From an uncultured delta proteobacterium (GTDB lineage Bacteria; Desulfobacterota; Binatia; Binatales; Binataceae), in the NCBI GenBank assembly GCA_963794325.1, contig CAWCDG010000004.1:896001-960000 (forward strand): a stretch of 64,000 bases of DNA. The letters run 5' to 3'. Shown one piece after another: positions 1 to 64,000 of the stretch (its first letter is position 1; each line of letters starts with the position of its first letter). Position numbers and translations under genes: made by a program. The notes beneath the pieces were generated by a model. The model saw nothing but the letters and a program-made list of their open reading frames with translations. It had not been told where the DNA came from and did no database searches.

Positions 1-349
1 CGACGTTGACGACGTGGATCGCGCGGTTGAGTTTTATGGGCGCGGTCTCGGCCTGACGGTTGTCGATCACGAACCTGATTGGGCGCAAGTAAAACTCGGC
101 GATCAAACCTTCTGGATCATGAAGGCTCCGGCAGGGGTGCAGGGACAAATCTCGCGCGACTACCGGCGGCACTGGACGCCGGTGCATCTTGATTTCGCGG
201 TCGACGATATCGAAGCGGCGGTTAGGCGCGCCGTGGATGCGGGCGGCAAGCTCGAAGGCGAAATTCAGCGGAGCGCCAAGGGAGCTTTGGCGAACATGGT
301 GGACCCGTCAGGCAACGGAGTTGATTTGTTCTGCAGCGCGAAAAAATAG
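1..349 (+). CDS. VOC/glyoxalase family protein (probably 5'-truncated by the window edge)
   Basis: Frame is open from base 2 (DVDDVDRAVEFY...GL); HLDFAVDD and DPSGN motifs are typical of VOC proteins. Confidence 0.8.
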   Translation, partial: DVDDVDRAVEFYGRGLGLTVVDHEPDWAQVKLGDQTFWIMKAPAGVQGQISRDYRRHWTPVHLDFAVDDIEAAVRRAVDAGGKLEGEIQRSAKGALANMVDPSGNGVDLFCSAKK

Positions 350-357
350 TTGCTGGC

Positions 358-2301
358 ATGGATGCGCACTCGGGGGATTCGACGCTCCGGGAAGACGCAA
401 TCGAAGCAGAAGCGGGTCGATACCGCGTTCTGCGCCGCTGGCCGCCGCAGGTGGTCCTGCTGGTCACGTTCGCGTGCTTCTACTTCGCAATCGGTCCCGG
501 CAATTTCTTCGCAGTCGATGAGGTGATGGAAGAGGAGACCGCGCAGGCGCTTGTCCTCAGGCACACGTTCGACATCCCGGTGATGGTGGATGCGCGGTAC
601 GGCCTCGGGCGGAACTGGTACACGGTAAAGGGACCGGGCTTGCCGCTGGCCTCGCTTCCATTTGTATATCTCGGACTCAAGCTCGACGACGCGCTTGGCT
701 CGATGAACGGTGGCCAGCTGGCGGGGCCTCCGATCGGGCCGCAGGTGCAACCGCTGCGCTGGAGCGGACGGCTGGCAATCTCGACGTCGCTGATCGTCAA
801 CGCGATCGCGGGCGGCGCGATCGTCGCAGTCCTGTTCATGGTCGGCGCGCAGCTTTCGCCGAATCGACGCGCCGCAATGTTGATGGCGATAGCGGCGGGA
901 CTCGCGACCCTGGTCATGTCGGAGGCGACGCACTTCTATCAGCACGAGTTGGATGCGCTGATGGTAATCCTCGCGTTCTGGTTTTTTTCACGACAGAAAG
1001 CCGAAGAGATCGACAGCGCGGCATTGTTCGGAGGCGCGAGTCTTGGAGTCGCGATATTGGCGCGTCCCGACGCGGCTGCCGCTGCGGTCATTATATGGCT
1101 CTACGGCGCGGTTGTGGCATGGAAGCTGGTTCGGGATTTGCCCGATCGATCGTCGCGAACGATACGTCGAACTTTGCTCGCCGCGGCAGGCCCGGTCTGC
1201 GCAGTGGCCAGCTCGATGTACTTCAACTACCTGAGATTCGGGAGCGCTCTTCAGTCTGGCTACACCGAGGATCGGGCGCGCTTCGTACTCGACGCGGTCC
1301 AGATAGCCAAAGCGATCGCCGGCTATCTTCTCAGCCCCGGGCTCAGTGTCTTCGTATTCGCTCCGCCGCTGATTCTGGTCCTGGCGATGGGCCGCCGGGC
1401 CTACCGCCGCTGGCCGTTAGAGACCGCGACGCTAGTCCTCGCCGGGCTGGCGCATCTGTTGTTGATTTCGTCCTGGAAGACCTGGAGCGGCGATTTGTCG
1501 TTCGGACCGAGGTACATGCTCGAGTCGATTGTGTTGCTGATGCCGCTGACACTGCCGGCATTCGAGATGGCCGTCGATCGCGCGTCGATGCGGGCTGCGA
1601 TCGCGGTCGCCGCGCTCATGTTCGTGGGATTCGCGGTGCAGCTTATCGGCGTCTCCGTGAGAGTTGATGCTATCGAGGTTAAGCGTATTGCCGCCGGAAA
1701 TGTGGCCAACAACGCATGGGTGTTCGTTACGGGCACGTCACCGATTGTCTCAGATCTTCAAGACCTGGCCGCCCGCCGCTATTTCAGCCCGTGGGCAATC
1801 CGAGCGCTGGCAATTCCCGACTTCGCGCTTCTGCTGCTGATTGTCCTGGTTGCGATCGTGATGTTCGGCGGTTGGCTGATATTCCGCTACTTCAGGACGC
1901 CCGACGCCGATACTGCAAACCTGCGCTCGCGCGCACTTCCGATAACCGTCGTGATGGCCGCGCTAGCGCCGATTTTGATTGGGCTGGCAATCTCGCGCCC
2001 GCTGAAACAAACGCCCAGCATCCACGGACTCGCGTTGCTGAACGACGGTCTCGCGGAGCAGCGGGCTGGACACGCAGTGTCCGCGGAAGAAGATTACGCG
2101 ATGGTGCTGACACTCTATCCGGCGAATAAATTCGCCTTGTTTAATATGGGCGTCCTGCAACAGGACGCGGGCCATATCGACGATGCGATAGTCCTCTATC
2201 AGCGCGCGCTGCGGGAGGATCCGAACTTCTTTCCCGCCAAACACAACCTGGAATATATCATGCACACGTACTTCGGATTTCCAAATCTGCATCCACGCTG
2301 A
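358..2301 (+). CDS. Multi-pass membrane GT-C-like glycosyltransferase with C-terminal TPR repeats
   Basis: Acidic DE after first TM helix, many TM segments, FGPRY motif, C-terminal TPR pattern (ALFNMGVLQQDAGHIDDAIVLYQRALREDP). Confidence 0.6.
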   Translation: MDAHSGDSTLREDAIEAEAGRYRVLRRWPPQVVLLVTFACFYFAIGPGNFFAVDEVMEEETAQALVLRHTFDIPVMVDARYGLGRNWYTVKGPGLPLASLPFVYLGLKLDDALGSMNGGQLAGPPIGPQVQPLRWSGRLAISTSLIVNAIAGGAIVAVLFMVGAQLSPNRRAAMLMAIAAGLATLVMSEATHFYQHELDALMVILAFWFFSRQKAEEIDSAALFGGASLGVAILARPDAAAAAVIIWLYGAVVAWKLVRDLPDRSSRTIRRTLLAAAGPVCAVASSMYFNYLRFGSALQSGYTEDRARFVLDAVQIAKAIAGYLLSPGLSVFVFAPPLILVLAMGRRAYRRWPLETATLVLAGLAHLLLISSWKTWSGDLSFGPRYMLESIVLLMPLTLPAFEMAVDRASMRAAIAVAALMFVGFAVQLIGVSVRVDAIEVKRIAAGNVANNAWVFVTGTSPIVSDLQDLAARRYFSPWAIRALAIPDFALLLLIVLVAIVMFGGWLIFRYFRTPDADTANLRSRALPITVVMAALAPILIGLAISRPLKQTPSIHGLALLNDGLAEQRAGHAVSAEEDYAMVLTLYPANKFALFNMGVLQQDAGHIDDAIVLYQRALREDPNFFPAKHNLEYIMHTYFGFPNLHPR

Positions 2302-2311
2302 TGTTCCCAGT

Positions 2312-2818
2312 CTAGAGCACTGCGGATTGCGGCGTCGTCGGGACTGGCTTCTCGTGATGCCGCGTGTGCCTGCCATGCGCGCCCAGTTGCAGCACGAGCA
2401 CCAGCATCATCGCGGCGAGGCAGTAGATGTGATCCTTGTAGATGGCGCGGGCGAGACGGCTCTGCTCTTCGGGTGAGTCCGACGCCTTCCCTAATCGCGA
2501 TGCGTTCGGAATCGTCCGCACACGCGCCAACCCGATCGCGCTGGCGGCGGCTAGCAGCGAGATCCATTCGATCCACCAATGATACCTGCCGAACACGATC
2601 TCCAGGATGATTACTAACAACGTCAGCAGCATCACCACTGCGATCAGCCGGTTCATCGGATATGCTTCCCGCGTGACGCGCCGGTAGTATCCCGAGATCG
2701 ACGCGAGTGCATTTGCCGGAACCTCGCCGTAGTGCCCTCGCACCTGCACGTCGAACATGAGATCGAACCAGAGTACGCAGATTAGAAATGCGGCCCCGGC
2801 CGCAGCGAATGTATGCAT
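2312..2818 (-). CDS. Hypothetical membrane protein
   Basis: 168-aa ORF with about 4 hydrophobic segments; starts 1 nt after the Rrf2 stop, so likely co-transcribed. Confidence 0.65.
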   Translation of the reverse strand: MHTFAAAGAAFLICVLWFDLMFDVQVRGHYGEVPANALASISGYYRRVTREAYPMNRLIAVVMLLTLLVIILEIVFGRYHWWIEWISLLAAASAIGLARVRTIPNASRLGKASDSPEEQSRLARAIYKDHIYCLAAMMLVLVLQLGAHGRHTRHHEKPVPTTPQSAVL

Positions 2819-2819
2819 A

Positions 2820-3254
2820 TTAGATACTGTAGTTGATTGCGTGCCGGCGCTTTTCGGACAGCGCTTGCAGGGTTACGCCGCGCAGGATGCCGTTGACGCT
2901 ATCGCGCACCTCGCGCCACACGTCGCGCATCGCGCACGGCGTCTCGCGCGGGCAGGTTGACGAACTTTCCTCCAGGCATTCCACCGGCGTGTAGTCGCCC
3001 TCGATTACCTCGACGACATCCGCCATCGTGATTCGTGCTGGCGGGCGGGCCAGCATGTATCCACCGCTTGGCCCCTTCTGGCTCGCGACCAGGCCGCCGC
3101 GCTTGAGCTCGATCAGCAACCGGCGCAGGTAGTTTTCGGGGATGTCCTGGGTGTCGGCTATCTCCTCGACTCGTACCGGCGAACTGGTAGGATAGCGCTC
3201 CGCCAGCAGGAGGAGGGCCTTCAAAGAGTAATCAACGCCGACGCCAAACTTCAT
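2820..3254 (-). CDS. Rrf2 family transcriptional regulator with three Cys (probable Fe-S ligands)
   Basis: DYSLKAL, IPENYLRRLL, KGPSGGYMLARP and C-x7-C-x5-C; ATG at 3254 chosen as start. Confidence 0.9.
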   Translation of the reverse strand: MKFGVGVDYSLKALLLLAERYPTSSPVRVEEIADTQDIPENYLRRLLIELKRGGLVASQKGPSGGYMLARPPARITMADVVEVIEGDYTPVECLEESSSTCPRETPCAMRDVWREVRDSVNGILRGVTLQALSEKRRHAINYSI

Positions 3255-3330
3255 TGTTTTTAGAATTTTCCCGCTTAAACGTAGCATGATCCGTCAATAG
3301 TTGGAATAGGCGACCGGCTTTGTCATCTAC

Positions 3331-3361
3331 TTAATTGACTAAGTTACTCACCTAAGTTACT
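3331..3361. promoter_or_regulatory. Putative Rrf2 operator/promoter in the divergent intergenic region
   Basis: AT-rich; TTGACTAAGTTACTCA resembles IscR type-1 sites; direct repeat CTAAGTTACT at 3339 and 3352. Confidence 0.45.
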
Positions 3362-3385
3362 TTCTAAATTCGCAGGGAAGCCATC

Positions 3386-5005
3386 GTGCCGAAGAGAGAA
3401 CCGCAATCGTGGGAAATGGTGCTGAAGCGCAATTCGGTCGAGCGCCTCAAGCATGAGCTTTTTCCCACCGATCTGACCGGTCAATGGGAGCGGCTGGTCG
3501 AAACCTCGTACGAAAAACTCCCCGAGGAAGACATCGTGCGGCTCCAGTGGTTCGGCATGTACCACGACAAGCCGAAGATCGGCACCTTCATGATGCGGAT
3601 CAAAATCCCCAGCGGCATCCTCAGCGCCGAGGGGCTCCGCGCGATCGGTGAAATCTCCGAAGCTTACGGGCGCGACCAGGGCGAGCTGACCACCCGCCAG
3701 AATATCCAGCTCCACTACATCACGCTCGACAAGTTTCCCCAGATTCTCGAGAAGCTGAAGGGCTGTGGGCTGACGACGATGGGCGGATGCGGCGACGTCG
3801 TGCGTAATATCACGGGATGCCCGGTGGCGGGCGTCGATCCCGATGAAGTTTTCGACGTGACTCCGCTGATTGCCGAGACTGCGGGATTTTTTTACGGCAA
3901 TCGCGAGTACTCGGATTTGCCGCGCAAGCACAAAATTTCGATCGCCGCTTGCCAGTATCAGTGCAATGCGCCCGAGATAAACTGCGTCTCGCTGATAGCG
4001 ATGCTGAAAGATGGGCGCGAGGGCTTTGCGGTGCGCGTCGGCGGCGGGCAATCCTCGACGCCGCGACTGTCGCGACACCTCGGCGTATTCATCACGCGCG
4101 ATCAGGCGATGCCCGTGATGCGCGCAATTATCGACGTATGGCAGGGCACCACCGAGTACCGGATGTCGCGGGTCAAGGCGCGCCTCAAATTCATGATCGA
4201 CGACTACGGCGTCGAGGAATTTCGCAAGCTGGTCGAAGCGAAGCTCGGCTTTGCACTGGAGAGTCTCGCCGAGATGCCGCTTCCCGAGACTGAAAGCGAT
4301 CATATGGGCATCCACGAGCAGAGGCAGCCCGGCCTGAACTACGTCGGCTTCCCGGTTTACCTCGGGCTGATGAGTGGGCGGCAAATGCGCGAGCTTGCGG
4401 CGCTGACCGCGTCATTCGGCGGCGATATCCGGCTTACGCGGCGGCAGAATTTTATAATCACCGGAATTCCGACCGCGCAACTCGACGACGTGATCGCGCA
4501 AGTCGGCGCGATTGGATTTCCGCTGGAAGCGAACGGCCTGTATGCCTCGTCGATCGGATGTATCGGCGATCCGCATTGCAACTACGCCGTGACTCCCACC
4601 AAGACCAAGCTCGCCACTATTATCGAGCGACTGGTGAATCAGTTCGGCGATCAGGTCGGCGGCCTCAAGCTGAATCTCGACGGATGCCCGCATGCGTGCG
4701 CACAGCATTGGACCGGCGACATCGGATTGCAGGGCACTACCAGTCGCGGGCCGGCGGGCGAGCCGCTCGAGGCGTTCGACATTATATTGCGCGGCGGGCT
4801 CGGCAAGGACGCCGCCATCGGCAAGCCCATCGTTCGCAGGGTGCCGTCGCCGCTGGTTGAAGATTACGTGTCGCGGCTGTTTGCGAATTACCTCGAACGG
4901 CGCGAGTCTGACGAGACGTTTTCGCATTTTTGCGTGCGCACGCCGGATGCCGAATTGATTTCGATCGCGAGTGGAAACGCAACCGGCGCCGACGCCGCCG
5001 CCTGA
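3386..5005 (+). CDS. Ferredoxin-type sulfite/nitrite reductase (siroheme, 4Fe-4S), likely assimilatory sulfite reductase
   Basis: TTRQNIQLH, LPRKHK, CIGDPHC...GCPHAC siroheme/Fe-S cysteines; directly upstream of cysH. Confidence 0.88.
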   Translation: MPKREPQSWEMVLKRNSVERLKHELFPTDLTGQWERLVETSYEKLPEEDIVRLQWFGMYHDKPKIGTFMMRIKIPSGILSAEGLRAIGEISEAYGRDQGELTTRQNIQLHYITLDKFPQILEKLKGCGLTTMGGCGDVVRNITGCPVAGVDPDEVFDVTPLIAETAGFFYGNREYSDLPRKHKISIAACQYQCNAPEINCVSLIAMLKDGREGFAVRVGGGQSSTPRLSRHLGVFITRDQAMPVMRAIIDVWQGTTEYRMSRVKARLKFMIDDYGVEEFRKLVEAKLGFALESLAEMPLPETESDHMGIHEQRQPGLNYVGFPVYLGLMSGRQMRELAALTASFGGDIRLTRRQNFIITGIPTAQLDDVIAQVGAIGFPLEANGLYASSIGCIGDPHCNYAVTPTKTKLATIIERLVNQFGDQVGGLKLNLDGCPHACAQHWTGDIGLQGTTSRGPAGEPLEAFDIILRGGLGKDAAIGKPIVRRVPSPLVEDYVSRLFANYLERRESDETFSHFCVRTPDAELISIASGNATGADAAA

Positions 5006-5034
5006 ACCGGGGTATCGCGCCCAAGGATTTCGTC

Positions 5035-5868
5035 ATGGCTGCTGGAACCCAATTCAACGAAGAACTCGAAAGGCCCGAGTTGAATCTGCTCATGGATGAA
5101 CTCGAGGCCGGCGAAGCCAGTGTCGAGCTCGACGACAAGGAGCCGCAGGAAGTCCTTGCATGGGCAATTGAGAGGTTCGGCAGAGAGCTGGCGATTTGCT
5201 GCAGCTTCCAGGCTGACGGCTGCGCGCTGATTGACATGGCGCATAAGATCGATCCGCGCATCCGCGTGTTTACGATCGACACTGGCAGGATGCCGCAAGA
5301 GACCTACGACGTAATCGATAAGTATCGCACGCGCTACGGGATCAACGTCGAAGTATTCATGCCCGACACCGCAGTCGTGCAGCAGATGGTTACCAAGCAC
5401 GGCAACAATCTATTCTACAACGACGTCAACCTGCGGCTCCTTTGCTGTCAGGTGCGTAAAGTCCTGCCATTGCGCCGCGCGCTGATGAACTACAGCGCAT
5501 GGGTGACCGGACTTAGGCGCGACCAATGGGCGACACGCTCCAATATCCGCAAAATCGAAATCGATCACGACCACGGCGGCATCGTAAAGCTCGCGCCGCT
5601 GGCCGACTGGACCGAGGAAGAGGTCTGGAATTACATCCGCGCCAACGACGTGCCCTATAACGAGCTGTACGACAAAGGCTATAAGTCCATCGGATGTGCG
5701 CCATGCACGCGTGCCGTGGCTGAGGGTCAGGATCCTCGCGCGGGCAGATGGTGGTGGGAGACCGGCGCGCCTAAGGAGTGCGGGATGCATTGCGCGATCG
5801 AGACCGGCGGCTTCGAGCACGAACTGGCGTCGCTGCTACGCCAGGACGACGGCGGCACCAAGTCCTAG
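5035..5868 (+). CDS. cysH: APS/PAPS reductase (Fe-S containing APS-reductase type)
   Basis: IDTG, CCQVRKV, TGLRRDQ, SIGCAPCT, RAGRWWWE, KECGMH motifs. Confidence 0.93.
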   Translation: MAAGTQFNEELERPELNLLMDELEAGEASVELDDKEPQEVLAWAIERFGRELAICCSFQADGCALIDMAHKIDPRIRVFTIDTGRMPQETYDVIDKYRTRYGINVEVFMPDTAVVQQMVTKHGNNLFYNDVNLRLLCCQVRKVLPLRRALMNYSAWVTGLRRDQWATRSNIRKIEIDHDHGGIVKLAPLADWTEEEVWNYIRANDVPYNELYDKGYKSIGCAPCTRAVAEGQDPRAGRWWWETGAPKECGMHCAIETGGFEHELASLLRQDDGGTKS

Positions 5869-5875
5869 GACTCCG

Positions 5876-6370
5876 ATGGCGAGCGACGAGAAGCCCAAGC
5901 CGGGCGAATCGATAACGCTCGACACTCTCCAGCGCGACATCCTGGTTCCTCAGATTCAGGCATTCCTCGAAGCTACCAGCGATCCGCAAGCGCGCGAGGT
6001 CTACCTAGCACTCAAAACATCAATTGAGTCGCTGGAAGTACCGCAAGACCTACAGCTGAGACTAGGCGCGATCGTAGAGGTAGCCCTAACCAGCGGCCGA
6101 GTAAGACGTCTATTCGGCCCCGCCGCAGAGCTATCGCTCAACTCTCTATTCACGAAGACTCCGCGAGGCCGCGAAGTAGCCCAATCACTAGCCGAACTGA
6201 ATAAGGCTCTATCGACACTAAAAGGCCAAACCGTCGAGCAGATAATCTCGACGCAAAGAAGCCCAGGCGCTTACGCACTTACGCTAAAAACCAGCAACTG
6301 CCAGATAGTAATCAGGTTCGAGCAGGCAGGTGTCCGAGTAGAAAGCTTGGAAGTAGACCTAGACCACTAA
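5876..6370 (+). CDS. Hypothetical protein, third gene of the sulfate assimilation operon
   Basis: ATG 7 nt after the cysH stop with AGGA upstream; 164-aa open frame; unusual codon usage (see findings). Confidence 0.7.
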   Translation: MASDEKPKPGESITLDTLQRDILVPQIQAFLEATSDPQAREVYLALKTSIESLEVPQDLQLRLGAIVEVALTSGRVRRLFGPAAELSLNSLFTKTPRGREVAQSLAELNKALSTLKGQTVEQIISTQRSPGAYALTLKTSNCQIVIRFEQAGVRVESLEVDLDH

Positions 6371-6392
6371 CCTTAGTCCGACACGAAAGCCG

Positions 6393-6425
6393 TCCTGGCC
6401 TCTCTCTATCAGGGAGAGGCCAGGA
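6393..6425. repeat. 14-bp-stem hairpin TCCTGGCCTCTCTC-tatca-GGGAGAGGCCAGGA
   Basis: Inverted repeat with one G-T mismatch between convergent genes; core resembles the CCCTTCCC/GGGAAGGG family. Confidence 0.7.
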
Positions 6426-6444
6426 GAGCGATTTTGCGATTGAT

Positions 6445-6470
6445 ACTGGGTCAAGGGGTCACCCCTTGCG
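6445..6470 (-). repeat. Family F hairpin repeat (GGGG-TGA-CCCC...ACCCAGT), copy 1
   Basis: Minus strand reads CGCAAGGGGTGACCCCTTGACCCAGT, similar to 24731-24755. Confidence 0.55.
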
Positions 6471-6508
6471 CCCACCGCGCAGGTGATTCTTCTTCTCCGG
6501 TTGATCCT

Positions 6509-7807
6509 CTACGGTTCCAGGCGCTCCATCATTCGCGGGAACGGTACTGTCTCCCTGATGTGATGGATCCCGCAGAGCCAGCCGGTCATGCGTTCGAGGC
6601 CCATGCCGAAGCCGGCGTGCGGGACTGAGCCGTAGCGGCGGAGGTCCAGGTACCATTCGAAGGGCGCCAGTGGCAGGCCGTGCGACGTGATCTTTGCGCG
6701 CAGGGTTTCGTAGTCGTCTTCGCGCTGGCCGCCGCCGATTATTTCGCCGTGGCCTTCCGGCGCCAGCATGTCCACGCATAGCGCGACGTCGGGACGCGTC
6801 GGGTCCTGCTTCATGTAGAAGGCTTTGCAGGCGGTCGGGTAGCGATGCACCATCACGGGGCGATCGAATTCTTCGGACAGTGCGGTTTCCTCGTCGCCGC
6901 CGAAATCGTCGCCCCAGCTTACTGCGACGCCTTTCTTTTTGAGCCGCTCGATAGCTTCGTCGTAGCTGATGCGCGGATAGGGCGTCTTGGCCGACGCTTC
7001 GAGCTTCGATGTGTCCCGCTCGAGCGTCTTCAGCTCCGCGCCGCGCCGTTCGAGCACACGTCCTACTATGTACGATACGAACTGTTCTGCGAGTTCCATG
7101 TCGCCGTCGAGGTCGCAGTACGCCATCTCAGGCTCGACCATCCAGAATTCAGTGAGATGCCGCCGCGTTTTGGACTTCTCGGCGCGAAACGTCGGGCCGA
7201 AGCAATACACCTTGCCGAACGCGAGCGCGCCCGCCTCCGCGTAGAGTTGTCCGCTCTGCGTCAGGTACGCTTTGCGCTCGCCGAAATAGTCGAGCTCGAA
7301 CAGGTTGGTGGTGCCCTCGCATGAAGTCGGAGTCAGAATCGGCGCGTCGAACAGGACAAAGCCGCGCTCATGAAAAAAATCGCGGCACGCCGACGCCACC
7401 TCGCTGCGGATGCGCAGAATCGCATGCTGGCGCGACGATCGAATCCACAGATGGCGGTTGTCGAGCAGGAACGCGACGCCGTGATCCTTGGGCGTGATCG
7501 GATAGTCGGTCGCCGGCGACACGATCGCGATCGATTTCATCGTCAGCTCGAAGCCACCGGGCGCGCGCTTGTCCTCGCGCACGATACCGGTCACTTCAAG
7601 CGAAGTTTCCTGCCCCATGTGATCGGCCGCCGCAAAACTCTCCGCGCCGAGATCGGCCAGCGACGCCACGCACTGGCATATTCCCGTCCCGTCGCGCACC
7701 TGCAGAAAATGAATCTTGCCGCTCGAGCGCTTGCCCGCGAGCCATCCCTTGAGCGTGACTTCGTTTCCGACGTGCTTCGACAGTTCTTCGATATAAACTC
7801 GCGCCAT
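6509..7807 (-). CDS. asnS: Asparagine--tRNA ligase
   Basis: OB-fold start, [45 protein letters not shown]. Confidence 0.95.
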
Positions 7808-7960
7808 GTGTCCATTTAAGCATATCGCCGAGCAAGTGCAGCAGAGTGAATAACGATCGGCCAGCCGGCAACGCAGCGTGCAATGCGAATAGCCGGAGGC
7901 GCGTTTCGATTGACGCTCCGCCACCAACGTGACATAAGCGGCGGCGGGGAGGAAATAATC

Positions 7961-8389
7961 ATGAGTAGATCGAGTTTTCTTGTGAGGGTAGCGGTGTGTT
8001 CGGCGATTTTGGTGGGTCTGTTCGCTAATTCGCCTTCAGCAGAGGCGGGTAACTGCGAATCCAAGCTGGTGAATCACTCTTACAATTGCGTCTTCAAGGA
8101 TAATGATTTTCCGCCGTTTCCCGAGTGCTGGGACCTTTTCACCGGGGGCGTATCCCAGTATTTCGATATGTATAATGGCGACGAATACGGCTGCGGATGT
8201 GATGCAAAGGGTTCTCCCAACTCGCCGTCGTTCAACAATTCTCCGAACACCTTCGAGTGCTCTGACGAGTTTGCGCCTTACTCGTTCATGGGAAAAATAA
8301 ACGGCAAGAAGCTTTCCGTTCAGGGAATTGGAGCGGACGGCGAGCAATATGTCGGCACCTGCACGCTCAGAACTTCGCCTTGCCTTTGA
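7961..8389 (+). CDS. Secreted cysteine-rich hypothetical protein
   Basis: GGGGAGG RBS, signal peptide ending AEA, 8 Cys in the mature part, visibly lower GC. Confidence 0.7.
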
Positions 8390-8404
8390 TGTGAATTGTG
8401 TCTG

Positions 8405-8428
8405 CCGCGCGGAGGAGACTCCGCGCGG
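8405..8428. other. Stable GC hairpin with GAGA tetraloop downstream of the secreted protein gene
   Basis: CCGCGCGGAG-GAGA-CTCCGCGCGG; no U tract on the plus strand. Confidence 0.5.
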
Positions 8429-8523
8429 AAAATACTTCGGTCACTGGTCATCGCCGACATCAAGCCCAGGCGCGTCGCGCGCTTTGCGTTCATCAGCTAA
8501 CCTCGTGAACGGGAGGGGCGGGG

Positions 8524-9120
8524 ATGAACGGGCTGAACGGGCTCGATTACGCGGCGATCGTGCTGTTCGCGATCGGCGCGATCTACGGACTGCAACGCGG
8601 CGCACTCAGAATGGTGACGTCGGTGGTGTCGCTGGCGGCGGCGGTCTATTTCGCGTCGCTCTACTACACCAAGGCCGGCGCGTTCGCGGAGTCGCAGCTC
8701 GGATCGTCGCATACGGTCGGCGCGGTGATCGGCTACGTCGCAGTCTTCGCTTTGATCTTCAGCGCGGTCGAAATTATCGGCTCGTCGGCGATCCGCTTGA
8801 TGCAGATCGTTCACCTGAGTCCGCTCGATCGACTAGCCGGCGCCCTGCTCGGCGCAGGAATCGCGGCCGTGTTTGCGGGATTGGCCGTGATGCTGCTGGC
8901 GGCAGTGTTGCCGCCCGACGCTGCGATTCTGCGCAACTCGCAGCTGGTGCCGATGCTGCTCGCTTACAACGAGATGCTGGTGGGATACATCCCGGGCGAC
9001 GCCAAGCTCGCCTACGAGCGCAATCGCGACGACCTGATGAAATACTGGGTCCAGAATGCGACGAAGGGCGCGAACTCAGCGCCGTCTCCGGCTGCGTCGT
9101 CCTCACCCTCCGCAAAGTGA
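8524..9120 (+). CDS. cvpA: CvpA (colicin V production) family membrane protein
   Basis: LDY...YGLQRG N-terminus, LDRLAGALLG motif, four TM segments. Confidence 0.85.
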   Translation: MNGLNGLDYAAIVLFAIGAIYGLQRGALRMVTSVVSLAAAVYFASLYYTKAGAFAESQLGSSHTVGAVIGYVAVFALIFSAVEIIGSSAIRLMQIVHLSPLDRLAGALLGAGIAAVFAGLAVMLLAAVLPPDAAILRNSQLVPMLLAYNEMLVGYIPGDAKLAYERNRDDLMKYWVQNATKGANSAPSPAASSSPSAK

Positions 9121-9140
9121 TGTTTTCGGATTTCCAGAAG

Positions 9141-9479
9141 TTACAAGATGTTGAGGATACCCGTGCGACGATGCGTGGCGAGGACTTTGCGGGAGGCTTT
9201 TCTCAGGCGCTCGTTCGAGTCGTGCTGAAACTTCTCGAGTACGCCAAGGATACGCGTCTCATAGATCCTTGGAGACCCATCGCAGAGCACGTGAAGGATC
9301 CAGCGCCGAACGTACGGATCAGAGTCGTCGGCCATCTCCAGAAACCGATCCCAAATCTGCGAATCGTGAACCTTAACTTCGCACGGACACAAAGCCTGAA
9401 TCGCCTTGAGGCGTAGCTTGGAATCATGGTCCCTGCTCAATTCGAGCAGGCGCGGGATTTCTGAGCGCTGAGTACGCAT
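9141..9479 (-). CDS. Small HEAT-repeat protein
   Basis: Repeated D-x-D-xx-VR/LR helical units (DHDSKLR, DSDPYVR, DSNERLR). Confidence 0.65.
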   Translation of the reverse strand: MRTQRSEIPRLLELSRDHDSKLRLKAIQALCPCEVKVHDSQIWDRFLEMADDSDPYVRRWILHVLCDGSPRIYETRILGVLEKFQHDSNERLRKASRKVLATHRRTGILNIL

Positions 9480-9483
9480 CTTG

Positions 9484-9564
9484 CTGTCACCCTGAAGCGA
9501 AGCGGTAGGGTCCCGCAGCCCACAGAGTCCGGGATTCTACTGCCTGCGGCCTTCAGAATGACAG
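9484..9564. repeat. Family E inverted repeat (GTCA-YYCTGA type)
   Basis: CTGTCACCCTGAAG ... CTTCAGAATGACAG, 12/14 complementary. Confidence 0.6.
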
Positions 9565-9613
9565 ATAGTGAGGTGCGAAGCTTACTGTAAATGGAATCTA
9601 ATGAGTGCCGCGC

Positions 9614-9946
9614 TTACGCGATAGCGCTGTCGACTGCCTGCACCAGCCGGCCCTTCGGCACCGCACCGATTATCTGTTCCTTGACCTGGCCGCCCTTGAT
9701 GATGAGCAGGTTCGGAATGCCGCGAACGCCATAACGGCCGGGAGTCTGCGGATTATCGTCGACGTTGATCTTCGCGATCTTCAGACGGCCGTCATATTCG
9801 CCCGCCAGGTCGTCGAGGATAGGCGCGATCGCGCGGCACGGTCCGCACCATGGAGCCCAGAAATCAACCAATACCGGAGTCGACGACTTCAGAACTTCCT
9901 GGTCGAAGCTCGCGTCGGTAACATGAACGATCTTATCGCTGGACAT
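9614..9946 (-). CDS. trxA: Thioredoxin
   Basis: VLVDFWAPWCGPC active site, GIP motif, 110 aa. Confidence 0.96.
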   Translation of the reverse strand: MSSDKIVHVTDASFDQEVLKSSTPVLVDFWAPWCGPCRAIAPILDDLAGEYDGRLKIAKINVDDNPQTPGRYGVRGIPNLLIIKGGQVKEQIIGAVPKGRLVQAVDSAIA

Positions 9947-10017
9947 CTAATGCTGGTCTCCTGTGCTCGCGGTCGCAGTTTCAACATAAGTACGGCCGGG
10001 TACACAGTCAAGGTAGC

Positions 10018-10359
10018 TCACTTCTTGCGAATCGTGACCGCGGTGCCGTAGGCCGCAATCTCGCTCATCAGGTTCGCGATTTCGTTGCAATCGAAACGCA
10101 TCGCGACCACTGCGTTGGCGCCCTTTTCCGACGCGGCTAGTCGCAGCCGCTCGATCGCATGATTGCGGCTGTCACTCAGCAGAGTCGTATACCCGCCGAC
10201 TTCGCCGCCGACCAGAGTGCGCAAGCTCGCGCCGAAGTTTGAGAAGACATTGCGCGCGCGCACAATGAGTCCGAACACTTCGCCATACACCGCGACGATC
10301 TCAAAGCCGGGCACGTCGTTCATCGTGGTGACCAAAATTTTGTCGAGTTCTTCGTCCAT
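10018..10359 (-). CDS. YbjQ (UPF0145) family protein
   Basis: TTMNDVPG, LVGGEVGGY, GANAVVAMRFD, AYGTAV. Confidence 0.88.
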   Translation of the reverse strand: MDEELDKILVTTMNDVPGFEIVAVYGEVFGLIVRARNVFSNFGASLRTLVGGEVGGYTTLLSDSRNHAIERLRLAASEKGANAVVAMRFDCNEIANLMSEIAAYGTAVTIRKK

Positions 10360-10462
10360 AGCGCGACGATACCGCCGCGCGGTTGCCGGCGCCAATCGTG
10401 CGCGCGGGATTTGCACTTGATCGGCGCGCCGAATCCACTACCCTGAGAAACGACGAAACACC

Positions 10463-10783
10463 ATGCCTGCGCCGATGATGAATGACGTGTTGCCCGACCT
10501 GCTCGAGGAGATGGTTTATCTGCTCAAGCAGCAGGGCGCTGATCCGCTGGAATCGAAACTGCGCGCGGCGCGAATCGAGTCGGTGTGCGATTGCGGCGAC
10601 GAGAATTGTGCGAGCTTCGCGACCGCCGCCGAAGTGAAGGTCGCCAACTACGTCGAGCTGCAATCGATGGAAGGCCAGGTGATCATCGATCTGAACGCCA
10701 ACGACGAGATCTGCTTCATCGAGGTGCTCGGCCGGCCCGACGTGAAGTATCTGCTCGAGGAATATTACGACGCGTCACGCTGA
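10463..10783 (+). CDS. Acidic hypothetical protein with CxCx4C motif
   Basis: 106-aa ORF with host-like codon usage; CDCGDENC. Confidence 0.65.
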   Translation: MPAPMMNDVLPDLLEEMVYLLKQQGADPLESKLRAARIESVCDCGDENCASFATAAEVKVANYVELQSMEGQVIIDLNANDEICFIEVLGRPDVKYLLEEYYDASR

Positions 10784-10800
10784 GCGCGCTCAAAAATTTT

Positions 10801-11634
10801 CTAGCCGGCCGCGCGCTTCTGCGGCTCGACGCGAAAGCGCTCGACGAATTCCGCGACCTCATCGACCACCCGCTCTTTCTCACTATCCACGGTAATCACG
10901 TGGTAGCTCTCTTCGAGCTCGACCGCGCGCTTCTCGGCGCTGCCAAGATGCTTCATCACATAGTCGACATTTTTTCGCATCGGGCAGGTGTGATCACGCC
11001 GCGCATGCATCACGAGAGCGGGCTGCGTGATACGCGGCAGCATCGGCCTGACGACCGCGGACAAATCGAGCAGCCTCATCGGCGCCGTCAACGGCATCAG
11101 GCGGCAATTGGGATGGATCGATCGCGCGGCGGCGTCGTGAATATCAGACGCGCCCGGATTGTGCAGGTAGATTCTCTCAGTGATCGAACCCAAGACTCCG
11201 CGCAATCCGCGCAGCGCGACGCTGGTCGAGGCCGGCAGAAAAAATGCCGGCGCAAGCATCGCGAGCCCCGCGACCGATTCGCCCTGATCCGCCGCGAGCC
11301 GCGCCGACAACACCGCGCCCATCGATAGTCCGACCGCCACGATCGGCTCTGCGTATTGCCGCAGCTCTTCGAGTCCGTTGACGACGCTTTCGTACCAGTT
11401 GTCGTAGCCGGCCGCGCCCAGCTCTTCGGGCAGTCCGGCATGACCCGCCAGCTTGACGCCGCGCACGCGCACGCCGCGCGCCGCCAGCTGCTCGCCGAGA
11501 TAGCGCATTTCGTATGGAGTCCCGGTCAGTCCATGAATCAGCAGCGCGCTGATGCCCGCGCCGGGGAAGAAAAATTCGTTGGTGTCGACGCCCGCTGAAT
11601 TGCGCGATGGAGGCTCGTCCGAATCGGATTTCAT
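10801..11634 (-). CDS. Alpha/beta hydrolase (carboxylesterase/monoacylglycerol lipase-like)
   Basis: LIHGLTGTP, GLSMG nucleophile elbow, D (RDHT) and H (SYHV) of the triad. Confidence 0.88.
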   Translation of the reverse strand: MKSDSDEPPSRNSAGVDTNEFFFPGAGISALLIHGLTGTPYEMRYLGEQLAARGVRVRGVKLAGHAGLPEELGAAGYDNWYESVVNGLEELRQYAEPIVAVGLSMGAVLSARLAADQGESVAGLAMLAPAFFLPASTSVALRGLRGVLGSITERIYLHNPGASDIHDAAARSIHPNCRLMPLTAPMRLLDLSAVVRPMLPRITQPALVMHARRDHTCPMRKNVDYVMKHLGSAEKRAVELEESYHVITVDSEKERVVDEVAEFVERFRVEPQKRAAG

Positions 11635-11660
11635 ATTTTTAATTGTGCCGCGCGCTCCTT

Positions 11661-13580
11661 TTAGGTTGACGACCCGCCGGCGGCGAGCTGATCGCTGTCG
11701 ATTTGTATCTTGGCCTGATCCTTGAGCTGATCGAGGAAGCGAGTCCATGTCTGCGCGCGCCGTTGCTGGACGTATTCCTGAATGAAATCTTTCTGCGCCG
11801 TCTTCCAATCGGCGTCGGTCGGCTCCGCGCGCGAAGTGACTTCGAACAGATACGAGTTGCCGCCATGCTCCATCACGCGTTCGATGACGCCCGGAATCGC
11901 CGGCACAGCCGCGGCTGCGTCGGTCACCTCGGGAAACTCGCCGATACCCTCGACACTGTGATCGGCGCGCACCAGCGGATCGACATTTTTAATCGCGAGT
12001 TTGTTCGATGCTGCCGCCTTGTCGAAGTCCGCGGGAGTCTTGATAGTCGCGAGAATCTTCTGCGCCTGGTGGCTGGCTTGCGCCTGCGAGGTCGTGCGAA
12101 TGACCGCGTCACGCACCTGTGTCTCGATCTCCTTCAACGGCGGAATCCGCGACGGCTGTCGCGCGACTAGCTTGATGATGTAAGGCGCGCCCTTCTCCGG
12201 CACCAGCGCGACCTGCCCCGCTTGGAGTTTGAACGCCTGCTCGATCAGTTCGCGATCCTGCCCGATCCCGCTGATAGGCTCACCCTGCGCGAACAGCGGA
12301 GTCTGGACCGCGTCGATTCCGCGCTTCTTCGCCAGGTCCTCGAGCGAGCCGCCCGCCAGCGCCGACCCGAGATCCTCCTGCGCCGCCTCGCGCCCGAGCT
12401 TCGCTCCAGCTTGCGTGCGCAGTTCTTCGACGATCTTCGGCTTCGCCTCGGCCAGCGTATCAGTATGCGCCGGATTGGACGCTTCGAGCTTCACCACATG
12501 AAAGCCGAAGTGCGTCTCGACGATCTCGATCTGTCCCGGCTTCATCGCGAACACTGCGTCCTCGAACGGCTTGACCATCTGGCCGCGGCCGAACGTGCCG
12601 AGGTCGCCGCCCTCGAGCTTGTTGGACGTATCGTCAGAATACTTCGCCGCCAGTTTTGCGAAGTCAGCGCCCTTTGCTTGCGCCTGCTTCAGTACGTCTT
12701 CGGCCTTGGCCTTAGCGACCGCCTTTTCCTTGTCGGACGCACCAGCGGGCACCGAGATCAGGATATGCCGCGCGTGAACTTCGTCGGGATGCGCGAAGCG
12801 CTGTTTCGCGTTGCGCTTGTAGTAGTCCTCGACTTCCTTGTCCGACGGCGTATATTTCGCCGCCAGCACCAGCGGATCGTAATGCACGTAGGTCAGTTTG
12901 ATCCGATCGGGCTCGCGGAACTGCTCGGCGTTCTTTTTGTAGTAGTCGGCGATCTGAGCCTCGGTCGGCGAAATCTTTGCGGCGAAATCGGCCGCGGCCA
13001 GCTCCATGTAGCGCAGTCCGATCTTTTCGTTGGCAAGATTGTAGGCGTGGCGCGCTTCGTCGTCGCTCACCTGCACGCCGTTGTCGATCATGTTGCGCAG
13101 CGTGTCCGCAATCATCTGATCGCGCTCGTCGTTTTCGTATTCAGCCGGCAGCAGATTGTTCGCACGCAGAACGTCCTGGTAAGTATCGAAGTCGAACTGG
13201 CCGTCGTGCTGAAATACCGGCTCCTTGGCGATTTTATCCTGCAACGCCACGTCGCTGATGCTGATGCCGAGATGACGCGCCTCTTCGCCGATCAGTTGGC
13301 CTTCGATCAGCCGCTCGACCGCCTCCTGGCGAATGTTGATGTTCTTGAGGACGGCCTGCGCGTTGGCGCCGTACATCTGCTGGAGGGTCGCGCGCAGTTG
13401 ATTGGCCTCGCGATCAACCTGATCGCCAAGAATCTGCCGGCCGTCAACCGTCGCAATCGGATGAACGGTGTTGAACAGTCCACCACCGCCGAAGCCCCAA
13501 AAGGCCATGGTTAGCGCGAGGAAGGCGAACGTGATTTGCACTTGCCACGAGTATTGGTAACGTCGAATTCCTTCTAACAT
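11661..13580 (-). CDS. ppiD: Periplasmic chaperone/PPIase with SurA N-terminal and parvulin domains
   Basis: N-terminal TM, HARHILI...FAKLAAKYSDD...GGDLG...MVKPFEDAVF...FGFHVVK. Confidence 0.85.
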   Translation of the reverse strand: MLEGIRRYQYSWQVQITFAFLALTMAFWGFGGGGLFNTVHPIATVDGRQILGDQVDREANQLRATLQQMYGANAQAVLKNINIRQEAVERLIEGQLIGEEARHLGISISDVALQDKIAKEPVFQHDGQFDFDTYQDVLRANNLLPAEYENDERDQMIADTLRNMIDNGVQVSDDEARHAYNLANEKIGLRYMELAAADFAAKISPTEAQIADYYKKNAEQFREPDRIKLTYVHYDPLVLAAKYTPSDKEVEDYYKRNAKQRFAHPDEVHARHILISVPAGASDKEKAVAKAKAEDVLKQAQAKGADFAKLAAKYSDDTSNKLEGGDLGTFGRGQMVKPFEDAVFAMKPGQIEIVETHFGFHVVKLEASNPAHTDTLAEAKPKIVEELRTQAGAKLGREAAQEDLGSALAGGSLEDLAKKRGIDAVQTPLFAQGEPISGIGQDRELIEQAFKLQAGQVALVPEKGAPYIIKLVARQPSRIPPLKEIETQVRDAVIRTTSQAQASHQAQKILATIKTPADFDKAAASNKLAIKNVDPLVRADHSVEGIGEFPEVTDAAAAVPAIPGVIERVMEHGGNSYLFEVTSRAEPTDADWKTAQKDFIQEYVQQRRAQTWTRFLDQLKDQAKIQIDSDQLAAGGSST

Positions 13581-13683
13581 TGAATCCGCATCATACTTTA
13601 CTGTCTTTTCGGTGCGCAATTGCACCCGGTTGCTTGCCTGCGCCTCCGGTCCTTGTTAGCCTGTCGCCCAGCGGTAAGTTTGA

Positions 13684-14844
<1,161 letters not shown>

Positions 14845-14870
14845 CCAGAAATCGCGCAGCGCTCCCCATT

Positions 14871-15073
14871 CCGGTCTCCCTTCCCGCTCGGGAAGGGGTT
14901 ACCCTCCGCAATCCGGTTCCCCTTCCCGCTCGGGAAGGGGTTAGGGGTTAGATTCTTGGCATCATCCACAATGTTCGCAGTGGCTAACAACTTCAGTTCC
15001 CCTTCCCAGTATGAGAAGGACTCCTCTGCATCCGGTTCCCCTTCCCGCTATGGGAAGGGGTTAGGGGTTAGGT
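14871..15073 (+). repeat. Family A hairpin-TTAGGGG element, tandem cluster of four units
   Basis: Units at 14871-14901 (short tail), 14912-14951, 14996-15020 (degenerate), 15031-15073; core CCCTTCCC-loop-GGGAAGGGGTTAGGGGTTAG. Confidence 0.9.
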
Positions 15074-15107
15074 ACTCATCTACATTCATCCCCCTCGAGA
15101 ACCCCAG

Positions 15108-15956
15108 ATGAAAAGCACCTTTCTCTGGCGCAACCGCGTCCTCCTGACCAGCGGCCTTCTGCTTATCCTGTCGCTTCATCTGATCTCGACCGGCGTCCAT
15201 CCCGGCGATCTGGCCGCCGGTCCACAGTCCGTAATTCTGGAAATCGTCAGCCCTATCACCGGCGCGTTCACCCATCTGAGCGACGGCGCGTCGTCGATTA
15301 CCCGCGACTACTTCGAGCTGGTCCACGTGCGCGAGGAGAATGCGCATCTGCGCGACGATCTGGCGAAGGTCAAGAGCGATCAGGCGCGGCTGGCCGAGCT
15401 CGAGGTCGAAAATCAGCATCTTGCGCAGCTGCTCGCGCTCAAGGATGCACTGGGCAGCAACGCGATCGCCGCCAACGTGATTGGCAGCGATGCCAACGGT
15501 ATCTCGCGCACGCTGGTGCTCAGCTCGGGTTCGGACAACGGACTTCATCCCGGGATGGCGGTGCTCGCCAATCAGGGCGTCGTCGGCAAAATTATCGCCG
15601 TCAGTCCGAACGCGTCGCGCGTGCTGCTGATCGACGACCACAACAGTGCGCTCGATGGTTTCGATCAACGCTCACGCGCGCGCGGAATCGTCGCCGGGAT
15701 GGTCGATGACGGAGTAATCCTGAAGTACGCCGATCGCTCGCAGGATATCCGCGCCGGCGACACGATCGTGACCTCGGGCCTCGACGGAATTTTCCCGCGC
15801 GGCTTGCTGGTCGGCACTATTCAAAGTGTCCATCGCGAAGGTCCCGGACTTTTCCTCGGCGTGCGGATCGCACCGGCGGTCGATTTTCGCGAGCTCGAGC
15901 AGGTGCTGATCCTGACCCAGCCGCCGCCCCATCTCGAAGACCAGGCCAAGGACTGA
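15108..15956 (+). CDS. mreC: Rod shape-determining protein MreC
   Basis: TM, coiled coil, GVVGKI, TSGLDGIFPRGLLVG, position in operon. Confidence 0.93.
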   Translation: MKSTFLWRNRVLLTSGLLLILSLHLISTGVHPGDLAAGPQSVILEIVSPITGAFTHLSDGASSITRDYFELVHVREENAHLRDDLAKVKSDQARLAELEVENQHLAQLLALKDALGSNAIAANVIGSDANGISRTLVLSSGSDNGLHPGMAVLANQGVVGKIIAVSPNASRVLLIDDHNSALDGFDQRSRARGIVAGMVDDGVILKYADRSQDIRAGDTIVTSGLDGIFPRGLLVGTIQSVHREGPGLFLGVRIAPAVDFRELEQVLILTQPPPHLEDQAKD

Positions 15957-15961
15957 CCCGG

Positions 15962-16486
15962 TTGCGCCTCATCCTGTTGTTCGCGGTCTTCGTGGTTTTG
16001 GGATTGGCGCTTGAATCCGCGGGCGCGCGCCTCATTTCGTTTCGCTCGCTGATTCCAAACCTGATCATAATACTCGCCGTCGATCTCGGCCTGCGCCATC
16101 ACGGAGTCCTGCCCGCGATACTCGCATTCGCGATGGGCTATGCGACCGACGCGCTGGCCGGATCGCACCCGGGCCTCAACGCCTTCATGACCACGATGGT
16201 CTTCCTGGTGAGCTACGAAATCTCGACGCGCCTGATGACCGCAAACGCCGGCGTCGGCGCGACAGTAGTCTTCTTCGGCGTGATCGCGACAACCCTCGGC
16301 ACTATCGCCATAGCCAACGGATTCGACGCCCTCTCCAGCAGCGGCCCACTAGTCCCCGGCCTACTCCTGCAAGCCCTAATCACCGCAATAATCGCCCCCT
16401 TCATCTTCTCAATCCTGGCCGCCACCAAACGCCTAACCGGCTTGCCCGTAGGAACAGCGCGCGACAACCGCACCCGTGAGCGTTGA
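15962..16486 (+). CDS. mreD: Rod shape-determining protein MreD
   Basis: Hydrophobic 174 aa, PNL...GY.TD motif, between mreC and mrdA. Confidence 0.85.
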   Translation: MRLILLFAVFVVLGLALESAGARLISFRSLIPNLIIILAVDLGLRHHGVLPAILAFAMGYATDALAGSHPGLNAFMTTMVFLVSYEISTRLMTANAGVGATVVFFGVIATTLGTIAIANGFDALSSSGPLVPGLLLQALITAIIAPFIFSILAATKRLTGLPVGTARDNRTRER

Positions 16487-16492
16487 TTCTGA

Positions 16493-16616
16493 CAGTAGGA
16501 CGGAATTTATTCCGTCGTCCTCGTTTCTGTCCGTCGCCCTCTTCTCCTGGTCGTCTCGTTTTCCTTTGACGGAATAAATTCTCGTTTTTCTTGACGGAAT
16601 AAATTCCGTCCTACTG
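16493..16616. repeat. Family B REP-like doublet (GTAG + palindrome)
   Basis: Perfect 24-bp inverted repeat CAGTAGGACGGAATTTATTCCGTC at 16493-16516 and 16593-16616; extra partial copy at 16568-16581. Confidence 0.88.
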
Positions 16617-16685
16617 CTCGGCGAGCGCGGGATTGCCTGCTAGAATGCCTCGCGAATACATTGTAGGGTCAGTCGGGAACCATCA

Positions 16686-18560
16686 GTGGCGAAGTTCCAT
16701 ATCCCCAGAAGCAATAATCGGCCGGTGCCGCTGCTGGAACCGCGCGTCGTGACCTTGACCGTCATGATGTTCGCGATTCTGGCGGTCGTCGGCGTGCGTC
16801 TCTACTATTTGCAGGTTCTCCATCATCAGGACAACGTCGAGCTCGCCGATCGCAACCGGATTCGGCTCCAGCGCGTGCCCGCGCCGCGCGGACTGGTCTT
16901 CGATCGCAATCATCGCCCGCTGGTCGACACGCGTCCGTCGTTCGATGCGCAAATCGTGCCCGAAGATTCCGACAATCTCTCGCTGACTATCGAACGGCTG
17001 GCGCGCTACACCGGCGCCGATCAGATCGCCGACAAAATTTCCGACGCGGATGAAGCCGGACGCCCGCCCTACGAGCCAATCACCGTCGCCGAGCGTCTCG
17101 GTTGGCAACAAGTCGTGGCGCTCGAGGCGCATCAGCTCGACCTGCCCGGGGTCAGTCTGCAAATCACGCCCGCGCGGCATTATCTCTACGGTCAGCTCGC
17201 CGCGCATCTGCTTGGCTACGTCGGCGAGGTGACGGTGGGCGATCTCAAGGCGCATGCGGACTACCACATGGGCGACGAGATCGGGAAATTCGGCCTCGAG
17301 CGGGTGTGGGAAAGTTTTCTGCGCGGCAACGCGGGAGGGCAGGAGATCGAAGTTGACGCGGTCGGACGCCGGCTCCGCGTGCTCAAGGAAATCGCTGACA
17401 CGCCCGGCGAAAGCCTGGTCATGACTATCGATCTGAATCTCCAGCAGGCCGCGGAGCAGGCGATGGCCGGCAAGAACGGCGCGTTCGTCGCGCTCGATCC
17501 GCGCAACGGCGACGTGCTCGCGATGGTTTCGCATCCGGCTTTCGACCCCGACATTTTTGGCGGCGGCGTAAAAGCGTCGGCGTGGAAAGAGCTGATGACC
17601 GATCCGAATCATCCGCTGCAAAATCGCGTCATCCAGGGAATTTATCCGCCCGGCTCGACCTTCAAAATTGTCGATTCGATTGCGGGATTGGAGGAAGGCA
17701 CGCTCAAGCCCGAGACCGAATACAATTGCCCCGGCGGAATGTGGTTCGGCGGACGCGAGTATCACTGCTGGCGTCATCAGGGCCACGGCACGATCGAGTT
17801 GCACGACGCGATCGTGCGCTCATGCGACGTCTATTTTTACAACGTCGGAGCAAAGCTCGGCGTCGATCGAATCGCGAAGTGGTCCAATCAGATGGGACTC
17901 GGAATCAAGAGCGGCATCGATCTCGATCACGAAAATCCCGGCACCATCCCGTCGTCGGCGTGGAAGCAGAAGCGCTACCATGAGCGATGGTACCCCGCGG
18001 AAACGCTTTCGGTTGCGATCGGACAGGGCTACGTCGCGACGACGCCGCTGCAGATGGCGCAGGTCGCCGCGCAAGTCGCCAACGGCGGCGTCCGCTACAA
18101 ACCGCAATTCGTCAAGTACGTCGAGGGACTCGACGGCAATATCGCCAAGTCGTATCCGCCGATCGTCGAAAATAGAATCAAGATCGATCCCGACGCTCTC
18201 GCGGACGTGAAGGACGCGATGGCCGACGTCGTCAACGGCGCCGGCGGCACCGCGCACAAGGCGCACCTCGACGACGTAGTCGTATGCGGCAAGACCGGCA
18301 CCGCGCAGGTCGTGGGAGACAAGGGTGGCGGTGAGAGCGAGGAAGAAGACAAGAATACGCCCGAGCAGTACAAGGACCATGCATGGTTCATCGCGTTCGC
18401 GCCCAAGGATCATCCGACCATCGCCGCGGCTTGCATCATCGAACACGGCGGCCACGGCGGCAGCGCATCGGCGCCGGTAATTCACGACGTCTTCCAGCGT
18501 TACTTCCAGCTCAACCCGCCGCCGCCCGAACCGAAAATCGCGCAAGTGCTCGATCAATGA
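16686..18560 (+). CDS. mrdA: Penicillin-binding protein 2
   Basis: PGSTFK (SxxK), SCD (SxN position), KTGTAQ, HAWF. Confidence 0.95.
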   Translation: MAKFHIPRSNNRPVPLLEPRVVTLTVMMFAILAVVGVRLYYLQVLHHQDNVELADRNRIRLQRVPAPRGLVFDRNHRPLVDTRPSFDAQIVPEDSDNLSLTIERLARYTGADQIADKISDADEAGRPPYEPITVAERLGWQQVVALEAHQLDLPGVSLQITPARHYLYGQLAAHLLGYVGEVTVGDLKAHADYHMGDEIGKFGLERVWESFLRGNAGGQEIEVDAVGRRLRVLKEIADTPGESLVMTIDLNLQQAAEQAMAGKNGAFVALDPRNGDVLAMVSHPAFDPDIFGGGVKASAWKELMTDPNHPLQNRVIQGIYPPGSTFKIVDSIAGLEEGTLKPETEYNCPGGMWFGGREYHCWRHQGHGTIELHDAIVRSCDVYFYNVGAKLGVDRIAKWSNQMGLGIKSGIDLDHENPGTIPSSAWKQKRYHERWYPAETLSVAIGQGYVATTPLQMAQVAAQVANGGVRYKPQFVKYVEGLDGNIAKSYPPIVENRIKIDPDALADVKDAMADVVNGAGGTAHKAHLDDVVVCGKTGTAQVVGDKGGGESEEEDKNTPEQYKDHAWFIAFAPKDHPTIAAACIIEHGGHGGSASAPVIHDVFQRYFQLNPPPPEPKIAQVLDQ

Positions 18561-18576
18561 CAGGAGTGCGGCCCTG

Positions 18577-19680
18577 ATGGCGGCCGGCGATCGCAGATAC
18601 ATACTTCATTTTGATTGGACGCTGTTCATCCTGGTGCTCGCGCTGGCGGGAATCGGTCTGGTCAGCGTCATCAGCGCGTCGTACGGCGGGCATTCGATCA
18701 TCGATCCGCTGGTAATTCGCCAGTTGATCTGGATTGCCGCCGGAACCGCCGCGTTGCTCATCGCAGTGCTCATCGACTATCGCGCACTGCAGGCCTACGC
18801 CTACCCGTTTTACGTGATGGTGGTCGGACTGCTGATCGCAGTGATGGTCGCCGGGCACGCCACCGGCGGATCGCGCCGATGGATTAACCTTGGCTTTTTT
18901 CATCTCGAGCCGTCTGAGCTCGCTAAGCTCGCGGTCGTGCTCGTGATGGTCCGCTATTTGCGCGAGGAGCCGCCCAAAGGCGGATGGGGCCTGCGTCATT
19001 TGATCGTCCCGTTTATCCTGCTCGGCGTTCCCGCGGCGCTGGTGCTCAAGCAGCCCGATCTCGGCACGGGACTGGTGCTCGTGCTGATCACGATTACCCT
19101 GGTTTTCGTAGCCGGGCTCAACTTGCGCACGCTGCTGGTGCTTGCGGTTGCGGCGATGCTCGCGGCTCCGATGAGCTGGCATTATCTCAAGCCGTACCAG
19201 CGGCAGCGCATGGTCAGCTTCATCAATCCGCAGGCCGACCCGCTCGGCTCCGGCTACCACATCATCCAATCTGAAATCGCGATCGGCGCCGGCGGCCCGT
19301 TAGGCAAGGGGTTTCTGAAGGGGACCCAGGCGCGGCTGAATTTTCTGCCGGAGCAGAGCACCGATTTTATTTTCGCGGTGTGGGCAGAGGAGTTTGGTTT
19401 AGCCGGCACTCTGCTGTTGCTGGCGTTGTATGCGAGCGTGATTGCGCGCGGCGCATGGATCGCCAGACACGCGCGCGACCGATTCGGCGCGTTGCTCGCA
19501 GTCGGATTGACCGCGATCGTGTTTTGGCAGGTGGCGGTCAACATCGGGATGGCGACCGGGATGCTGCCGGTAGTGGGAATCACGCTGCCGCTGGTGAGTT
19601 ACGGTGGCTCGTCGCTGATCGCAATGATGGCCGCGATGGGCATTCTCATCAGCATCAACACCCGCCGCTACCTGTTCTGA
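18577..19680 (+). CDS. rodA: SEDS peptidoglycan polymerase RodA
   Basis: RRWI, EPSELAK, QPDLGT, PEQSTDFIF, LPLVSYGGSS. Confidence 0.95.
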   Translation: MAAGDRRYILHFDWTLFILVLALAGIGLVSVISASYGGHSIIDPLVIRQLIWIAAGTAALLIAVLIDYRALQAYAYPFYVMVVGLLIAVMVAGHATGGSRRWINLGFFHLEPSELAKLAVVLVMVRYLREEPPKGGWGLRHLIVPFILLGVPAALVLKQPDLGTGLVLVLITITLVFVAGLNLRTLLVLAVAAMLAAPMSWHYLKPYQRQRMVSFINPQADPLGSGYHIIQSEIAIGAGGPLGKGFLKGTQARLNFLPEQSTDFIFAVWAEEFGLAGTLLLLALYASVIARGAWIARHARDRFGALLAVGLTAIVFWQVAVNIGMATGMLPVVGITLPLVSYGGSSLIAMMAAMGILISINTRRYLF

Positions 19681-19703
19681 GTTTCTCTGACGAGGTGATT
19701 CAC

Positions 19704-19949
19704 GTGGCTAACAAAAAAAAATCCACCGATCCGCTTGATGTGGAAATCGTCGAAGTTCAGCGGCGCTTCGTCGACCTGATGGAAAACGTCAGGCTGGAAA
19801 CAATGAGTCCCGAGATGAAGCAGCACTACCTGACGGTGATGAAAGCGTTGACCGAAAAGCTCGCGATGCCGAGCAAGCCGCTGCACGAAATCCTCGGCGA
19901 GATGATGGCCGAAGCCGGCCCAATGATCTTCCAAGCCATGCAGCGCTAG
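19704..19949 (+). CDS. Small hypothetical protein
   Basis: GAGGTGA RBS then GTG; 81-aa helical Met-rich product with host-like codons. Confidence 0.6.
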   Translation: MANKKKSTDPLDVEIVEVQRRFVDLMENVRLETMSPEMKQHYLTVMKALTEKLAMPSKPLHEILGEMMAEAGPMIFQAMQR

Positions 19950-19993
19950 CGCTACGTTACAATAAGCTGATCAACTCCGGATGGAGGCGAGAT

Positions 19994-20359
19994 ATGGCTA
20001 TTACGCTGAATCACACGATCGTGCCGGCGCGTGACAAGGAGGCGTCGGCAAAGTTTTTCGCGCAGATGTTTGGCCTCAAATACGAGGGCGCGATGGGTCA
20101 TTTTGCGCCGGTCAGAATCAACGACACGCTGACGCTCGATTTCGACAACTGGGATCATTTCGAGATGCACCACTATGCTTTCCAAGTCGGCGACGCGGAG
20201 TTCGACGCGATCTTCGGCCGAATCAAAGAGGCCGGCATCACGTATGGCAGCGGTCCGTTCTCGCAAGAAGATATGCGGATCAACACTCGGCGCGGCGGGC
20301 GCGGCGTCTACTTCAAGGATCCCAACGGCCACGTCCTGGAGCTTCTCACCCGAGCCTGA
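19994..20359 (+). CDS. VOC family protein
   Basis: LNHTIV, HYAF, GRGVYFKDPNGHVLE. Confidence 0.88.
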   Translation: MAITLNHTIVPARDKEASAKFFAQMFGLKYEGAMGHFAPVRINDTLTLDFDNWDHFEMHHYAFQVGDAEFDAIFGRIKEAGITYGSGPFSQEDMRINTRRGGRGVYFKDPNGHVLELLTRA

Positions 20360-20391
20360 TCGCTGAACGCTTCCAGGGGATGCAGCGCTAA

Positions 20392-21428
20392 CTACGGAAG
20401 GATCGATACACCCGCCTGTTTGAGCGCGGCGGCGAGGCGTGCAGCCTCGTCGGCTTTGTCATGGTCGTCGCGAATCTGCTCGTAGCGGCTCCAGACTCGC
20501 TGCTTCTCGTATTCGTTGTTCGGGCCGCCGCGATCGAGAATTTCGGTAGCCACGCGCGCGAAATACGCGCCCCAATCCGGCTGCCGACCATCTGAGTCGC
20601 GGAACCCGTACTCTCGCGCGAGCGTCCAACTTGAGCAAACCTTCCCGGCTTTGATCGCGACGTTCGGGTCCGTGGCAAGCGCGACGACGGCGCGCCCGAC
20701 ATAGGCCGGCGTCTCCGACTCGGCAAAATCGGGATTCTTCGCGACCGCGTCGCGCCAGTTTGCTTCGGTCACGCCGAACCCATCGAGCATCGCTTCCGAT
20801 CTGAGGAACCCCGGCGTCAGCGCCAGCGCAACGACGTTGTGTCTGCTAAGCTCGGCGGCCATCGCATACGCGAGCCGGATCGTCGAGATTTTCGCGAGGT
20901 CGTAGAACAGGTTACCGCGATAGTCGAGATGCATCCCGTCGGTGATTTCGATGAGCAGTCCCGATTTCTGCCGCACCATCAGCGGCGCGCCGAAGCGAGC
21001 GGTCAGAATATGCGTTTGTACCGCCAAGCTCCTGCATCTTGAGGCCTTTGGCGAGATCGAGTTTCCAAAATGGCTTGCCCCACTCGCTCAACTCGTCGCC
21101 ACCCCAGATGTCGTTGACTAGAATATCGAGCCGATCGAAATCCCGCTCGACTCGTTCGAACAGCGCGCTGAACCTCGTCCCCAATCGTGTGATCGACTCG
21201 AATCGCGACTCCGACCCCACCCGCCGCAGTGACCAGCTCGGCCGTCTCCTCGATCGTCTCGGGCCTGCCCGCAGTCGCAGGATTCCCGCGCGTGCTGCGC
21301 CCCGTGCAAACAACCGTGGCGCCCGCATCTCCAAGCATCGTGGCGATGCCGCGTCCAGCCCCGCGCGTCGCTCCGGCGACGACCGCGATTTTCCCAGCAA
21401 GCCATTTCTTGGTGTCGGTGGTGCCCAT
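20392..21428 (-). pseudogene. SDR family oxidoreductase with two +1 frameshifts (about 21170 and 21027), possibly sequencing errors
   Basis: GATRGAGRGIA (frame 1), LDILVNDIWGG (frame 2) and YDLAK (frame 3) join into one SDR. Confidence 0.8.
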
Positions 21429-21490
21429 GCGGCGATTCTTAGAATATGCGGAACCGCGGGAGCAACCGCCAACGAAAATGAATCCCGTCG

Positions 21491-21522
21491 AAAAAAAGGC
21501 GGCTCCGATGAACCGCCTCTTT
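21491..21522 (-). terminator. Intrinsic terminator after the acyl-CoA dehydrogenase gene
   Basis: AGGCGG...CCGCCT stem followed by T7 on the minus strand. Confidence 0.7.
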
Positions 21523-21545
21523 GGGTGCACACGATTTCTTGATTC

Positions 21546-22733
21546 TCAGCCCTTGGGCAGTTGAAGGATGCGCTCGCCGATCATATTTTTCTGCACCGGC
21601 GACGTGCCGCCTGCGATCGTCATCGACTCCGAGGCGAGCACTCGGCGCATCCAGTCACCGTCAGGCGCGAACGGCGTGTGGCGCTCGAGCAGCGCGTACT
21701 CGCCAAGCAGGCGCGTGATGAACTTGGTCATCCGCTGGCCCAGGTCAGTCGAGAGCAGCTTGGAGATCGACGCTTCGGGTCCCGGCTGCTGACCCTTGAG
21801 GCGCTTCGACAGACTGCGCAGCCCGTTGTATTTCTTCGCGGTCGCTTCGATTGCGAACTGCGCGATTTGCTGGCGGATGTCGTTGTCCTCGATCGCGGGG
21901 CGTCCGTTCAGCTGCACCGACTTGGCGATCTGGACGAGCTGATGCAGCAACTGTTCGGTGCCGCCGAGCGTCTCGCCGATTCCGAATCGCTCGTGCATCA
22001 GGGTCGAGACGAGGACCTGCCATCCCATATTCATCGGGCCGAGCAGATTTTCCTTGGGCACGCGCACGTCTTCGAAAAAGATTTCGTTGAATTCACTGTC
22101 GCCGGTGATTTGCTTGAGCGGACGGACGGTCACCCCAGGCGCCTTCATATCGACCAGCAACGCGCTCATCCCCTTGTGCTTGGGCACGTCGGGATCGGTG
22201 CGCACGAAAAGCTGCACGAAGTCCGATCGATGCGCGATCGTGGTCCAGACCTTCTGGCCGTTGACGACGAACTCGTCGCCCTTGAGCTCCGCGCGGCACT
22301 GGATCGACGCGAGGTCCGAGCCCGCGCCCGGCTCCGACATCCCCTCGCACCAAATCTCGTCGCCCGCGAGGATCGGATTCAGGTATCGCTTCTTCTGCTC
22401 GTCGGTGCCCCATTGCATGATCGCGGGACCGGTCATGATGACGCCGAGCACGTTGCATCCCATCGGCAGGTTGAGGCGTCCCATTTCCTGCTGAAAGATA
22501 ACCTGCTCGATGAACGTGGCGCCGCGGCCGCCGTATTCCTTCGGCCAGGTCAGACCCGCCCATCCGGCGTGATAAAGCTTTTTGTGCCACGCCTTCAGGC
22601 GCTCCCAGGCACCATCGTCGCCACCGGCCTCGGGATCGTCGCCTCGCGCGAGAGATTGCGGACGATTGGCCTCGAGCCATTTCCGCACGTCCATCCGATA
22701 GGCGTCTTGCTCAGCGCTCCACGTAAAATCCAT
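21546..22733 (-). CDS. Acyl-CoA dehydrogenase
   Basis: SEPGAGSDLAS, NGQKVWT, FNEIFFEDV, TIAGGTS. Confidence 0.93.
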   Translation of the reverse strand: MDFTWSAEQDAYRMDVRKWLEANRPQSLARGDDPEAGGDDGAWERLKAWHKKLYHAGWAGLTWPKEYGGRGATFIEQVIFQQEMGRLNLPMGCNVLGVIMTGPAIMQWGTDEQKKRYLNPILAGDEIWCEGMSEPGAGSDLASIQCRAELKGDEFVVNGQKVWTTIAHRSDFVQLFVRTDPDVPKHKGMSALLVDMKAPGVTVRPLKQITGDSEFNEIFFEDVRVPKENLLGPMNMGWQVLVSTLMHERFGIGETLGGTEQLLHQLVQIAKSVQLNGRPAIEDNDIRQQIAQFAIEATAKKYNGLRSLSKRLKGQQPGPEASISKLLSTDLGQRMTKFITRLLGEYALLERHTPFAPDGDWMRRVLASESMTIAGGTSPVQKNMIGERILQLPKG

Positions 22734-22857
22734 CTTTTTTAGAACTCCTCTATCAGTACTCGGAGCATCGCGCCCCGTCACGTCAAGGCGATCGATGCGG
22801 TAGCATCTCTTGAGTACCGCCCATTCGGACCACGGGGCAAGAGCCGCGCGATACCGT

Positions 22858-23307
22858 TCAGTTGCCGCGTTCTGGCGGGGCGCCCTCGGGCGCGAACTCG
22901 ACCTTTTGACCCGCGAAGATTGCCTCGAACGACAGTTGGGCCGTCGAAGTGCCGGCGGTCACCACGATTCCGTATGTGCCCGGATGCGGCAGCGACATAT
23001 TGATGTTGATCGCGACGGGAATTTTCACCGACGCCGTTTTGGGAACGTCGGGAGCGGGCTGCCCGGTTTCGACCTGGCCTTTCATTTCGGGGACAATCGG
23101 AACTCCGCTCTCGTCGGCAATCGCAACGTTCAGCGGATACTTCATCCCGACTTCATTGGTGTTGAACCCAAGGCCGATCGCGACCGCAAATTGAACCGGC
23201 GCCGGATAGCTCGCCGACCGAAACAGGTTCCATCCGCCGCCCAGCACAAAAACTTTACCGCCAACCGCCTGGGCCGCATCGGCCAGCAAAGCGAATTCGA
23301 TTTTCAT
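22858..23307 (-). CDS. Hypothetical beta-sandwich protein (DUF6941-like)
   Basis: ALLADAAQ..GGK..VLGGGW N-terminus and PGTY motif. Confidence 0.6.
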   Translation of the reverse strand: MKIEFALLADAAQAVGGKVFVLGGGWNLFRSASYPAPVQFAVAIGLGFNTNEVGMKYPLNVAIADESGVPIVPEMKGQVETGQPAPDVPKTASVKIPVAININMSLPHPGTYGIVVTAGTSTAQLSFEAIFAGQKVEFAPEGAPPERGN

Positions 23308-23361
23308 ATTTTTTTACCCTCTATGCGCGAGCTTCATAGCAATACGCCGACGTAGCCGGTG

Positions 23362-24672
23362 TCAACTGGCCGCATGCGCCAGCTCTGATTCGGCGGCGGA
23401 CTGCGCGTTAAGGATGCGGACGATATTCTGCGCCATGAAGCTGCCCAGCAGCTTCTCGCGCGCGGTGGGATCGAGCTTGCGCGCCTGACGACTGACCTCG
23501 GCGCATCGCTCAAGCATCGCCGCCTCGAGCTGTCGGAAATGCTTCCATGCGATAGGCGCCATTCGCTCCGGCGCAATAGCGACAAGGTCCTGAATTTTTC
23601 TGAATCGCCACCATGGCGAATCCGCGGAAGGTTTCTCGCCGCCGGCAGCGAGAACCGGCGGCAGCGTCCCGCCCACGAATAGTGGAAACGCGATCGAAGT
23701 GCACGGCGCCGCGAGCGACGCCCACATCACCGGCAGCATGTCGGCATCGGGCGCATGCAGCTCCGCGACCATGCTCGCCGTCGTGCCGGAGATCGAGCCG
23801 TGCATGCATAACGTCGGAGAGTCGTCGCGCGTCTTTGGATCTCCAGTGGGAGGCATCTCGCCGCGCCCGCCGTGATCGCGCAGTATCGCGAGCATCTCGC
23901 GAATAGTGCGGCGGCCGTTTCGCGCAACGAGTTCCCGGCTACGCGCCAGGCGCCCACGCGCATGCAGCGGATCGCTCTTGTCCTTGCCCGCATTGCGGCT
24001 CGAATACGCAGCCGCAAAGTCAAACGGCGATTCACCGTCGCACCATCCTCGAGCATGCGCAAAGCTCTCGACGTCAGGCGAACCGAGCCTGCCGCCCGCG
24101 ATCGTCAATCGATTCGAGATGCACGCGCGCTCCTCGACGCGTCGCGCGATCCATTGACGTCCCGAGCTTTCGAGCACGTACGCATCGGCATGATCGGCAA
24201 CGATGAATCCGCCGCAATAGCGAAAATCAACGTCGTACTGCCCGGAACCGCCCTGCCCGTAACGCTCGATCATCTCGCCGATAATTTCGGTCGCCTCGCG
24301 CGCAGTTTTCGACCGCTCGAGTCCGAGCCGCACCAGATCCATCCCGAGCAATCCCGTCGCCGGGAGCGTCTCGCGCGTGAGCACCGCTTCGTTGCCGATC
24401 GCTACGCCGTACTCGTTGAGACCATGCTCGAAACCCCACAGCCAGAATGGACGCGATCCAATCACCGCGGCGGTCTCGTCAACTTGCGGTATCTCCAGGT
24501 ACTGGCAGTGCACCGTCGCGCCCTTCGGATGGACGCGATGCGCCAACTGGGCGAGCTGCTGGCATTCGTAGGGCGAGCGGTCGGAGTTCTTGGCAAGGAT
24601 GGTCGCGCCGTTGCGCGTATGCGGCGCGAGCACGACCATGGTATCGCAGGAAGGGAGTGGGGAGACAGTCAT
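23362..24672 (-). CDS. Peptidase C69/secernin-like Ntn hydrolase
   Basis: SCDT nucleophile, AKNSDR, GLNEYGVAIGNE, LLGMDLVRLGLER. Confidence 0.88.
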   Translation of the reverse strand: MTVSPLPSCDTMVVLAPHTRNGATILAKNSDRSPYECQQLAQLAHRVHPKGATVHCQYLEIPQVDETAAVIGSRPFWLWGFEHGLNEYGVAIGNEAVLTRETLPATGLLGMDLVRLGLERSKTAREATEIIGEMIERYGQGGSGQYDVDFRYCGGFIVADHADAYVLESSGRQWIARRVEERACISNRLTIAGGRLGSPDVESFAHARGWCDGESPFDFAAAYSSRNAGKDKSDPLHARGRLARSRELVARNGRRTIREMLAILRDHGGRGEMPPTGDPKTRDDSPTLCMHGSISGTTASMVAELHAPDADMLPVMWASLAAPCTSIAFPLFVGGTLPPVLAAGGEKPSADSPWWRFRKIQDLVAIAPERMAPIAWKHFRQLEAAMLERCAEVSRQARKLDPTAREKLLGSFMAQNIVRILNAQSAAESELAHAAS

Positions 24673-24730
24673 AAAGGAACTTGATTGTATGTGAAACCCG
24701 CGGTGGGTTTCATCTTTCACTGCTTCCTTC

Positions 24731-24755
24731 GGCAGGGGTGACCCCTGCACCCAGT
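24731..24755 (+). repeat. Family F hairpin repeat, copy 2
   Basis: GGCAGGGGTGACCCCTGCACCCAGT. Confidence 0.55.
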
Positions 24756-24811
24756 GAAAAACGCTAATCGCGAAATGTTGAGGACAACCTTTCGCTCTCA
24801 GTGGCGGGATT

Positions 24812-24893
24812 TTGGTGGCACAGGCTTTAGCCTGTGATTCTTTCCTGGATTTGCGTGGACCAGAAAATCACAGGCTAAAGCCTGTGCCACCAA
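24812..24893. repeat. Family C REP-like doublet (GTGG + palindrome)
   Basis: Perfect 28-bp inverted repeat TTGGTGGCACAGGCTTTAGCCTGTGATT at 24812-24839 and 24866-24893. Confidence 0.9.
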
Positions 24894-24969
24894 TTCCAGC
24901 GGCTGGCCGCATCGCGGCCAGCGGTGAGGGTTCTGCGGTTCAAGATGAAAGTTGTGCTAAACCACCTCG

Positions 24970-25698
24970 ATGCTGCGTAGTAGCCCATTCTCATACGTCT
25001 GCAATGCTTGCGGGCGTTGTTGCCACAACAAAGTAATCACGCTGTCGCCGTATGACCTGTTGCAGCTGGCGCGAGCGGCGGGAATTTCGACGCGGGAGGC
25101 GATCGATCGTTTTACGATTCGGCGAGGATCGATTCTCAATTTCACCGATGACGGCGCTTGCGTAGCGCTCGAAGGTACGCGCTGCGGGGTCCATCGCGGA
25201 CGCCCGCTCGCTTGCAGATTCTATCCGCTTGGAATCGAACGCATCGAAGATTCGGGTGGTGAGAAATTCGTGATGCTCGAACCTGCGGTAGGATCGCTTG
25301 GCGCTTATAGCGTCGATGGCGATGTCGATCACTTCCTCGCGGCGCAGGGCGTTGGCGAATATCTCGCCGCGAATGCGCGCTATGCATCGTTGCTCGCACC
25401 CTTTCGCGAGCGTGTCGCGGCGACCGTCGATTTCGATCGGGTCGAGCCGCGCGAGTTCTGGCGTCGCGCCGTGCGCGAAGCGCTTGCCGAGTCGAACTAC
25501 GACGCAAATCCTCTGATTGACGCGATGTTCGATGCAAGCGCAATCGTTTTCGTTGGCATCGACAATGCCGAGATCGTCGAGGCGCAGGTTGAACGGCTCG
25601 CGCAGATGATTCGCCGCGAATCGAATGCCGAGACGCTCGCGGCGGCCGCGGTGATGCTCGCTGTTAGTTTGGGGTACTCGCCGCGCGAAGTGCAGTGA
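24970..25698 (+). CDS. YkgJ family cysteine-cluster protein
   Basis: CNACGRCC...C...CGVHRGRPLACRFYP. Confidence 0.85.
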   Translation: MLRSSPFSYVCNACGRCCHNKVITLSPYDLLQLARAAGISTREAIDRFTIRRGSILNFTDDGACVALEGTRCGVHRGRPLACRFYPLGIERIEDSGGEKFVMLEPAVGSLGAYSVDGDVDHFLAAQGVGEYLAANARYASLLAPFRERVAATVDFDRVEPREFWRRAVREALAESNYDANPLIDAMFDASAIVFVGIDNAEIVEAQVERLAQMIRRESNAETLAAAAVMLAVSLGYSPREVQ

Positions 25699-25705
25699 AC
25701 TTCGG

Positions 25706-26296
25706 CTAGTTCGCGGCCGGAGTCGCGGGAGCGGCTGGCGCCGCAGGGGCGGCGTTGGCCACGCCGAGATCGTTCAGGATTTCTATCGCATGGGTGGATG
25801 GATCGACGTTCGGATAGACTTTGATGATCTTGCCGTTCTCGTCGATGACGTAGGTGATTCGGCGATCGAGTCCCAGGATTGGAATACCGTTCGCGGCGCC
25901 GTAGGCCTTTGCGATCTTCTTGTCGGGATCGAGCAGCAGCGGGAACGGCAGACTGTTTTTGCGGATGAAATCCTTGTGCGCGTCGGCCGAATCGACGCTG
26001 CATCCGAGCACTACCAGGCCGGCATTCGTGAAGCGTGAGTAGCCGTCGCGAAACGCGCACGCCTCTTTGGTGCATCCCGAGGTCTCATCCTTGGGATAGA
26101 AATAGAGGACGACCTTTTTGCTGTGGAAGTCGGCGAGTGACATCGGAGCTTCCTGCTCGCCGGTGATCATTTGAGTGCTGAACGGCGGCGCGATCTGTCC
26201 TTCCTTGAGGAGCTCGGCGCGCGCGAGTCGCGGGCCTATCGCGACTGCGAGCATGATAACTGCGATGGCGATTAATCCGATGCTGAGCATTTTCAT
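25706..26296 (-). CDS. bcp: Peroxiredoxin (BCP/PrxQ) with signal peptide
   Basis: YFYPKDETSGCTKEAC motif. Confidence 0.88.
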   Translation of the reverse strand: MKMLSIGLIAIAVIMLAVAIGPRLARAELLKEGQIAPPFSTQMITGEQEAPMSLADFHSKKVVLYFYPKDETSGCTKEACAFRDGYSRFTNAGLVVLGCSVDSADAHKDFIRKNSLPFPLLLDPDKKIAKAYGAANGIPILGLDRRITYVIDENGKIIKVYPNVDPSTHAIEILNDLGVANAAPAAPAAPATPAAN

Positions 26297-26350
26297 TTTG
26301 GGTCTCCCCGTTCCGGGGTTAACTGCGGGCGCATTGTGAAAGTTCCCGGC

Positions 26351-26395
26351 AACCTAACCCCTAACCCCTTCCCTCGAGGGAAGGGGAACAATCGC
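26351..26395 (-). repeat. Family A element, solo copy
   Basis: AACCTAACCCCTAACCCCTTCCCTCGAGGGAAGGGGAACAATCGC, 45 bp identical to the DUF559 flanks. Confidence 0.95.
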
Positions 26396-26406
26396 AGGAA
26401 GAGAGA

Positions 26407-27333
26407 TCAGATGTAGTACAGCCAGTCGCGGTAGCGCGGCTCGCGGCCGTGCAGGGTTGCCTGGAAGACTTGCTGTACTTTGGCCGTGATTTGGCCGGGC
26501 TTTCCCGCACCTATCTTGCGATCGTCCAGCTCTACGACCGGGGTTACTTCGGCGGCGGTGCCGGTCATGAAAGCTTCGTCGGCGATGTAGAATGCGTCGC
26601 GGGCGAAATATTCCTCGCGCACCTCGACCGCATTGTCGCGCAGAATCCTGATAACCGCGTCGCGGGTGATTCCCGCCAGCACCGACGTGAGCGGCGGCGT
26701 CCGCACGACTCCGTCGCGCACCACGAACACGTTCTCGCCGCTGCCCTCGGCGACGAAGCCCTCGGTGTTGAGCAGGAGCGCCTCGTCGTAACCGTTGCGG
26801 CGAGCCTCGTAGCCGGCGAGGATCGAGTTGACGTAGTGACCGGTGGCCTTCGCCGCCGGCATCATCGAGTTGTGGTGGAATCTCACGAACGATGAGGTCT
26901 TGAGTCGCACGCCCTTATCCACGCCGTCCTGGCCCAGGTACGCGCCCCACGGCCATGCGGCGATCGACACTCGAATCTTGTTGCCGCGCGCCGACAGTCC
27001 CATCTCACCTTCGCCGAAAAACACCAGCGGCCGGATATAGCATTCAGCGAACTTGTTGATCCGCACGACGTCGGCGCAGGCCTTGAGCAACTCCTCCTGG
27101 CTGTACGGGACTTCCATTTCGACGATGTGGCCGGACTCGACCAGGCGGCGGATATGTTCGCGGGCGCGGAAGATTGCGGAGCGGCCGTCGTCGCTCTTGT
27201 AGCATCGCATCCCTTCGAAAACCGCGAGGCCGTAGTGCAGGCTGTGCGTGAGGACGTGAACGGTGGCCTCGTCAAACGGGACCATCGCGCCGTCCATCCA
27301 GATTCGATCTGAGCGGAGATTGTTCGTCGGCAT
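26407..27333 (-). CDS. ilvE: Branched-chain amino acid aminotransferase
   Basis: HSLHYG..VFEG, AKATGHY, EGSGEN, LAGITR, TGTAAE. Confidence 0.95.
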   Translation of the reverse strand: MPTNNLRSDRIWMDGAMVPFDEATVHVLTHSLHYGLAVFEGMRCYKSDDGRSAIFRAREHIRRLVESGHIVEMEVPYSQEELLKACADVVRINKFAECYIRPLVFFGEGEMGLSARGNKIRVSIAAWPWGAYLGQDGVDKGVRLKTSSFVRFHHNSMMPAAKATGHYVNSILAGYEARRNGYDEALLLNTEGFVAEGSGENVFVVRDGVVRTPPLTSVLAGITRDAVIRILRDNAVEVREEYFARDAFYIADEAFMTGTAAEVTPVVELDDRKIGAGKPGQITAKVQQVFQATLHGREPRYRDWLYYI

Positions 27334-27428
27334 TGTGGAGTCAAAATTAGTCGAAGGTGAGTGGTTAGTCGATGGGGCCTGGGGGAAGGGTATTGTCCTG
27401 TTTTCAGGTTTTTGTTTCAGGTCTTTAT

Positions 27429-27549
27429 AGTGGGGCGGGCCGCCGTGCCCGCCATCGACGCGCGGGCGTCCGCGCCAACGCCTACCGACGAACTGGATGT
27501 GGCCGCCACCTTGAGGAGGCGGCCCCCGGGCACGGCGGCCCGCCCCACT
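27429..27549. repeat. Family D REP-like doublet (GTGG + palindrome)
   Basis: Perfect 23-bp inverted repeat AGTGGGGCGGGCCGCCGTGCCCG at 27429-27451 and 27527-27549. Confidence 0.88.
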
Positions 27550-27564
27550 GAAACCAGGACATAT

Positions 27565-28944
27565 CTAGTCGCGGCGCGTCGGGTCCGGCGACGGAGGGGA
27601 GGCGTCGGCGCCATTCAGGTCGCCGGATGGCGCGCCGTTGCTCGCGGCGCCACCGTGGCGCGAGCGGCGGCGACGCCGGCGGCGGCGACGCTTTCCGGAA
27701 GGTGCTCCCGGATTTGCGGGATCGGTATTGTGGCTCAAAGCGGGGCGATTTTCGCTGAAGCTGTCGGGATCGGTGAGGAGGCGAATGGTCCGGGTCGAAT
27801 CGATCGAGTAAGTCGGCGCGGTCATTTCGAAAAACAACCGCGCATCGGGAAAATACGGCCGGCGCATCAAGCGCCGCGTGCGCCGCGTGGGCGACGCGAG
27901 ATTCTGGAAGGCCTCGAGGATGAGCCGCATCTGCTCGGTGTCGCCGCGCGCGAAGCCGCGTGCGCGAAGCGCACCGAGGATATCGATGCGGCGCGGATCG
28001 CCGCGCTCGAGGCGATGCTCGTCGCGATATAGATCGAGCATCAGCGCCGCGAGCACGATCGAATGGTCGGGCGCAAACCCGCTTGCGATCGCGCGGCCGA
28101 GCGCCGCCATGTTGCGCACGGCCGGCTGCTCGGCGATCGTCGCGTCGCGCGATTTCAGATGAGCCGCGAGAATCGGGATCACGTATTCCAGCAGTCCGAG
28201 CTCTTCCATCAGGACCAGCGCGTGCGCTGCTTCGGGCTGGCCGAGTGTCTTGTAGGTCTCGTCGACCAGGCGCGGCACACTGGCCTTGGCGAGATCCGCG
28301 CGATGGCGCTCGATCGCGGCGTGTGTCGAAGGTTCGATTTCGAAGCCGAGCTTGGCGGCGAATCGCACCGCGCGCATCATGCGGACCGGATCCTCGCGCA
28401 TCCGCAACTCGGGATCGCCGATAGTGCGAATCAGCCGCGCCTCGAGATCGTCAACTCCTCCGGGAAAATCGATCACATTGAAAGTTTGCGGGCTGTAGAA
28501 CAGCGCGTTGACCGTGAAGTCGCGGCGGAACGCATCTTCCTCAGGCGTTCCGAACGTGTTGTCTAGACGGATCAGCGGATCGTCGATATCGGCGACCGCC
28601 TCGGCCTGCTTGCGGAAGGTCGCAACCTCGACGTTCTGGCGCCCAAAGAAAACGTGCACCAGGCGGAAGCGCCGCCCGATCATGCGCGAGTTACGGAACA
28701 GGTCACGCACCTGCTGCGGATGCGCCGAAGTGGCGACGTCGAAATCCTTGGGCTTGCGCGAGAGCATCAGATCGCGCACCCCGCCGCCGACCAGGTACGC
28801 CTCGTGGCCGGCGCCCGCCAGGCGATACAGAACCTTGAGCACGTTCGCGTCGATATCGCGCCGCGAGATGGGATGTTCGGCGCGCGGTAGTATACGGGGT
28901 TCCACTTGCCTTGCCTTGGCCCGAAATTCGTCCAAACCTATCAC
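27565..28944 (-). CDS. pcnB: Poly(A) polymerase I
   Basis: VGGGVRD, PKDFD, PAP-specific MIGRRFRLVHV, RRDFTVN, EDPVRM; Arg-rich tail. Confidence 0.9.
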   Translation of the reverse strand: MIGLDEFRAKARQVEPRILPRAEHPISRRDIDANVLKVLYRLAGAGHEAYLVGGGVRDLMLSRKPKDFDVATSAHPQQVRDLFRNSRMIGRRFRLVHVFFGRQNVEVATFRKQAEAVADIDDPLIRLDNTFGTPEEDAFRRDFTVNALFYSPQTFNVIDFPGGVDDLEARLIRTIGDPELRMREDPVRMMRAVRFAAKLGFEIEPSTHAAIERHRADLAKASVPRLVDETYKTLGQPEAAHALVLMEELGLLEYVIPILAAHLKSRDATIAEQPAVRNMAALGRAIASGFAPDHSIVLAALMLDLYRDEHRLERGDPRRIDILGALRARGFARGDTEQMRLILEAFQNLASPTRRTRRLMRRPYFPDARLFFEMTAPTYSIDSTRTIRLLTDPDSFSENRPALSHNTDPANPGAPSGKRRRRRRRRRSRHGGAASNGAPSGDLNGADASPPSPDPTRRD

Positions 28945-29091
28945 GATGGCGCGCAGTCTTCATCGGGCTGTGCACGGACGGTGGTCAGAGCATCGCGGAT
29001 AACGATCGAGGGTCGCGCTCCCGATCTAACCATCCAGCTCAATTTTATCAGCCTCATTTTTTTTCGTTGACAAGAGCGAAATTCGGTCAGA

Positions 29092-29106
29092 CGATAATAA
29101 CTATCA
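29092..29106. promoter_or_regulatory. Fur-family box-like site upstream of the di-heme cluster
   Basis: cGATAATaAcTATCA matches the 7-1-7 consensus TGATAATnATTATCA at 12/14; TTGACA at 29067. Confidence 0.5.
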
Positions 29107-29281
29107 TTTGGGTTATGGAACTATTGCCGCTGATAAATCCGCTGCACTGCGCCCCGCTACCGCGCAGCGTCTACCTGGTTTCGCCGGGCGGCTTGACAAA
29201 AATGCTGCGCGTCAACTATCTGGAAGACGACGGCGCGCGGAGCATATCGCTCCGCCCCTCGGGCCACCGGAGACCGTCACG

Positions 29282-30592
29282 ATGAAGCCCGCACGCACCT
29301 CGTTCTTCATCTTCGTTTTCGTTGCCGCCGCAGCGATCGTTGCCTTGTTCGGTCTGGCTGCTGCTCAAGGACCGGGCCCGCTCGCCGATCCCAAGTCCGA
29401 AAATCAAGCGGGCTTCCCCGCCACTCTCTATTCGTGGGTGATTCCGCCCGACAATCAGCAAACCCCTGCGAAGATTGCGCTCGGCAAGGCGCTGTTTTTT
29501 GAAGACGCGCTGTCCGCGGACGGCAAGGTTTCGTGCGATCACTGTCACTCGCCGGCCAAGGGCTTCACCGATCAGCTGCCGACCTCGATGGGTATCCATG
29601 CGCAGTTCGGCCAGCGCAACGCGCCAACGATCCTCAACGCGCTGTTCAACGTCACGCAGTTCTGGGACGGACGCTCGCCGACGCTCGAGGCGCAGGTCGA
29701 AGGGCCGGTCACCAATCCGGTCGAGATGGGCATGAAATCGACCGACGACGCGGTGACCGTGATCAAGGCGATTCCCCAATATCAGAAACAATTCCAGGAA
29801 GTGTTCGGGCACGAGGTCAATTTCGCTGACATGGAGCGCGCGATCGCCGCGTACGAGCGCACGCAACTCGCGTTCGACTCGCCGTTCGATAAATTTATCA
29901 ACGGCGACCAGAACGCGATCGACGACTCGGCCAAGCGCGGCTGGGCGATCTTCAACGGCAAAGGCCGCTGCATGTCGTGCCACGGATGGAACCCGACGCA
30001 GCCGCTGTTCACCGATCAGAAGTTCCACAATATCGGCGTATCTGCCCATAAGGCGGACTTCGTGCCGCTCGCGCGCAAGGCGCTGGTCGTGTTGGGCCAG
30101 AGCGGCAGTGGCTCCATTCAGATCGACAAGCTCGCGATCGGCACCGACATGAGCGGACTTGGCCGTTTCCTCGTAACCAAGCAGCCGCACGATATCGGCA
30201 GCTTCCGCACGATGAGCCTGCGCAACCTGCTGGTGACCGAGCCCTACTTCCACGACGGCTCGCAGGCGACGCTCTGGGACACGATCGATCATTACAACAA
30301 GGGTGGCGTGCAGAACCCGTATCTCGACGGTGGGATCGTTCCGCTTGGCCTCACCGAGGCTGAAGAGGACGACCTGGTCGCATTCCTCGCCAGCCTTACC
30401 AGTCCCGAATACGCCGACGCGGCGAAGCAGGAGTACGACCTCCAGTTCAAACGCTCGCGTACCGATCGGCCGCAGCGCGACGAGGCTGCCGCCAATGGCG
30501 ATAAAGGCCGCGGACCGGGATTGGCGGGACCTTTCGGCGATATCGGACCGCTGCAAACCCTGGAGAATCCGGCGCAGCTCGGCGGCGACTAA
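29282..30592 (+). CDS. Di-heme cytochrome c peroxidase/MauG superfamily protein
   Basis: Signal peptide, CDHCH and CMSCH, RNAPT, QFWDGR, NPVEMG, TEPYFHDGS. Confidence 0.9.
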   Translation: MKPARTSFFIFVFVAAAAIVALFGLAAAQGPGPLADPKSENQAGFPATLYSWVIPPDNQQTPAKIALGKALFFEDALSADGKVSCDHCHSPAKGFTDQLPTSMGIHAQFGQRNAPTILNALFNVTQFWDGRSPTLEAQVEGPVTNPVEMGMKSTDDAVTVIKAIPQYQKQFQEVFGHEVNFADMERAIAAYERTQLAFDSPFDKFINGDQNAIDDSAKRGWAIFNGKGRCMSCHGWNPTQPLFTDQKFHNIGVSAHKADFVPLARKALVVLGQSGSGSIQIDKLAIGTDMSGLGRFLVTKQPHDIGSFRTMSLRNLLVTEPYFHDGSQATLWDTIDHYNKGGVQNPYLDGGIVPLGLTEAEEDDLVAFLASLTSPEYADAAKQEYDLQFKRSRTDRPQRDEAAANGDKGRGPGLAGPFGDIGPLQTLENPAQLGGD

Positions 30593-30621
30593 CTTGAGCA
30601 AAGAAAAAAGGCAGGCAGGCG

Positions 30622-31770
30622 ATGGCCGCTCGGCATAAAAGCGTCGAAACGAAATACATGGAAGAGCGCGACGCGGTCCTGCGCGGACTGCGCGGCCTCG
30701 ATCGGCGCACCTTCATGAAAGTGCTGGCCGCCTCGGCCGGCGCCGTGATGGCGAAGAGCCTGATGCCGCCGCATACCTTCCAACTCGTCGAGGTCGCCAA
30801 CGCCGCGCCCGACAAGACCGCCGAAACGACCGGGATGGCGGGCCAGCCGCCGTTTACCTTCGCGTATGTCTCGGACACTCATCTGTATCAGCGCACCCTC
30901 AACCAGCGTTTCGTGCGCGGCGCGGTCAAAGCGGTTGAAGACGTCAACGCGCTCGATCCGCAGCCCGACTTCGTACTGTTCGGCGGCGACCTGGCGCAAC
31001 TTGGCCGTCGCGAGGAACTCGATCTCGGCCGACAGATCCTCGCCGAGCTGAAAGCTCCGGTGAAGATGATGGTCGGCGAGCACGATTGGTTCTACGACCT
31101 CGGCGACACGTGGCAGGAAATGTTCGGGCCGCCCAACTACTCGTTCGACTGGAAGGGCGTGCACGTAGTCGTGCTGATGAGCGTGCATGAGAAGGATTTC
31201 TGGACCGCGCGCAAAATGACGCCCGCTGAGCGGATGCAAACCGTCGCGGGCCTCGATAACGGGATCCAGTCACGCTTCGAAGTTGGCGACGAGGAGCGCA
31301 AGTGGCTGTCCGACGACCTCGCCAAGGTGCCGCATACGACGCCGTTGCTGGTCTTCTCGCATTCGCCGCTCTACAAGTATTACCGCAACTGGAACTTCTG
31401 GACCGAAGATGCCGAGCAGGTTCAGGCGATCCTCAAGCCTTACAAGCACGTGACCGTGATGCACGGCCATACCCATCAGATGCTCTACAACCAGATCGAT
31501 AACATCAGCTTCTATGGGATGCTCTCGACCGCGTGGCCGTGGCCTTACGCGCCGACCGGGTTGCCGCCCCTGACCATTCAGATGAACCGCGCCGATCCGT
31601 TCGATCAGTTCGACGGGTTGGGCGATGGTCAGTTTAATGTCCGCGCCGACGGCTTGGCGGATAAGATTTACAACCTGTGGGATCGCAACCCGGTGTCGGT
31701 GAAGGCCGACTACCTGGTATCGCACGGCAAGATCGCGCGGCCGCCCGCGCCACAGTTTGCCAGCTACTGA
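30622..31770 (+). CDS. Tat-exported calcineurin-like metallophosphoesterase
   Basis: DRRTFMK Tat motif; SDTH, GGDL, GEHD, SHSP, GHTH metal motifs. Confidence 0.85.
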   Translation: MAARHKSVETKYMEERDAVLRGLRGLDRRTFMKVLAASAGAVMAKSLMPPHTFQLVEVANAAPDKTAETTGMAGQPPFTFAYVSDTHLYQRTLNQRFVRGAVKAVEDVNALDPQPDFVLFGGDLAQLGRREELDLGRQILAELKAPVKMMVGEHDWFYDLGDTWQEMFGPPNYSFDWKGVHVVVLMSVHEKDFWTARKMTPAERMQTVAGLDNGIQSRFEVGDEERKWLSDDLAKVPHTTPLLVFSHSPLYKYYRNWNFWTEDAEQVQAILKPYKHVTVMHGHTHQMLYNQIDNISFYGMLSTAWPWPYAPTGLPPLTIQMNRADPFDQFDGLGDGQFNVRADGLADKIYNLWDRNPVSVKADYLVSHGKIARPPAPQFASY

Positions 31771-31782
31771 GTCGAGACGACG

Positions 31783-32547
31783 ATGACCCGACGCTCAATC
31801 GCAATCGCAACTGTCGCTGGTGCTGCCGCCGTGCTGGCGGTCATGGTCTATGCGCCTCGCGCACTTCGCGCACAGCAAGCGCCGACACTGCCTATCCACC
31901 AGGTGCCCGCATCGAAAGACGGCGGCGTGGTCGTGATGCTCTGCGACGGTAAGACCAGCATGGAAGTTCAGGGGCTCAAGAGCGGCGAAGCGATGAGCCA
32001 TGCGCAGGCCGTCGAAGTCACGCGCGAACTGATGGCGAAGTGGCAGGCTGATCATCCTGATCAGAAGTGGCAGATGACGCAGAGCGATCAATCGTCGCAG
32101 CCGGTGCCCGCGCCGTCAGCCGCATCAGGCGCCGAAGCCGCGGCTCCAGGCAAATCAGGCAACGCAAAGCCTGCGCAAAAAGGCGTCCAGCAGGGTGACA
32201 CCTACGCCAGCTTCACCGACCGCGATTACAAAATCTGGAAGAACGAGACCGACAATTTCGTCGCCGAAGGCAAAAGGGTTTTTCACAGCGACAAGGAACT
32301 AGGCGGCACGATCGGCGTGAGCTGCGACATGTGCCATCCCGACGCCTCGAATACGCATCCCGAAACTTATCCGAAATACCAGGTTCAGCTACAGAAGGTC
32401 GCGTTGCTCCGCGACATGATCGATTGGTGCATCGAGAATCCGGTCAAAGGCAAAGCGCTCGACCCCAACGATCCTAAACTGCGCGCACTCGAAGCGTACA
32501 TCCTGGCCCAGCGCAAAGGCGTCCCCCTCGACTACGGCAAGCATTGA
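31783..32547 (+). CDS. Monoheme cytochrome c, SoxA/TsdA-like putative His/Cys ligation
   Basis: Signal peptide, CDMCH, downstream MIDWCIENP. Confidence 0.7.
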   Translation: MTRRSIAIATVAGAAAVLAVMVYAPRALRAQQAPTLPIHQVPASKDGGVVVMLCDGKTSMEVQGLKSGEAMSHAQAVEVTRELMAKWQADHPDQKWQMTQSDQSSQPVPAPSAASGAEAAAPGKSGNAKPAQKGVQQGDTYASFTDRDYKIWKNETDNFVAEGKRVFHSDKELGGTIGVSCDMCHPDASNTHPETYPKYQVQLQKVALLRDMIDWCIENPVKGKALDPNDPKLRALEAYILAQRKGVPLDYGKH

Positions 32548-32595
32548 TCAGCTCGCGCTCATCAAGCACCTTTACAAACCTGCTCGAGGCTGATA

Positions 32596-32611
32596 GCACC
32601 TAATTAGGTGC
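32596..32611. promoter_or_regulatory. Putative TA autoregulatory operator
   Basis: Perfect 16-bp palindrome GCACCTAATTAGGTGC about 25 bp upstream of the antitoxin ATG. Confidence 0.65.
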
Positions 32612-32634
32612 CGTATTGGGAGGACTGTTCCGCC

Positions 32635-32925
32635 ATGCTCGACATAACAAAGGACGTTCAATCGCTGACTGACTTTCGGCGCAATTCGAGCAAATTCCTC
32701 AAGCAGATTAAGAAGAGCAAGCGGCCTATCGTGCTGACCGTCAATGGTAAGTCCAAAGCTGTCGTGCAGGACGCGGAATCCTATCAGCGATTGCTCGACA
32801 TCGCTGCGCGCGCCGACGTTTACGAGGCGATCAGGCAGGGCCTGGACGACATCGATAAAGGTCGGACTCGGCCTGCCCGCGAGGTATTGAACGAGTTGCG
32901 CCGGCGGTATGGCATATCACGTTGA
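32635..32925 (+). CDS. Phd/YefM family antitoxin
   Basis: SLTDFRRN...RPIVLTVNGK..AVV; overlaps the toxin start. Confidence 0.88.
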   Translation: MLDITKDVQSLTDFRRNSSKFLKQIKKSKRPIVLTVNGKSKAVVQDAESYQRLLDIAARADVYEAIRQGLDDIDKGRTRPAREVLNELRRRYGISR

Positions 32926-33211
32926 ACTGTCTATTCGTGCCGAGCAGGACCTCAACTACATATCTGAGCGGATCTCGGCGGACGATTCGGTCGCGGCCTC
33001 TCGCTGGTTCGATGGACTAGAGAAGGCGATCAATACGCTCGAAACGTTCCCTCGACGCTGCCCGATCACTCCAGAAAGCAAAAGGACCAAACAGGGGTTA
33101 CGTCAGCTGCTCCACAATCCGATGCGGATCATTTACGAAATCGACGAAGCGCGCAAATTGGTCAGTGTTGTAACCATCAGACATTCGGCGATGGATGCGT
33201 TTAGCGCCTGA
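32909..33211 (+). CDS. RelE/ParE family toxin
   Basis: AEQDL..I, LETFPRRC, RIIYEIDE..VSVVTIRH. Confidence 0.88.
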   Translation: MAYHVELSIRAEQDLNYISERISADDSVAASRWFDGLEKAINTLETFPRRCPITPESKRTKQGLRQLLHNPMRIIYEIDEARKLVSVVTIRHSAMDAFSA

Positions 33212-33246
33212 CACAACGCGAGCGACCGCTCGCGGCGATGCGATCC

Positions 33247-33705
33247 TTACTGGCGATGCGGGTGGAGCTGCAGCAGCATCAACATCATCAGCAGACGATC
33301 CTCGCGCGGTTCGAACTGAGGTGCCGTCCTATCATCGGCGAGCAGCTCGCTCTGCGCCGTTTCGCCAAAGACCTCGAACGACCCGCGCGCGTCCGTGCCA
33401 ATCGAAAGTAGTTGCGATGAGGTGACATCCGCCGGTTGCGGGTGCGCAACTGAAAACCGTCTCGCCGGACTGTCCGCATCGCTAAACAGGCGAGGATCGA
33501 GCGAAACACGACCGATGAGGCCGGCGTTGAGACGCGTAATCGACCACGGCGTCAGTGGCTCGAGCAACGGATTGTCGAGCAAACCGCTCGTTTGTAGCCC
33601 GATCAATACCATCGAAGCTGCGATAAGCGAGGCCAGCGCGACTATTGCCGCGCGCCCGTCGCGCGCGCCGATGCCTATCGTGGGAATGTGCGTTTGCAAT
33701 TTCAT
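33247..33705 (-). CDS. Hypothetical protein
   Basis: 152-aa ORF with an N-terminal hydrophobic segment; fills the gap; no recognisable motif. Confidence 0.45.
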   Translation of the reverse strand: MKLQTHIPTIGIGARDGRAAIVALASLIAASMVLIGLQTSGLLDNPLLEPLTPWSITRLNAGLIGRVSLDPRLFSDADSPARRFSVAHPQPADVTSSQLLSIGTDARGSFEVFGETAQSELLADDRTAPQFEPREDRLLMMLMLLQLHPHRQ

Positions 33706-33823
33706 TCGAATATCCCCACGGCCGTAAGCAGCAAGATATATACCGCCAACTAGTAGGGTTATCTTATCATTCAGTACAGCACAGCTTGTGAGCTTTACGA
33801 GCTTCCTGTGCTCCGTTGCCGTG

Positions 33824-34350
33824 TCAGCGCGCGCGGTAGAAGAGCCAGGCGCGTTCTGAGATTGCGGCGACGTAGAATATCGCGATCAGCGGCGCCAGGC
33901 CGCGCACGATTGCGCCGGGAAGCGCGGGCGGCGGTGCGATCGCGAGCGTGATCACCAGCGCATAGTTGATTATACCGCCCCAGTGCCCGAGCCGGCTCTT
34001 TATCGGTCCTATTGCCGCTGTCCAATCAACACTGAGTCGATCGCGTACTGGCTGAACGAAAGCGCGATGAGTATCGGGATGTAGAACGGGATCGTGCCGG
34101 CGATCGCTTCACAGAAAAGCGCCGCGAGCACGAAAGTCACATCGGCGATTCCGTCGATCCATCGCCCGCTCCCGCTTGCGACTCTGAGCCGCCGCGCGAT
34201 TCGGCCGTCAACGAAATCGCTGCCCGCCGCGACGATCGCGACCGTCGCAAATGCCAATCGTCCCTGATGCCCATGGAACGCTAGCTCGATCCAGATGGCG
34301 GCCAGCGCAAATCTCACCGCGCTCAGCCCGTTGGGTATCTGCGCGAGCAT
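33824..34350 (-). pseudogene. CDP-alcohol phosphatidyltransferase family with one frameshift near 34012
   Basis: IPNGLSAVR, DFVDGRIAR...G...DGIAD; continues in another frame as GPIKSRLGHWGGIINYALV...FYRAR*; start uncertain. Confidence 0.75.
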
Positions 34351-34419
34351 CACGCCGCCGCTGCCCCGCACTTTGGTGGTTTCGCTCGCCGTGACCGAAT
34401 GCTCTACAATAGACCTCTT

Positions 34420-35403
34420 ATGCCCGGAAAAACTTCCCCCACTATTCAGGTCGTCAGCCACGGCCCTTCATGCCTCGACGGTGTGATGGCGGCGGCGGCG
34501 GTAGCGCGCTTTTACGAAGGCCATAAAGTCTTCACGACGCTGGCCGGCAACAACGAAGCCGACAATACAATCGGCAATCTGACGCTCAAGTCCGACGGCG
34601 CCGGCAACGAGAATGAAATCTGGATCACCGATTTGTCCTGGAACTCACCGGCGACCGGTGCGCACCTGACCGAACTGAGTCAACGCGGCGCGCGCATCTA
34701 CTGGATCGATCATCATCGCACCGCAGTCTCCCGCGCCGATGCCCCCGAGTTCAAGGTGCCGTTCACTGCCAAAGTCCTCAGCGAACAGTATTCGGCCGCG
34801 CGCCTGACCTTCAACTTTCTCAAAAAGATGGGCCGCGACCTTCCCGAGTCTCGACGCGCCGAGTTCGACGCCTTCGAGCCGTTCGTGATGATCGCCGACG
34901 ATCACGATCGATGGATTCACAAGATTCCCGAGTCGCCCGATTGGGCGCTCGCGGTGCAGACGCTCGGCGGATCGTCGTCGTATCGCGAAATTCTAAAACT
35001 GCGCGAGCCGCGGATGAGCCGCAAGCTGCGCACCGCGTTCGAGTCGGGGAAGGACGCGATGCGCCGCAGCCTCGAACTGGCGCATGCGACGATGGTCGAT
35101 CGCAAGCTCGACAACGGAATCACCGTGCGGACCGCGTGCTGCTTCGGCTACAGCAGCGAGGTCGCATCGCATTTGTACCAGGGCCAGAGCCGGATGGTAG
35201 TCGCGCTGTTCGATTTGCGCAGCCAGGGCATCAGCCTGCGGCGCAGCTCCGATTGCGACGTCGACCTGTCGCTGCTGGCGCAACACTACGGTGGCGGAGG
35301 ACACGCCGCCGCCTCCGGTTTCGCGATCCCCGACCTGCGCCGCCTTCCAGCCGAACGCCTGTCTCAGATCCTCGGCGATCAGCTCGAATACCCGATGCCC
35401 TGA
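34420..35403 (+). CDS. DHH/DHHA1 phosphoesterase (NrnB-like)
   Basis: H..CLDG, ITDLS, IDHH, GGGGHAAASGF. Confidence 0.85.
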   Translation: MPGKTSPTIQVVSHGPSCLDGVMAAAAVARFYEGHKVFTTLAGNNEADNTIGNLTLKSDGAGNENEIWITDLSWNSPATGAHLTELSQRGARIYWIDHHRTAVSRADAPEFKVPFTAKVLSEQYSAARLTFNFLKKMGRDLPESRRAEFDAFEPFVMIADDHDRWIHKIPESPDWALAVQTLGGSSSYREILKLREPRMSRKLRTAFESGKDAMRRSLELAHATMVDRKLDNGITVRTACCFGYSSEVASHLYQGQSRMVVALFDLRSQGISLRRSSDCDVDLSLLAQHYGGGGHAAASGFAIPDLRRLPAERLSQILGDQLEYPMP

Positions 35404-35408
35404 CATTT

Positions 35409-35492
35409 GTCATCCCGACGCGCTGATCAACGCGATCTTTGAGCGTCATCCTGACGTAGCGAGCAACGCGAGCCCTCCGTGTCATCCTGACG
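35409..35492 (+). repeat. Three direct GTCATCCYGACG repeats at a 36-bp period (family E-related)
   Basis: Copies start at 35409, 35445 and 35481. Confidence 0.75.
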
Positions 35493-35622
35493 ACGGGAGC
35501 GATAGCGACGGGAGGAATGGACCTCGGACAGCTTCGCGCCACACGCGAAGCCGGTTCCGGTCTCTGAAATCGCGCGCCGCGCGCGCTCCTCAGTAAACGA
35601 CTGTGCCAGTGAGGATTTTCCC

Positions 35623-35685
35623 TTGCTTCAACTCTACCCAAATGCCTAGACTGACTGTACGTTCATTTGACTGACTGACCAGTTC
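35623..35685 (+). promoter_or_regulatory. Putative promoter and TetR operator
   Basis: TTGCTT-N18-TAGACT; direct repeats GACTGACTG...GTTC at 35649 and 35669. Confidence 0.45.
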
Positions 35686-35688
35686 GCA

Positions 35689-36294
35689 ATGACCAAAGAA
35701 GAAGTAATCAAGGAATATCGGGTCCGCGAGATCCTCGAAGCCGCTCGCCGCGTGATGGCTCGATATGGAATGCAGGGCACCACTGTTGACCGCGTCGCCG
35801 AGGAAGCCAAGGTCGCCAAGGGCACTATCTACCTCTACTTCGACACCAAGGATGCGCTGGTCCAGACCGCGGTGCTTGAGGGCCTCCGCGAGATGGTCGC
35901 GGAGACCCACGCCTCCGACGACCCGTCGATACCGCCGCTCGAGCGAATCCGCAAACTCATCCTGGTGCAGTTCCGAATCCAGGCCTCGAACCAGGATTTT
36001 CTGAAGACACTTATTATCGGCAACTCGCTCGATATCGAAGTCGAGTCGGAAGCGGGCCGCCAATACATGCGGGTCTACGCTGGCCATCTCGACTTCATGG
36101 CGTCGGTGCTGCAGGACGCGATCGATCGTGGCGCGATTCGTCAGATCGATCCGCAATTCGCGGCCTTCATGCTCGGCGAGATGCTCACCGGATCGCTGCG
36201 CCGCCGACTGCTCAAGTTGGCGTCGAGTCCGCTCGAATCGGACGCGGAAGCGGTCGTGGAACTTTTTCTCAAAGGGATCGCGGCGCTGCCATGA
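35689..36294 (+). CDS. TetR/AcrR family regulator
   Basis: ILEAA...TTVDRVAEEAKVAKGTIYLYF..K HTH. Confidence 0.92.
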   Translation: MTKEEVIKEYRVREILEAARRVMARYGMQGTTVDRVAEEAKVAKGTIYLYFDTKDALVQTAVLEGLREMVAETHASDDPSIPPLERIRKLILVQFRIQASNQDFLKTLIIGNSLDIEVESEAGRQYMRVYAGHLDFMASVLQDAIDRGAIRQIDPQFAAFMLGEMLTGSLRRRLLKLASSPLESDAEAVVELFLKGIAALP

Positions 36295-37385
36295 AGGCTT
36301 TTTTCAGCGTTCGAGTATTCGTTTTGCTGACAGCCGCGGCCGGCGCGCTCGCGCTCGCGGGATGCCATCAGCCGGCTGCCGCTGAAGTCGAGAGCAAGAC
36401 GGAGCCAATCGCGATCGCCGTCGCGACGGCGCGGCAACAGAATCTCGATCGCACGGCCGAAGTACAGGGCGCGCTCTTTCCGCGCGAGCATGCGGTGATG
36501 TCGTCGGAAGTCGAGGGCAGAGTGGCGGAGGTCGTCGCGGATTTCGGCGACAAGGTCACCGCCGGCCAGGTGATGCTGAAAATCAACCCGCGCGAGTACG
36601 AGCTGCGCGTCGAGACTGCGCAGGCGGCGCTCCATCAGGCTCGTGCCAAGCTGGCAAATTCGAGCGCGCGTTACGATCGCGCCAAGGCGCTCAAGCAGGC
36701 GGCGGCTATCTCGACCGAACAGTTCGACCAGTTGGCGTCGCAGTTGCGGGTCGATCAGGCCGACACGGAATCGGCCGATGAAGCGGTCGCGATGGCGCGC
36801 AAGAAGCTCGGCGACACCGAAATCAAGGCGCCCTTCAGCGGTTCCGTGCAGAAGCGGATGGTCTCGCTCGGCGAGTACGTCGCGCCCGGCAAGGAAATTT
36901 ACGAACTGATCGCGATCGATCCGATCAAGCTGCGATGCCCGATGCCGGAGCGGTTCGTGCCGCTGGCGCGCGTCGGCATGCCGGTGAAGCTCGCGATCGA
37001 CGCCGACCAGGGTAAGTCGTACACCGGGAAAATCACGCGCATCGCCCCGGCGCTCGACGAAAGCAGCCGCACGCTGCTGGTCGAGGCCGAGGTGGCCAAT
37101 CCCGACGGCGCGCTCAAGCCTGGATTTTTCGCGCACGTCGTCATGGATCTCGGCCACGATCGCGCGCTGTTCGTGCCCAACGCCGCGGTGCTGCGCTATG
37201 CGGGGGTCGCGCGGGTGTTCGTCGTCGAGCAAGGCGTCGTGCGCGCGCGTGAGGTGACCACCGGCAGCGTCGTTGGCGATCAGATTGAAATCACCGGCGG
37301 GCTGAAGGTGGGCGATCACGTCGCGGTGAGCAACGTCGATCGCCTTGCTGACGGCACCGCGGTCACTGCGAAGGAGCAGTCGTGA
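36291..37385 (+). CDS. RND efflux periplasmic adaptor (lipoprotein)
   Basis: LAGC lipobox, IKAPFSG, LKPG, overlaps neighbours. Confidence 0.92.
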   Translation: MKAFFSVRVFVLLTAAAGALALAGCHQPAAAEVESKTEPIAIAVATARQQNLDRTAEVQGALFPREHAVMSSEVEGRVAEVVADFGDKVTAGQVMLKINPREYELRVETAQAALHQARAKLANSSARYDRAKALKQAAAISTEQFDQLASQLRVDQADTESADEAVAMARKKLGDTEIKAPFSGSVQKRMVSLGEYVAPGKEIYELIAIDPIKLRCPMPERFVPLARVGMPVKLAIDADQGKSYTGKITRIAPALDESSRTLLVEAEVANPDGALKPGFFAHVVMDLGHDRALFVPNAAVLRYAGVARVFVVEQGVVRAREVTTGSVVGDQIEITGGLKVGDHVAVSNVDRLADGTAVTAKEQS

Positions 37386-40300
37386 TTCTCGCCGACCTGT
37401 GCGTGCGCCGCCCGGTGTTCGCGACGATGTTCGTCGGCGTATTGGTGGTGCTCGGCTGGTTCTCGTACATGCGTCTCGGCGTCGATCTGTTTCCCAAAGT
37501 CGATGTGCCGACCGTGATGGTCACGACGTTTCTTCCCGGCGCTGCGCCCGAGGAGACCGAAGCGCGCGTCACCAAGCCGATCGAAGAGGCGATCAATACC
37601 GTCAGCGGAATCGACGAGATGCGCTCGAACACGCTCGAAGGCGTCTCGCGGGTTATCATCCAGTTCAAACTCGAGCGCGATCTCGATGCCGCCGTGCAGG
37701 ACGTGCGCGACAAGATTTCTACGGTGCTCGATCAGCTGCCCGACGGGACCAAACCGCCGCAGGTGCAGAAGTTTGATCTCGACGCGGTGCCGGTCGTGAC
37801 TATCACGCTCACCGGCTACCAGAGCCTGAAGGAGCTCACCGAGATGGCGCGGCGGCGCCTCAAGGAACCGCTCGAATCGGTTGACGGGGTCGGTTCGATC
37901 GACATCGTCGGCGGCCGCGAGCGTGAGGTTCACGTCGATGTCGACGCCGACAAGCTGCACGCGACCGGCGTGACTATTCAGCAGGTCGGCGCGGCGCTCT
38001 CGCGGCAAAACGTCGAGTACCCCGGCGGCCGCATGAAGCAGGGCATGTCCGAAGAGATGCTGCGCACGCTCGGCCGAATAACCGCGGTTCCCGATTTTGC
38101 AAAAATAATAGTCAGCGAAGCAGATGGACGCCCGGTCACGGTCGGCGACGTCGCGTCAGTCGAGGACGCGGTCAAGGAGCCGCGCTCCCTGTCGCGATGG
38201 GACAACAAGAACGCCGTCTCGCTGATCGTGCGCAAGCAGTCGGGCGAAAACACGATCGAGGTCGTCGATCGCGTCAAAGAGCGCTACCAGGCGATCAAGG
38301 GCACACTGCCGCCGGGCGTCGACGTAATCTTCACGCGCGACGCGTCCACCTTCATCCGCGCCGCGGTCGATACCGTGCAGGAGCATCTCTGGCTCGGCGG
38401 TCTCTGCGCCGCAATCGTGGTGTTCTTTTTTCTCGGCTCGATTACCTCGACGCTGATCGCCGCGGTCGCCATTCCGGTTTCGATCATCGCGACTTACTCG
38501 TTGATCCTGTGGATGGGTTTCACCCTCAACCGCATGACCCTGCTGGCACTGACGCTGGCGGTTGGAATCGTGATCGACGACGCCATCGTCGTGCTCGAAA
38601 ATATTTTCCGCTTCATCGAAGAAAAAAACATGGACCCGATGGCCGCGGCGAAAGCGGCCACCGCCGAGGTCGGGCTGGCGGTCAGCGCGACCACCCTCTC
38701 ACTCGCCGTCATTTTCGTCCCGGTCGCGTTCATCCACGGCGTGATGGGCCGCTTCCTCAATTCGTTCGGCTTGACGATGGCGTTCGCCATCATGGTGTCG
38801 CTGCTGGTTTCGTTCACGCTCACTCCGATGCTGTGTTCGCGCTATCTGAAATCCAAGGGCGCCGGCGGCGCAAAGCACAATCGCACCAAGGACTGGAAAA
38901 TTTTCCGCTCGATCGAGGACTACTACGACCTCGCGCTGCGCTGGTCGCTCGACCATCGATGGGTGCTGGTCGTCGTGGCGCTGGCACTCGTCATCTCGAT
39001 TCCGTTCCTCGGCAAGCTGGTCGGGGCGACCTTCATGCCCGACGACGATTCGAGCGAATTCGCCGTTAACATTCGCACGCCGCCCGGCTATTCGCTCGCG
39101 CACACCGATCAGATCGTCGCGCAGATCGAGGATCGCCTCCGCACAATTCCCGAGGTTCGCGACCTGTTCACCACGGTAGGCGACACCAACGGCGACGATC
39201 GCGTGACCGTTGCGCAAGTCGATGCAAAACTTTTTCCGCTCAACCAGCGCCGCCGCAGCCAGGAACTGGTAATGGCCGACGCGCGCAAGTTGATGGACGC
39301 GTTTCCAGCGCTGCGCGTCAGCGTGGATCCGATCAAGCCCTGGGAGCAGGGTGGTTATCGCGAAGTCGCGGTCGAATACGACATGCGCGGTCCCGACCTC
39401 GACACGCTGCGCACCTACGCCGACGGTCTGATGACTCGGCTCAGAACGATTCCCGGCATCGTCGATCTCGACTCCAGTTACGAAGGCGGATTGCCCGAGC
39501 TTCAGGTCAATATCGATCGCACCAAGTCCGCCGACCTCGGCGTGTCGGTTGACGATATCGCGCAGACCATGCGCACGATGGTGCAGGGCGACGTGGTCAC
39601 GCGGTTTCGCGAGGGCCAGGATACTTACGACGTGCGCCTCCAGTTGGCCGACAAGGATCGCAACAATCCGGTGGTGGTCGCGGGTCTGACGATTCCGTCG
39701 AGCAAGGTCGGACAGGTGCGGCTCGACAACGTGGCGGCGCTTACGCACGGGACTGGCCCGGTGCAGATCGATCGTCAGGATCGCCAGCGCAACATCTCGA
39801 TCGTGTTCAACCTCGCGCCCGGATTCGCGATGAACAAAGTGATGGACGCCGTCACGCGCGAGGTGCAGCAGATTCATCTGCCGGCCGGCTACGTCACCGA
39901 GTTCGGCGGCCAGAGCAAGATTTACGGCGAGATGGTCACCGGCTTCATCGTCGCGTTTCTGCTCTCGATCATCTTCATGTACATGGTGCTGGCGGCGCAG
40001 TTCGAGAGCTTCGTCCATCCGATTACGATCATGCTGTCGCTGCCGCTGGCGGTGCCGTTCGCGCTGATCTCGCTGTTCCTCTTCCATGAGCATCTGATGC
40101 TGTACTCGACGCTCGGCATCTTGCTGCTGTTCGGCATCGTGAAGAAGAACTCGATCCTGCAGCTCGATCAAACGCTCAACCTGATTCGTGCCGGACTGGA
40201 GCGGCGCCAGGCAATCCTGACTGCGAATCGCGATCGCCTGCGGCCGATCCTCATGACTACGGCGGCACTCGTCGCCGGCATGATTCCCGTCGCGATCGGA

Positions 40301-40516
40301 CGAGGCGCCGGCGACAGTTCGGTCCGCGCAATCGCGCTGGTCGTAATCGGCGGTCAGACGCTGTGCCTGCTGATCACGCTGCTGTTCACGCCGGTGGCAT
40401 TCTCGCTGTTCGACGATATGGAGAATTGGTTCCGCAGTTTGCGCAAGGCGCCCAGCCGGCTGAAGCTGGTCGAGCCGCGCTACGACGACGACCTCGAACG
40501 CGAAGCTATCGACTAG
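37382..40516 (+). CDS. RND efflux permease (AcrB family)
   Basis: 1044 aa, RRPVFA, GIVIDDAIVVLEN, RLRPILMT. Confidence 0.95.
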   Translation: MILADLCVRRPVFATMFVGVLVVLGWFSYMRLGVDLFPKVDVPTVMVTTFLPGAAPEETEARVTKPIEEAINTVSGIDEMRSNTLEGVSRVIIQFKLERDLDAAVQDVRDKISTVLDQLPDGTKPPQVQKFDLDAVPVVTITLTGYQSLKELTEMARRRLKEPLESVDGVGSIDIVGGREREVHVDVDADKLHATGVTIQQVGAALSRQNVEYPGGRMKQGMSEEMLRTLGRITAVPDFAKIIVSEADGRPVTVGDVASVEDAVKEPRSLSRWDNKNAVSLIVRKQSGENTIEVVDRVKERYQAIKGTLPPGVDVIFTRDASTFIRAAVDTVQEHLWLGGLCAAIVVFFFLGSITSTLIAAVAIPVSIIATYSLILWMGFTLNRMTLLALTLAVGIVIDDAIVVLENIFRFIEEKNMDPMAAAKAATAEVGLAVSATTLSLAVIFVPVAFIHGVMGRFLNSFGLTMAFAIMVSLLVSFTLTPMLCSRYLKSKGAGGAKHNRTKDWKIFRSIEDYYDLALRWSLDHRWVLVVVALALVISIPFLGKLVGATFMPDDDSSEFAVNIRTPPGYSLAHTDQIVAQIEDRLRTIPEVRDLFTTVGDTNGDDRVTVAQVDAKLFPLNQRRRSQELVMADARKLMDAFPALRVSVDPIKPWEQGGYREVAVEYDMRGPDLDTLRTYADGLMTRLRTIPGIVDLDSSYEGGLPELQVNIDRTKSADLGVSVDDIAQTMRTMVQGDVVTRFREGQDTYDVRLQLADKDRNNPVVVAGLTIPSSKVGQVRLDNVAALTHGTGPVQIDRQDRQRNISIVFNLAPGFAMNKVMDAVTREVQQIHLPAGYVTEFGGQSKIYGEMVTGFIVAFLLSIIFMYMVLAAQFESFVHPITIMLSLPLAVPFALISLFLFHEHLMLYSTLGILLLFGIVKKNSILQLDQTLNLIRAGLERRQAILTANRDRLRPILMTTAALVAGMIPVAIGRGAGDSSVRAIALVVIGGQTLCLLITLLFTPVAFSLFDDMENWFRSLRKAPSRLKLVEPRYDDDLEREAID

Positions 40517-40599
40517 CCCCGCGCGGGCCTCCCATCTTCAATCCTGCTCATGCGTTCTGATACGCTCGCGAAATTGTGACCGCTGGAGACAAAACCACC

Positions 40600-40959
40600 A
40601 TGGGCGAAATCGCGATCGTTCTCGCACTCGGACTTGCCGCCGGCATCCTCGGCGGGTTCATCGGCGTCGGCGGCGGCGTCCTGATTGTTCCGGTACTCGT
40701 GCTGGCGCTCGGCTTCGATCAGCATCTCGCGGTCGGCACGTCGCTCGGCGCCCTGCTGCCTCCGGTTGGAATCCTCGGCGCGTACGAGTACTACAAGCAC
40801 GGCCATCTCAATATCACGTATGCGCTGCTGCTGGGTTTGGGATTACTGATCGGCGCGTACATCGGCGCGGTGTATGCCGTCAAAATGCCCGCCTCGACCC
40901 TGCGCCGCATCTTCGGCGTGTTCCTGCTGCTGACCTCGATTCGGATGCTCTACCAATAG
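40600..40959 (+). CDS. TauE/SafE (TSUP) family half-size transporter
   Basis: GFIGVGGGVLIVP, QHLAVGTSL; 119 aa. Confidence 0.82.
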   Translation: MGEIAIVLALGLAAGILGGFIGVGGGVLIVPVLVLALGFDQHLAVGTSLGALLPPVGILGAYEYYKHGHLNITYALLLGLGLLIGAYIGAVYAVKMPASTLRRIFGVFLLLTSIRMLYQ

Positions 40960-41003
40960 ATGCGTGCCTTGCGATTAAGGATCGCCCTTACTAAGTTCGC
41001 GAT

Positions 41004-41430
41004 GTGGACGCGGCGCTCGAACAAGCACTCAACCTTTTGCTCGAATCCGAGCGCGCCGGAGTACTCGCCCTCGAAAAGCTTATCGCCGACGTCAAGCAGG
41101 ACGAGCTGAAGAAGTTCCTGTCCGGTTCGCGCGCAATGGAACAGCGCAACGCCGAGGAACTCGAGTCTCTGATTCGCGACAACGGCGGCAAGCCGTCCAG
41201 CGGCGTCGGGCCCTTCGCTCGCAAGGTCGCACGCGCTCGACTCGATTCGCGATCGCCTGAACCTGATGTCACGCGGCCAGGAATGGGCCGCGCGCAAGAC
41301 CGAAGTCGCGCTCGCACTCGCGCCCGCCGACGGCCCAATCCACGACTACCTGACCGCCATGGCAAATCGTCATCGCGCCGAAGTGGAGTGGGGCCGCGCC
41401 GAAGTAATCCGCCTCACGTCTGCGGGATAG
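41004..41430 (+). pseudogene. Ferritin-like DUF6306-type protein with +1 frameshift near 41232
   Basis: LNLLLESERAG...FARKVA continues as ALDSIRDRLNLMSRGQEWAARK...RHRAEVEW in the next frame. Confidence 0.65.
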
Positions 41431-42142
41431 CTAGTCGGGCCGTTTCGCAACAAAAATCTCGCGATCCCATTGGTCGGTCATCGTGCTCGGTTCGAATCCC
41501 GCCTCGCGCAACAAGCGCATCCAAACGTCGCGCGGAAACATGCCCTCGATGTGCCAATCGTGCACAACGCGAACATCGCCTTTGCGATCGCGCAGCAATA
41601 TCGCGAAGTCCGTTCGATACATCGTGTCGGTCGGATCAGGATCGACAGTCCACATGAGATAGCGAAGGCTGCGACCGTCGTTGCCGTCGTGTCCGCCGTG
41701 TGTGGTCTCCGCGACGAAGGTTTCCTGCACGCAATCCGGAACGAACAACGCGACTCCACCTGCGCGACAATGCCTATACGCGGTTCGCATCGTGGCCTGC
41801 AGGTCGGCCGCACTCGCCATGTACGCAGATCGCGTCGTGGATAAAAACGGCGTCGAACGTGCGCCCGAGATTCACCGTCCGCATGTCGCCTTCGCGATGC
41901 TCGCATTCGGGATTCAGCGCGCGGCTGACGGCGAGCATCTGCGGCGACAGATCGACCAGCGTCATCTCGAATTTCGATTTGAGATAAAGCGCATTGTTGC
42001 CGCCGCCCGATCCGAGCTCGAGCACCGTCCGCGGCGCGCACCCCTTTGTCAGCACCTCCGCAAAGAACGCCGCCTCCTCCGCATAGTCCTCAGGCGCCGA
42101 GAACAGCGGCCACCATTCGGCGAGTTCCTCGTATAACTTCAT
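41431..42142 (-). pseudogene. Class I SAM-dependent methyltransferase with +1 frameshift near 41824
   Basis: VLELGSGGG, VDLSPQML, GDMR, HDAIC then YMASAADL in the next frame. Confidence 0.8.
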
Positions 42143-42150
42143 CGCGCGCC

Positions 42151-42750
42151 TCACTTCGTGGGCGCGGGCACTTCCTTCATGCGCGCCGTCGTGTCCGCGT
42201 CATACTCCAGATGCAGCGCGCGCACGATCATTCCGTGCATCCTCCACAGCCCGATCACGTAGAACAACTCCATGATCTGTTCGTCGGACAGATGACTCTT
42301 GAGCGCGGCGAAGGTCTCGTCTTCGACCAGATTGCGCCCGACGATTTCATCCGTCGCCTGCATCACCGCGCGCTCGACGTCGGTAAACTTGCCGCTGGTC
42401 GACCAGCCTTTTATCGCGGCCAGCTTATCCTCGGAAACGCCGACCATCCGGGCAACCTTCAGATGCTGTGAGTACTCGAACCGTGAGTCGCCGACAATTC
42501 CGGTGCGAAGAATTGCCAGCTCGCGCAATTTCGCCGGCAACTTCCGTCCCGGCTGCATCAATGCCATCAGCGAGGCGCGCGCCTGAAAGAGCAAATCAGG
42601 CACCAGCGCAAACGTCGTCCAGTAATCGCCGGGCGTGCCGGTGGCAGTGCCCGGATCGGCAACCGGATCGCGATCGCCGAAAAATTGCTTGTAGAGCTCC
42701 CGGATTTCCGGCGAAGCTTCAGCCTTGCTCACCTGCCGCAGTCGTCCCAT
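42151..42750 (-). CDS. Carboxymuconolactone decarboxylase/AhpD-like protein
   Basis: LRELAILRT, FEYSQH..VARMVG, FTDVERAV. Confidence 0.82.
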   Translation of the reverse strand: MGRLRQVSKAEASPEIRELYKQFFGDRDPVADPGTATGTPGDYWTTFALVPDLLFQARASLMALMQPGRKLPAKLRELAILRTGIVGDSRFEYSQHLKVARMVGVSEDKLAAIKGWSTSGKFTDVERAVMQATDEIVGRNLVEDETFAALKSHLSDEQIMELFYVIGLWRMHGMIVRALHLEYDADTTARMKEVPAPTK

Positions 42751-42849
42751 GTTCTGCTCCTTGGTTGGCGTTTCGGACAAAACCAATATCGCCGATGTCC
42801 CGCGCTCTTGCGAGGCTGCGCGCACGGCGCGATAATCCGATGCTCCGGT

Positions 42850-42927
42850 GGACGCATAGCTCAGCCCGGTTAGAGCGCTTGCCTCACATGCAAGAGGTCC
42901 CTGGTTCGAGTCCAGGTGCGTCCACCA
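42850..42927 (+). tRNA. tRNA-Val (anticodon CAC)
   Basis: Acceptor GGACGCA/TGCGTCC, D arm, anticodon arm CTTGC-CTCACAT-GCAAG, GTTCGAGTC T loop, encoded CCA. Confidence 0.97.
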
Positions 42928-43055
42928 AATTAATTCCATCGGTTGGGGCGTTCCTTCCTGGAGGCTCGGCGCCGGTTGAAATTTCCCTGAAGTACTGTGA
43001 TCCTGCGAATCAGTTGTCGTCGCGTATTTTTGTATGAACGCCGCGAGGTGTCGAT

Positions 43056-43304
43056 ATGTTCGAAGACGAAACGATAGACATTGCCTGCCCGAAGTGCGGC
43101 TTCAAGAACTCATTGCTGGTGCGGGAAATCGAGCAGCACAGCGAATCTCATATCGTTTGCCAGGGATGCAAGGTCGGCGTGAAGGTCGAGGCCTCGGAGT
43201 TCCAGCATCGGCTGCACGAGATCGACGACGAGGTCGAAGCGATGCAGGCCGAAGCCCGGCAGGCGAAGGGCCCCAAGCCACGCAAAGGTGATTTTCAGAT
43301 CTGA
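43056..43304 (+). CDS. Small zinc-ribbon protein
   Basis: GAGGTG RBS, CPKC and CQGC. Confidence 0.7.
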   Translation: MFEDETIDIACPKCGFKNSLLVREIEQHSESHIVCQGCKVGVKVEASEFQHRLHEIDDEVEAMQAEARQAKGPKPRKGDFQI

Positions 43305-43381
43305 GTCTTTGAGATAAGTCGCGAAAAATCGGCGCCTTCAGCTTGTCGCCTGATTTCAAAACCTGAAAGGAGATTTGCGCG

Positions 43382-43675
43382 ATGAACAAAACCAGGATAG
43401 CAGGAGCGATGCTCGCGACCGCAGTCGCGTTGGCATTCACCGGCAGCGTGGCACTTGCCGAGGATGCGCCGGGCGCGTCCGCCGCGACGCAAATCAAGTG
43501 CGTCGGCGGGAACGCGTGCAAAGGGCAGAGCGCATGCAAGACTGCGACTTCCGGGAGCGATTGCAAGGGAAAAAATTCCTGCAAGGGTAAAGGCTACGTC
43601 ATCACCGCCGACGCCAAATCGTGCGAAGCCGCGGGTGGTCACGTGGGCAAGAAAGCCCCGATGCCCGGGATGTAG
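43382..43675 (+). CDS. Secreted Cys-rich peptide, BufA2-type bufferin precursor-like
   Basis: AAGGAG RBS, signal peptide, C.GGNACKGQSACKT...CKGKNSCKGKG...C (6 Cys). Confidence 0.75.
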   Translation: MNKTRIAGAMLATAVALAFTGSVALAEDAPGASAATQIKCVGGNACKGQSACKTATSGSDCKGKNSCKGKGYVITADAKSCEAAGGHVGKKAPMPGM

Positions 43676-43701
43676 CTCTTTACCACTTGCTCGCGAAGTT
43701 C

Positions 43702-43998
43702 TTGCGCACGAGTATCTACTCGACTGCGGCGATCCTTCTTACCTGGTCGCTTGTCGCGCTCGCGGCCGCCGACTTCGACGGCGTGATGATGCACAACGGA
43801 AAAATGGTGATGATGAAAGCGGGGCATGCCACCGGTGCTATGGATCACGAGACTACGCTGTCGGACGGCGCGATTGTCGAGCTCGACGGTACGGTGAAAT
43901 CAAAGGACGGCGGAACATTTCGCTTGCGAGACGGTGAAATTCTTATGATGGACGGGCATCTAATGAAAGGTGGCAAGGCTGTCCCGATGTGCCATTAG
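43702..43998 (+). CDS. Secreted Met/His-rich protein (DUF6799-like)
   Basis: Signal peptide then DGVMMHNGKMVMM...LSDG..V..DGTV...DG...L.DGE..MMDG; TTG start uncertain. Confidence 0.65.
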   Translation: MRTSIYSTAAILLTWSLVALAAADFDGVMMHNGKMVMMKAGHATGAMDHETTLSDGAIVELDGTVKSKDGGTFRLRDGEILMMDGHLMKGGKAVPMCH

Positions 43999-44034
43999 GG
44001 AACTTCGACGCTCGCGGAACGGTTAAACACTAGG

Positions 44035-44784
44035 ATGGACGCGCGTCCGGAAAAGGTTCGAAAAGCCCCGAGAGTCACCACGCCGCTTCGAGTCTCGCCT
44101 CCATGGAGCGAATCTGCGGATTCACCGCGCGCGCTTCGACATAAGGCACGACGCGCGCAACCCGCCGCGATCCGGCTGGCGCATTGGATCAACATTCCGC
44201 TGATCCTCATTATGGCCGGCAGCGGGCTGCAGATTCTCTCCGCCTATCCAGCGCTCGGCCCGCGCGGCGCGCAATATAGCTGGTATCCATTCCAGAACGA
44301 CGCGCCACCATCGTGGTTGCGCTTCGGCGGATGGCTCGCGGGCGCGCGTCACTGGCATTTCGCGATCGCCTGGTTTCTGATTTTCAACGGCGTGATCTAC
44401 CTCGTCTATATGATCGCGAGCGGTGAATGGCGCCGGCGCGTTTTCATTCCGACTCGCGATACTTCCAACGCGCTCGCGATGTTCGCCTACTACGTGCGCA
44501 TTCGCAAAACTCCGCCGCCCGAGGATTTCTACAACGGCCTGCAACGCATGGCGTACACGTCCGCGATTCTGTTCGGCGTCGTCGTGGTCCTGTCGGGACT
44601 CGCGATTTACAAGCCGGTCCAGTTGTACTGGATCACCGCGATGTTCGGTGGCTACGACGTCGCGCGCGTCGTGCATCTGAGCTGCCTCGTCCTGCTGGCG
44701 GTGTTCACGGTGATGCACCTCGTACTCGTCGCGCTCCATCCGCGCACGATCGTCACGATGGTGACCGGAGGGCAGCGTGGCTAG
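44035..44784 (+). CDS. Cytochrome b/b6-domain membrane protein
   Basis: RLAHWIN, RHWHF, YNGLQR, VHL, MHL heme histidines; start uncertain. Confidence 0.82.
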   Translation: MDARPEKVRKAPRVTTPLRVSPPWSESADSPRALRHKARRAQPAAIRLAHWINIPLILIMAGSGLQILSAYPALGPRGAQYSWYPFQNDAPPSWLRFGGWLAGARHWHFAIAWFLIFNGVIYLVYMIASGEWRRRVFIPTRDTSNALAMFAYYVRIRKTPPPEDFYNGLQRMAYTSAILFGVVVVLSGLAIYKPVQLYWITAMFGGYDVARVVHLSCLVLLAVFTVMHLVLVALHPRTIVTMVTGGQRG

Positions 44785-45469
44785 TTTGATCACGCGCCGA
44801 AAACTTCTGCTCGGGCTGGCGGCGAGCACTGCGCTTGCCGGATGCGACAGCCGTGCCGCGTCGAAGTTCCTCGCGGGCATGGGACGCTGGAACGAGCGCG
44901 TCGATCGTCTGCTATTCTCGGAGAAGCGACTCGCGCCCGAACCGCCCGCGTCCGAGCTCACGCCCGAGTCCGCGTTTCCGAGCTACTTCATCTCCGACTC
45001 GATGCCGTTTGCGCCGGACAATTGGTCGCTCAAGGTCGGCGGCATTGTCGCGCGGCCGTCGGTCTACTCGCTCGATCAGCTGAAGCGGATGCCGCAAACG
45101 GGAATGCGCGTTCGCCATCATTGCGTCGAGGGCTGGTCGGCGGTCGCCGAATGGCACGGCGTGCAATTGCGCGAGATCGCCAGGATGGTCGGCGCGAGCC
45201 GTGACGCGCAGTACGTCGAGTTCCGTTCATTCGACAAGGGCTACTACTCGACGTGGGATATCGAAAGCTCGCTTCATCCGCAGACGATTCTCGCGTATGG
45301 CATGAACGGACGCCCGCTGTATCCCGATCACGGCGCACCGCTTCGCCTCTACTCGCCGGTCAAGCTCGGCTATAAGTGCGTGAAGTACCTGACCGAGGTG
45401 AATTTCCTGCCGACGCGCGCCGGCGGTTACTGGGAAGACCAGGGCTACGACTGGTACGGCGGCGTTTAG
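44777..45469 (+). CDS. Molybdopterin oxidoreductase, sulfite oxidase/MsrP(YedY)-like family, Tat lipoprotein
   Basis: TRRKLL...LAGC, HHCVEGWS Mo-Cys, HGAPLRL, KLGYKCVKYL, GYWEDQGY. Confidence 0.85.
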   Translation: MASLITRRKLLLGLAASTALAGCDSRAASKFLAGMGRWNERVDRLLFSEKRLAPEPPASELTPESAFPSYFISDSMPFAPDNWSLKVGGIVARPSVYSLDQLKRMPQTGMRVRHHCVEGWSAVAEWHGVQLREIARMVGASRDAQYVEFRSFDKGYYSTWDIESSLHPQTILAYGMNGRPLYPDHGAPLRLYSPVKLGYKCVKYLTEVNFLPTRAGGYWEDQGYDWYGGV

Positions 45470-45502
45470 TATGACGTACGCGGAATTTTAAGGGAGAACG
45501 CG

Positions 45503-46270
45503 ATGCTGGAATATCGCAGCTTTGAAGAAATAATCGACCATCCGGGTTTGCGCATCGTGTTAGTCAAAGGCGTGCCCAGCCCGTGGGGCCAAGCCGCCAA
45601 GGCTATTTTTGAAATCAAGGGTCTCGAGTATGTCGCCGCACCATGGCTCGGGGGCGAACCCAACGAGCACATCGTGGCTTGGAGTGGTGCGACCAGCGCA
45701 CCGATCGTCGCCTGGGCCAAGGAAAAACCCGTCGATCGGTGGATCGACATCCTCTACCTGGCCGAACGGCTCGCGCCCAAGCCTAAGCTGATTCCCGCGG
45801 ACGCCACACAGCGAGCGCTGATGGTCGGTCTGTCGCACGAAATTTGCGGAGAAATGGGCATCGGCTGGAACCGGCGCCTACAGCTCTTTGCGCCCGCTTT
45901 CGCAGCCGGGAATCCACCCGCCGGAATCAGCCGGATGGGCGACAAATATGGATACAACGAAACTGACCTCAAAGCCGCCGGTGAACGCGTCGCGGCTTCT
46001 CTCAAGGCGCTCTCAACCCAACTCAAATCGCAGTATGCGCGGGGAGTGAAGTATTTTGTCGGCGACGCCTTGAGCGCACTCGACATTTACTGGACGGCTT
46101 TCGCTAATCTGCTCGACCCCTTGCCGCAAGAGCAGAACCCGATGTCCGAAGGTCTGCGACGAGGCTTCACGGCGAGCGATCCTGTTGTCAGGGCAGCGCT
46201 GGACCCGCTGCTGTTGGAACATCGCTCACGTATCTTTCGTGATCACTTTCGCGATCCAATGGAGCTGTAG
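45503..46270 (+). CDS. Glutathione S-transferase-like protein
   Basis: PSPW, SAP, ILYLAE, YFVGDALSALDIY C-terminal GST motif. Confidence 0.65.
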   Translation: MLEYRSFEEIIDHPGLRIVLVKGVPSPWGQAAKAIFEIKGLEYVAAPWLGGEPNEHIVAWSGATSAPIVAWAKEKPVDRWIDILYLAERLAPKPKLIPADATQRALMVGLSHEICGEMGIGWNRRLQLFAPAFAAGNPPAGISRMGDKYGYNETDLKAAGERVAASLKALSTQLKSQYARGVKYFVGDALSALDIYWTAFANLLDPLPQEQNPMSEGLRRGFTASDPVVRAALDPLLLEHRSRIFRDHFRDPMEL

Positions 46271-46283
46271 CGTTGGGCGGCGT

Positions 46284-47510
46284 TTAGTCGATCGCGAGGC
46301 TCGCGAACGACACCGCCGACTCGCTCTGCGGTTCCATCGCGATTCCATACTTGAGCAAGCGCGCACTGTGGCCGCGCAACAACTCGAGCTGCGTGTACAT
46401 CGGCGACAGGCCGCAGATTCGCCGCGCATCGCGATCCTTGAGGATGTCGGCGAAGAAGCCGTCAGGGTCGCCGCGCTTGATATTTTCGATCAGGCCGAGG
46501 TCCTCGCGTTGAACGCGATCGGCCACCGTTTTATCAGCCGCGAAATTGTCGCCGAATTTCTTGCCGACGTGCGCGAAATCCACGCCCGCCAGAATCAGCA
46601 CGCGACGATTCTCCGCGTCCAGCTCGGCTCTCAGTGCGGTGATGAACGATCCGACGCGCGAATCACGACCCGGTGTGACGCCGCTTGAGACCAACTCATG
46701 GAATGAGCTGACGAGGATCGGCACCACCTGGTAGCCGCGTATCCCGAGCGCATAAGCGAGAAACAAAGCCTGGAATTCAATCGAATGCTCGCCGCGATGC
46801 AGCATCTCGTCGGCGAACAAATCGCCCTCGTAGCGTGCCACGAGCCGATCGATAAACGCCGCGTCGGTCTCGATCGCGCCAAACGGCGTCGCGTAGTTCT
46901 TGCGCGTCGCGCTGAAAAGTTCGGGACCGGTGCCGTAGTGCGAGGTTCCAAGAATCACCACCAGCTCGGGCAGTTCGTGCGACATCAGCTCGTGGTACGC
47001 ATGCGCATAGGCGGCGGCGCCCCTGCGCGGATCTATATGAGGAGCAATCAAGCCCGCGAGCGATGCCGACTTTTTCTTCGTCGGAACACGGCCAGGTCCT
47101 TCGGGGGGATCGAAGAATGCCGCCAGCTCGAGGCGCAGTTTCGCCGGATCTTTCTCGTAGCAAAGACCCGCCAACGCCGCCGGACGATCGGGACTGGCGA
47201 GAAATTCCTCGCGCACCCGCCGCTCGCGCTCGTGAAATGCGGGCGAGTCGAGAAAGTACGCACGATCGAGCGCCGCGATCAGCTCGTCGAGCTTCTCCAA
47301 AGGAATCATCTCGCCGAAGCGCTTCGAAAACGCGAGCTGAATGTCTTTCAGCGACATCCGGCCGTCGAACAAAGTGACGATGAAGTACGCGCCCATCCCG
47401 AGCATGATAGCCTCGGGCGCGAGCCCGCTCGGATCGCGCAAGCAGATCAGCGTCTGATCGTTTTGCTCGACGGGAAAAGCCTCGACGGCGCGAATCTTTG
47501 GATTTTCCAT
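46284..47510 (-). CDS. amrB: Memo-like AmmeMemoRadiSam system protein B with N-terminal extension
   Basis: IAPHID, LGTSH, EHSIEFQ, DFAHVG, ICG motifs. Confidence 0.85.
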   Translation of the reverse strand: MENPKIRAVEAFPVEQNDQTLICLRDPSGLAPEAIMLGMGAYFIVTLFDGRMSLKDIQLAFSKRFGEMIPLEKLDELIAALDRAYFLDSPAFHERERRVREEFLASPDRPAALAGLCYEKDPAKLRLELAAFFDPPEGPGRVPTKKKSASLAGLIAPHIDPRRGAAAYAHAYHELMSHELPELVVILGTSHYGTGPELFSATRKNYATPFGAIETDAAFIDRLVARYEGDLFADEMLHRGEHSIEFQALFLAYALGIRGYQVVPILVSSFHELVSSGVTPGRDSRVGSFITALRAELDAENRRVLILAGVDFAHVGKKFGDNFAADKTVADRVQREDLGLIENIKRGDPDGFFADILKDRDARRICGLSPMYTQLELLRGHSARLLKYGIAMEPQSESAVSFASLAID

Positions 47511-47589
47511 CGCGTTTACAGATGCTATGGGCTTTGACAAAATCCGGCAAGCGAACGAAATTCCGCGCGCGAAAATCCGCCAATAAAGA

Positions 47590-48021
47590 ATGTCCGACCA
47601 ACATCGACGCCGCGCTGCACTGACCGGATCGCGTTCGAGGCGCAAGGACGCGAGCGAGCGCGCCCGCTACAAAGTCGCGCGTACCGATTCGCTCAAACCG
47701 GGCGAGTCGCTGAAGTTCATGCTGCCGATTCGCGGTGCCAACGAGGAATGTTTTCTGATCAACTTCGGCGGCGAGTTCCATGCCTACGTAAATCGATGCC
47801 GGCATGTGCCGATGGCGATGGACTGGGTCGACAATCAATTTTTCGCGGAAGACGGCCAATACCTGATGTGCCAGACGCACAACGCATACTACGAGCCGGC
47901 GAGCGGCGAATGTATCGCGGGACCGCCGACTGCATGCGGAAAATATCTTTATCGAGTGCTGACCGAGGTCGCGGACGGAGTCATCTACGCGCGTCCGCCG
48001 CAGGAAGAATTCGAAGACTGA
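47590..48021 (+). CDS. Rieske 2Fe-2S ferredoxin
   Basis: CRH...CQTH ligands, GECIAGP. Confidence 0.88.
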   Translation: MSDQHRRRAALTGSRSRRKDASERARYKVARTDSLKPGESLKFMLPIRGANEECFLINFGGEFHAYVNRCRHVPMAMDWVDNQFFAEDGQYLMCQTHNAYYEPASGECIAGPPTACGKYLYRVLTEVADGVIYARPPQEEFED

Positions 48022-48037
48022 GAGTGAGGACTACGGC

Positions 48038-48289
48038 CTATTCGTATTCGTCGCCGAAGTGGGCGCGCACGATTCGCGCTTTGAGGTACTCGAGCGTGCC
48101 GAGGTCCTCGACGATGTCGCCGCCGGTGTCGTAGAAGAACAGCTCGCCGTTCTTCGTGCGCCCGACCGCGATGATCCATTCGAGGTCGTCCCGGTCCTCA
48201 AGCAAATAATTAATCGTCTGCGCGACCCCGCGGCCCGGGATAATCGTAATCTTCGGCCTCGGGAGCTTTTCCTTTTCCTGCTTGGGCAT
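48038..48289 (-). CDS. Small hypothetical protein
   Basis: 83-aa ORF with host-like codon usage. Confidence 0.6.
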   Translation of the reverse strand: MPKQEKEKLPRPKITIIPGRGVAQTINYLLEDRDDLEWIIAVGRTKNGELFFYDTGGDIVEDLGTLEYLKARIVRAHFGDEYE

Positions 48290-48360
48290 CTTTTTGATCA
48301 ACCCTCTGGCGGGAGGATGCGGGAATCGACCACTCAATTACTCTAAGAATGCCCAGCGAT

Positions 48361-49611
48361 CTAAGTCAATAGCGCGTGCACCGCGATCTCCACATGATGC
48401 GTATTGGGGAAAAAATCGAACCCGCGCACGCGATTGATTTTGTATCCCGCGCCAGCTAGCAGGCGGAGATCGCGCGCGAGCGTGGTCACGTCGCACGATA
48501 CGTAAATGACGCTCGGCGCCCGCAGTTTGATGATCGGCTCCATCAGATCGAGCGCACCGGTGCGCGGCGGATCGAGGATGATGACCTCGGGACGATAGCG
48601 CGCGCGATGCAGAAAGTCCGCGGTCGCCGACGCCTTCATTGCGATGAATTGCGCGTCGCGGAACTTCAAGCGCGCCGCATTGCGCGAGGCCGCCGCGATC
48701 GCGCCCGCGTCGTCATCGACACCCGTCACGCGCGCACCGCGTCGCGATGCGGGCAGACTGAAGTTCCCCGCACCGCAAAACAAATCGAGCACCGCCGACG
48801 ATTCATGAATTGCCGCCATCTCCATCACGCTCGCGATCAGTTTCTCGTTCTGCGCGCGATTCACCTGGCTGAACAGATCGGCGTCGACGTCGATCGAAAG
48901 TCCGGGTTCCAGCTCGATCGAAATTGCAGGATCGCCAACCGTCTCGCGATGCGTTCCCGCTCGCAGCACGATTCCCGCGATCTCGTTGTCTGCTTCGAGC
49001 ACGTGGCGCGCGCGACGGATCTCCTCTTCGCTCGCCGGCTTTTTCAGATGTGCGACCTGCACTTCGCGCGCGCCGTCGCGCACCACCTCGATCTCTTCGA
49101 CGCGCTTGCCGAGCGATCGGGCCAGGTGCAACGGCATCCGGATGCCCGCCTCGGCGACCATGCATGAATCGATCTCGACGATCGTGTTGCTGCCCGCCTC
49201 GTAAAATCCAAGCACGCCTTTCGCGCCGACCCTGAGCCGGATTCTCGCTCGATAACCGAACTCGGCCGGCGCCGGCTCGACGAGTCCAACTGGATCGATC
49301 TCGACGCCGAGCGCATGGCTCAACTCGCGCGCGATGACCTCGCCCTTGAAACGCACCTGCGCGCCATAGTCGATATGCTGCCAGTCGCATCCGCCGCATC
49401 GCGGCAGATACTGACACGGCGCGACGCGACGCTCGGCGCTTGCGCTGACGATCTCGCGAATCTTCGCGACGGCATAATCGCGACGCTCCGAAACTATCTC
49501 GACCACCAGCCTGTCACCCGCCACCGCGCCGGGAACCATCACGGCCTTGCCATCCTGACGGCCGACCCCGAACGGGCCGAAGGTCATCGCGCTGATCTCA
49601 ATTTCCGGCAT
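48361..49611 (-). CDS. rlmD: 23S rRNA m5U methyltransferase, RlmD/TrmA family
   Basis: TRAM domain, C-x5-CGGC, DLFCGAGNF, LDPPR, YVSC, FPNTHHVE. Confidence 0.85.
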   Translation of the reverse strand: MPEIEISAMTFGPFGVGRQDGKAVMVPGAVAGDRLVVEIVSERRDYAVAKIREIVSASAERRVAPCQYLPRCGGCDWQHIDYGAQVRFKGEVIARELSHALGVEIDPVGLVEPAPAEFGYRARIRLRVGAKGVLGFYEAGSNTIVEIDSCMVAEAGIRMPLHLARSLGKRVEEIEVVRDGAREVQVAHLKKPASEEEIRRARHVLEADNEIAGIVLRAGTHRETVGDPAISIELEPGLSIDVDADLFSQVNRAQNEKLIASVMEMAAIHESSAVLDLFCGAGNFSLPASRRGARVTGVDDDAGAIAAASRNAARLKFRDAQFIAMKASATADFLHRARYRPEVIILDPPRTGALDLMEPIIKLRAPSVIYVSCDVTTLARDLRLLAGAGYKINRVRGFDFFPNTHHVEIAVHALLT

Positions 49612-49699
49612 GCGCGCCCAAGTTTATTCCCCCTACGCAAGAAGCGCGACGCGCCCTATAATTGTTGGGCGCGCCCGCGCCATTCCACGACCTCACCCG

Positions 49700-52600
49700 G
49701 TGACACCCTTGCCGATCGAGACCGAACTCCGCGACTTAATTGACCGGAATCTCCCAGCGGATTCGGCCCCGCTCGTGCACGCGTTCGCTGATCGGCTTTT
49801 CGCGCGCGCCTCCGCCGATCATCGCGAGCGTGTCCCGGCCAAGCGGCGTCTTGCGCTCGTGCAGTCGGCGTTCGAATTTTTTTCCCTTCGCACCGAGCCG
49901 GTCATCGCGCGAGTCGCAACAGTCACTGGTGACGACAATGACACGCTCACCGTCGTCGAGACGGTCACCACCGATCGCCCGTTCATCGTGGACAGCCTGC
50001 TCGAATATTTCCATCAGCTCGGCGCGGCCGTTCGCACGATTCTCCATCCGGTCATCAAGGTTGCGCGCGATAAGCAGGGGCAAATCGTTTCGTTCGAACA
50101 GTCTTCCTCAAGCGAGCGCGGCGAATCGTTCGTTCACGCGGAACTCGAATTCAACCCGACGGCCGAACAGGCGCGTCAAATCGAGCGCGATGTCATCTCG
50201 ATTCTGACCGAGGTCAACGAGGCGACCGCCGACTTCGACGAGATGACCAGCCGCGCCCTGCAAATCTGCGAGGAGACCGCGGCCATCCGCGAGCTGGTCG
50301 AGGTCCGCGACCTCTTGCGATGGCTGGTCCAGGGCGGCTTCGTATTCCTCGGCTTTCGCCGCTACCTTGTGACCGGCGACGACGGCGCCGCTCGATTGGT
50401 ACTCGATCCCGGAACCGAGCTCGGCATCATGCGCGAGGATGACGAGTCGCGGTTTCGCAGCTCGGTCCCGCTCGACGAACTCTCACCCGCGCGACGAAGG
50501 CTGTTCTTCGAAGGACCGCCGCTGGTGATCGGCAAGACTCTCACCGAGTCGCACGTACATCGCCGCCGCCCGATGGACAGTGTCTCGATTCGGCGCGTGG
50601 ACGGATTCGGCCGCGTCGTCGCGTTCGACAATTTCGTCGGGCTGCTCACCTCGAAGGCCTATGCGGAAGAGGCGCAACACATTCCCGTTCTGCGCGCGAA
50701 GCTGCGTGAGGTCCTTGAGTCCGAGGGCGCCGCGCCCGGCTCGCACGATTACAAGGAAATCGTTTCCGCCTTCAACAGCTTTCCCAAGGACGAACTGTTC
50801 CGCGCGCCCGTCGCCGAATTGCGCGCGCAGTTGCGCCTGATCCTCGACGTCAAGAGCGAGGCCGCCGTGCGGCTCTTCATCGCGCCCGACCTGCGTCACG
50901 GCAACGTGATCGCGATGGTCGTGATGCCGCGCGAGGCCGGCTCCGCCGATCTCAGCCGGCGCATCCAGGACACTCTCGCCGCGGCGCTCCACGGCACGCT
51001 GGTCTATTTTCATTTGGGGCTCGGCGAGGGATATACGGCGCGCCTCCATTTCTGTTTCGTTGCCGATCCGCCGAAGACTTCGGTCATTCGCAGCCTCGAG
51101 ACCGCGATCGCCAACCTCGCCCGGCGATGGGACGATCGGTTGCAGGAGCAGTTGGTCAGAAAATTCGGACCAAAGCGCGGTCGCACGCTGGCTGAGCGAT
51201 GGGCCGGAGCGTTCGGCGCCGAGTATCAAGCGGCGATCGATGTGGCGCGCGCGGTCGGTGACGTCGAAGACCTCGAAAAATTGATCGCCGACGGCCGCGA
51301 TTTCATCGTCGAGGCCGGGCCTCACGCATCCGACGGTCACGCCGACGGGCGAAGCGACATCCGCATTGTCGGCCTCGGCGACGCTCCGAAGCTCTCCGAC
51401 CTGATGCCCACGTTGCAGAACTTTGCGATCGAGGTGCTGTCCGAGGACGCGCACGAGCTGCGTCCCGCGCACCGACGGCAAGGTGACGCGCGCATACCTG
51501 CAGGTTTTTTCCGTGCAGGGCCCCAACTCGCAGCCGTTCGCCAAATTTCCCGGCGCAGTGCTGATTGCCGACGCTATCGCCGCCGTGCGCAATGGTCTCA
51601 CCGCGGACGACGCCCTCAATGCGGTCACTCTGACCGCGGGACTCAGTTGGCGCGAGGTCGCGCTGCTGCGCGCGTATCTCGTCGCCACGTTTCAGATGCG
51701 CCTTGCGCCTTCCCGTCTCAGCTTGCAACGCGTGCTATTGCTGTATCCCGATGTCACGCGGTTGCTGTTTGAACTGTTCACCGCGCGCCTCTCGTTTGAC
51801 GATCCCGCGTCGCCCGAAAAAATCGCCGAGCTGCGCGAAGCGTATCTCGCTCATCTGGGCTCGATCGAAAATATTGCTGACGACCGGATCGCGCGCACCT
51901 TGCTCTCGCTGGTCGAGGCTACTGTGCGCACCAATTATTTCTGCGTGGTGCCGTCGCCCGATCCGTACATCGCGCTCAAGTTCGAAAGCGCGCGCATCGC
52001 CAGACTGCCCGACACCGCGCCGCTCTACGAAATTCGCGTCAACAGCCCGCGCATGGAAGGATGCCATCTGCGGCACGGACGCATCGCGCGCGGCGGCATC
52101 CGTTTCAGCGATCGCCCCGACGACTATCGCACCGAGATCCTCGATCTGATGAAGACTCAGACCGTGAAGAACGCGATCATCGTCCCACGCGGCGCCAAGG
52201 GCGGGTTCATCGTCAAGCCGCGCCCCCACCAACAGCCTGATCCCACTGACGGCGTCGATGCTTACAAGACGCTGATCAACGCGATGCTCGATCTCACCGA
52301 CAACCTCACCGGCGACGGGCCGGTGCATCCCGCTCGCGTCAGGGTGCTCGACAACGACGGGCCGTATCTCGTGGTGGCCGCCGATAAAGGCACTGCGAGT
52401 TTTTCGGACATCGCGAATCAAATCGCGATCGGGCGCGGCTTCTGGCTCGGCGACGCGTTCGCGTCCGGCGGCGAGCACGGCTACGACCACAAGAAGCTTG
52501 GGATCACGGCGCGCGGCGCGTGGGAGTCTGCGCGGCGTCATCTGCGCGAGATGGGCCGCGACCCCGACCGCGGCGCGCCGATCACGATGATCGGAGTCGG

Positions 52601-54479
52601 CGACATGTCGGGCGACGTGTTCGGCAATGGTCTGCTGCGCTCGCGCAACTTGAAGCTCATCGCCGCTTTCGACCATCGCCATATCTTCATCGATCCCGAT
52701 CCCGATCCAGCGGCGAGCTTCGACGAACGCAAGCGGCTGTACGATCTGCCGCGCTCGAGTTGGGCAGACTACAATCCCAAACTCATCAGTGCGGGCGGCG
52801 GGGTTTACCGTCGCGGCCAGAAGCGCATCGAGCTGAGTCCGCAAGCGCGCGCCGCACTCGGATGCCACGCCGACGCACTCGACGGCGAATCGTTGATTCA
52901 ATGCATCCTGCGCGCGCCGGTCGATCTGTTTTACAACGGCGGCATCGGCACCTACGTTCGCGCGACGAGCGAGACCGACGCCGAAGTCGCCGACCACGCC
53001 AACGACGCGTGTCGAATCACTGCGCCGGAGCTTCGCGCGAAGATCGTCGTCGAAGGCGGCAACCTCGGCTTTACCCAAAATGCGCGCATCGAGTACGCGC
53101 TAGCCGGCGGACGCATCAACACCGACGCGATAGACAACTCGGCCGGCGTCGATATGTCCGATCACGAGGTCAACCTCAAGATCCTTCTCGAACCCGCGGT
53201 GGCTCGCGGCGATCTCACTTTCGATGCGCGCAACCGAGCGCTCGCCGCATGCGCTGACGAAGTCGCCGATCGCGTCATCTGTGACAATCGCGACCAGGTG
53301 CTGTCGCTCAGTCTTGAACAGCTTCGCAGCCGCACGCAGTTGAACGAGTTTCGCGATCACCTCCAGGCCATCGCGGATCGCGGCATCCTGACCGGGATGG
53401 CGCCAGCGATTCCGCCGCGCGAGGCGCTCCACGAACGCCACGCGCGCTACCCAGGACTCACCCGCCCCGAGCTGGCGTTGACCACCGCATACACCAAGAT
53501 CGATCTCATCCAACGCATAGAGACCACGGTGCTGGTTGACGATTCGTACCTGGTCGGACGCTTCCTGCAGCCGTACTTCCCAGCCTCGCTCGCTGAGCAT
53601 GCGCAGGTCGCGACGCATCGCCTCCGTCACGAGCTGATCGCGACGCGCGCCGTCAACGAACTGGTCGATTTGGCCGGCTCAACCTACGTGTTCAGCTTCG
53701 TGCGCGATCGCGGCGTCGCGGCCGAGGATGTCGTCCGAGCATGGATAATCGCGAACGACGTGCTTTCGATCCACGAGCGCGCCGCCGAGCTCAAGCGCAA
53801 CGCCGACACGATCGCCGCCGAATCGGAGCTGGGCGCATTTCTCGCGCTCGAACACGCCTGCCGCAGCGCGACTGGATGGGCTCTCGGCGAATTGGAGCCG
53901 GCCACGTCGATCGGATCCGCGGTGACCCGCTTCAAGCCGGCATTTGAAAAGCTGTTCGCCGAATTCGAAACGATGCTCGCGGGGGCCGAGCGCGATCGTT
54001 TCGAGCGCCTCTACCGCGAGCTTCGGGCCGACGTGCTGGACGGCGAATTGGCGCATGGCCTCGCGCGCCTGGCTTTCGCGGATCACATTCTGAGCGTGCT
54101 GAGCCTGAGTTTCTCGCGTGAAATCGAACCCGCCAAAGCGGCGCACGCCTACTTCCAGCTAAGCGCTCAACTTAACTTCGCAACCCTCGAAGAGGCACTT
54201 CAATCGATCGGCACCGACGACCGATGGGAGCGGCGGGCCGCCAGCGAACTCGCCACCGAACTTCGCGCCGCGCGCATCGCGATGTGCCGAGCGGTGCTCG
54301 ACGCAATCGCCGACGATCCTGATTTGAAGGTGGATGAATCGATCGAGCAGTTGAAGCGAGTCCGCGCAAACCGTTTCGCCGAAGTCACCAGCCTGTTCGA
54401 CGAACTGAAATCCCTGGCAGCCCCGACCCTCCCAGCAATCCAGGTCACAATCCGCGCTCTCTCGCGCCTCGCCATATGA
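49700..54479 (+). pseudogene. gdhB: Large NAD-specific glutamate dehydrogenase with +1 frameshift near 51464 (probably a sequencing error)
   Basis: DRPFIVDS, ARGGIRFSDR, KNAIIVPRGAKGGF, YLVVAADKGTA, GDMSGDVFGNG; two ORFs join at a CCC run. Confidence 0.88.
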
Positions 54480-54516
54480 TGTGCAGTTTTCTTGATCGCG
54501 ATTGTAGCTTTCTACA

Positions 54517-55006
54517 CCGCGATTGTTCCCCTTCCCTCGAGGGAAGGGGTTAGGGGTTAGGTTGCTATACTCGCTCGCAGCGCCTGCCTGATGCGCTCGA
54601 TCACTGCCTCGCTATCGAGCATCGCTTCGTTCGAGAATCGCAGGACGCGTACTCCTCTGTTCAAGATACTTTTGTCGCGCGATTCGTCGTACTGCCACTT
54701 CTCTTCATGCACAGTACCGTCCAACTCAATGGCCAGCTTGGCTGCGTCAATAGAAGTCGACGATAAATCCTTCTATTACCTGCTGACGGCGGAAGTGAAA
54801 CCCGTCGAGACCATTTTTCCGAAGGACCATCCAAAGGCCACGTTCGGCCGGAGTCATTTCGCTGCGCAATCGCTTCGCGCGGGCGAGTATGTCGGGCTCG
54901 ACGTTTTGGCCGCGTACAATTTTCCTGCTGCAAGCCATCAGGTTCGCGGTTTGACCGAAAACCTAACCCCTAACCCCTTCCCTCGAGGGAAGGGGAACAA
55001 TCGCGG
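54517..55006. mobile_element. DUF559 cassette bounded by perfect 47-bp inverted family A elements
   Basis: 54517-54563 is the exact reverse complement of 54960-55006; the interior holds only the nuclease gene. Confidence 0.75.
54557..54938 (-). pseudogene. DUF559/Vsr-like endonuclease with frameshift near 54748
   Basis: AKRLRSEMTPAERGLW..LR...FRRQ..I..FIVDFY then DAAKLAIELDGTVH...YDESRD..LNRGVRVLRFSNE; stop TAA lies inside the left repeat. Confidence 0.88.
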
Positions 55007-55027
55007 GCGGGCTGATCGCTCGCTCCA

Positions 55028-56032
55028 TCACGACGCCACCTGCGGCAATTGCGCCGCCGTCGGTTGCATCGATGTCTGCGCGGCAGAATCGACGCTATCC
55101 GCGACCCGCGGCTCTCTCAAATCCTGGTACAGTCTTAATCCCGCCGCGACCAGGAATGCGGTAGTCGCGAAGTTGACGCCGATCTCGGCCAGGCCGACCA
55201 GAAAGATCGTCGTCCCGAGAAATCCCGTCACCACCCCGACTGGCCCGAATAGCAGGCTCACCACCACGAACGCTCCTGCGGCCCACGTGTTGTATCCCGA
55301 CCATACTGCGAGAAACACGACGATCCGTGTCGCGACCTTGAAGAAGCGCTTGCGCATCAGGTCGCGGCTGAACAGCAACGCGTGCCAGCTATGCTTCCCG
55401 TCGTAAATCAGCGCGTACTGCGCGAAGTACAACCAGGTGTAAATCAGCGCGCCGAGGATGATCATCAGCACCAGCGCGATATACGCCCACACTCCAATCG
55501 AGCCGGGCATGAACGTTGACGCTTCCTGGAACAGAAACAGCCCCAACGCCGGCGCGAGCAGTTGCAGAATCGTCACCCACACGAATCCCGGTACAAGTGG
55601 GATCGATCGGCGGTAAACTTCGATCGCCTCGTGGATGATCGTGGGCTCGCGAATTCCCGCCTGGATCCGCTTGAGCGAACACAACGTGACCAGAGTCACC
55701 TGCAGAGTGACCAGCCCGAAGATCAGATGTAGCGTCTTGGTGACCCACGGCGAGTACGGCTGCGGCTCCTGCAGCGGCGCGGGTGTCGGCGAGGGCGCCG
55801 GCTTGCTCGGCGTGTCGGCGCTATCGACCTGTGTGTAGCTGATATTTTGCGATCCCGGCTCGAAGGTCGTCGCCAGCCGGTATTGCAGATTCAACGCGTC
55901 CGGCAGCAGGCACAATGACGCCAGGAGCAGCAACGGCGCCAACACCACCGCCAGCACGGACCAATTTCCGCGCAGGTCGTTCACTGCATTGGCGAGATAT
56001 ATGAAGCTGCTTTTTAGGCGAACTGGATTCAC
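55028..56032 (-). CDS. Hypothetical integral membrane protein
   Basis: 334-aa ORF with about 6 TM segments. Confidence 0.7.
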   Translation of the reverse strand: MNPVRLKSSFIYLANAVNDLRGNWSVLAVVLAPLLLLASLCLLPDALNLQYRLATTFEPGSQNISYTQVDSADTPSKPAPSPTPAPLQEPQPYSPWVTKTLHLIFGLVTLQVTLVTLCSLKRIQAGIREPTIIHEAIEVYRRSIPLVPGFVWVTILQLLAPALGLFLFQEASTFMPGSIGVWAYIALVLMIILGALIYTWLYFAQYALIYDGKHSWHALLFSRDLMRKRFFKVATRIVVFLAVWSGYNTWAAGAFVVVSLLFGPVGVVTGFLGTTIFLVGLAEIGVNFATTAFLVAAGLRLYQDLREPRVADSVDSAAQTSMQPTAAQLPQVAS

Positions 56033-56150
56033 GGCGCGTTAGAGGTTGGCATCCCCGACCAATCGAGACAAGTCCGCCGCATCTGGCAATGACCAGTCAC
56101 GACTTCGATGATATAGTAACTGGAGAATCAGCCCACGGAGAATTGCACTC

Positions 56151-56408
56151 ATGGCCGACGACGTACGCGCATCGAAAATCGAGATCGAGCATGAGAACAA
56201 ATTGATTCGCCGACTACGCTTCCTGGTCGACCTGACCTTTGCGACGATCGCGCAGGACAACGAGATGACGCTCGACCTCGGATGGGAACACGTGCTCGCG
56301 CTCAAAGGCGCGGCGGTCGCGATGTTTCCCGGCAAGGAAGAGACATTCGATCTCGTCTATTTGCCGCGCTTCTCGCGTCTGCTCGCTGAGCGATTCGGCG
56401 CGAATTGA
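56151..56408 (+). CDS. Small conserved-looking hypothetical protein
   Basis: GGAG RBS, IRRLRFLVD...FPGKEETFDLVYLPRF; overlaps the nagA start. Confidence 0.7.
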   Translation: MADDVRASKIEIEHENKLIRRLRFLVDLTFATIAQDNEMTLDLGWEHVLALKGAAVAMFPGKEETFDLVYLPRFSRLLAERFGAN

Positions 56409-57517
56409 AGCTCGCGGGGCTTATCGCAAAGCCCGACGGCTCACTCGTCCGCGGGCAGGTCACCTTCACCGATCGGATCACCGCGCTCGATCCTGCTTCT
56501 CACCCAAGCGACGATTACATCCTGCCCGGATTCGTCGATCTGCAAGTCAACGGCTCGCACGGCATCGACGTGATGAACGCGTCCGTCGACGAACTCGCTA
56601 TTCTGAGCCGACACCTCGCGCGCGAAGGCACCACCGCGTGGATGCCGACCGCGGTCACCGCGCCAATCGAAAAGATCGATAAGGTTCACGAGTCGATCGC
56701 GACTGCATTCGAAAATTCGCGCAACGACGACTCCGCCGACAGTGCTGCCATCCCCGGCATGCATCTCGAAGGCCCGTTCATCTCGCCGCTCCGCCTCGGC
56801 GCGCATCCCGCGCTCAACCTCGAGCCTCGCGGCGACGCTTTCGATCGAGTGCTCGCGATGCGCGCGCTACGCTTGATCACTCTAGCCCCCGAGCTGCCCG
56901 GCGCACTCGACGCAATTCGCAGACTGACCGCGCGCGGCGTGGTCGTTTCGATGGGCCACACCAACGCAACTCTCGACGAGGCCAACGCCGGCATCGACGC
57001 GGGCGCCCGGATGTTCACGCATCTGTTCAACGCGATGCGCCCGTTAAATCATCGCGATCCCGGCGTCATCGCCTGTGCCCTTGCGCCAAGCGCCGCGATC
57101 GCCGCAATCATCCCCGACAATGTCCACGTTCACCCCGCTATATTGCGTCTCGCGTTCGACGCGCGCGGCAGAGGCGGACTGATCCTCGTCACCGATAAAG
57201 TCGCGCTGGCAAAAACCGCCGGCCTGGAGAAAAAAGTCGGCCGCGCACGCGCCACGATTCGCGACGGGGCCGCGCGCCTCGATGACGGCACCCTCGCCGG
57301 CAGCATCATCTCGATGCTCGACGGCGTCCGCATCATGATCGAAACCGTCCACGTCAGCATCGCCGAAGCCGCTGTGATGGCCTCCACCGATCCCGCCAAT
57401 CTCATCGGCGCCAACGATCGCGGCCGCATCGCGGTCGGCGCCCGCGCCGATCTAATCCTGCTCAGCCGGACCCTGGAGTTGAAATCTGTATTCGTCAGCG
57501 GCCGCGAGCTAACGTAA
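56405..57517 (+). CDS. nagA: N-acetylglucosamine-6-phosphate deacetylase
   Basis: PGFVDLQVNG, HLEGPF, THLFNAM, TD, LAGS. Confidence 0.92.
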   Translation: MKLAGLIAKPDGSLVRGQVTFTDRITALDPASHPSDDYILPGFVDLQVNGSHGIDVMNASVDELAILSRHLAREGTTAWMPTAVTAPIEKIDKVHESIATAFENSRNDDSADSAAIPGMHLEGPFISPLRLGAHPALNLEPRGDAFDRVLAMRALRLITLAPELPGALDAIRRLTARGVVVSMGHTNATLDEANAGIDAGARMFTHLFNAMRPLNHRDPGVIACALAPSAAIAAIIPDNVHVHPAILRLAFDARGRGGLILVTDKVALAKTAGLEKKVGRARATIRDGAARLDDGTLAGSIISMLDGVRIMIETVHVSIAEAAVMASTDPANLIGANDRGRIAVGARADLILLSRTLELKSVFVSGRELT

Positions 57518-57551
57518 TGCGAAACATTGAACCATCGACCGGAGCCAATAC

Positions 57552-58412
57552 ATGTCGCTGAATACCGCCTGCGTGGGCCGCGAATACCCGCCCGTCACCA
57601 TCAACGTCACCCTCGACGCGCTCCAGAAGTACGCGCGCGCATACAACGATGATAACCCCAGTTTCTTCGACGCGAACCGCCCCGCCGGCATCGTCGCTCC
57701 GCCGATGTTCGGCGTCGTCGTCACTTGGGACGCCCTGATGAAAGCCATGATGGATCCCGACTTGCACGTTGATTTGCTGCGCCTCGTTCACGGCGAGCAG
57801 GATATGGAATTTCCAAATTTGATTCGCCCCGGCGACGTCATCACCGCTACCGCGAAAATTATTTCGATCGAGGCGAAGTCCACCGGCGAGACGATGACCG
57901 TCGAACTCAGCGCCACCAATCAAAAAGGGCAGCCCGTTCAGCGGACCCACTTTATTATTTTTATTCGAGGCGCTCGAAATCGCGACGCCGCATCCGCGGA
58001 GCCGCGCCCTGTCGAGCCTGATCGCGGCGCGCCGCTTTTTTCCGTCGCGCAAACCATCGACAAGGATCAGACCTTCCGCTACCGCGATGCCTCCGGCGAT
58101 CCCAATCCGATCCACGTCGATGAGAACATCGCGAAGATGGCGGGCCTACCCGGCATCATCGTCCACGGCCTCTGCACAATGGCGTTTACCTCGAAGGTCG
58201 CGATCGACAAACTCTGCGCAGGCGATCCGACGCGTCTGAAGCGCCTGCGTGTGCGCTTCTCGCGACCAGTGCTGCCCGGCCAGACCATCACCACCAAAGT
58301 CTGGGCCGTCAACGAAAGCGAGCGCGGCGGTCGCAAAGTGTTCGCGTACGAGACTTTCAATCCCGACGGCCAGCCCGTCATTAAGGGCGGCATCGCCGAA
58401 GTCGCACCCTGA
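57552..58412 (+). CDS. Double hot-dog MaoC-family (R)-enoyl-CoA hydratase/dehydratase
   Basis: LVHGEQ, SGDPNPIH, IVHGLCT, RFSRPVLPG. Confidence 0.88.
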   Translation: MSLNTACVGREYPPVTINVTLDALQKYARAYNDDNPSFFDANRPAGIVAPPMFGVVVTWDALMKAMMDPDLHVDLLRLVHGEQDMEFPNLIRPGDVITATAKIISIEAKSTGETMTVELSATNQKGQPVQRTHFIIFIRGARNRDAASAEPRPVEPDRGAPLFSVAQTIDKDQTFRYRDASGDPNPIHVDENIAKMAGLPGIIVHGLCTMAFTSKVAIDKLCAGDPTRLKRLRVRFSRPVLPGQTITTKVWAVNESERGGRKVFAYETFNPDGQPVIKGGIAEVAP

Positions 58413-58416
58413 TTTT

Positions 58417-59676
58417 GTGAAGATCACCATCGGCCTCTCGCTCTCCCTGACCGGCGAATACGCGCCGATGGGCCGGCAGGCCGAACTCGCGATTCGACTA
58501 TTCATCGCCGACGCCAACGCCAGCAACGCGCTGCGCGTCGGTGGCCTGCGATGTGAGTTCGCGCTCGAATGCCACGACGACGCGAGCGATCCGATCCGAT
58601 GCGCCGAGATCTATCGCATGTTATGCGGCGATCGGCGCGTCGATGTTATCTTCGGTCCGTACTCCAATCGCCTCGCACGCGTCGCCGCGCCCATCGTCGA
58701 ACAATCCGGCCGCCTTTTTGTCAATCACGGCGGCGCCGGTGACGAACTATACGATCGCGGCTATAAGCTAGTCGTCGGAGTACTCAGTCCGGCAAGTGAC
58801 TATTTGCGCGGCTTCGTCCGATTACTCAGTCAACTCAAGCTCTGGCGCAAACGGGTGGCAATAGTAGCATCGAAGACAGCCTTCGCTCGTGCGGTCGCGT
58901 CGGGCTTCGAGAGCGCCGCGGCCGAACGCGCCGCACGCCGCAAAGGAGTCCGCGTCCGCGTAAAATGGAACGGCGCATTCGACCCAGCTTCGACCCCCGC
59001 ACGCCTTTTTCCAGCGCTCACCCGCAACCGCGTCAACGCTCTCGCGAGCGCCGGCAGCTACGATCACGATGTCGCCGTAATCCGCGCGGTCGCGGAGTCC
59101 CGCCTCAACATCCCGGTGCTCGGATGCGTAGCGGCCGGCGTCGCTCGCTTCGCGTCGGACCTGGGCGAACTATCGGAGGGCATCGTCGGTCCTTCGCAAT
59201 GGGAGGACTCCGTCGATCTCGAACCCGCGCTAGGCCCGACACCAGCCGAGTTCGCGCGCCGAATGCGCGCAGCGGGCGCGGCCGAATCGTTCGACTATCC
59301 CGCAGCGCAGATCTACGCCGCTGGTCTCCTGACTGCCGCTGCGCTCGCGAGTGCCGGCCGATGCGACGACGCGATGCTTCGTGAAGCCTTCTCCGATTTG
59401 CGCACCACCACGATGTTCGGCGATTTCGCGATCGATCGCGTCACCGGCCGCCAGGTCGGCCACCAGATGCTGCTCGTGCAATGGCATCGCGGGCGCAAGG
59501 TGATCATCGTGCCCGAATCGCACGACGATTCCGGCTCACTGGATTTTCCTGCCGGATACCGGCTGATCCTTGCCGGATTCGAAGCTCTTCGTTTAACTCG
59601 TCCGGACCATTTGGACGACAGCGAAGACGAATCTAACGATCCCGACGCGGAGAAAGATGAACGCAATCACGATTAG
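58417..59676 (+). CDS. LivJ-like (periplasmic binding protein type 1) domain protein without signal peptide
   Basis: ITIGLSLSLTGEYA..G, DDASDP, FGPYS, QW; begins directly at the mature-domain strand. Confidence 0.75.
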   Translation: MKITIGLSLSLTGEYAPMGRQAELAIRLFIADANASNALRVGGLRCEFALECHDDASDPIRCAEIYRMLCGDRRVDVIFGPYSNRLARVAAPIVEQSGRLFVNHGGAGDELYDRGYKLVVGVLSPASDYLRGFVRLLSQLKLWRKRVAIVASKTAFARAVASGFESAAAERAARRKGVRVRVKWNGAFDPASTPARLFPALTRNRVNALASAGSYDHDVAVIRAVAESRLNIPVLGCVAAGVARFASDLGELSEGIVGPSQWEDSVDLEPALGPTPAEFARRMRAAGAAESFDYPAAQIYAAGLLTAAALASAGRCDDAMLREAFSDLRTTTMFGDFAIDRVTGRQVGHQMLLVQWHRGRKVIIVPESHDDSGSLDFPAGYRLILAGFEALRLTRPDHLDDSEDESNDPDAEKDERNHD

Positions 59677-60865
59677 CCTGAAACGCGGCAAGGTCCTCGC
59701 CATCGGCCTGATGTCCGGGACTTCGCACGACGGTGTGAGCGCCGCGATTGTCGAACTCGATGAAGTTGCGCGTCCGCCCGCGCGTCTGATCGCGTTTAAC
59801 ACTTTTCCGTACCCCGCACGCTTCCGCAAAGAACTGCTCGACGCTTCCGCCGACGAGAAAATCGGCGCCTCCGCGATTTCCACACTCAACTTTGCGCTCG
59901 GACGAGAATTTGGACGCGCCGCAATCGGGATCGCGCGTCGCTCGAACGTGCTACTCTCTGATGTGGCGTTCATCGGATCTCACGGCCATACCGTTTTTCA
60001 TCTGCCTCCGCGCCGCACGCCACGCGGCCAGGTCGCCTCCACCTTGCAGCTCGGCGAGTCCGCGGTCATCGCCGCAGCCACCGGTGTTCCGGTCGTCGCC
60101 GACTTCCGCACGATGGACGTGGCACTGGGCGGCGAGGGCGCTCCGCTCGCACCGCTCGCTCATCTCTGGATGTTCGCCGACCCCAAGCGCGGCCGGATTG
60201 TGCAAAACATTGGCGGCATCGCCAACGCCACCTACATCCCTCCCCGCGCACGTCTCGGCCACCCCGACCTGATCGCGTTCGACACCGGACCCGGCAATGG
60301 CATGATCGACGCGCTCGCATCGCGAATCTCCGGCGGGCGCTTGCGAATGGACCGCGACGGGCGCATCGCGGCGAGCGGTCACGTCAGCGAGTCGCTGCTC
60401 GCAAAGATGATGCAACATCCTTACTTCCGTCGCCGCCCGCCGAAATCCACCGGCCGCGAGGAGTTCGGACCCGACCTGCTCGATCGCATCGTCGCCGACG
60501 CCCGCGGCATGAAAATCGTTGACCACGATCTACTCGCGACCGTCACCGCCCTCACCGCGCGCTCGATCGCGGACGCATGCCGCCGCTTCATCTCTCCGCG
60601 TGGTCCCGTTGACCAGTTAATCGTCACCGGCGGTGGTGCGAAGAATCCAACCTTGATTCGCATGATCGCGGCCGAGTTACCGGATATCGAAGTGATCACC
60701 GCCAAGGACGTCGGCGGCGACGGCGACGCGGTCGAGTCTGTCGCGTTCGCGATTCTCGGTTACCAGATGCTTCGCGGCCGCCAAGGAAATATTCCGAGCG
60801 TGACGGGCGCCCGGGCTCCCGCCATCCTCGGCAAGCTCACGCTGCCCCCGCGCCCACCAAGATGA
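59657..60865 (+). CDS. anmK: Anhydro-N-acetylmuramic acid kinase
   Basis: GLMSGTSHDG, GSHGHT, DFR..D.ALGGEGAPL, FDTGPGN, PPKSTGRE. Confidence 0.94.
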   Translation: MNAITISLKRGKVLAIGLMSGTSHDGVSAAIVELDEVARPPARLIAFNTFPYPARFRKELLDASADEKIGASAISTLNFALGREFGRAAIGIARRSNVLLSDVAFIGSHGHTVFHLPPRRTPRGQVASTLQLGESAVIAAATGVPVVADFRTMDVALGGEGAPLAPLAHLWMFADPKRGRIVQNIGGIANATYIPPRARLGHPDLIAFDTGPGNGMIDALASRISGGRLRMDRDGRIAASGHVSESLLAKMMQHPYFRRRPPKSTGREEFGPDLLDRIVADARGMKIVDHDLLATVTALTARSIADACRRFISPRGPVDQLIVTGGGAKNPTLIRMIAAELPDIEVITAKDVGGDGDAVESVAFAILGYQMLRGRQGNIPSVTGARAPAILGKLTLPPRPPR

Positions 60866-60876
60866 TTTCTGTCTTT

Positions 60877-60957
60877 GGTTCCCCTTCCCGCTCGGGAAGA
60901 GGTTACTCCCAACAATCCGGTTCCCCTTCCCGCTCGGGAAGGGGTTAGGGGTTAGGT
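60877..60957 (+). repeat. Family A element, tandem dimer (GCTC-loop subtype)
   Basis: Short-tail unit 60877-60905 plus full unit 60913-60957; same architecture as 14871-14951. Confidence 0.92.
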
Positions 60958-60982
60958 TCTTCGGCTACGGCGGAGTGCCGTC

Positions 60983-62266
60983 TCACGCGCTCCGCTTATC
61001 CTCCGGCGCCTCGACGCCCGCTTTCGCCGCAGACTCGACCACCGCCGATCTGAATATCCCATGCGCCATCGTCGATTCCTCGCGATCCGCACGCGCCGCG
61101 TAGATTCTCATCCGTGCCTCATGCGCCGACTTGTCATCCGGCGCAGCCGCGACAGCCCAATCCGCCAGGTGACACGCGAGCACAACATCGCCTGCCGCGA
61201 GTTTCTCATTCGCTCGTGCGATCACCGGCGCTATGCCTCCTGCGAGCGCCGCGATCTCCCGCGCCCGCTCGGCGTCAGTCGCCGGTTTCAAATTCGACGG
61301 CGTGCCGTCATACCATCCGCCTTCCAACCGCCAGATATTGCGCACGATAAATTCGGGCTCATCGTAAACCGCCTGCAGCCAGGGCTTCTCCGCGAGATTC
61401 GCCGGCGGCTTGACCGTATGAATTACCTCGTCCAGCGGCGCGCCAGCATTCATCAGCACGATCGTCTGATCGTACAAACTTTGTAGATAGTTCGCGGTGT
61501 CGTTCAGCACCTGCCGCACCCGGATCGCGCCGAACACCGGGTAACCATGTCCCGGCACGAGTACTTCCGCTCCCAGCCGCGCCATCAGGCGCAGCGCCTC
61601 GGCCCATTCGCGCGCATAGCGTTGCGCCTTCTGCGGATTACCGGCGTTGGGCGCCGCCCAGATGATCAAATCTCCCGTGCACAGCACCTTGCGCTGCGGG
61701 ATGAACACCCAGCAATGGTCGTCGGTCTCGCCGCGAGCATGATGGCATTCGAACTTGTCGTCGCCCGCAACTACATTCAACTGACTATCGAAGTAAGTAT
61801 CCGGATATACATACTCAGTCGGCCACGCCGCCGGCCGATTGAACTGCCGCGTATTGACTACCGTGTTATAGCCACCGGTCCGCTTGTAGCGATCGAACCG
61901 CGCCGCGACTGCGCGATGCCCTACGACGCGCGGCCGCGCCACCTTATTCTTCTGCGCGTCCGCGACTATCGCCGGCATCCCGCAAGCGTGATCGACATGC
62001 CCATGCGTATAGATCGCCGTGTTCACCCGTTCCGGCGAGAACTGCCGAATCAGTTTCACCGTCGCGTCCTGGTTGAAGTAGCCGCCGGTGTCGATCAGCA
62101 CCAGCCCCTCCCGCGTCTTGGCCGCGGTGACATTCGCAAACCAGCGGTAAAACATCACGCCGTCAGCAATTTCTTCGTACTCACCAGTCGGCAACAACGG
62201 ATGAAACTGCCGAGTAGTAATCGCGCCCGTAAAAATCTTCTCCGATTGATCTCTTATGACACCCAT
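60983..62266 (-). CDS. Metallo-beta-lactamase fold alkyl/aryl sulfatase-like protein
   Basis: THGHVDH, GETDDH, GD, PGHG, C-terminal sulfatase dimerisation region (GWYDGTPSNLKP). Confidence 0.85.
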   Translation of the reverse strand: MGVIRDQSEKIFTGAITTRQFHPLLPTGEYEEIADGVMFYRWFANVTAAKTREGLVLIDTGGYFNQDATVKLIRQFSPERVNTAIYTHGHVDHACGMPAIVADAQKNKVARPRVVGHRAVAARFDRYKRTGGYNTVVNTRQFNRPAAWPTEYVYPDTYFDSQLNVVAGDDKFECHHARGETDDHCWVFIPQRKVLCTGDLIIWAAPNAGNPQKAQRYAREWAEALRLMARLGAEVLVPGHGYPVFGAIRVRQVLNDTANYLQSLYDQTIVLMNAGAPLDEVIHTVKPPANLAEKPWLQAVYDEPEFIVRNIWRLEGGWYDGTPSNLKPATDAERAREIAALAGGIAPVIARANEKLAAGDVVLACHLADWAVAAAPDDKSAHEARMRIYAARADREESTMAHGIFRSAVVESAAKAGVEAPEDKRSA

Positions 62267-62280
62267 GACCAGCGCTCTCT

Positions 62281-62327
62281 CCGCGATTGTTCCCCTTCCC
62301 TCGAGGGAAGGGGTTAGGGGTTAGGTT
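62281..62327 (+). repeat. Family A element, solo copy identical to the DUF559 flank
   Basis: 47/47 match to 54517-54563; supplies the stop codon of the HAD gene. Confidence 0.95.
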
Positions 62328-63022
62328 CCGATCCGATGCAGCTCCCTGATATGCACGATCTTCTCGTGCTCGACCCACGAGTACCGCTGATGCTGATCGA
62401 TCAACCGCGCCTCGATTCCCGCTGCTCGCGCACCTTCGACATCGATCGAATAAATGTCGCCGGTAAATTTAACTTCGTCGGGACCGACCCCGAGCCGCTC
62501 GAGCGCGATACGAAAAATCCGCGGGTCAGGCTTCGCGACCCCGACGATGTGCGAGTCAATTATCACGTCGAAGTATTTCGCCAGCCCGAATCGCTTCGCA
62601 TCCGCTTCGACCTGTCCCTCTGCATTCGACACAATCGCGAGCTTGTAGCCCGCCGACTTGAACGCCTCGAGCGCCTCGACAATTCCCGGCCGCACGACCC
62701 GCCAAAGCGTCGCCTCGCGATGTATCGCGCCGAACCTTGTCGCGTGCTCCTGAAATTCCTCCTCAGGAATTCCTGCCGCCGTCATCCAGCCGCGAAAGAA
62801 AAGTTCGTATGCCGCCGCAGTGGCCTGGCGGTTCCCGGGGCTCATCAGATGTCGATCGATCGCCGCGCGCCCCGCGTATTCCGCATGCTCGAGCGCGAGC
62901 GCGTCGAGCTTCCTTCCCTCCCGCGAGAACTCGCGCGCCAGCAATTCGAAATCCAGGAACGCGAGCGTGCCGCCAAAGTCGAACAGCAGCGCCTTCAGTT
63001 TTTCCTTCTTCTTCGAGCTCAT
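62321..63022 (-). CDS. HAD-IA family hydrolase
   Basis: FDFGGTL, VSN, KPDPRIF, GD...DVEGA. Confidence 0.88.
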   Translation of the reverse strand: MSSKKKEKLKALLFDFGGTLAFLDFELLAREFSREGRKLDALALEHAEYAGRAAIDRHLMSPGNRQATAAAYELFFRGWMTAAGIPEEEFQEHATRFGAIHREATLWRVVRPGIVEALEAFKSAGYKLAIVSNAEGQVEADAKRFGLAKYFDVIIDSHIVGVAKPDPRIFRIALERLGVGPDEVKFTGDIYSIDVEGARAAGIEARLIDQHQRYSWVEHEKIVHIRELHRIGT

Positions 63023-63141
63023 TGGCGCTCCAGCTTAGCAGGGGAGCGCCGGTTCCTCCTCCTTAGTTGCATGGCAGCCAGTCAAAAAGATATGATTTTT
63101 CTGGAGATTTCCCGCCGCTTCGCAAAGTCCAAGGAGAAGTG

Positions 63142-63750
63142 ATGTTCACCGGTATCATCGAAGACCTCGGCACCGTCGACAGCCTCAAGCCGACCGACCA
63201 AGGCGCCGTGCTTTCGATCCACACCTCGCTTCCAACTTCCGAAATCACAATCGGCGACTCGATCACCGTCAACGGCGCGTGCCTGACGGTGATTTCCCGG
63301 AGCCCCGGCCGCTTCGCGATGGACGTATCCGCCGAGACCCTGCGATGCAGCAGCCTTGGCGATTTGAAACCCGGCAGCCGCGTCAATCTCGAGCGATGCC
63401 TGACGCTGGGCAAGTTGCTCGGCGGCCATCTCGTCTCCGGACACGTCGACGGCATCGGCCGCATCGTGTCGATCAAACCCGAGGGCGATTCGAAACTTTT
63501 CACGTTCGAGATTGCTCCCGCGCAGGCGCGCTACCTGGTCGAGAAGGGCTCGGTCGCGATCGACGGAATCAGCCTCACGATCTTTTCGATCAAGGACAAC
63601 AATTTTTCTGTCGAGCTGATTCCTCACACGCTGCGATCGACGACCCTCGGCTTCAAGCAGGTTGGCGACACCGTAAACATCGAAAACGACATGCTGGTCA
63701 AGTACGTCGAGAAAATTCTCACAATTCGCGCCGCAGCAACCCCCGCGTAG
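63142..63750 (+). CDS. ribE: Riboflavin synthase
   Basis: MFTGIIE, GDSITVNGACLTV, GGHLVSGHVD, KGSVAIDGISLT. Confidence 0.95.
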   Translation: MFTGIIEDLGTVDSLKPTDQGAVLSIHTSLPTSEITIGDSITVNGACLTVISRSPGRFAMDVSAETLRCSSLGDLKPGSRVNLERCLTLGKLLGGHLVSGHVDGIGRIVSIKPEGDSKLFTFEIAPAQARYLVEKGSVAIDGISLTIFSIKDNNFSVELIPHTLRSTTLGFKQVGDTVNIENDMLVKYVEKILTIRAAATPA

Positions 63751-63762
63751 ATACTGAAAAAA

Positions 63763-64000
63763 ATGAGCCTGATGCAGATACCGCGCAAGATCGAATACGC
63801 ACTGCGTGCGATGATCTATCTTGCCGACCATCCGGCGGGCGTGGCGCGCGGCACTGAAATAGCTACTCGCGAGCAAATCCCGAAGTACTATCTCGAAAAA
63901 GTCATTCGCGATCTGATGCGTCGCGGACTCGTTCACGCGCGTCGTGGTCCTGGCGGCGGATACCAACTCGCGCGCAAAGCCGACACCGTCACATTCCGCG
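63763..64000 (+). CDS. Rrf2 family regulator (3'-truncated, absent from the ORF track)
   Basis: Manual translation MSLMQIPRKIEYALRAMIYLA...IPKYYLEKV...RRGPGGGYQLAR. Confidence 0.88.
   Translation, partial: MSLMQIPRKIEYALRAMIYLADHPAGVARGTEIATREQIPKYYLEKVIRDLMRRGLVHARRGPGGGYQLARKADTVTFR

Follow-up and report, generated by a model that had tools for sequence, protein, structure and literature searches.

A DUF559 nuclease pseudogene between inverted triplex-type repeats: a possible decayed member of a family of very small selfish cassettes

We lean towards reading a 490-bp unit in the genome of a soil bacterium as a decayed member of a group of tiny selfish or semi-selfish DUF559 cassettes, whose arms would be the cognate DNA of the encoded protein. 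The unit, found by a repeat search of a 64,000-nt stretch of DNA (the window) from a 4.45-Mb genome labelled G000 (relatives are labelled G001 onward), consists of one DUF559 (Vsr-fold) gene enclosed by exact 47-nt inverted repeats. DUF559, for which a structure has been solved, is a very large protein family; to our knowledge its function is not known. The DUF559 literature, in the parts available, reports no nuclease assay, and our literature search found no description of DUF559 paired with triplex-type repeats. The parts of the cassette and the solo copies of its repeat, which is present seven times in the window, are listed below.

54482..54523, plus strand: head region duplicated in tandem (21 nt) immediately beyond the left arm, in the interval from the GDH stop codon to the cassette
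54517..54563, plus strand: left arm (repeat search), including the stop codon of the DUF559 gene
54517-54527, plus strand: left arm head CCGCGATTGTT (sequence reading)
54528-54536, plus strand: left arm pyrimidine stem CCCCTTCCC, followed by loop TCGA (sequence reading)
54541-54549, plus strand: left arm purine stem GGGAAGGGG, followed by loop TTA (sequence reading)
54553-61, plus strand: left arm mirror third strand GGGGTTAGG, followed by TT (sequence reading)
54557..54745, minus strand: DUF559 pseudogene, C-terminal part in the other frame (DAAKLAIELDGTVHEE...ASIAT*), with the E-x-D-G-x-x-H catalytic motif (PF04480; aligned with the intact paralogue)
54747..54748, no strand: site of the 2-bp deletion (frameshift), from alignment with the intact paralogue at G000:C1
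54747..54938, minus strand: DUF559 pseudogene, N-terminal fragment of 63 aa ending ...FIVDFY + TGA (Pfam PF04480, E 6.5e-14)
54960..55006, minus strand: right arm, matching the left arm exactly as its reverse complement and lying 21 nt 5' of the DUF559 start codon
14919..15072, plus strand: two tandem solo copies of another subfamily (head ATCCGGTT, loops GCTC and GCTAT; motif search)
26351..26397, minus strand: solo copy of the same subfamily as the arms, one head mismatch
60923..60956, plus strand: solo copy of the ATCCGGTT/GCTC subfamily (motif search)
62281..62327, plus strand: solo copy of the same subfamily as the arms, 47/47 identical to an arm

The arms at 54517-54563 and 54960-55006 are 47 nt long, 100% complementary and 396 nt apart, with their tails TTAGGGGTTAGGTT facing inward, and the stop codon of the C-terminal ORF (54557-54559) lies inside the left arm. 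This layout, with its single gene, had been described in an earlier reading made from the sequence only, and repeat search and Pfam agree with it; the two solo copies of the arm subfamily are also where that reading placed them. The hairpin part of the left arm, to which the folding calculation was confined, has a dG of -10.1 kcal/mol (z -2.47). A head duplication similar to that outside the left arm is also found in the orthologous cassette of G009.

The DUF559 gene of the window is a real pseudogene. Pfam PF04480, which has a gathering cut-off of 20.6 bits, matches two minus-strand ORFs above that cut-off: 54747-54938 (E 6.5e-14, 52.2 bits, profile positions 4-49) and 54557-54724 (E 6.9e-9, 36 bits, positions 59-108). 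Compared with the intact paralogue on contig C1 (129 aa, 115.8 bits against PF04480), the 2-bp deletion separates VDFY from DAAKL in the window copy, so that the catalytic residues (the D of VDF and the E-x-D-G-x-x-H motif) are not on one polypeptide; D61, E72, D74 and H78 are invariant in an alignment of the C1 paralogue with six relatives. The sequence-only reading had proposed an autonomous element and suspected an assembly error near 54748 that could hide an intact gene. The deletion is seen, without indel, in Logan contigs of X1, X2 (54536-54988), X3 (54709-54975) and X4 (54596-54753), all from one study, X1 being the probable source run. Since the contigs of X2, X3 and X4 agree at 54747/54748, the frameshift is not a one-off assembly error; that explanation was discarded, and this copy is not autonomous. 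In the Logan contigs, joints and loose ends stem from the many other repeat copies and are uninformative about excision.

An AlphaFold2 model of the C1 paralogue (pLDDT 79) has a Vsr-type fold by Foldseek, with 3HRL (TMt 0.82) and 3R3P (0.77-0.79, target-normalised) as top matches and Vsr lower. Among solved structures, the nearest relatives are 3HRL and the I-Bth0305I homing endonuclease's catalytic domain (3R3P); phmmer matches the latter to the DUF559 protein with an E value of 8.5e-5. The best PADLOC match for the gene is a "homing endonuclease" (HEase) model; a role in anti-phage defence was considered and rejected, as PADLOC returned only this model and weak partial matches. No domain beyond DUF559 was found in the 129-aa protein, nor any intron or intein context.

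The repeat, which we call type A, has the layout CCCCTTCCC-N4-GGGAAGGGG-TTA-GGGGTTAGG, a hairpin followed by a G-rich mirror tail. The earlier reading did not note that this "tail" mirrors the purine stem, a feature by which the element is a triplex-type (BoxC/PIT/TM) motif. Intrastrand triplex motifs are defined for ITxF, in the accessible part of PMC4666352, by a pyrimidine stem, a loop, a purine stem, a loop and a reverse-Hoogsteen strand; each stem has 6-15 nt and each loop 1-6 nt, and no more than one mismatch is allowed. Judged by these rules the type-A element (9/4/9/3/9 nt, 8 of 9 purine-motif triads canonical) falls within the sequence definition of a class II motif (PIT/TM) used for ITxF, and we classify it, as predicted from sequence, as a class II purine-motif intrastrand triplex motif of the BoxC/PIT/TM kind. 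The same arrangement of pyrimidine, purine and mirror strands fits all four arm types of this genome when they are read against the available rules of PMC4666352. Among 94 arms across phyla, 141 of the 155 third-strand letters opposite a purine-stem A are A or T, at most one triad is non-canonical in 70 arms, and 65 are better than shuffles at p<=0.05. Where stems are asymmetric (types A, B, D and GGAAAGGGGG) they are mirrored and are not direct repeats. The G tracts may form a G-quadruplex instead of a triplex. The TM(ECO)/BoxC consensus CCCTCNCCC N3-6 GGGNGAGGG N3 GGGNGAGGG has no match in the window and eight in the genome, none of which is a type-A element.

Type-A repeats are dispersed through the genome in about 213 oriented copies, 187 of them outside crude ORFs, which bears out the earlier comparison with a REP-like family. 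None of 100 dinucleotide-shuffled versions of the window contained the 22-nt core, and scanning for generic triplex motifs gave 253 matches in the genome (195 with the type-A purine stem) against none in a shuffled genome. As the 47-mer occurs nine times exactly and 26 times with at most one mismatch, the identity of the two cassette arms is less special than it appears. The elements prefer gene 3' ends (226 of 374 faces), and at 19 further elements the stop codon of a neighbouring gene lies inside the tail; the stop codon within the left arm is thus not peculiar to the cassette. A modest orientation bias relative to GC skew (128:85, Fisher p 0.006) was left out as evidence for a single-strand mechanism. 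Nine tails-inward pairs closer than 1500 nt exist in the genome and two of them enclose DUF559; of three others inspected, two enclose unrelated small genes and one (87 nt) has no gene, so that such bracketing is not special to DUF559. The commonest derivative of the cassette is a single arm and not an arm pair. A gene-less miniature derivative lies at C5:292887-293042, and 16 copies with the purine stem GAAAGGGGG are present without a cognate gene in the same genome.

The paralogue on C1 has the same layout as the window cassette with an intact gene, and the two type-A DUF559 genes share identical geometry, their inverted hairpin-tail arms being 400 and 402 nt apart. Four of the five remaining DUF559 genes of this genome lie between inverted arms of 42 to 136 nt that belong to three other dispersed triplex-type families, with about 30-42, 16 and 51 BLAST matches in the genome; around the fifth there is just one pair, weak, unique and 18 nt long. 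Two RAYT-like (PF01797) genes elsewhere in the genome are flanked by other hairpins or repeats. RAYT was accordingly ruled out as the cognate gene of the type-A repeat, both genes carrying different repeats, and the earlier description of the system as non-HUH stands, as no HUH gene goes with the repeat.

Comparison within the genus shows that the cassette and the solo repeats are evolutionarily mobile, the same sites carrying filled, empty, solo or gene-less alleles in different genomes. Junctions in relatives were mapped by whole-query BLAST. At the window site, junction sequences show an empty allele in G001, G004, G007 and G018, and coordinates alone indicate one in G012; G009 and G021 carry the cassette there with its interior inverted, the G000 and G009 orthologues being in opposite orientations. 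The C1 site, searched for in 47 genomes, is filled in G000 and G052 only, empty (2-12 nt) in G045, G053, G050, G007 and G060, occupied by a solo element in G055 and G013, and by a gene-less inverted pair in G016. Filled and empty alleles, which the earlier reading had proposed to look for in relatives, thus exist at both cassette sites. The empty alleles are mostly bare (2-44 nt, no repeat). No target-site duplication was seen at the junctions read at the two sites; terminal inverted repeats are present and a tandem head duplication occurs on one side only. Altogether 19 type-A cassettes fall into 11 flank groups; locus L037 (G009:C6), where the pattern found no arm pair, was dropped from the arm-identity and flank-group counts. 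Convergent-gene spacers were repeatedly hit by assorted repeats.

The DUF559 gene is under purifying selection (median dN/dS 0.12 for the type-A gene, at a dS above 1 where synonymous sites are saturated). DUF559 matches per genome in the genus range from 0 to 19, several with stop codons. Over the 21 nt of purine stem, TTA and mirror strand, median pairwise identity is 1.00, compared to 0.72 for the cassette interior; this invariance of the arms could result from gene conversion among the many copies rather than from recognition by the protein. Repeat copy number tracks the presence of the cognate gene, with a median of 104 copies in genomes with a homologue of at least 69% identity (n=19) and 7 in those without (n=26). 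G019 and G024 were left out of these statistics, and G044 and G058, which had no flank match, are unplaced on the tree. The association is partly phylogenetic, as one 9-genome clade holds many of the gene-less, low-copy genomes, and many copies are found without a detected cognate gene in G055 (127), G046 (106) and G013 (73).

DUF559 homologs are flanked by inverted repeats far beyond chance, as the sequence-only reading had expected, in this genome, in the genus and across phyla. The flanking inverted-repeat score exceeds the maximum of 56 shifted controls at 26 of 29 genus loci (L049, from the unpublished G019, was excluded). Across phyla 80 loci were taken and 76 were testable; flanking repeats are stronger than any of 142 controls at 50 of these, and the remaining 26 have no flanking repeat exceeding the 142 controls. 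Cassette interiors in both sets are of near-constant size, about 350-410 nt. The covariation of nuclease and repeat that had been put forward for testing is clear among close relatives only; in the broad set it is weak (Mantel r 0.137, reached by 97 of 2000 permutations). In E. coli, whose K-12 strain has 23 TM(ECO) loci, an exact match to the TM(ECO) consensus lies 168 nt 3' of the DUF559 gene ycjD, and at least 80% of the ycjD segment is covered in 3375 of 5426 complete genomes. A clean empty ycjD allele was sought and discarded, because the one "absent" strain that was opened carries other genes there and is not a simple empty site.

In the explanation that we slightly favor, each cassette comprises a gene of about 129 aa for a DUF559 protein (Vsr fold, PD-(D/E)xK type) between inverted triplex-type repeats, and the approximately 213 solo copies and rare gene-less pairs would be non-autonomous relatives of the arms. 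The nuclease may bind or nick the repeat in folded (hairpin or triplex) or duplex form. Since a hydrolytic nuclease is unable to join DNA, spread would rely on host repair or recombination of the break, possibly by homing-like copying or template switching. As the window copy is dead, any activity would come in trans from the intact C1 paralogue. Several observations speak against this explanation. A PD-(D/E)xK hydrolase has no obvious strand-transfer chemistry; solos are single arms, unexpected from simple cut-and-paste or two-sided homing; and gene-less tails-inward pairs are rare in this genome (the one with the 87-nt spacer). Unrelated small genes are bracketed in two cases, 26 of the 76 cross-phylum loci have no repeat above control, G055, G046 and G013 are copy-rich without a detected gene while the copy-number link is partly phylogenetic, the read junctions show no target-site duplication, and covariation is weak beyond close kin. 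A wider proposal, which we put forward tentatively and would not expect to hold on present evidence, is that BoxC/PIT/TM-type repeats across bacteria have their missing partner enzymes in the DUF559 proteins, which would be nucleases specific for both structure and sequence that recognise a hairpin with its folded-back mirror strand, an intrastrand triplex, and so create, maintain and move the repeats.

The cassette could also be read the other way round, with DUF559 as a homing-type parasite of the repeats and not their mobiliser, copied into a repeat or pair by break repair so that the arms are a split target. The nearest characterised relatives are indeed homing endonucleases (3R3P, E 8.5e-5, TM-score 0.77-0.79; PADLOC HEase), gene presence varies at conserved sites, solos and a gene-less pair sit at a site holding the cassette in other genomes, and some families occur in a genome that has no cognate gene (16 copies with the GAAAGGGGG stem; 127 type-A copies in G055). 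However, the empty alleles, being mostly bare (2-44 nt) and repeat-free, are not uninterrupted targets; the protein (129 aa, DUF559 only) is without the N-terminal DNA-binding region of I-Bth0305I, and higher copy number with the gene is explained only indirectly, by more targets sustaining it. We consider such a parasite unlikely. A host function is quite improbable in our estimation, whether as a structure-specific nuclease acting on hairpin or triplex DNA in repair or restart, or with the arms as an invertible or regulatory switch, the cassette-like appearance then being a by-product of repeats accumulating around the gene. It would suit the strong purifying selection, the kinship with the repair enzyme Vsr and the mutually inverted orthologous cassettes of G000 and G009, as well as, from the accessible parts of two papers, the enrichment of DUF559 among predicted programmed-inversion targets (PMC9881135) and the link of E. 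coli motifs to local genome instability (PMC4666352). Against it, gene and arms appear and vanish as a unit at 11 sites, matches range from 0 to 19 per genome within one genus, decay is ready (the broken window copy, stop codons in several genus matches), and each paralogue has its own arm family, which a selfish unit fits better than one housekeeping enzyme.

Passive bracketing, in which repeats insert by preference at gene ends, where spacers are short, and small DUF559 genes become flanked by chance or hitch-hiking, deserves almost no credence. The preference for gene 3' ends (226/374 faces), the convergent-gene spacers struck repeatedly by various repeats and the two unrelated small genes likewise bracketed are what it would predict, yet it is already contradicted by the shifted controls, which never reach the observed scores (0/56 genus, 0/142 cross-phylum), and paralogues of one genome have different, matching arm families at a constant spacing (interiors about 350-410 nt).

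If the DUF559 link is true, BoxC/triplex-motif repeats and an enzyme family with no known function would share one explanation and both gain a function, and the genome instability at E. coli motifs would be explained. A non-HUH, non-DDE enzyme class would join the biology of short interspersed repeats; relying on a repair-type hydrolase together with host recombination, it would form a third system of repeat and enzyme after IS/MITE and RAYT/REPIN. As ycjD adjoins TM(ECO) copies, the link is directly testable in E. coli K-12. For annotation, the cassette would account for small genes called "endonuclease domain-containing" whose ends are oddly rich in proline/glycine, and for repeat-derived stop codons of neighbouring genes.

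Among known systems, the BoxC/PIT/triplex motifs have been recognised since the 1990s in hundreds of genomes (PMC4666352, which cites Hoyne et al. 2000), with those of E. coli tied to local genome instability (Holder et al. 2015 NAR, PMC4666352). The accessible part of that paper gives them no associated gene or origin, reports no mobility gene with the motifs and never mentions DUF559, ycjD or endonuclease. Our repeats share the architecture of TM(ECO)/BoxC/PIT: pyrimidine stem, purine stem and G-rich mirror strand are 9 nt each, with a loop of 3-6 nt between the stems, a loop of 3 nt before the mirror strand and one mismatched triad. In our element the 3-nt loop is TTA, as in TM(ECO) type A. 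Both kinds lie between genes in tens to hundreds of copies per genome, with counts that differ greatly among close relatives. The stem differs (CCCCTTCCC here, CCCTCNCCC in TM(ECO)). TM(ECO) has been studied by CD/NMR; for our element the triplex is predicted. With the EDxHD/Vsr-like homing endonuclease I-Bth0305I the cassette shares a homologous catalytic domain and presence/absence polymorphism at conserved sites, but it has no intron, intein or N-terminal NUMOD/HTH region, whereas I-Bth0305I has an N-terminal DNA-binding region (Taylor et al. 2011; available part of PMC3239194). Unlike EDxHD homing endonucleases, it lies between inverted repeats that are also present as hundreds of solo copies. 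Among predicted programmed-inversion targets, the annotation "DUF559 domain-containing protein" is enriched with an odds ratio of 14.3 in the accessible part of PMC9881135. Like IS/MITE elements, the cassettes have terminal inverted repeats around one small ORF as well as gene-less miniatures (G016; C5:292887-293042). They differ in having no transposase that could be recognised and in the absence of a target-site duplication from the junctions read, and their commonest derivatives are single arms.

REP/REPIN sequences are short palindromic extragenic repeats present in hundreds of copies, inverted copies of which flank their own RAYT gene; RAYT paralogues pair with different repeat families and REP abundance tracks gene presence. 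The DUF559 cassettes likewise combine a dispersed extragenic palindrome, inverted copies flanking a cognate gene in one or few copies, paralogues with different repeat families and repeat abundance that follows gene presence. They differ from this system in their enzyme, a Vsr-fold hydrolytic nuclease (DUF559 only) and not an HUH Y1 transposase (PF01797), and in their repeats, which bear a third, mirror strand.

The window cassette has as its arms two 47-nt stretches, 54517-54563 and 54960-55006, that carry CCGCGATTGTTCCCCTTCCCTCGAGGGAAGGGGTTAGGGGTTAGGTT as exact inverted copies 396 nt apart. Between and around them lie the following features.

51423-54479, plus strand: NAD-glutamate dehydrogenase, flanking gene converging on the cassette
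54557-54724, minus strand: DUF559 open reading frame, second half of Pfam PF04480 (E 6.9e-9)
54747-54938, minus strand: DUF559 open reading frame, first half of Pfam PF04480 (E 6.5e-14)
55028-56032, minus strand: 334-aa open reading frame, flanking gene converging on the cassette, whose match to a membrane-domain family is weak and below threshold

The stop codon of the second DUF559 frame is contained in the left arm, and the 22-nt core of the repeat did not occur in 100 dinucleotide shuffles of the window. Compared with an intact paralogue, 2 bp are missing between 54747 and 54748, and therefore the first frame stops at ...FIVDFY-TGA, ahead of the E-x-D-G-x-x-H motif. The sequence-only reading had suspected an assembly error here and a gene that might be intact. 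Contigs of the probable source run (X1) agree with the window at the frameshift, and those of three other runs cover it without difference or indel (X2 54536-54988, X3 54709-54975, X4 54596-54753). This agreement, among Logan contigs that drop rare variants and runs that all come from one study, excludes a one-off assembly error at 54748; the window copy is a pseudogene. Just outside the left arm, at 54482-54523, the 21-nt head of the element is tandemly duplicated, and the orthologous cassette of the congener G009 has an analogous 23-nt head duplicate, an inverted copy outside its right arm. Head duplication near the arms could be a footprint of insertion.

The suggestion that the arms belong to a REP-like family was borne out by a genome-wide count. 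In the source assembly (4.45 Mb, 10 contigs, 60% G+C, 85% complete), of which the window is C4:896001-960000, a hairpin-plus-tail pattern gave 213 oriented copies, 98 plus and 115 minus. The head type GCGATTGTT accounts for 31 exact copies and a few more with one change, while TCCGGTT variants make up most of the remainder; the main loop variants are GCTC (66), TCGA (51) and ACTAT (48). The exact arm 47-mer occurs nine times (26 times at no more than one mismatch) and thus each arm is identical to the master sequence of a subfamily that is either young or homogenised. Most copies (187 of 213) lie outside crude open reading frames, gene 3' ends adjoin them more often than gene starts do, and in 19 cases a neighbour's stop codon is inside the element. 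With respect to local GC skew, orientation is modestly biased (128:85, Fisher p 0.006), and the G-rich strand tends to coincide with the G-poorer strand. A second hairpin module (..GGGAAGAGG TTACTCC..) stands ahead of many ATCCGGTT-type copies, for example at window 14890-14952 and 60894-60956, so the elements are often composite. Double-module arms also surround another DUF559 lineage at three loci of relatives (L052, L055, L056).

The tail repeats the purine stem in mirror image: purine stem GGGAAGGGG is followed by loop TTA and a third strand, GGGGTTAGG, which in an antiparallel reading gives G.G and T.A triads at eight of nine positions. This matches the 9/3-6/9/3/9 layout of the class II purine-motif intrastrand triplex as set out in PMC4666352, where type A of the E. 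coli motif TM(ECO) likewise has TTA as its second loop. The TM(ECO) consensus itself differs from the window element, with no match in the window and eight in the source genome. A generic triplex-motif scan found 253 matches in the genome and none in a shuffled genome; 195 of these 253 carry the purine stem of the window element. The computed fold of the hairpin part only has a dG of -10.1 kcal/mol (z -2.47). The element is read as a triplex-type motif with a predicted fold, and an alternative is that its G tracts would form a G-quadruplex instead. Another triplex-type family, with purine stem GAAAGGGGG, has 16 copies in the source genome; no cognate DUF559 gene was found for it in this 85%-complete assembly, and the GAAAGGGGG module is part of DUF559 cassette arms in three congeners (G057, G041, G003).

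DUF559 is encoded by six intact genes in the source genome, which also contains the window pseudogene and a single match below threshold. The intact genes, by contig, are as follows.

C1:5795-6181: intact gene of the window's family (type A), about 75% DNA identity to the window copy
C5 and C6: other DUF559 genes, arms of 79 and 81 nt
C4:389114: other DUF559 gene, arms of 136 nt
C9: other DUF559 gene, arms of 42+31 nt
C3:232648-232959 (L005): fifth other DUF559 gene, flanking inverted pair of 18 nt, unique

The C1 copy repeats the geometry of the window, with inverted hairpin-tail arms at a spacing of 402 nt (400 in the window). Four of the five other genes lie between inverted arms of other sequence, with interiors of 368-526 nt. 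Their three arm types are also dispersed (about 30-42, 16 and 51 BLAST hits) and, read by eye, combine pyrimidine and purine stems with a mirror strand that places A or T against each A; the C9 type has an extra hairpin within its second loop. At L005 the DUF559 domain shares one 694-codon open frame with a downstream tilS-like gene, with no stop between them, and long open frames surround DUF559 matches elsewhere in the genus, such as 677 aa in G010. Nine tails-inward type-A pairs are closer than 1500 nt, and DUF559 is found in only two of them, those spaced at 400 and 402 nt. Three other such pairs were inspected: two hold unrelated small genes and one is gene-less. The unrelated genes are at C6:141890-142500 and C5:71660-72435; one is YceI-like by eye, and at one of the two sites the arms share the subfamily of the window arms. 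The gene-less pair, C5:292887-293042, has a spacer of 87 nt.

Filled and empty sites, a comparison that the earlier reading had proposed, were both found in relatives. At the window site, compared in 24 congeners, the spacer between the convergent genes is 11-44 nt by junction sequence in G001, G004, G007 and G018, and G012 resembles these by coordinates only. A solo triplex-type element of a different stem type occupies the site in G013, and other repeats do so in G003, G011, G016 and G023. The spacers orthologous to 54480-55027 in G003, G023 and G011 (L020, L022, L026) contain unrelated hairpins such as GTGAAACCCGCGGTGGGTTTCAC and CAGGGGTGACCCCTG. This spacer is a general landing pad for short repeats. 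In G009 and G021 the site carries the orthologous DUF559 cassette with a reversed interior; the G009 cassette has an intact gene of 129 aa and is 78% identical to the window copy, with flanks at about 81%. Read from the junctions, the insertion of the cassette plus about 40 nt falls in the last codons of the dehydrogenase gene, which ends ...RLAVELG* in G001 and ...RLAI* in the window; the counterpart of G001 'ggctgatcgc' at the gene end lies right of the cassette in the window.

At the C1 site, compared in 47 genomes, only the source genome and G052 have the cassette. The stop codons are 2-12 nt apart in G045, G050, G053, G007 and G060; G055 and G013 have a solo type-A element oriented as the left arm, and G021 and G049 have degenerate solos. 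Exactly where the source genome has its intact cassette, G016 carries a 454-nt gene-less inverted pair with double-module arms (L148, on its contig C1). This pair and C5:292887-293042 are MITE-like derivatives. No target-site duplication was seen at the C1-site junctions. By flanking sequence, 11 groups can be distinguished among the 19 type-A cassettes of the genus.

Twelve intact type-A genes have a median dN/dS of 0.12 (range 0.05-0.24, dS about 1.1-2.9). When the 19 cassettes are compared, median DNA identity is 0.72 in the interior and 1.00 (minimum 0.90) over the 21 nt that comprise the purine stem, TTA and the mirror strand. Conservation extends to the pyrimidine stem, and variation is confined to the first loop and the head. 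Since identity in the arms is far above that of the interior, the arms are strongly constrained or constantly homogenised. Counted by the 21-nt pattern with at most two mismatches, type-A copies range from 0 to 213 per genome (47 genomes). With two unpublished genomes left out, copy numbers are 27-213 (median 104) in the 19 genomes that encode a homologue sharing at least 69% identity with the C1 protein and 0-127 (median 7) in the 26 that do not (Mann-Whitney p 8e-7); these genomes are related rather than independent, and one nine-genome clade of a rough single-gene tree supplies many of the low values. In the larger clade of this tree gene-present and gene-absent states are mixed. Exceptions with many copies and no detected gene are G055 (127), G046 (106) and G013 (73). 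Repeat copy number is correlated with the cognate gene, and a similar pattern of gene and repeat abundance has been described for RAYT/REPIN systems.

Chance could in principle bracket a DUF559 gene with repeats, an explanation that shifted controls contradict. In a cross-phyla scan with one genome per species (80 DUF559 loci, 76 testable), the flanking inverted-repeat score was above the highest of 142 shifted controls at 50 of 76 loci; within the genus, 26 of 29 loci exceeded all 56 controls. Of the 94 arms at those 50 loci, 70 are adjoined by a third strand in which no more than one triad is non-canonical, and 65 score better than shuffles at p<=0.05. Opposite a purine-stem A, the third strand has A in 76 cases, T in 65, C in 9 and G in 5. 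The tails of 70 arms are directed inward and those of 24 outward, and a hairpin insertion in the second loop is present in many of the misses. The expected covariation of nuclease phylogeny and repeat sequence appeared within the genus, where arm type shifts with protein lineage, and was weak in the broad set (r 0.137, reached by 97 of 2000 permutations).

The best-supported reading places DUF559 nuclease and triplex-type repeat together in a small cassette family, with the window copy as a dead member and the solos as non-autonomous relatives. The nuclease would act on the repeat, and host repair of breaks may then spread it. The main rival is that the DUF559 gene merely homes into repeats already present, and after it comes a host repair role or switch. 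As to the protein, D61, E72, D74 and H78 are invariant in an alignment of seven proteins. Among solved structures, 3HRL (E 1.3e-14) is nearest in sequence, followed by the catalytic domain of the homing endonuclease I-Bth0305I (E 8.5e-5); both are also the best structural matches of an AlphaFold2 model (pLDDT 79), with Vsr lower. The best PADLOC match is a homing-endonuclease model, and the NCBIfam YcjD model matches below its cut-off.

Among the papers listed by literature searches on DUF559 and on intrastrand-triplex repeats, no description of the pairing was found, and none of those listed for DUF559 alone has the term in its title or abstract. The one pointer in print is a table row of PMC9881135, in which 'DUF559 domain-containing protein' is enriched among targets predicted for programmed inversion (odds ratio 14.3); this fits the inverted arms and the inversion between orthologous cassettes. 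According to Holder et al. 2015 (PMC4666352), mobility genes were not found close to their motifs; 'endonuclease' and 'ycj' do not occur in the article text, and its Supplementary Table S2 of motif-flanking genes may well list ycjD, the E. coli DUF559 gene. In E. coli K-12 an exact TM(ECO) match is 168 nt 3' of ycjD, whose stop codon is overlapped by a degenerate hairpin. The stretch between the two (L058, 5240-5410) contains a degenerate second copy of roughly the final 60 nt of ycjD and, after it, a broken triplex motif, a pattern suggestive of an older cassette end. Of 5426 complete E. coli genomes, 3375 cover the ycjD segment to at least 80%, and one inspected strain scored as lacking it has other genes at that place.

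Two RAYT-like Y1 (HUH) genes of the source genome (PF01797), both outside the window, have other hairpins as flanks.

C4:286748-287293 (L014): RAYT-like gene
C4:486313-486816 (L015): RAYT-like gene

Each is flanked by several copies of its own hairpin, CACAGGCT..AGCCTGTG and GGGCGGGC-type. These are classical REP/RAYT arrangements, present in one genome with the DUF559 systems.
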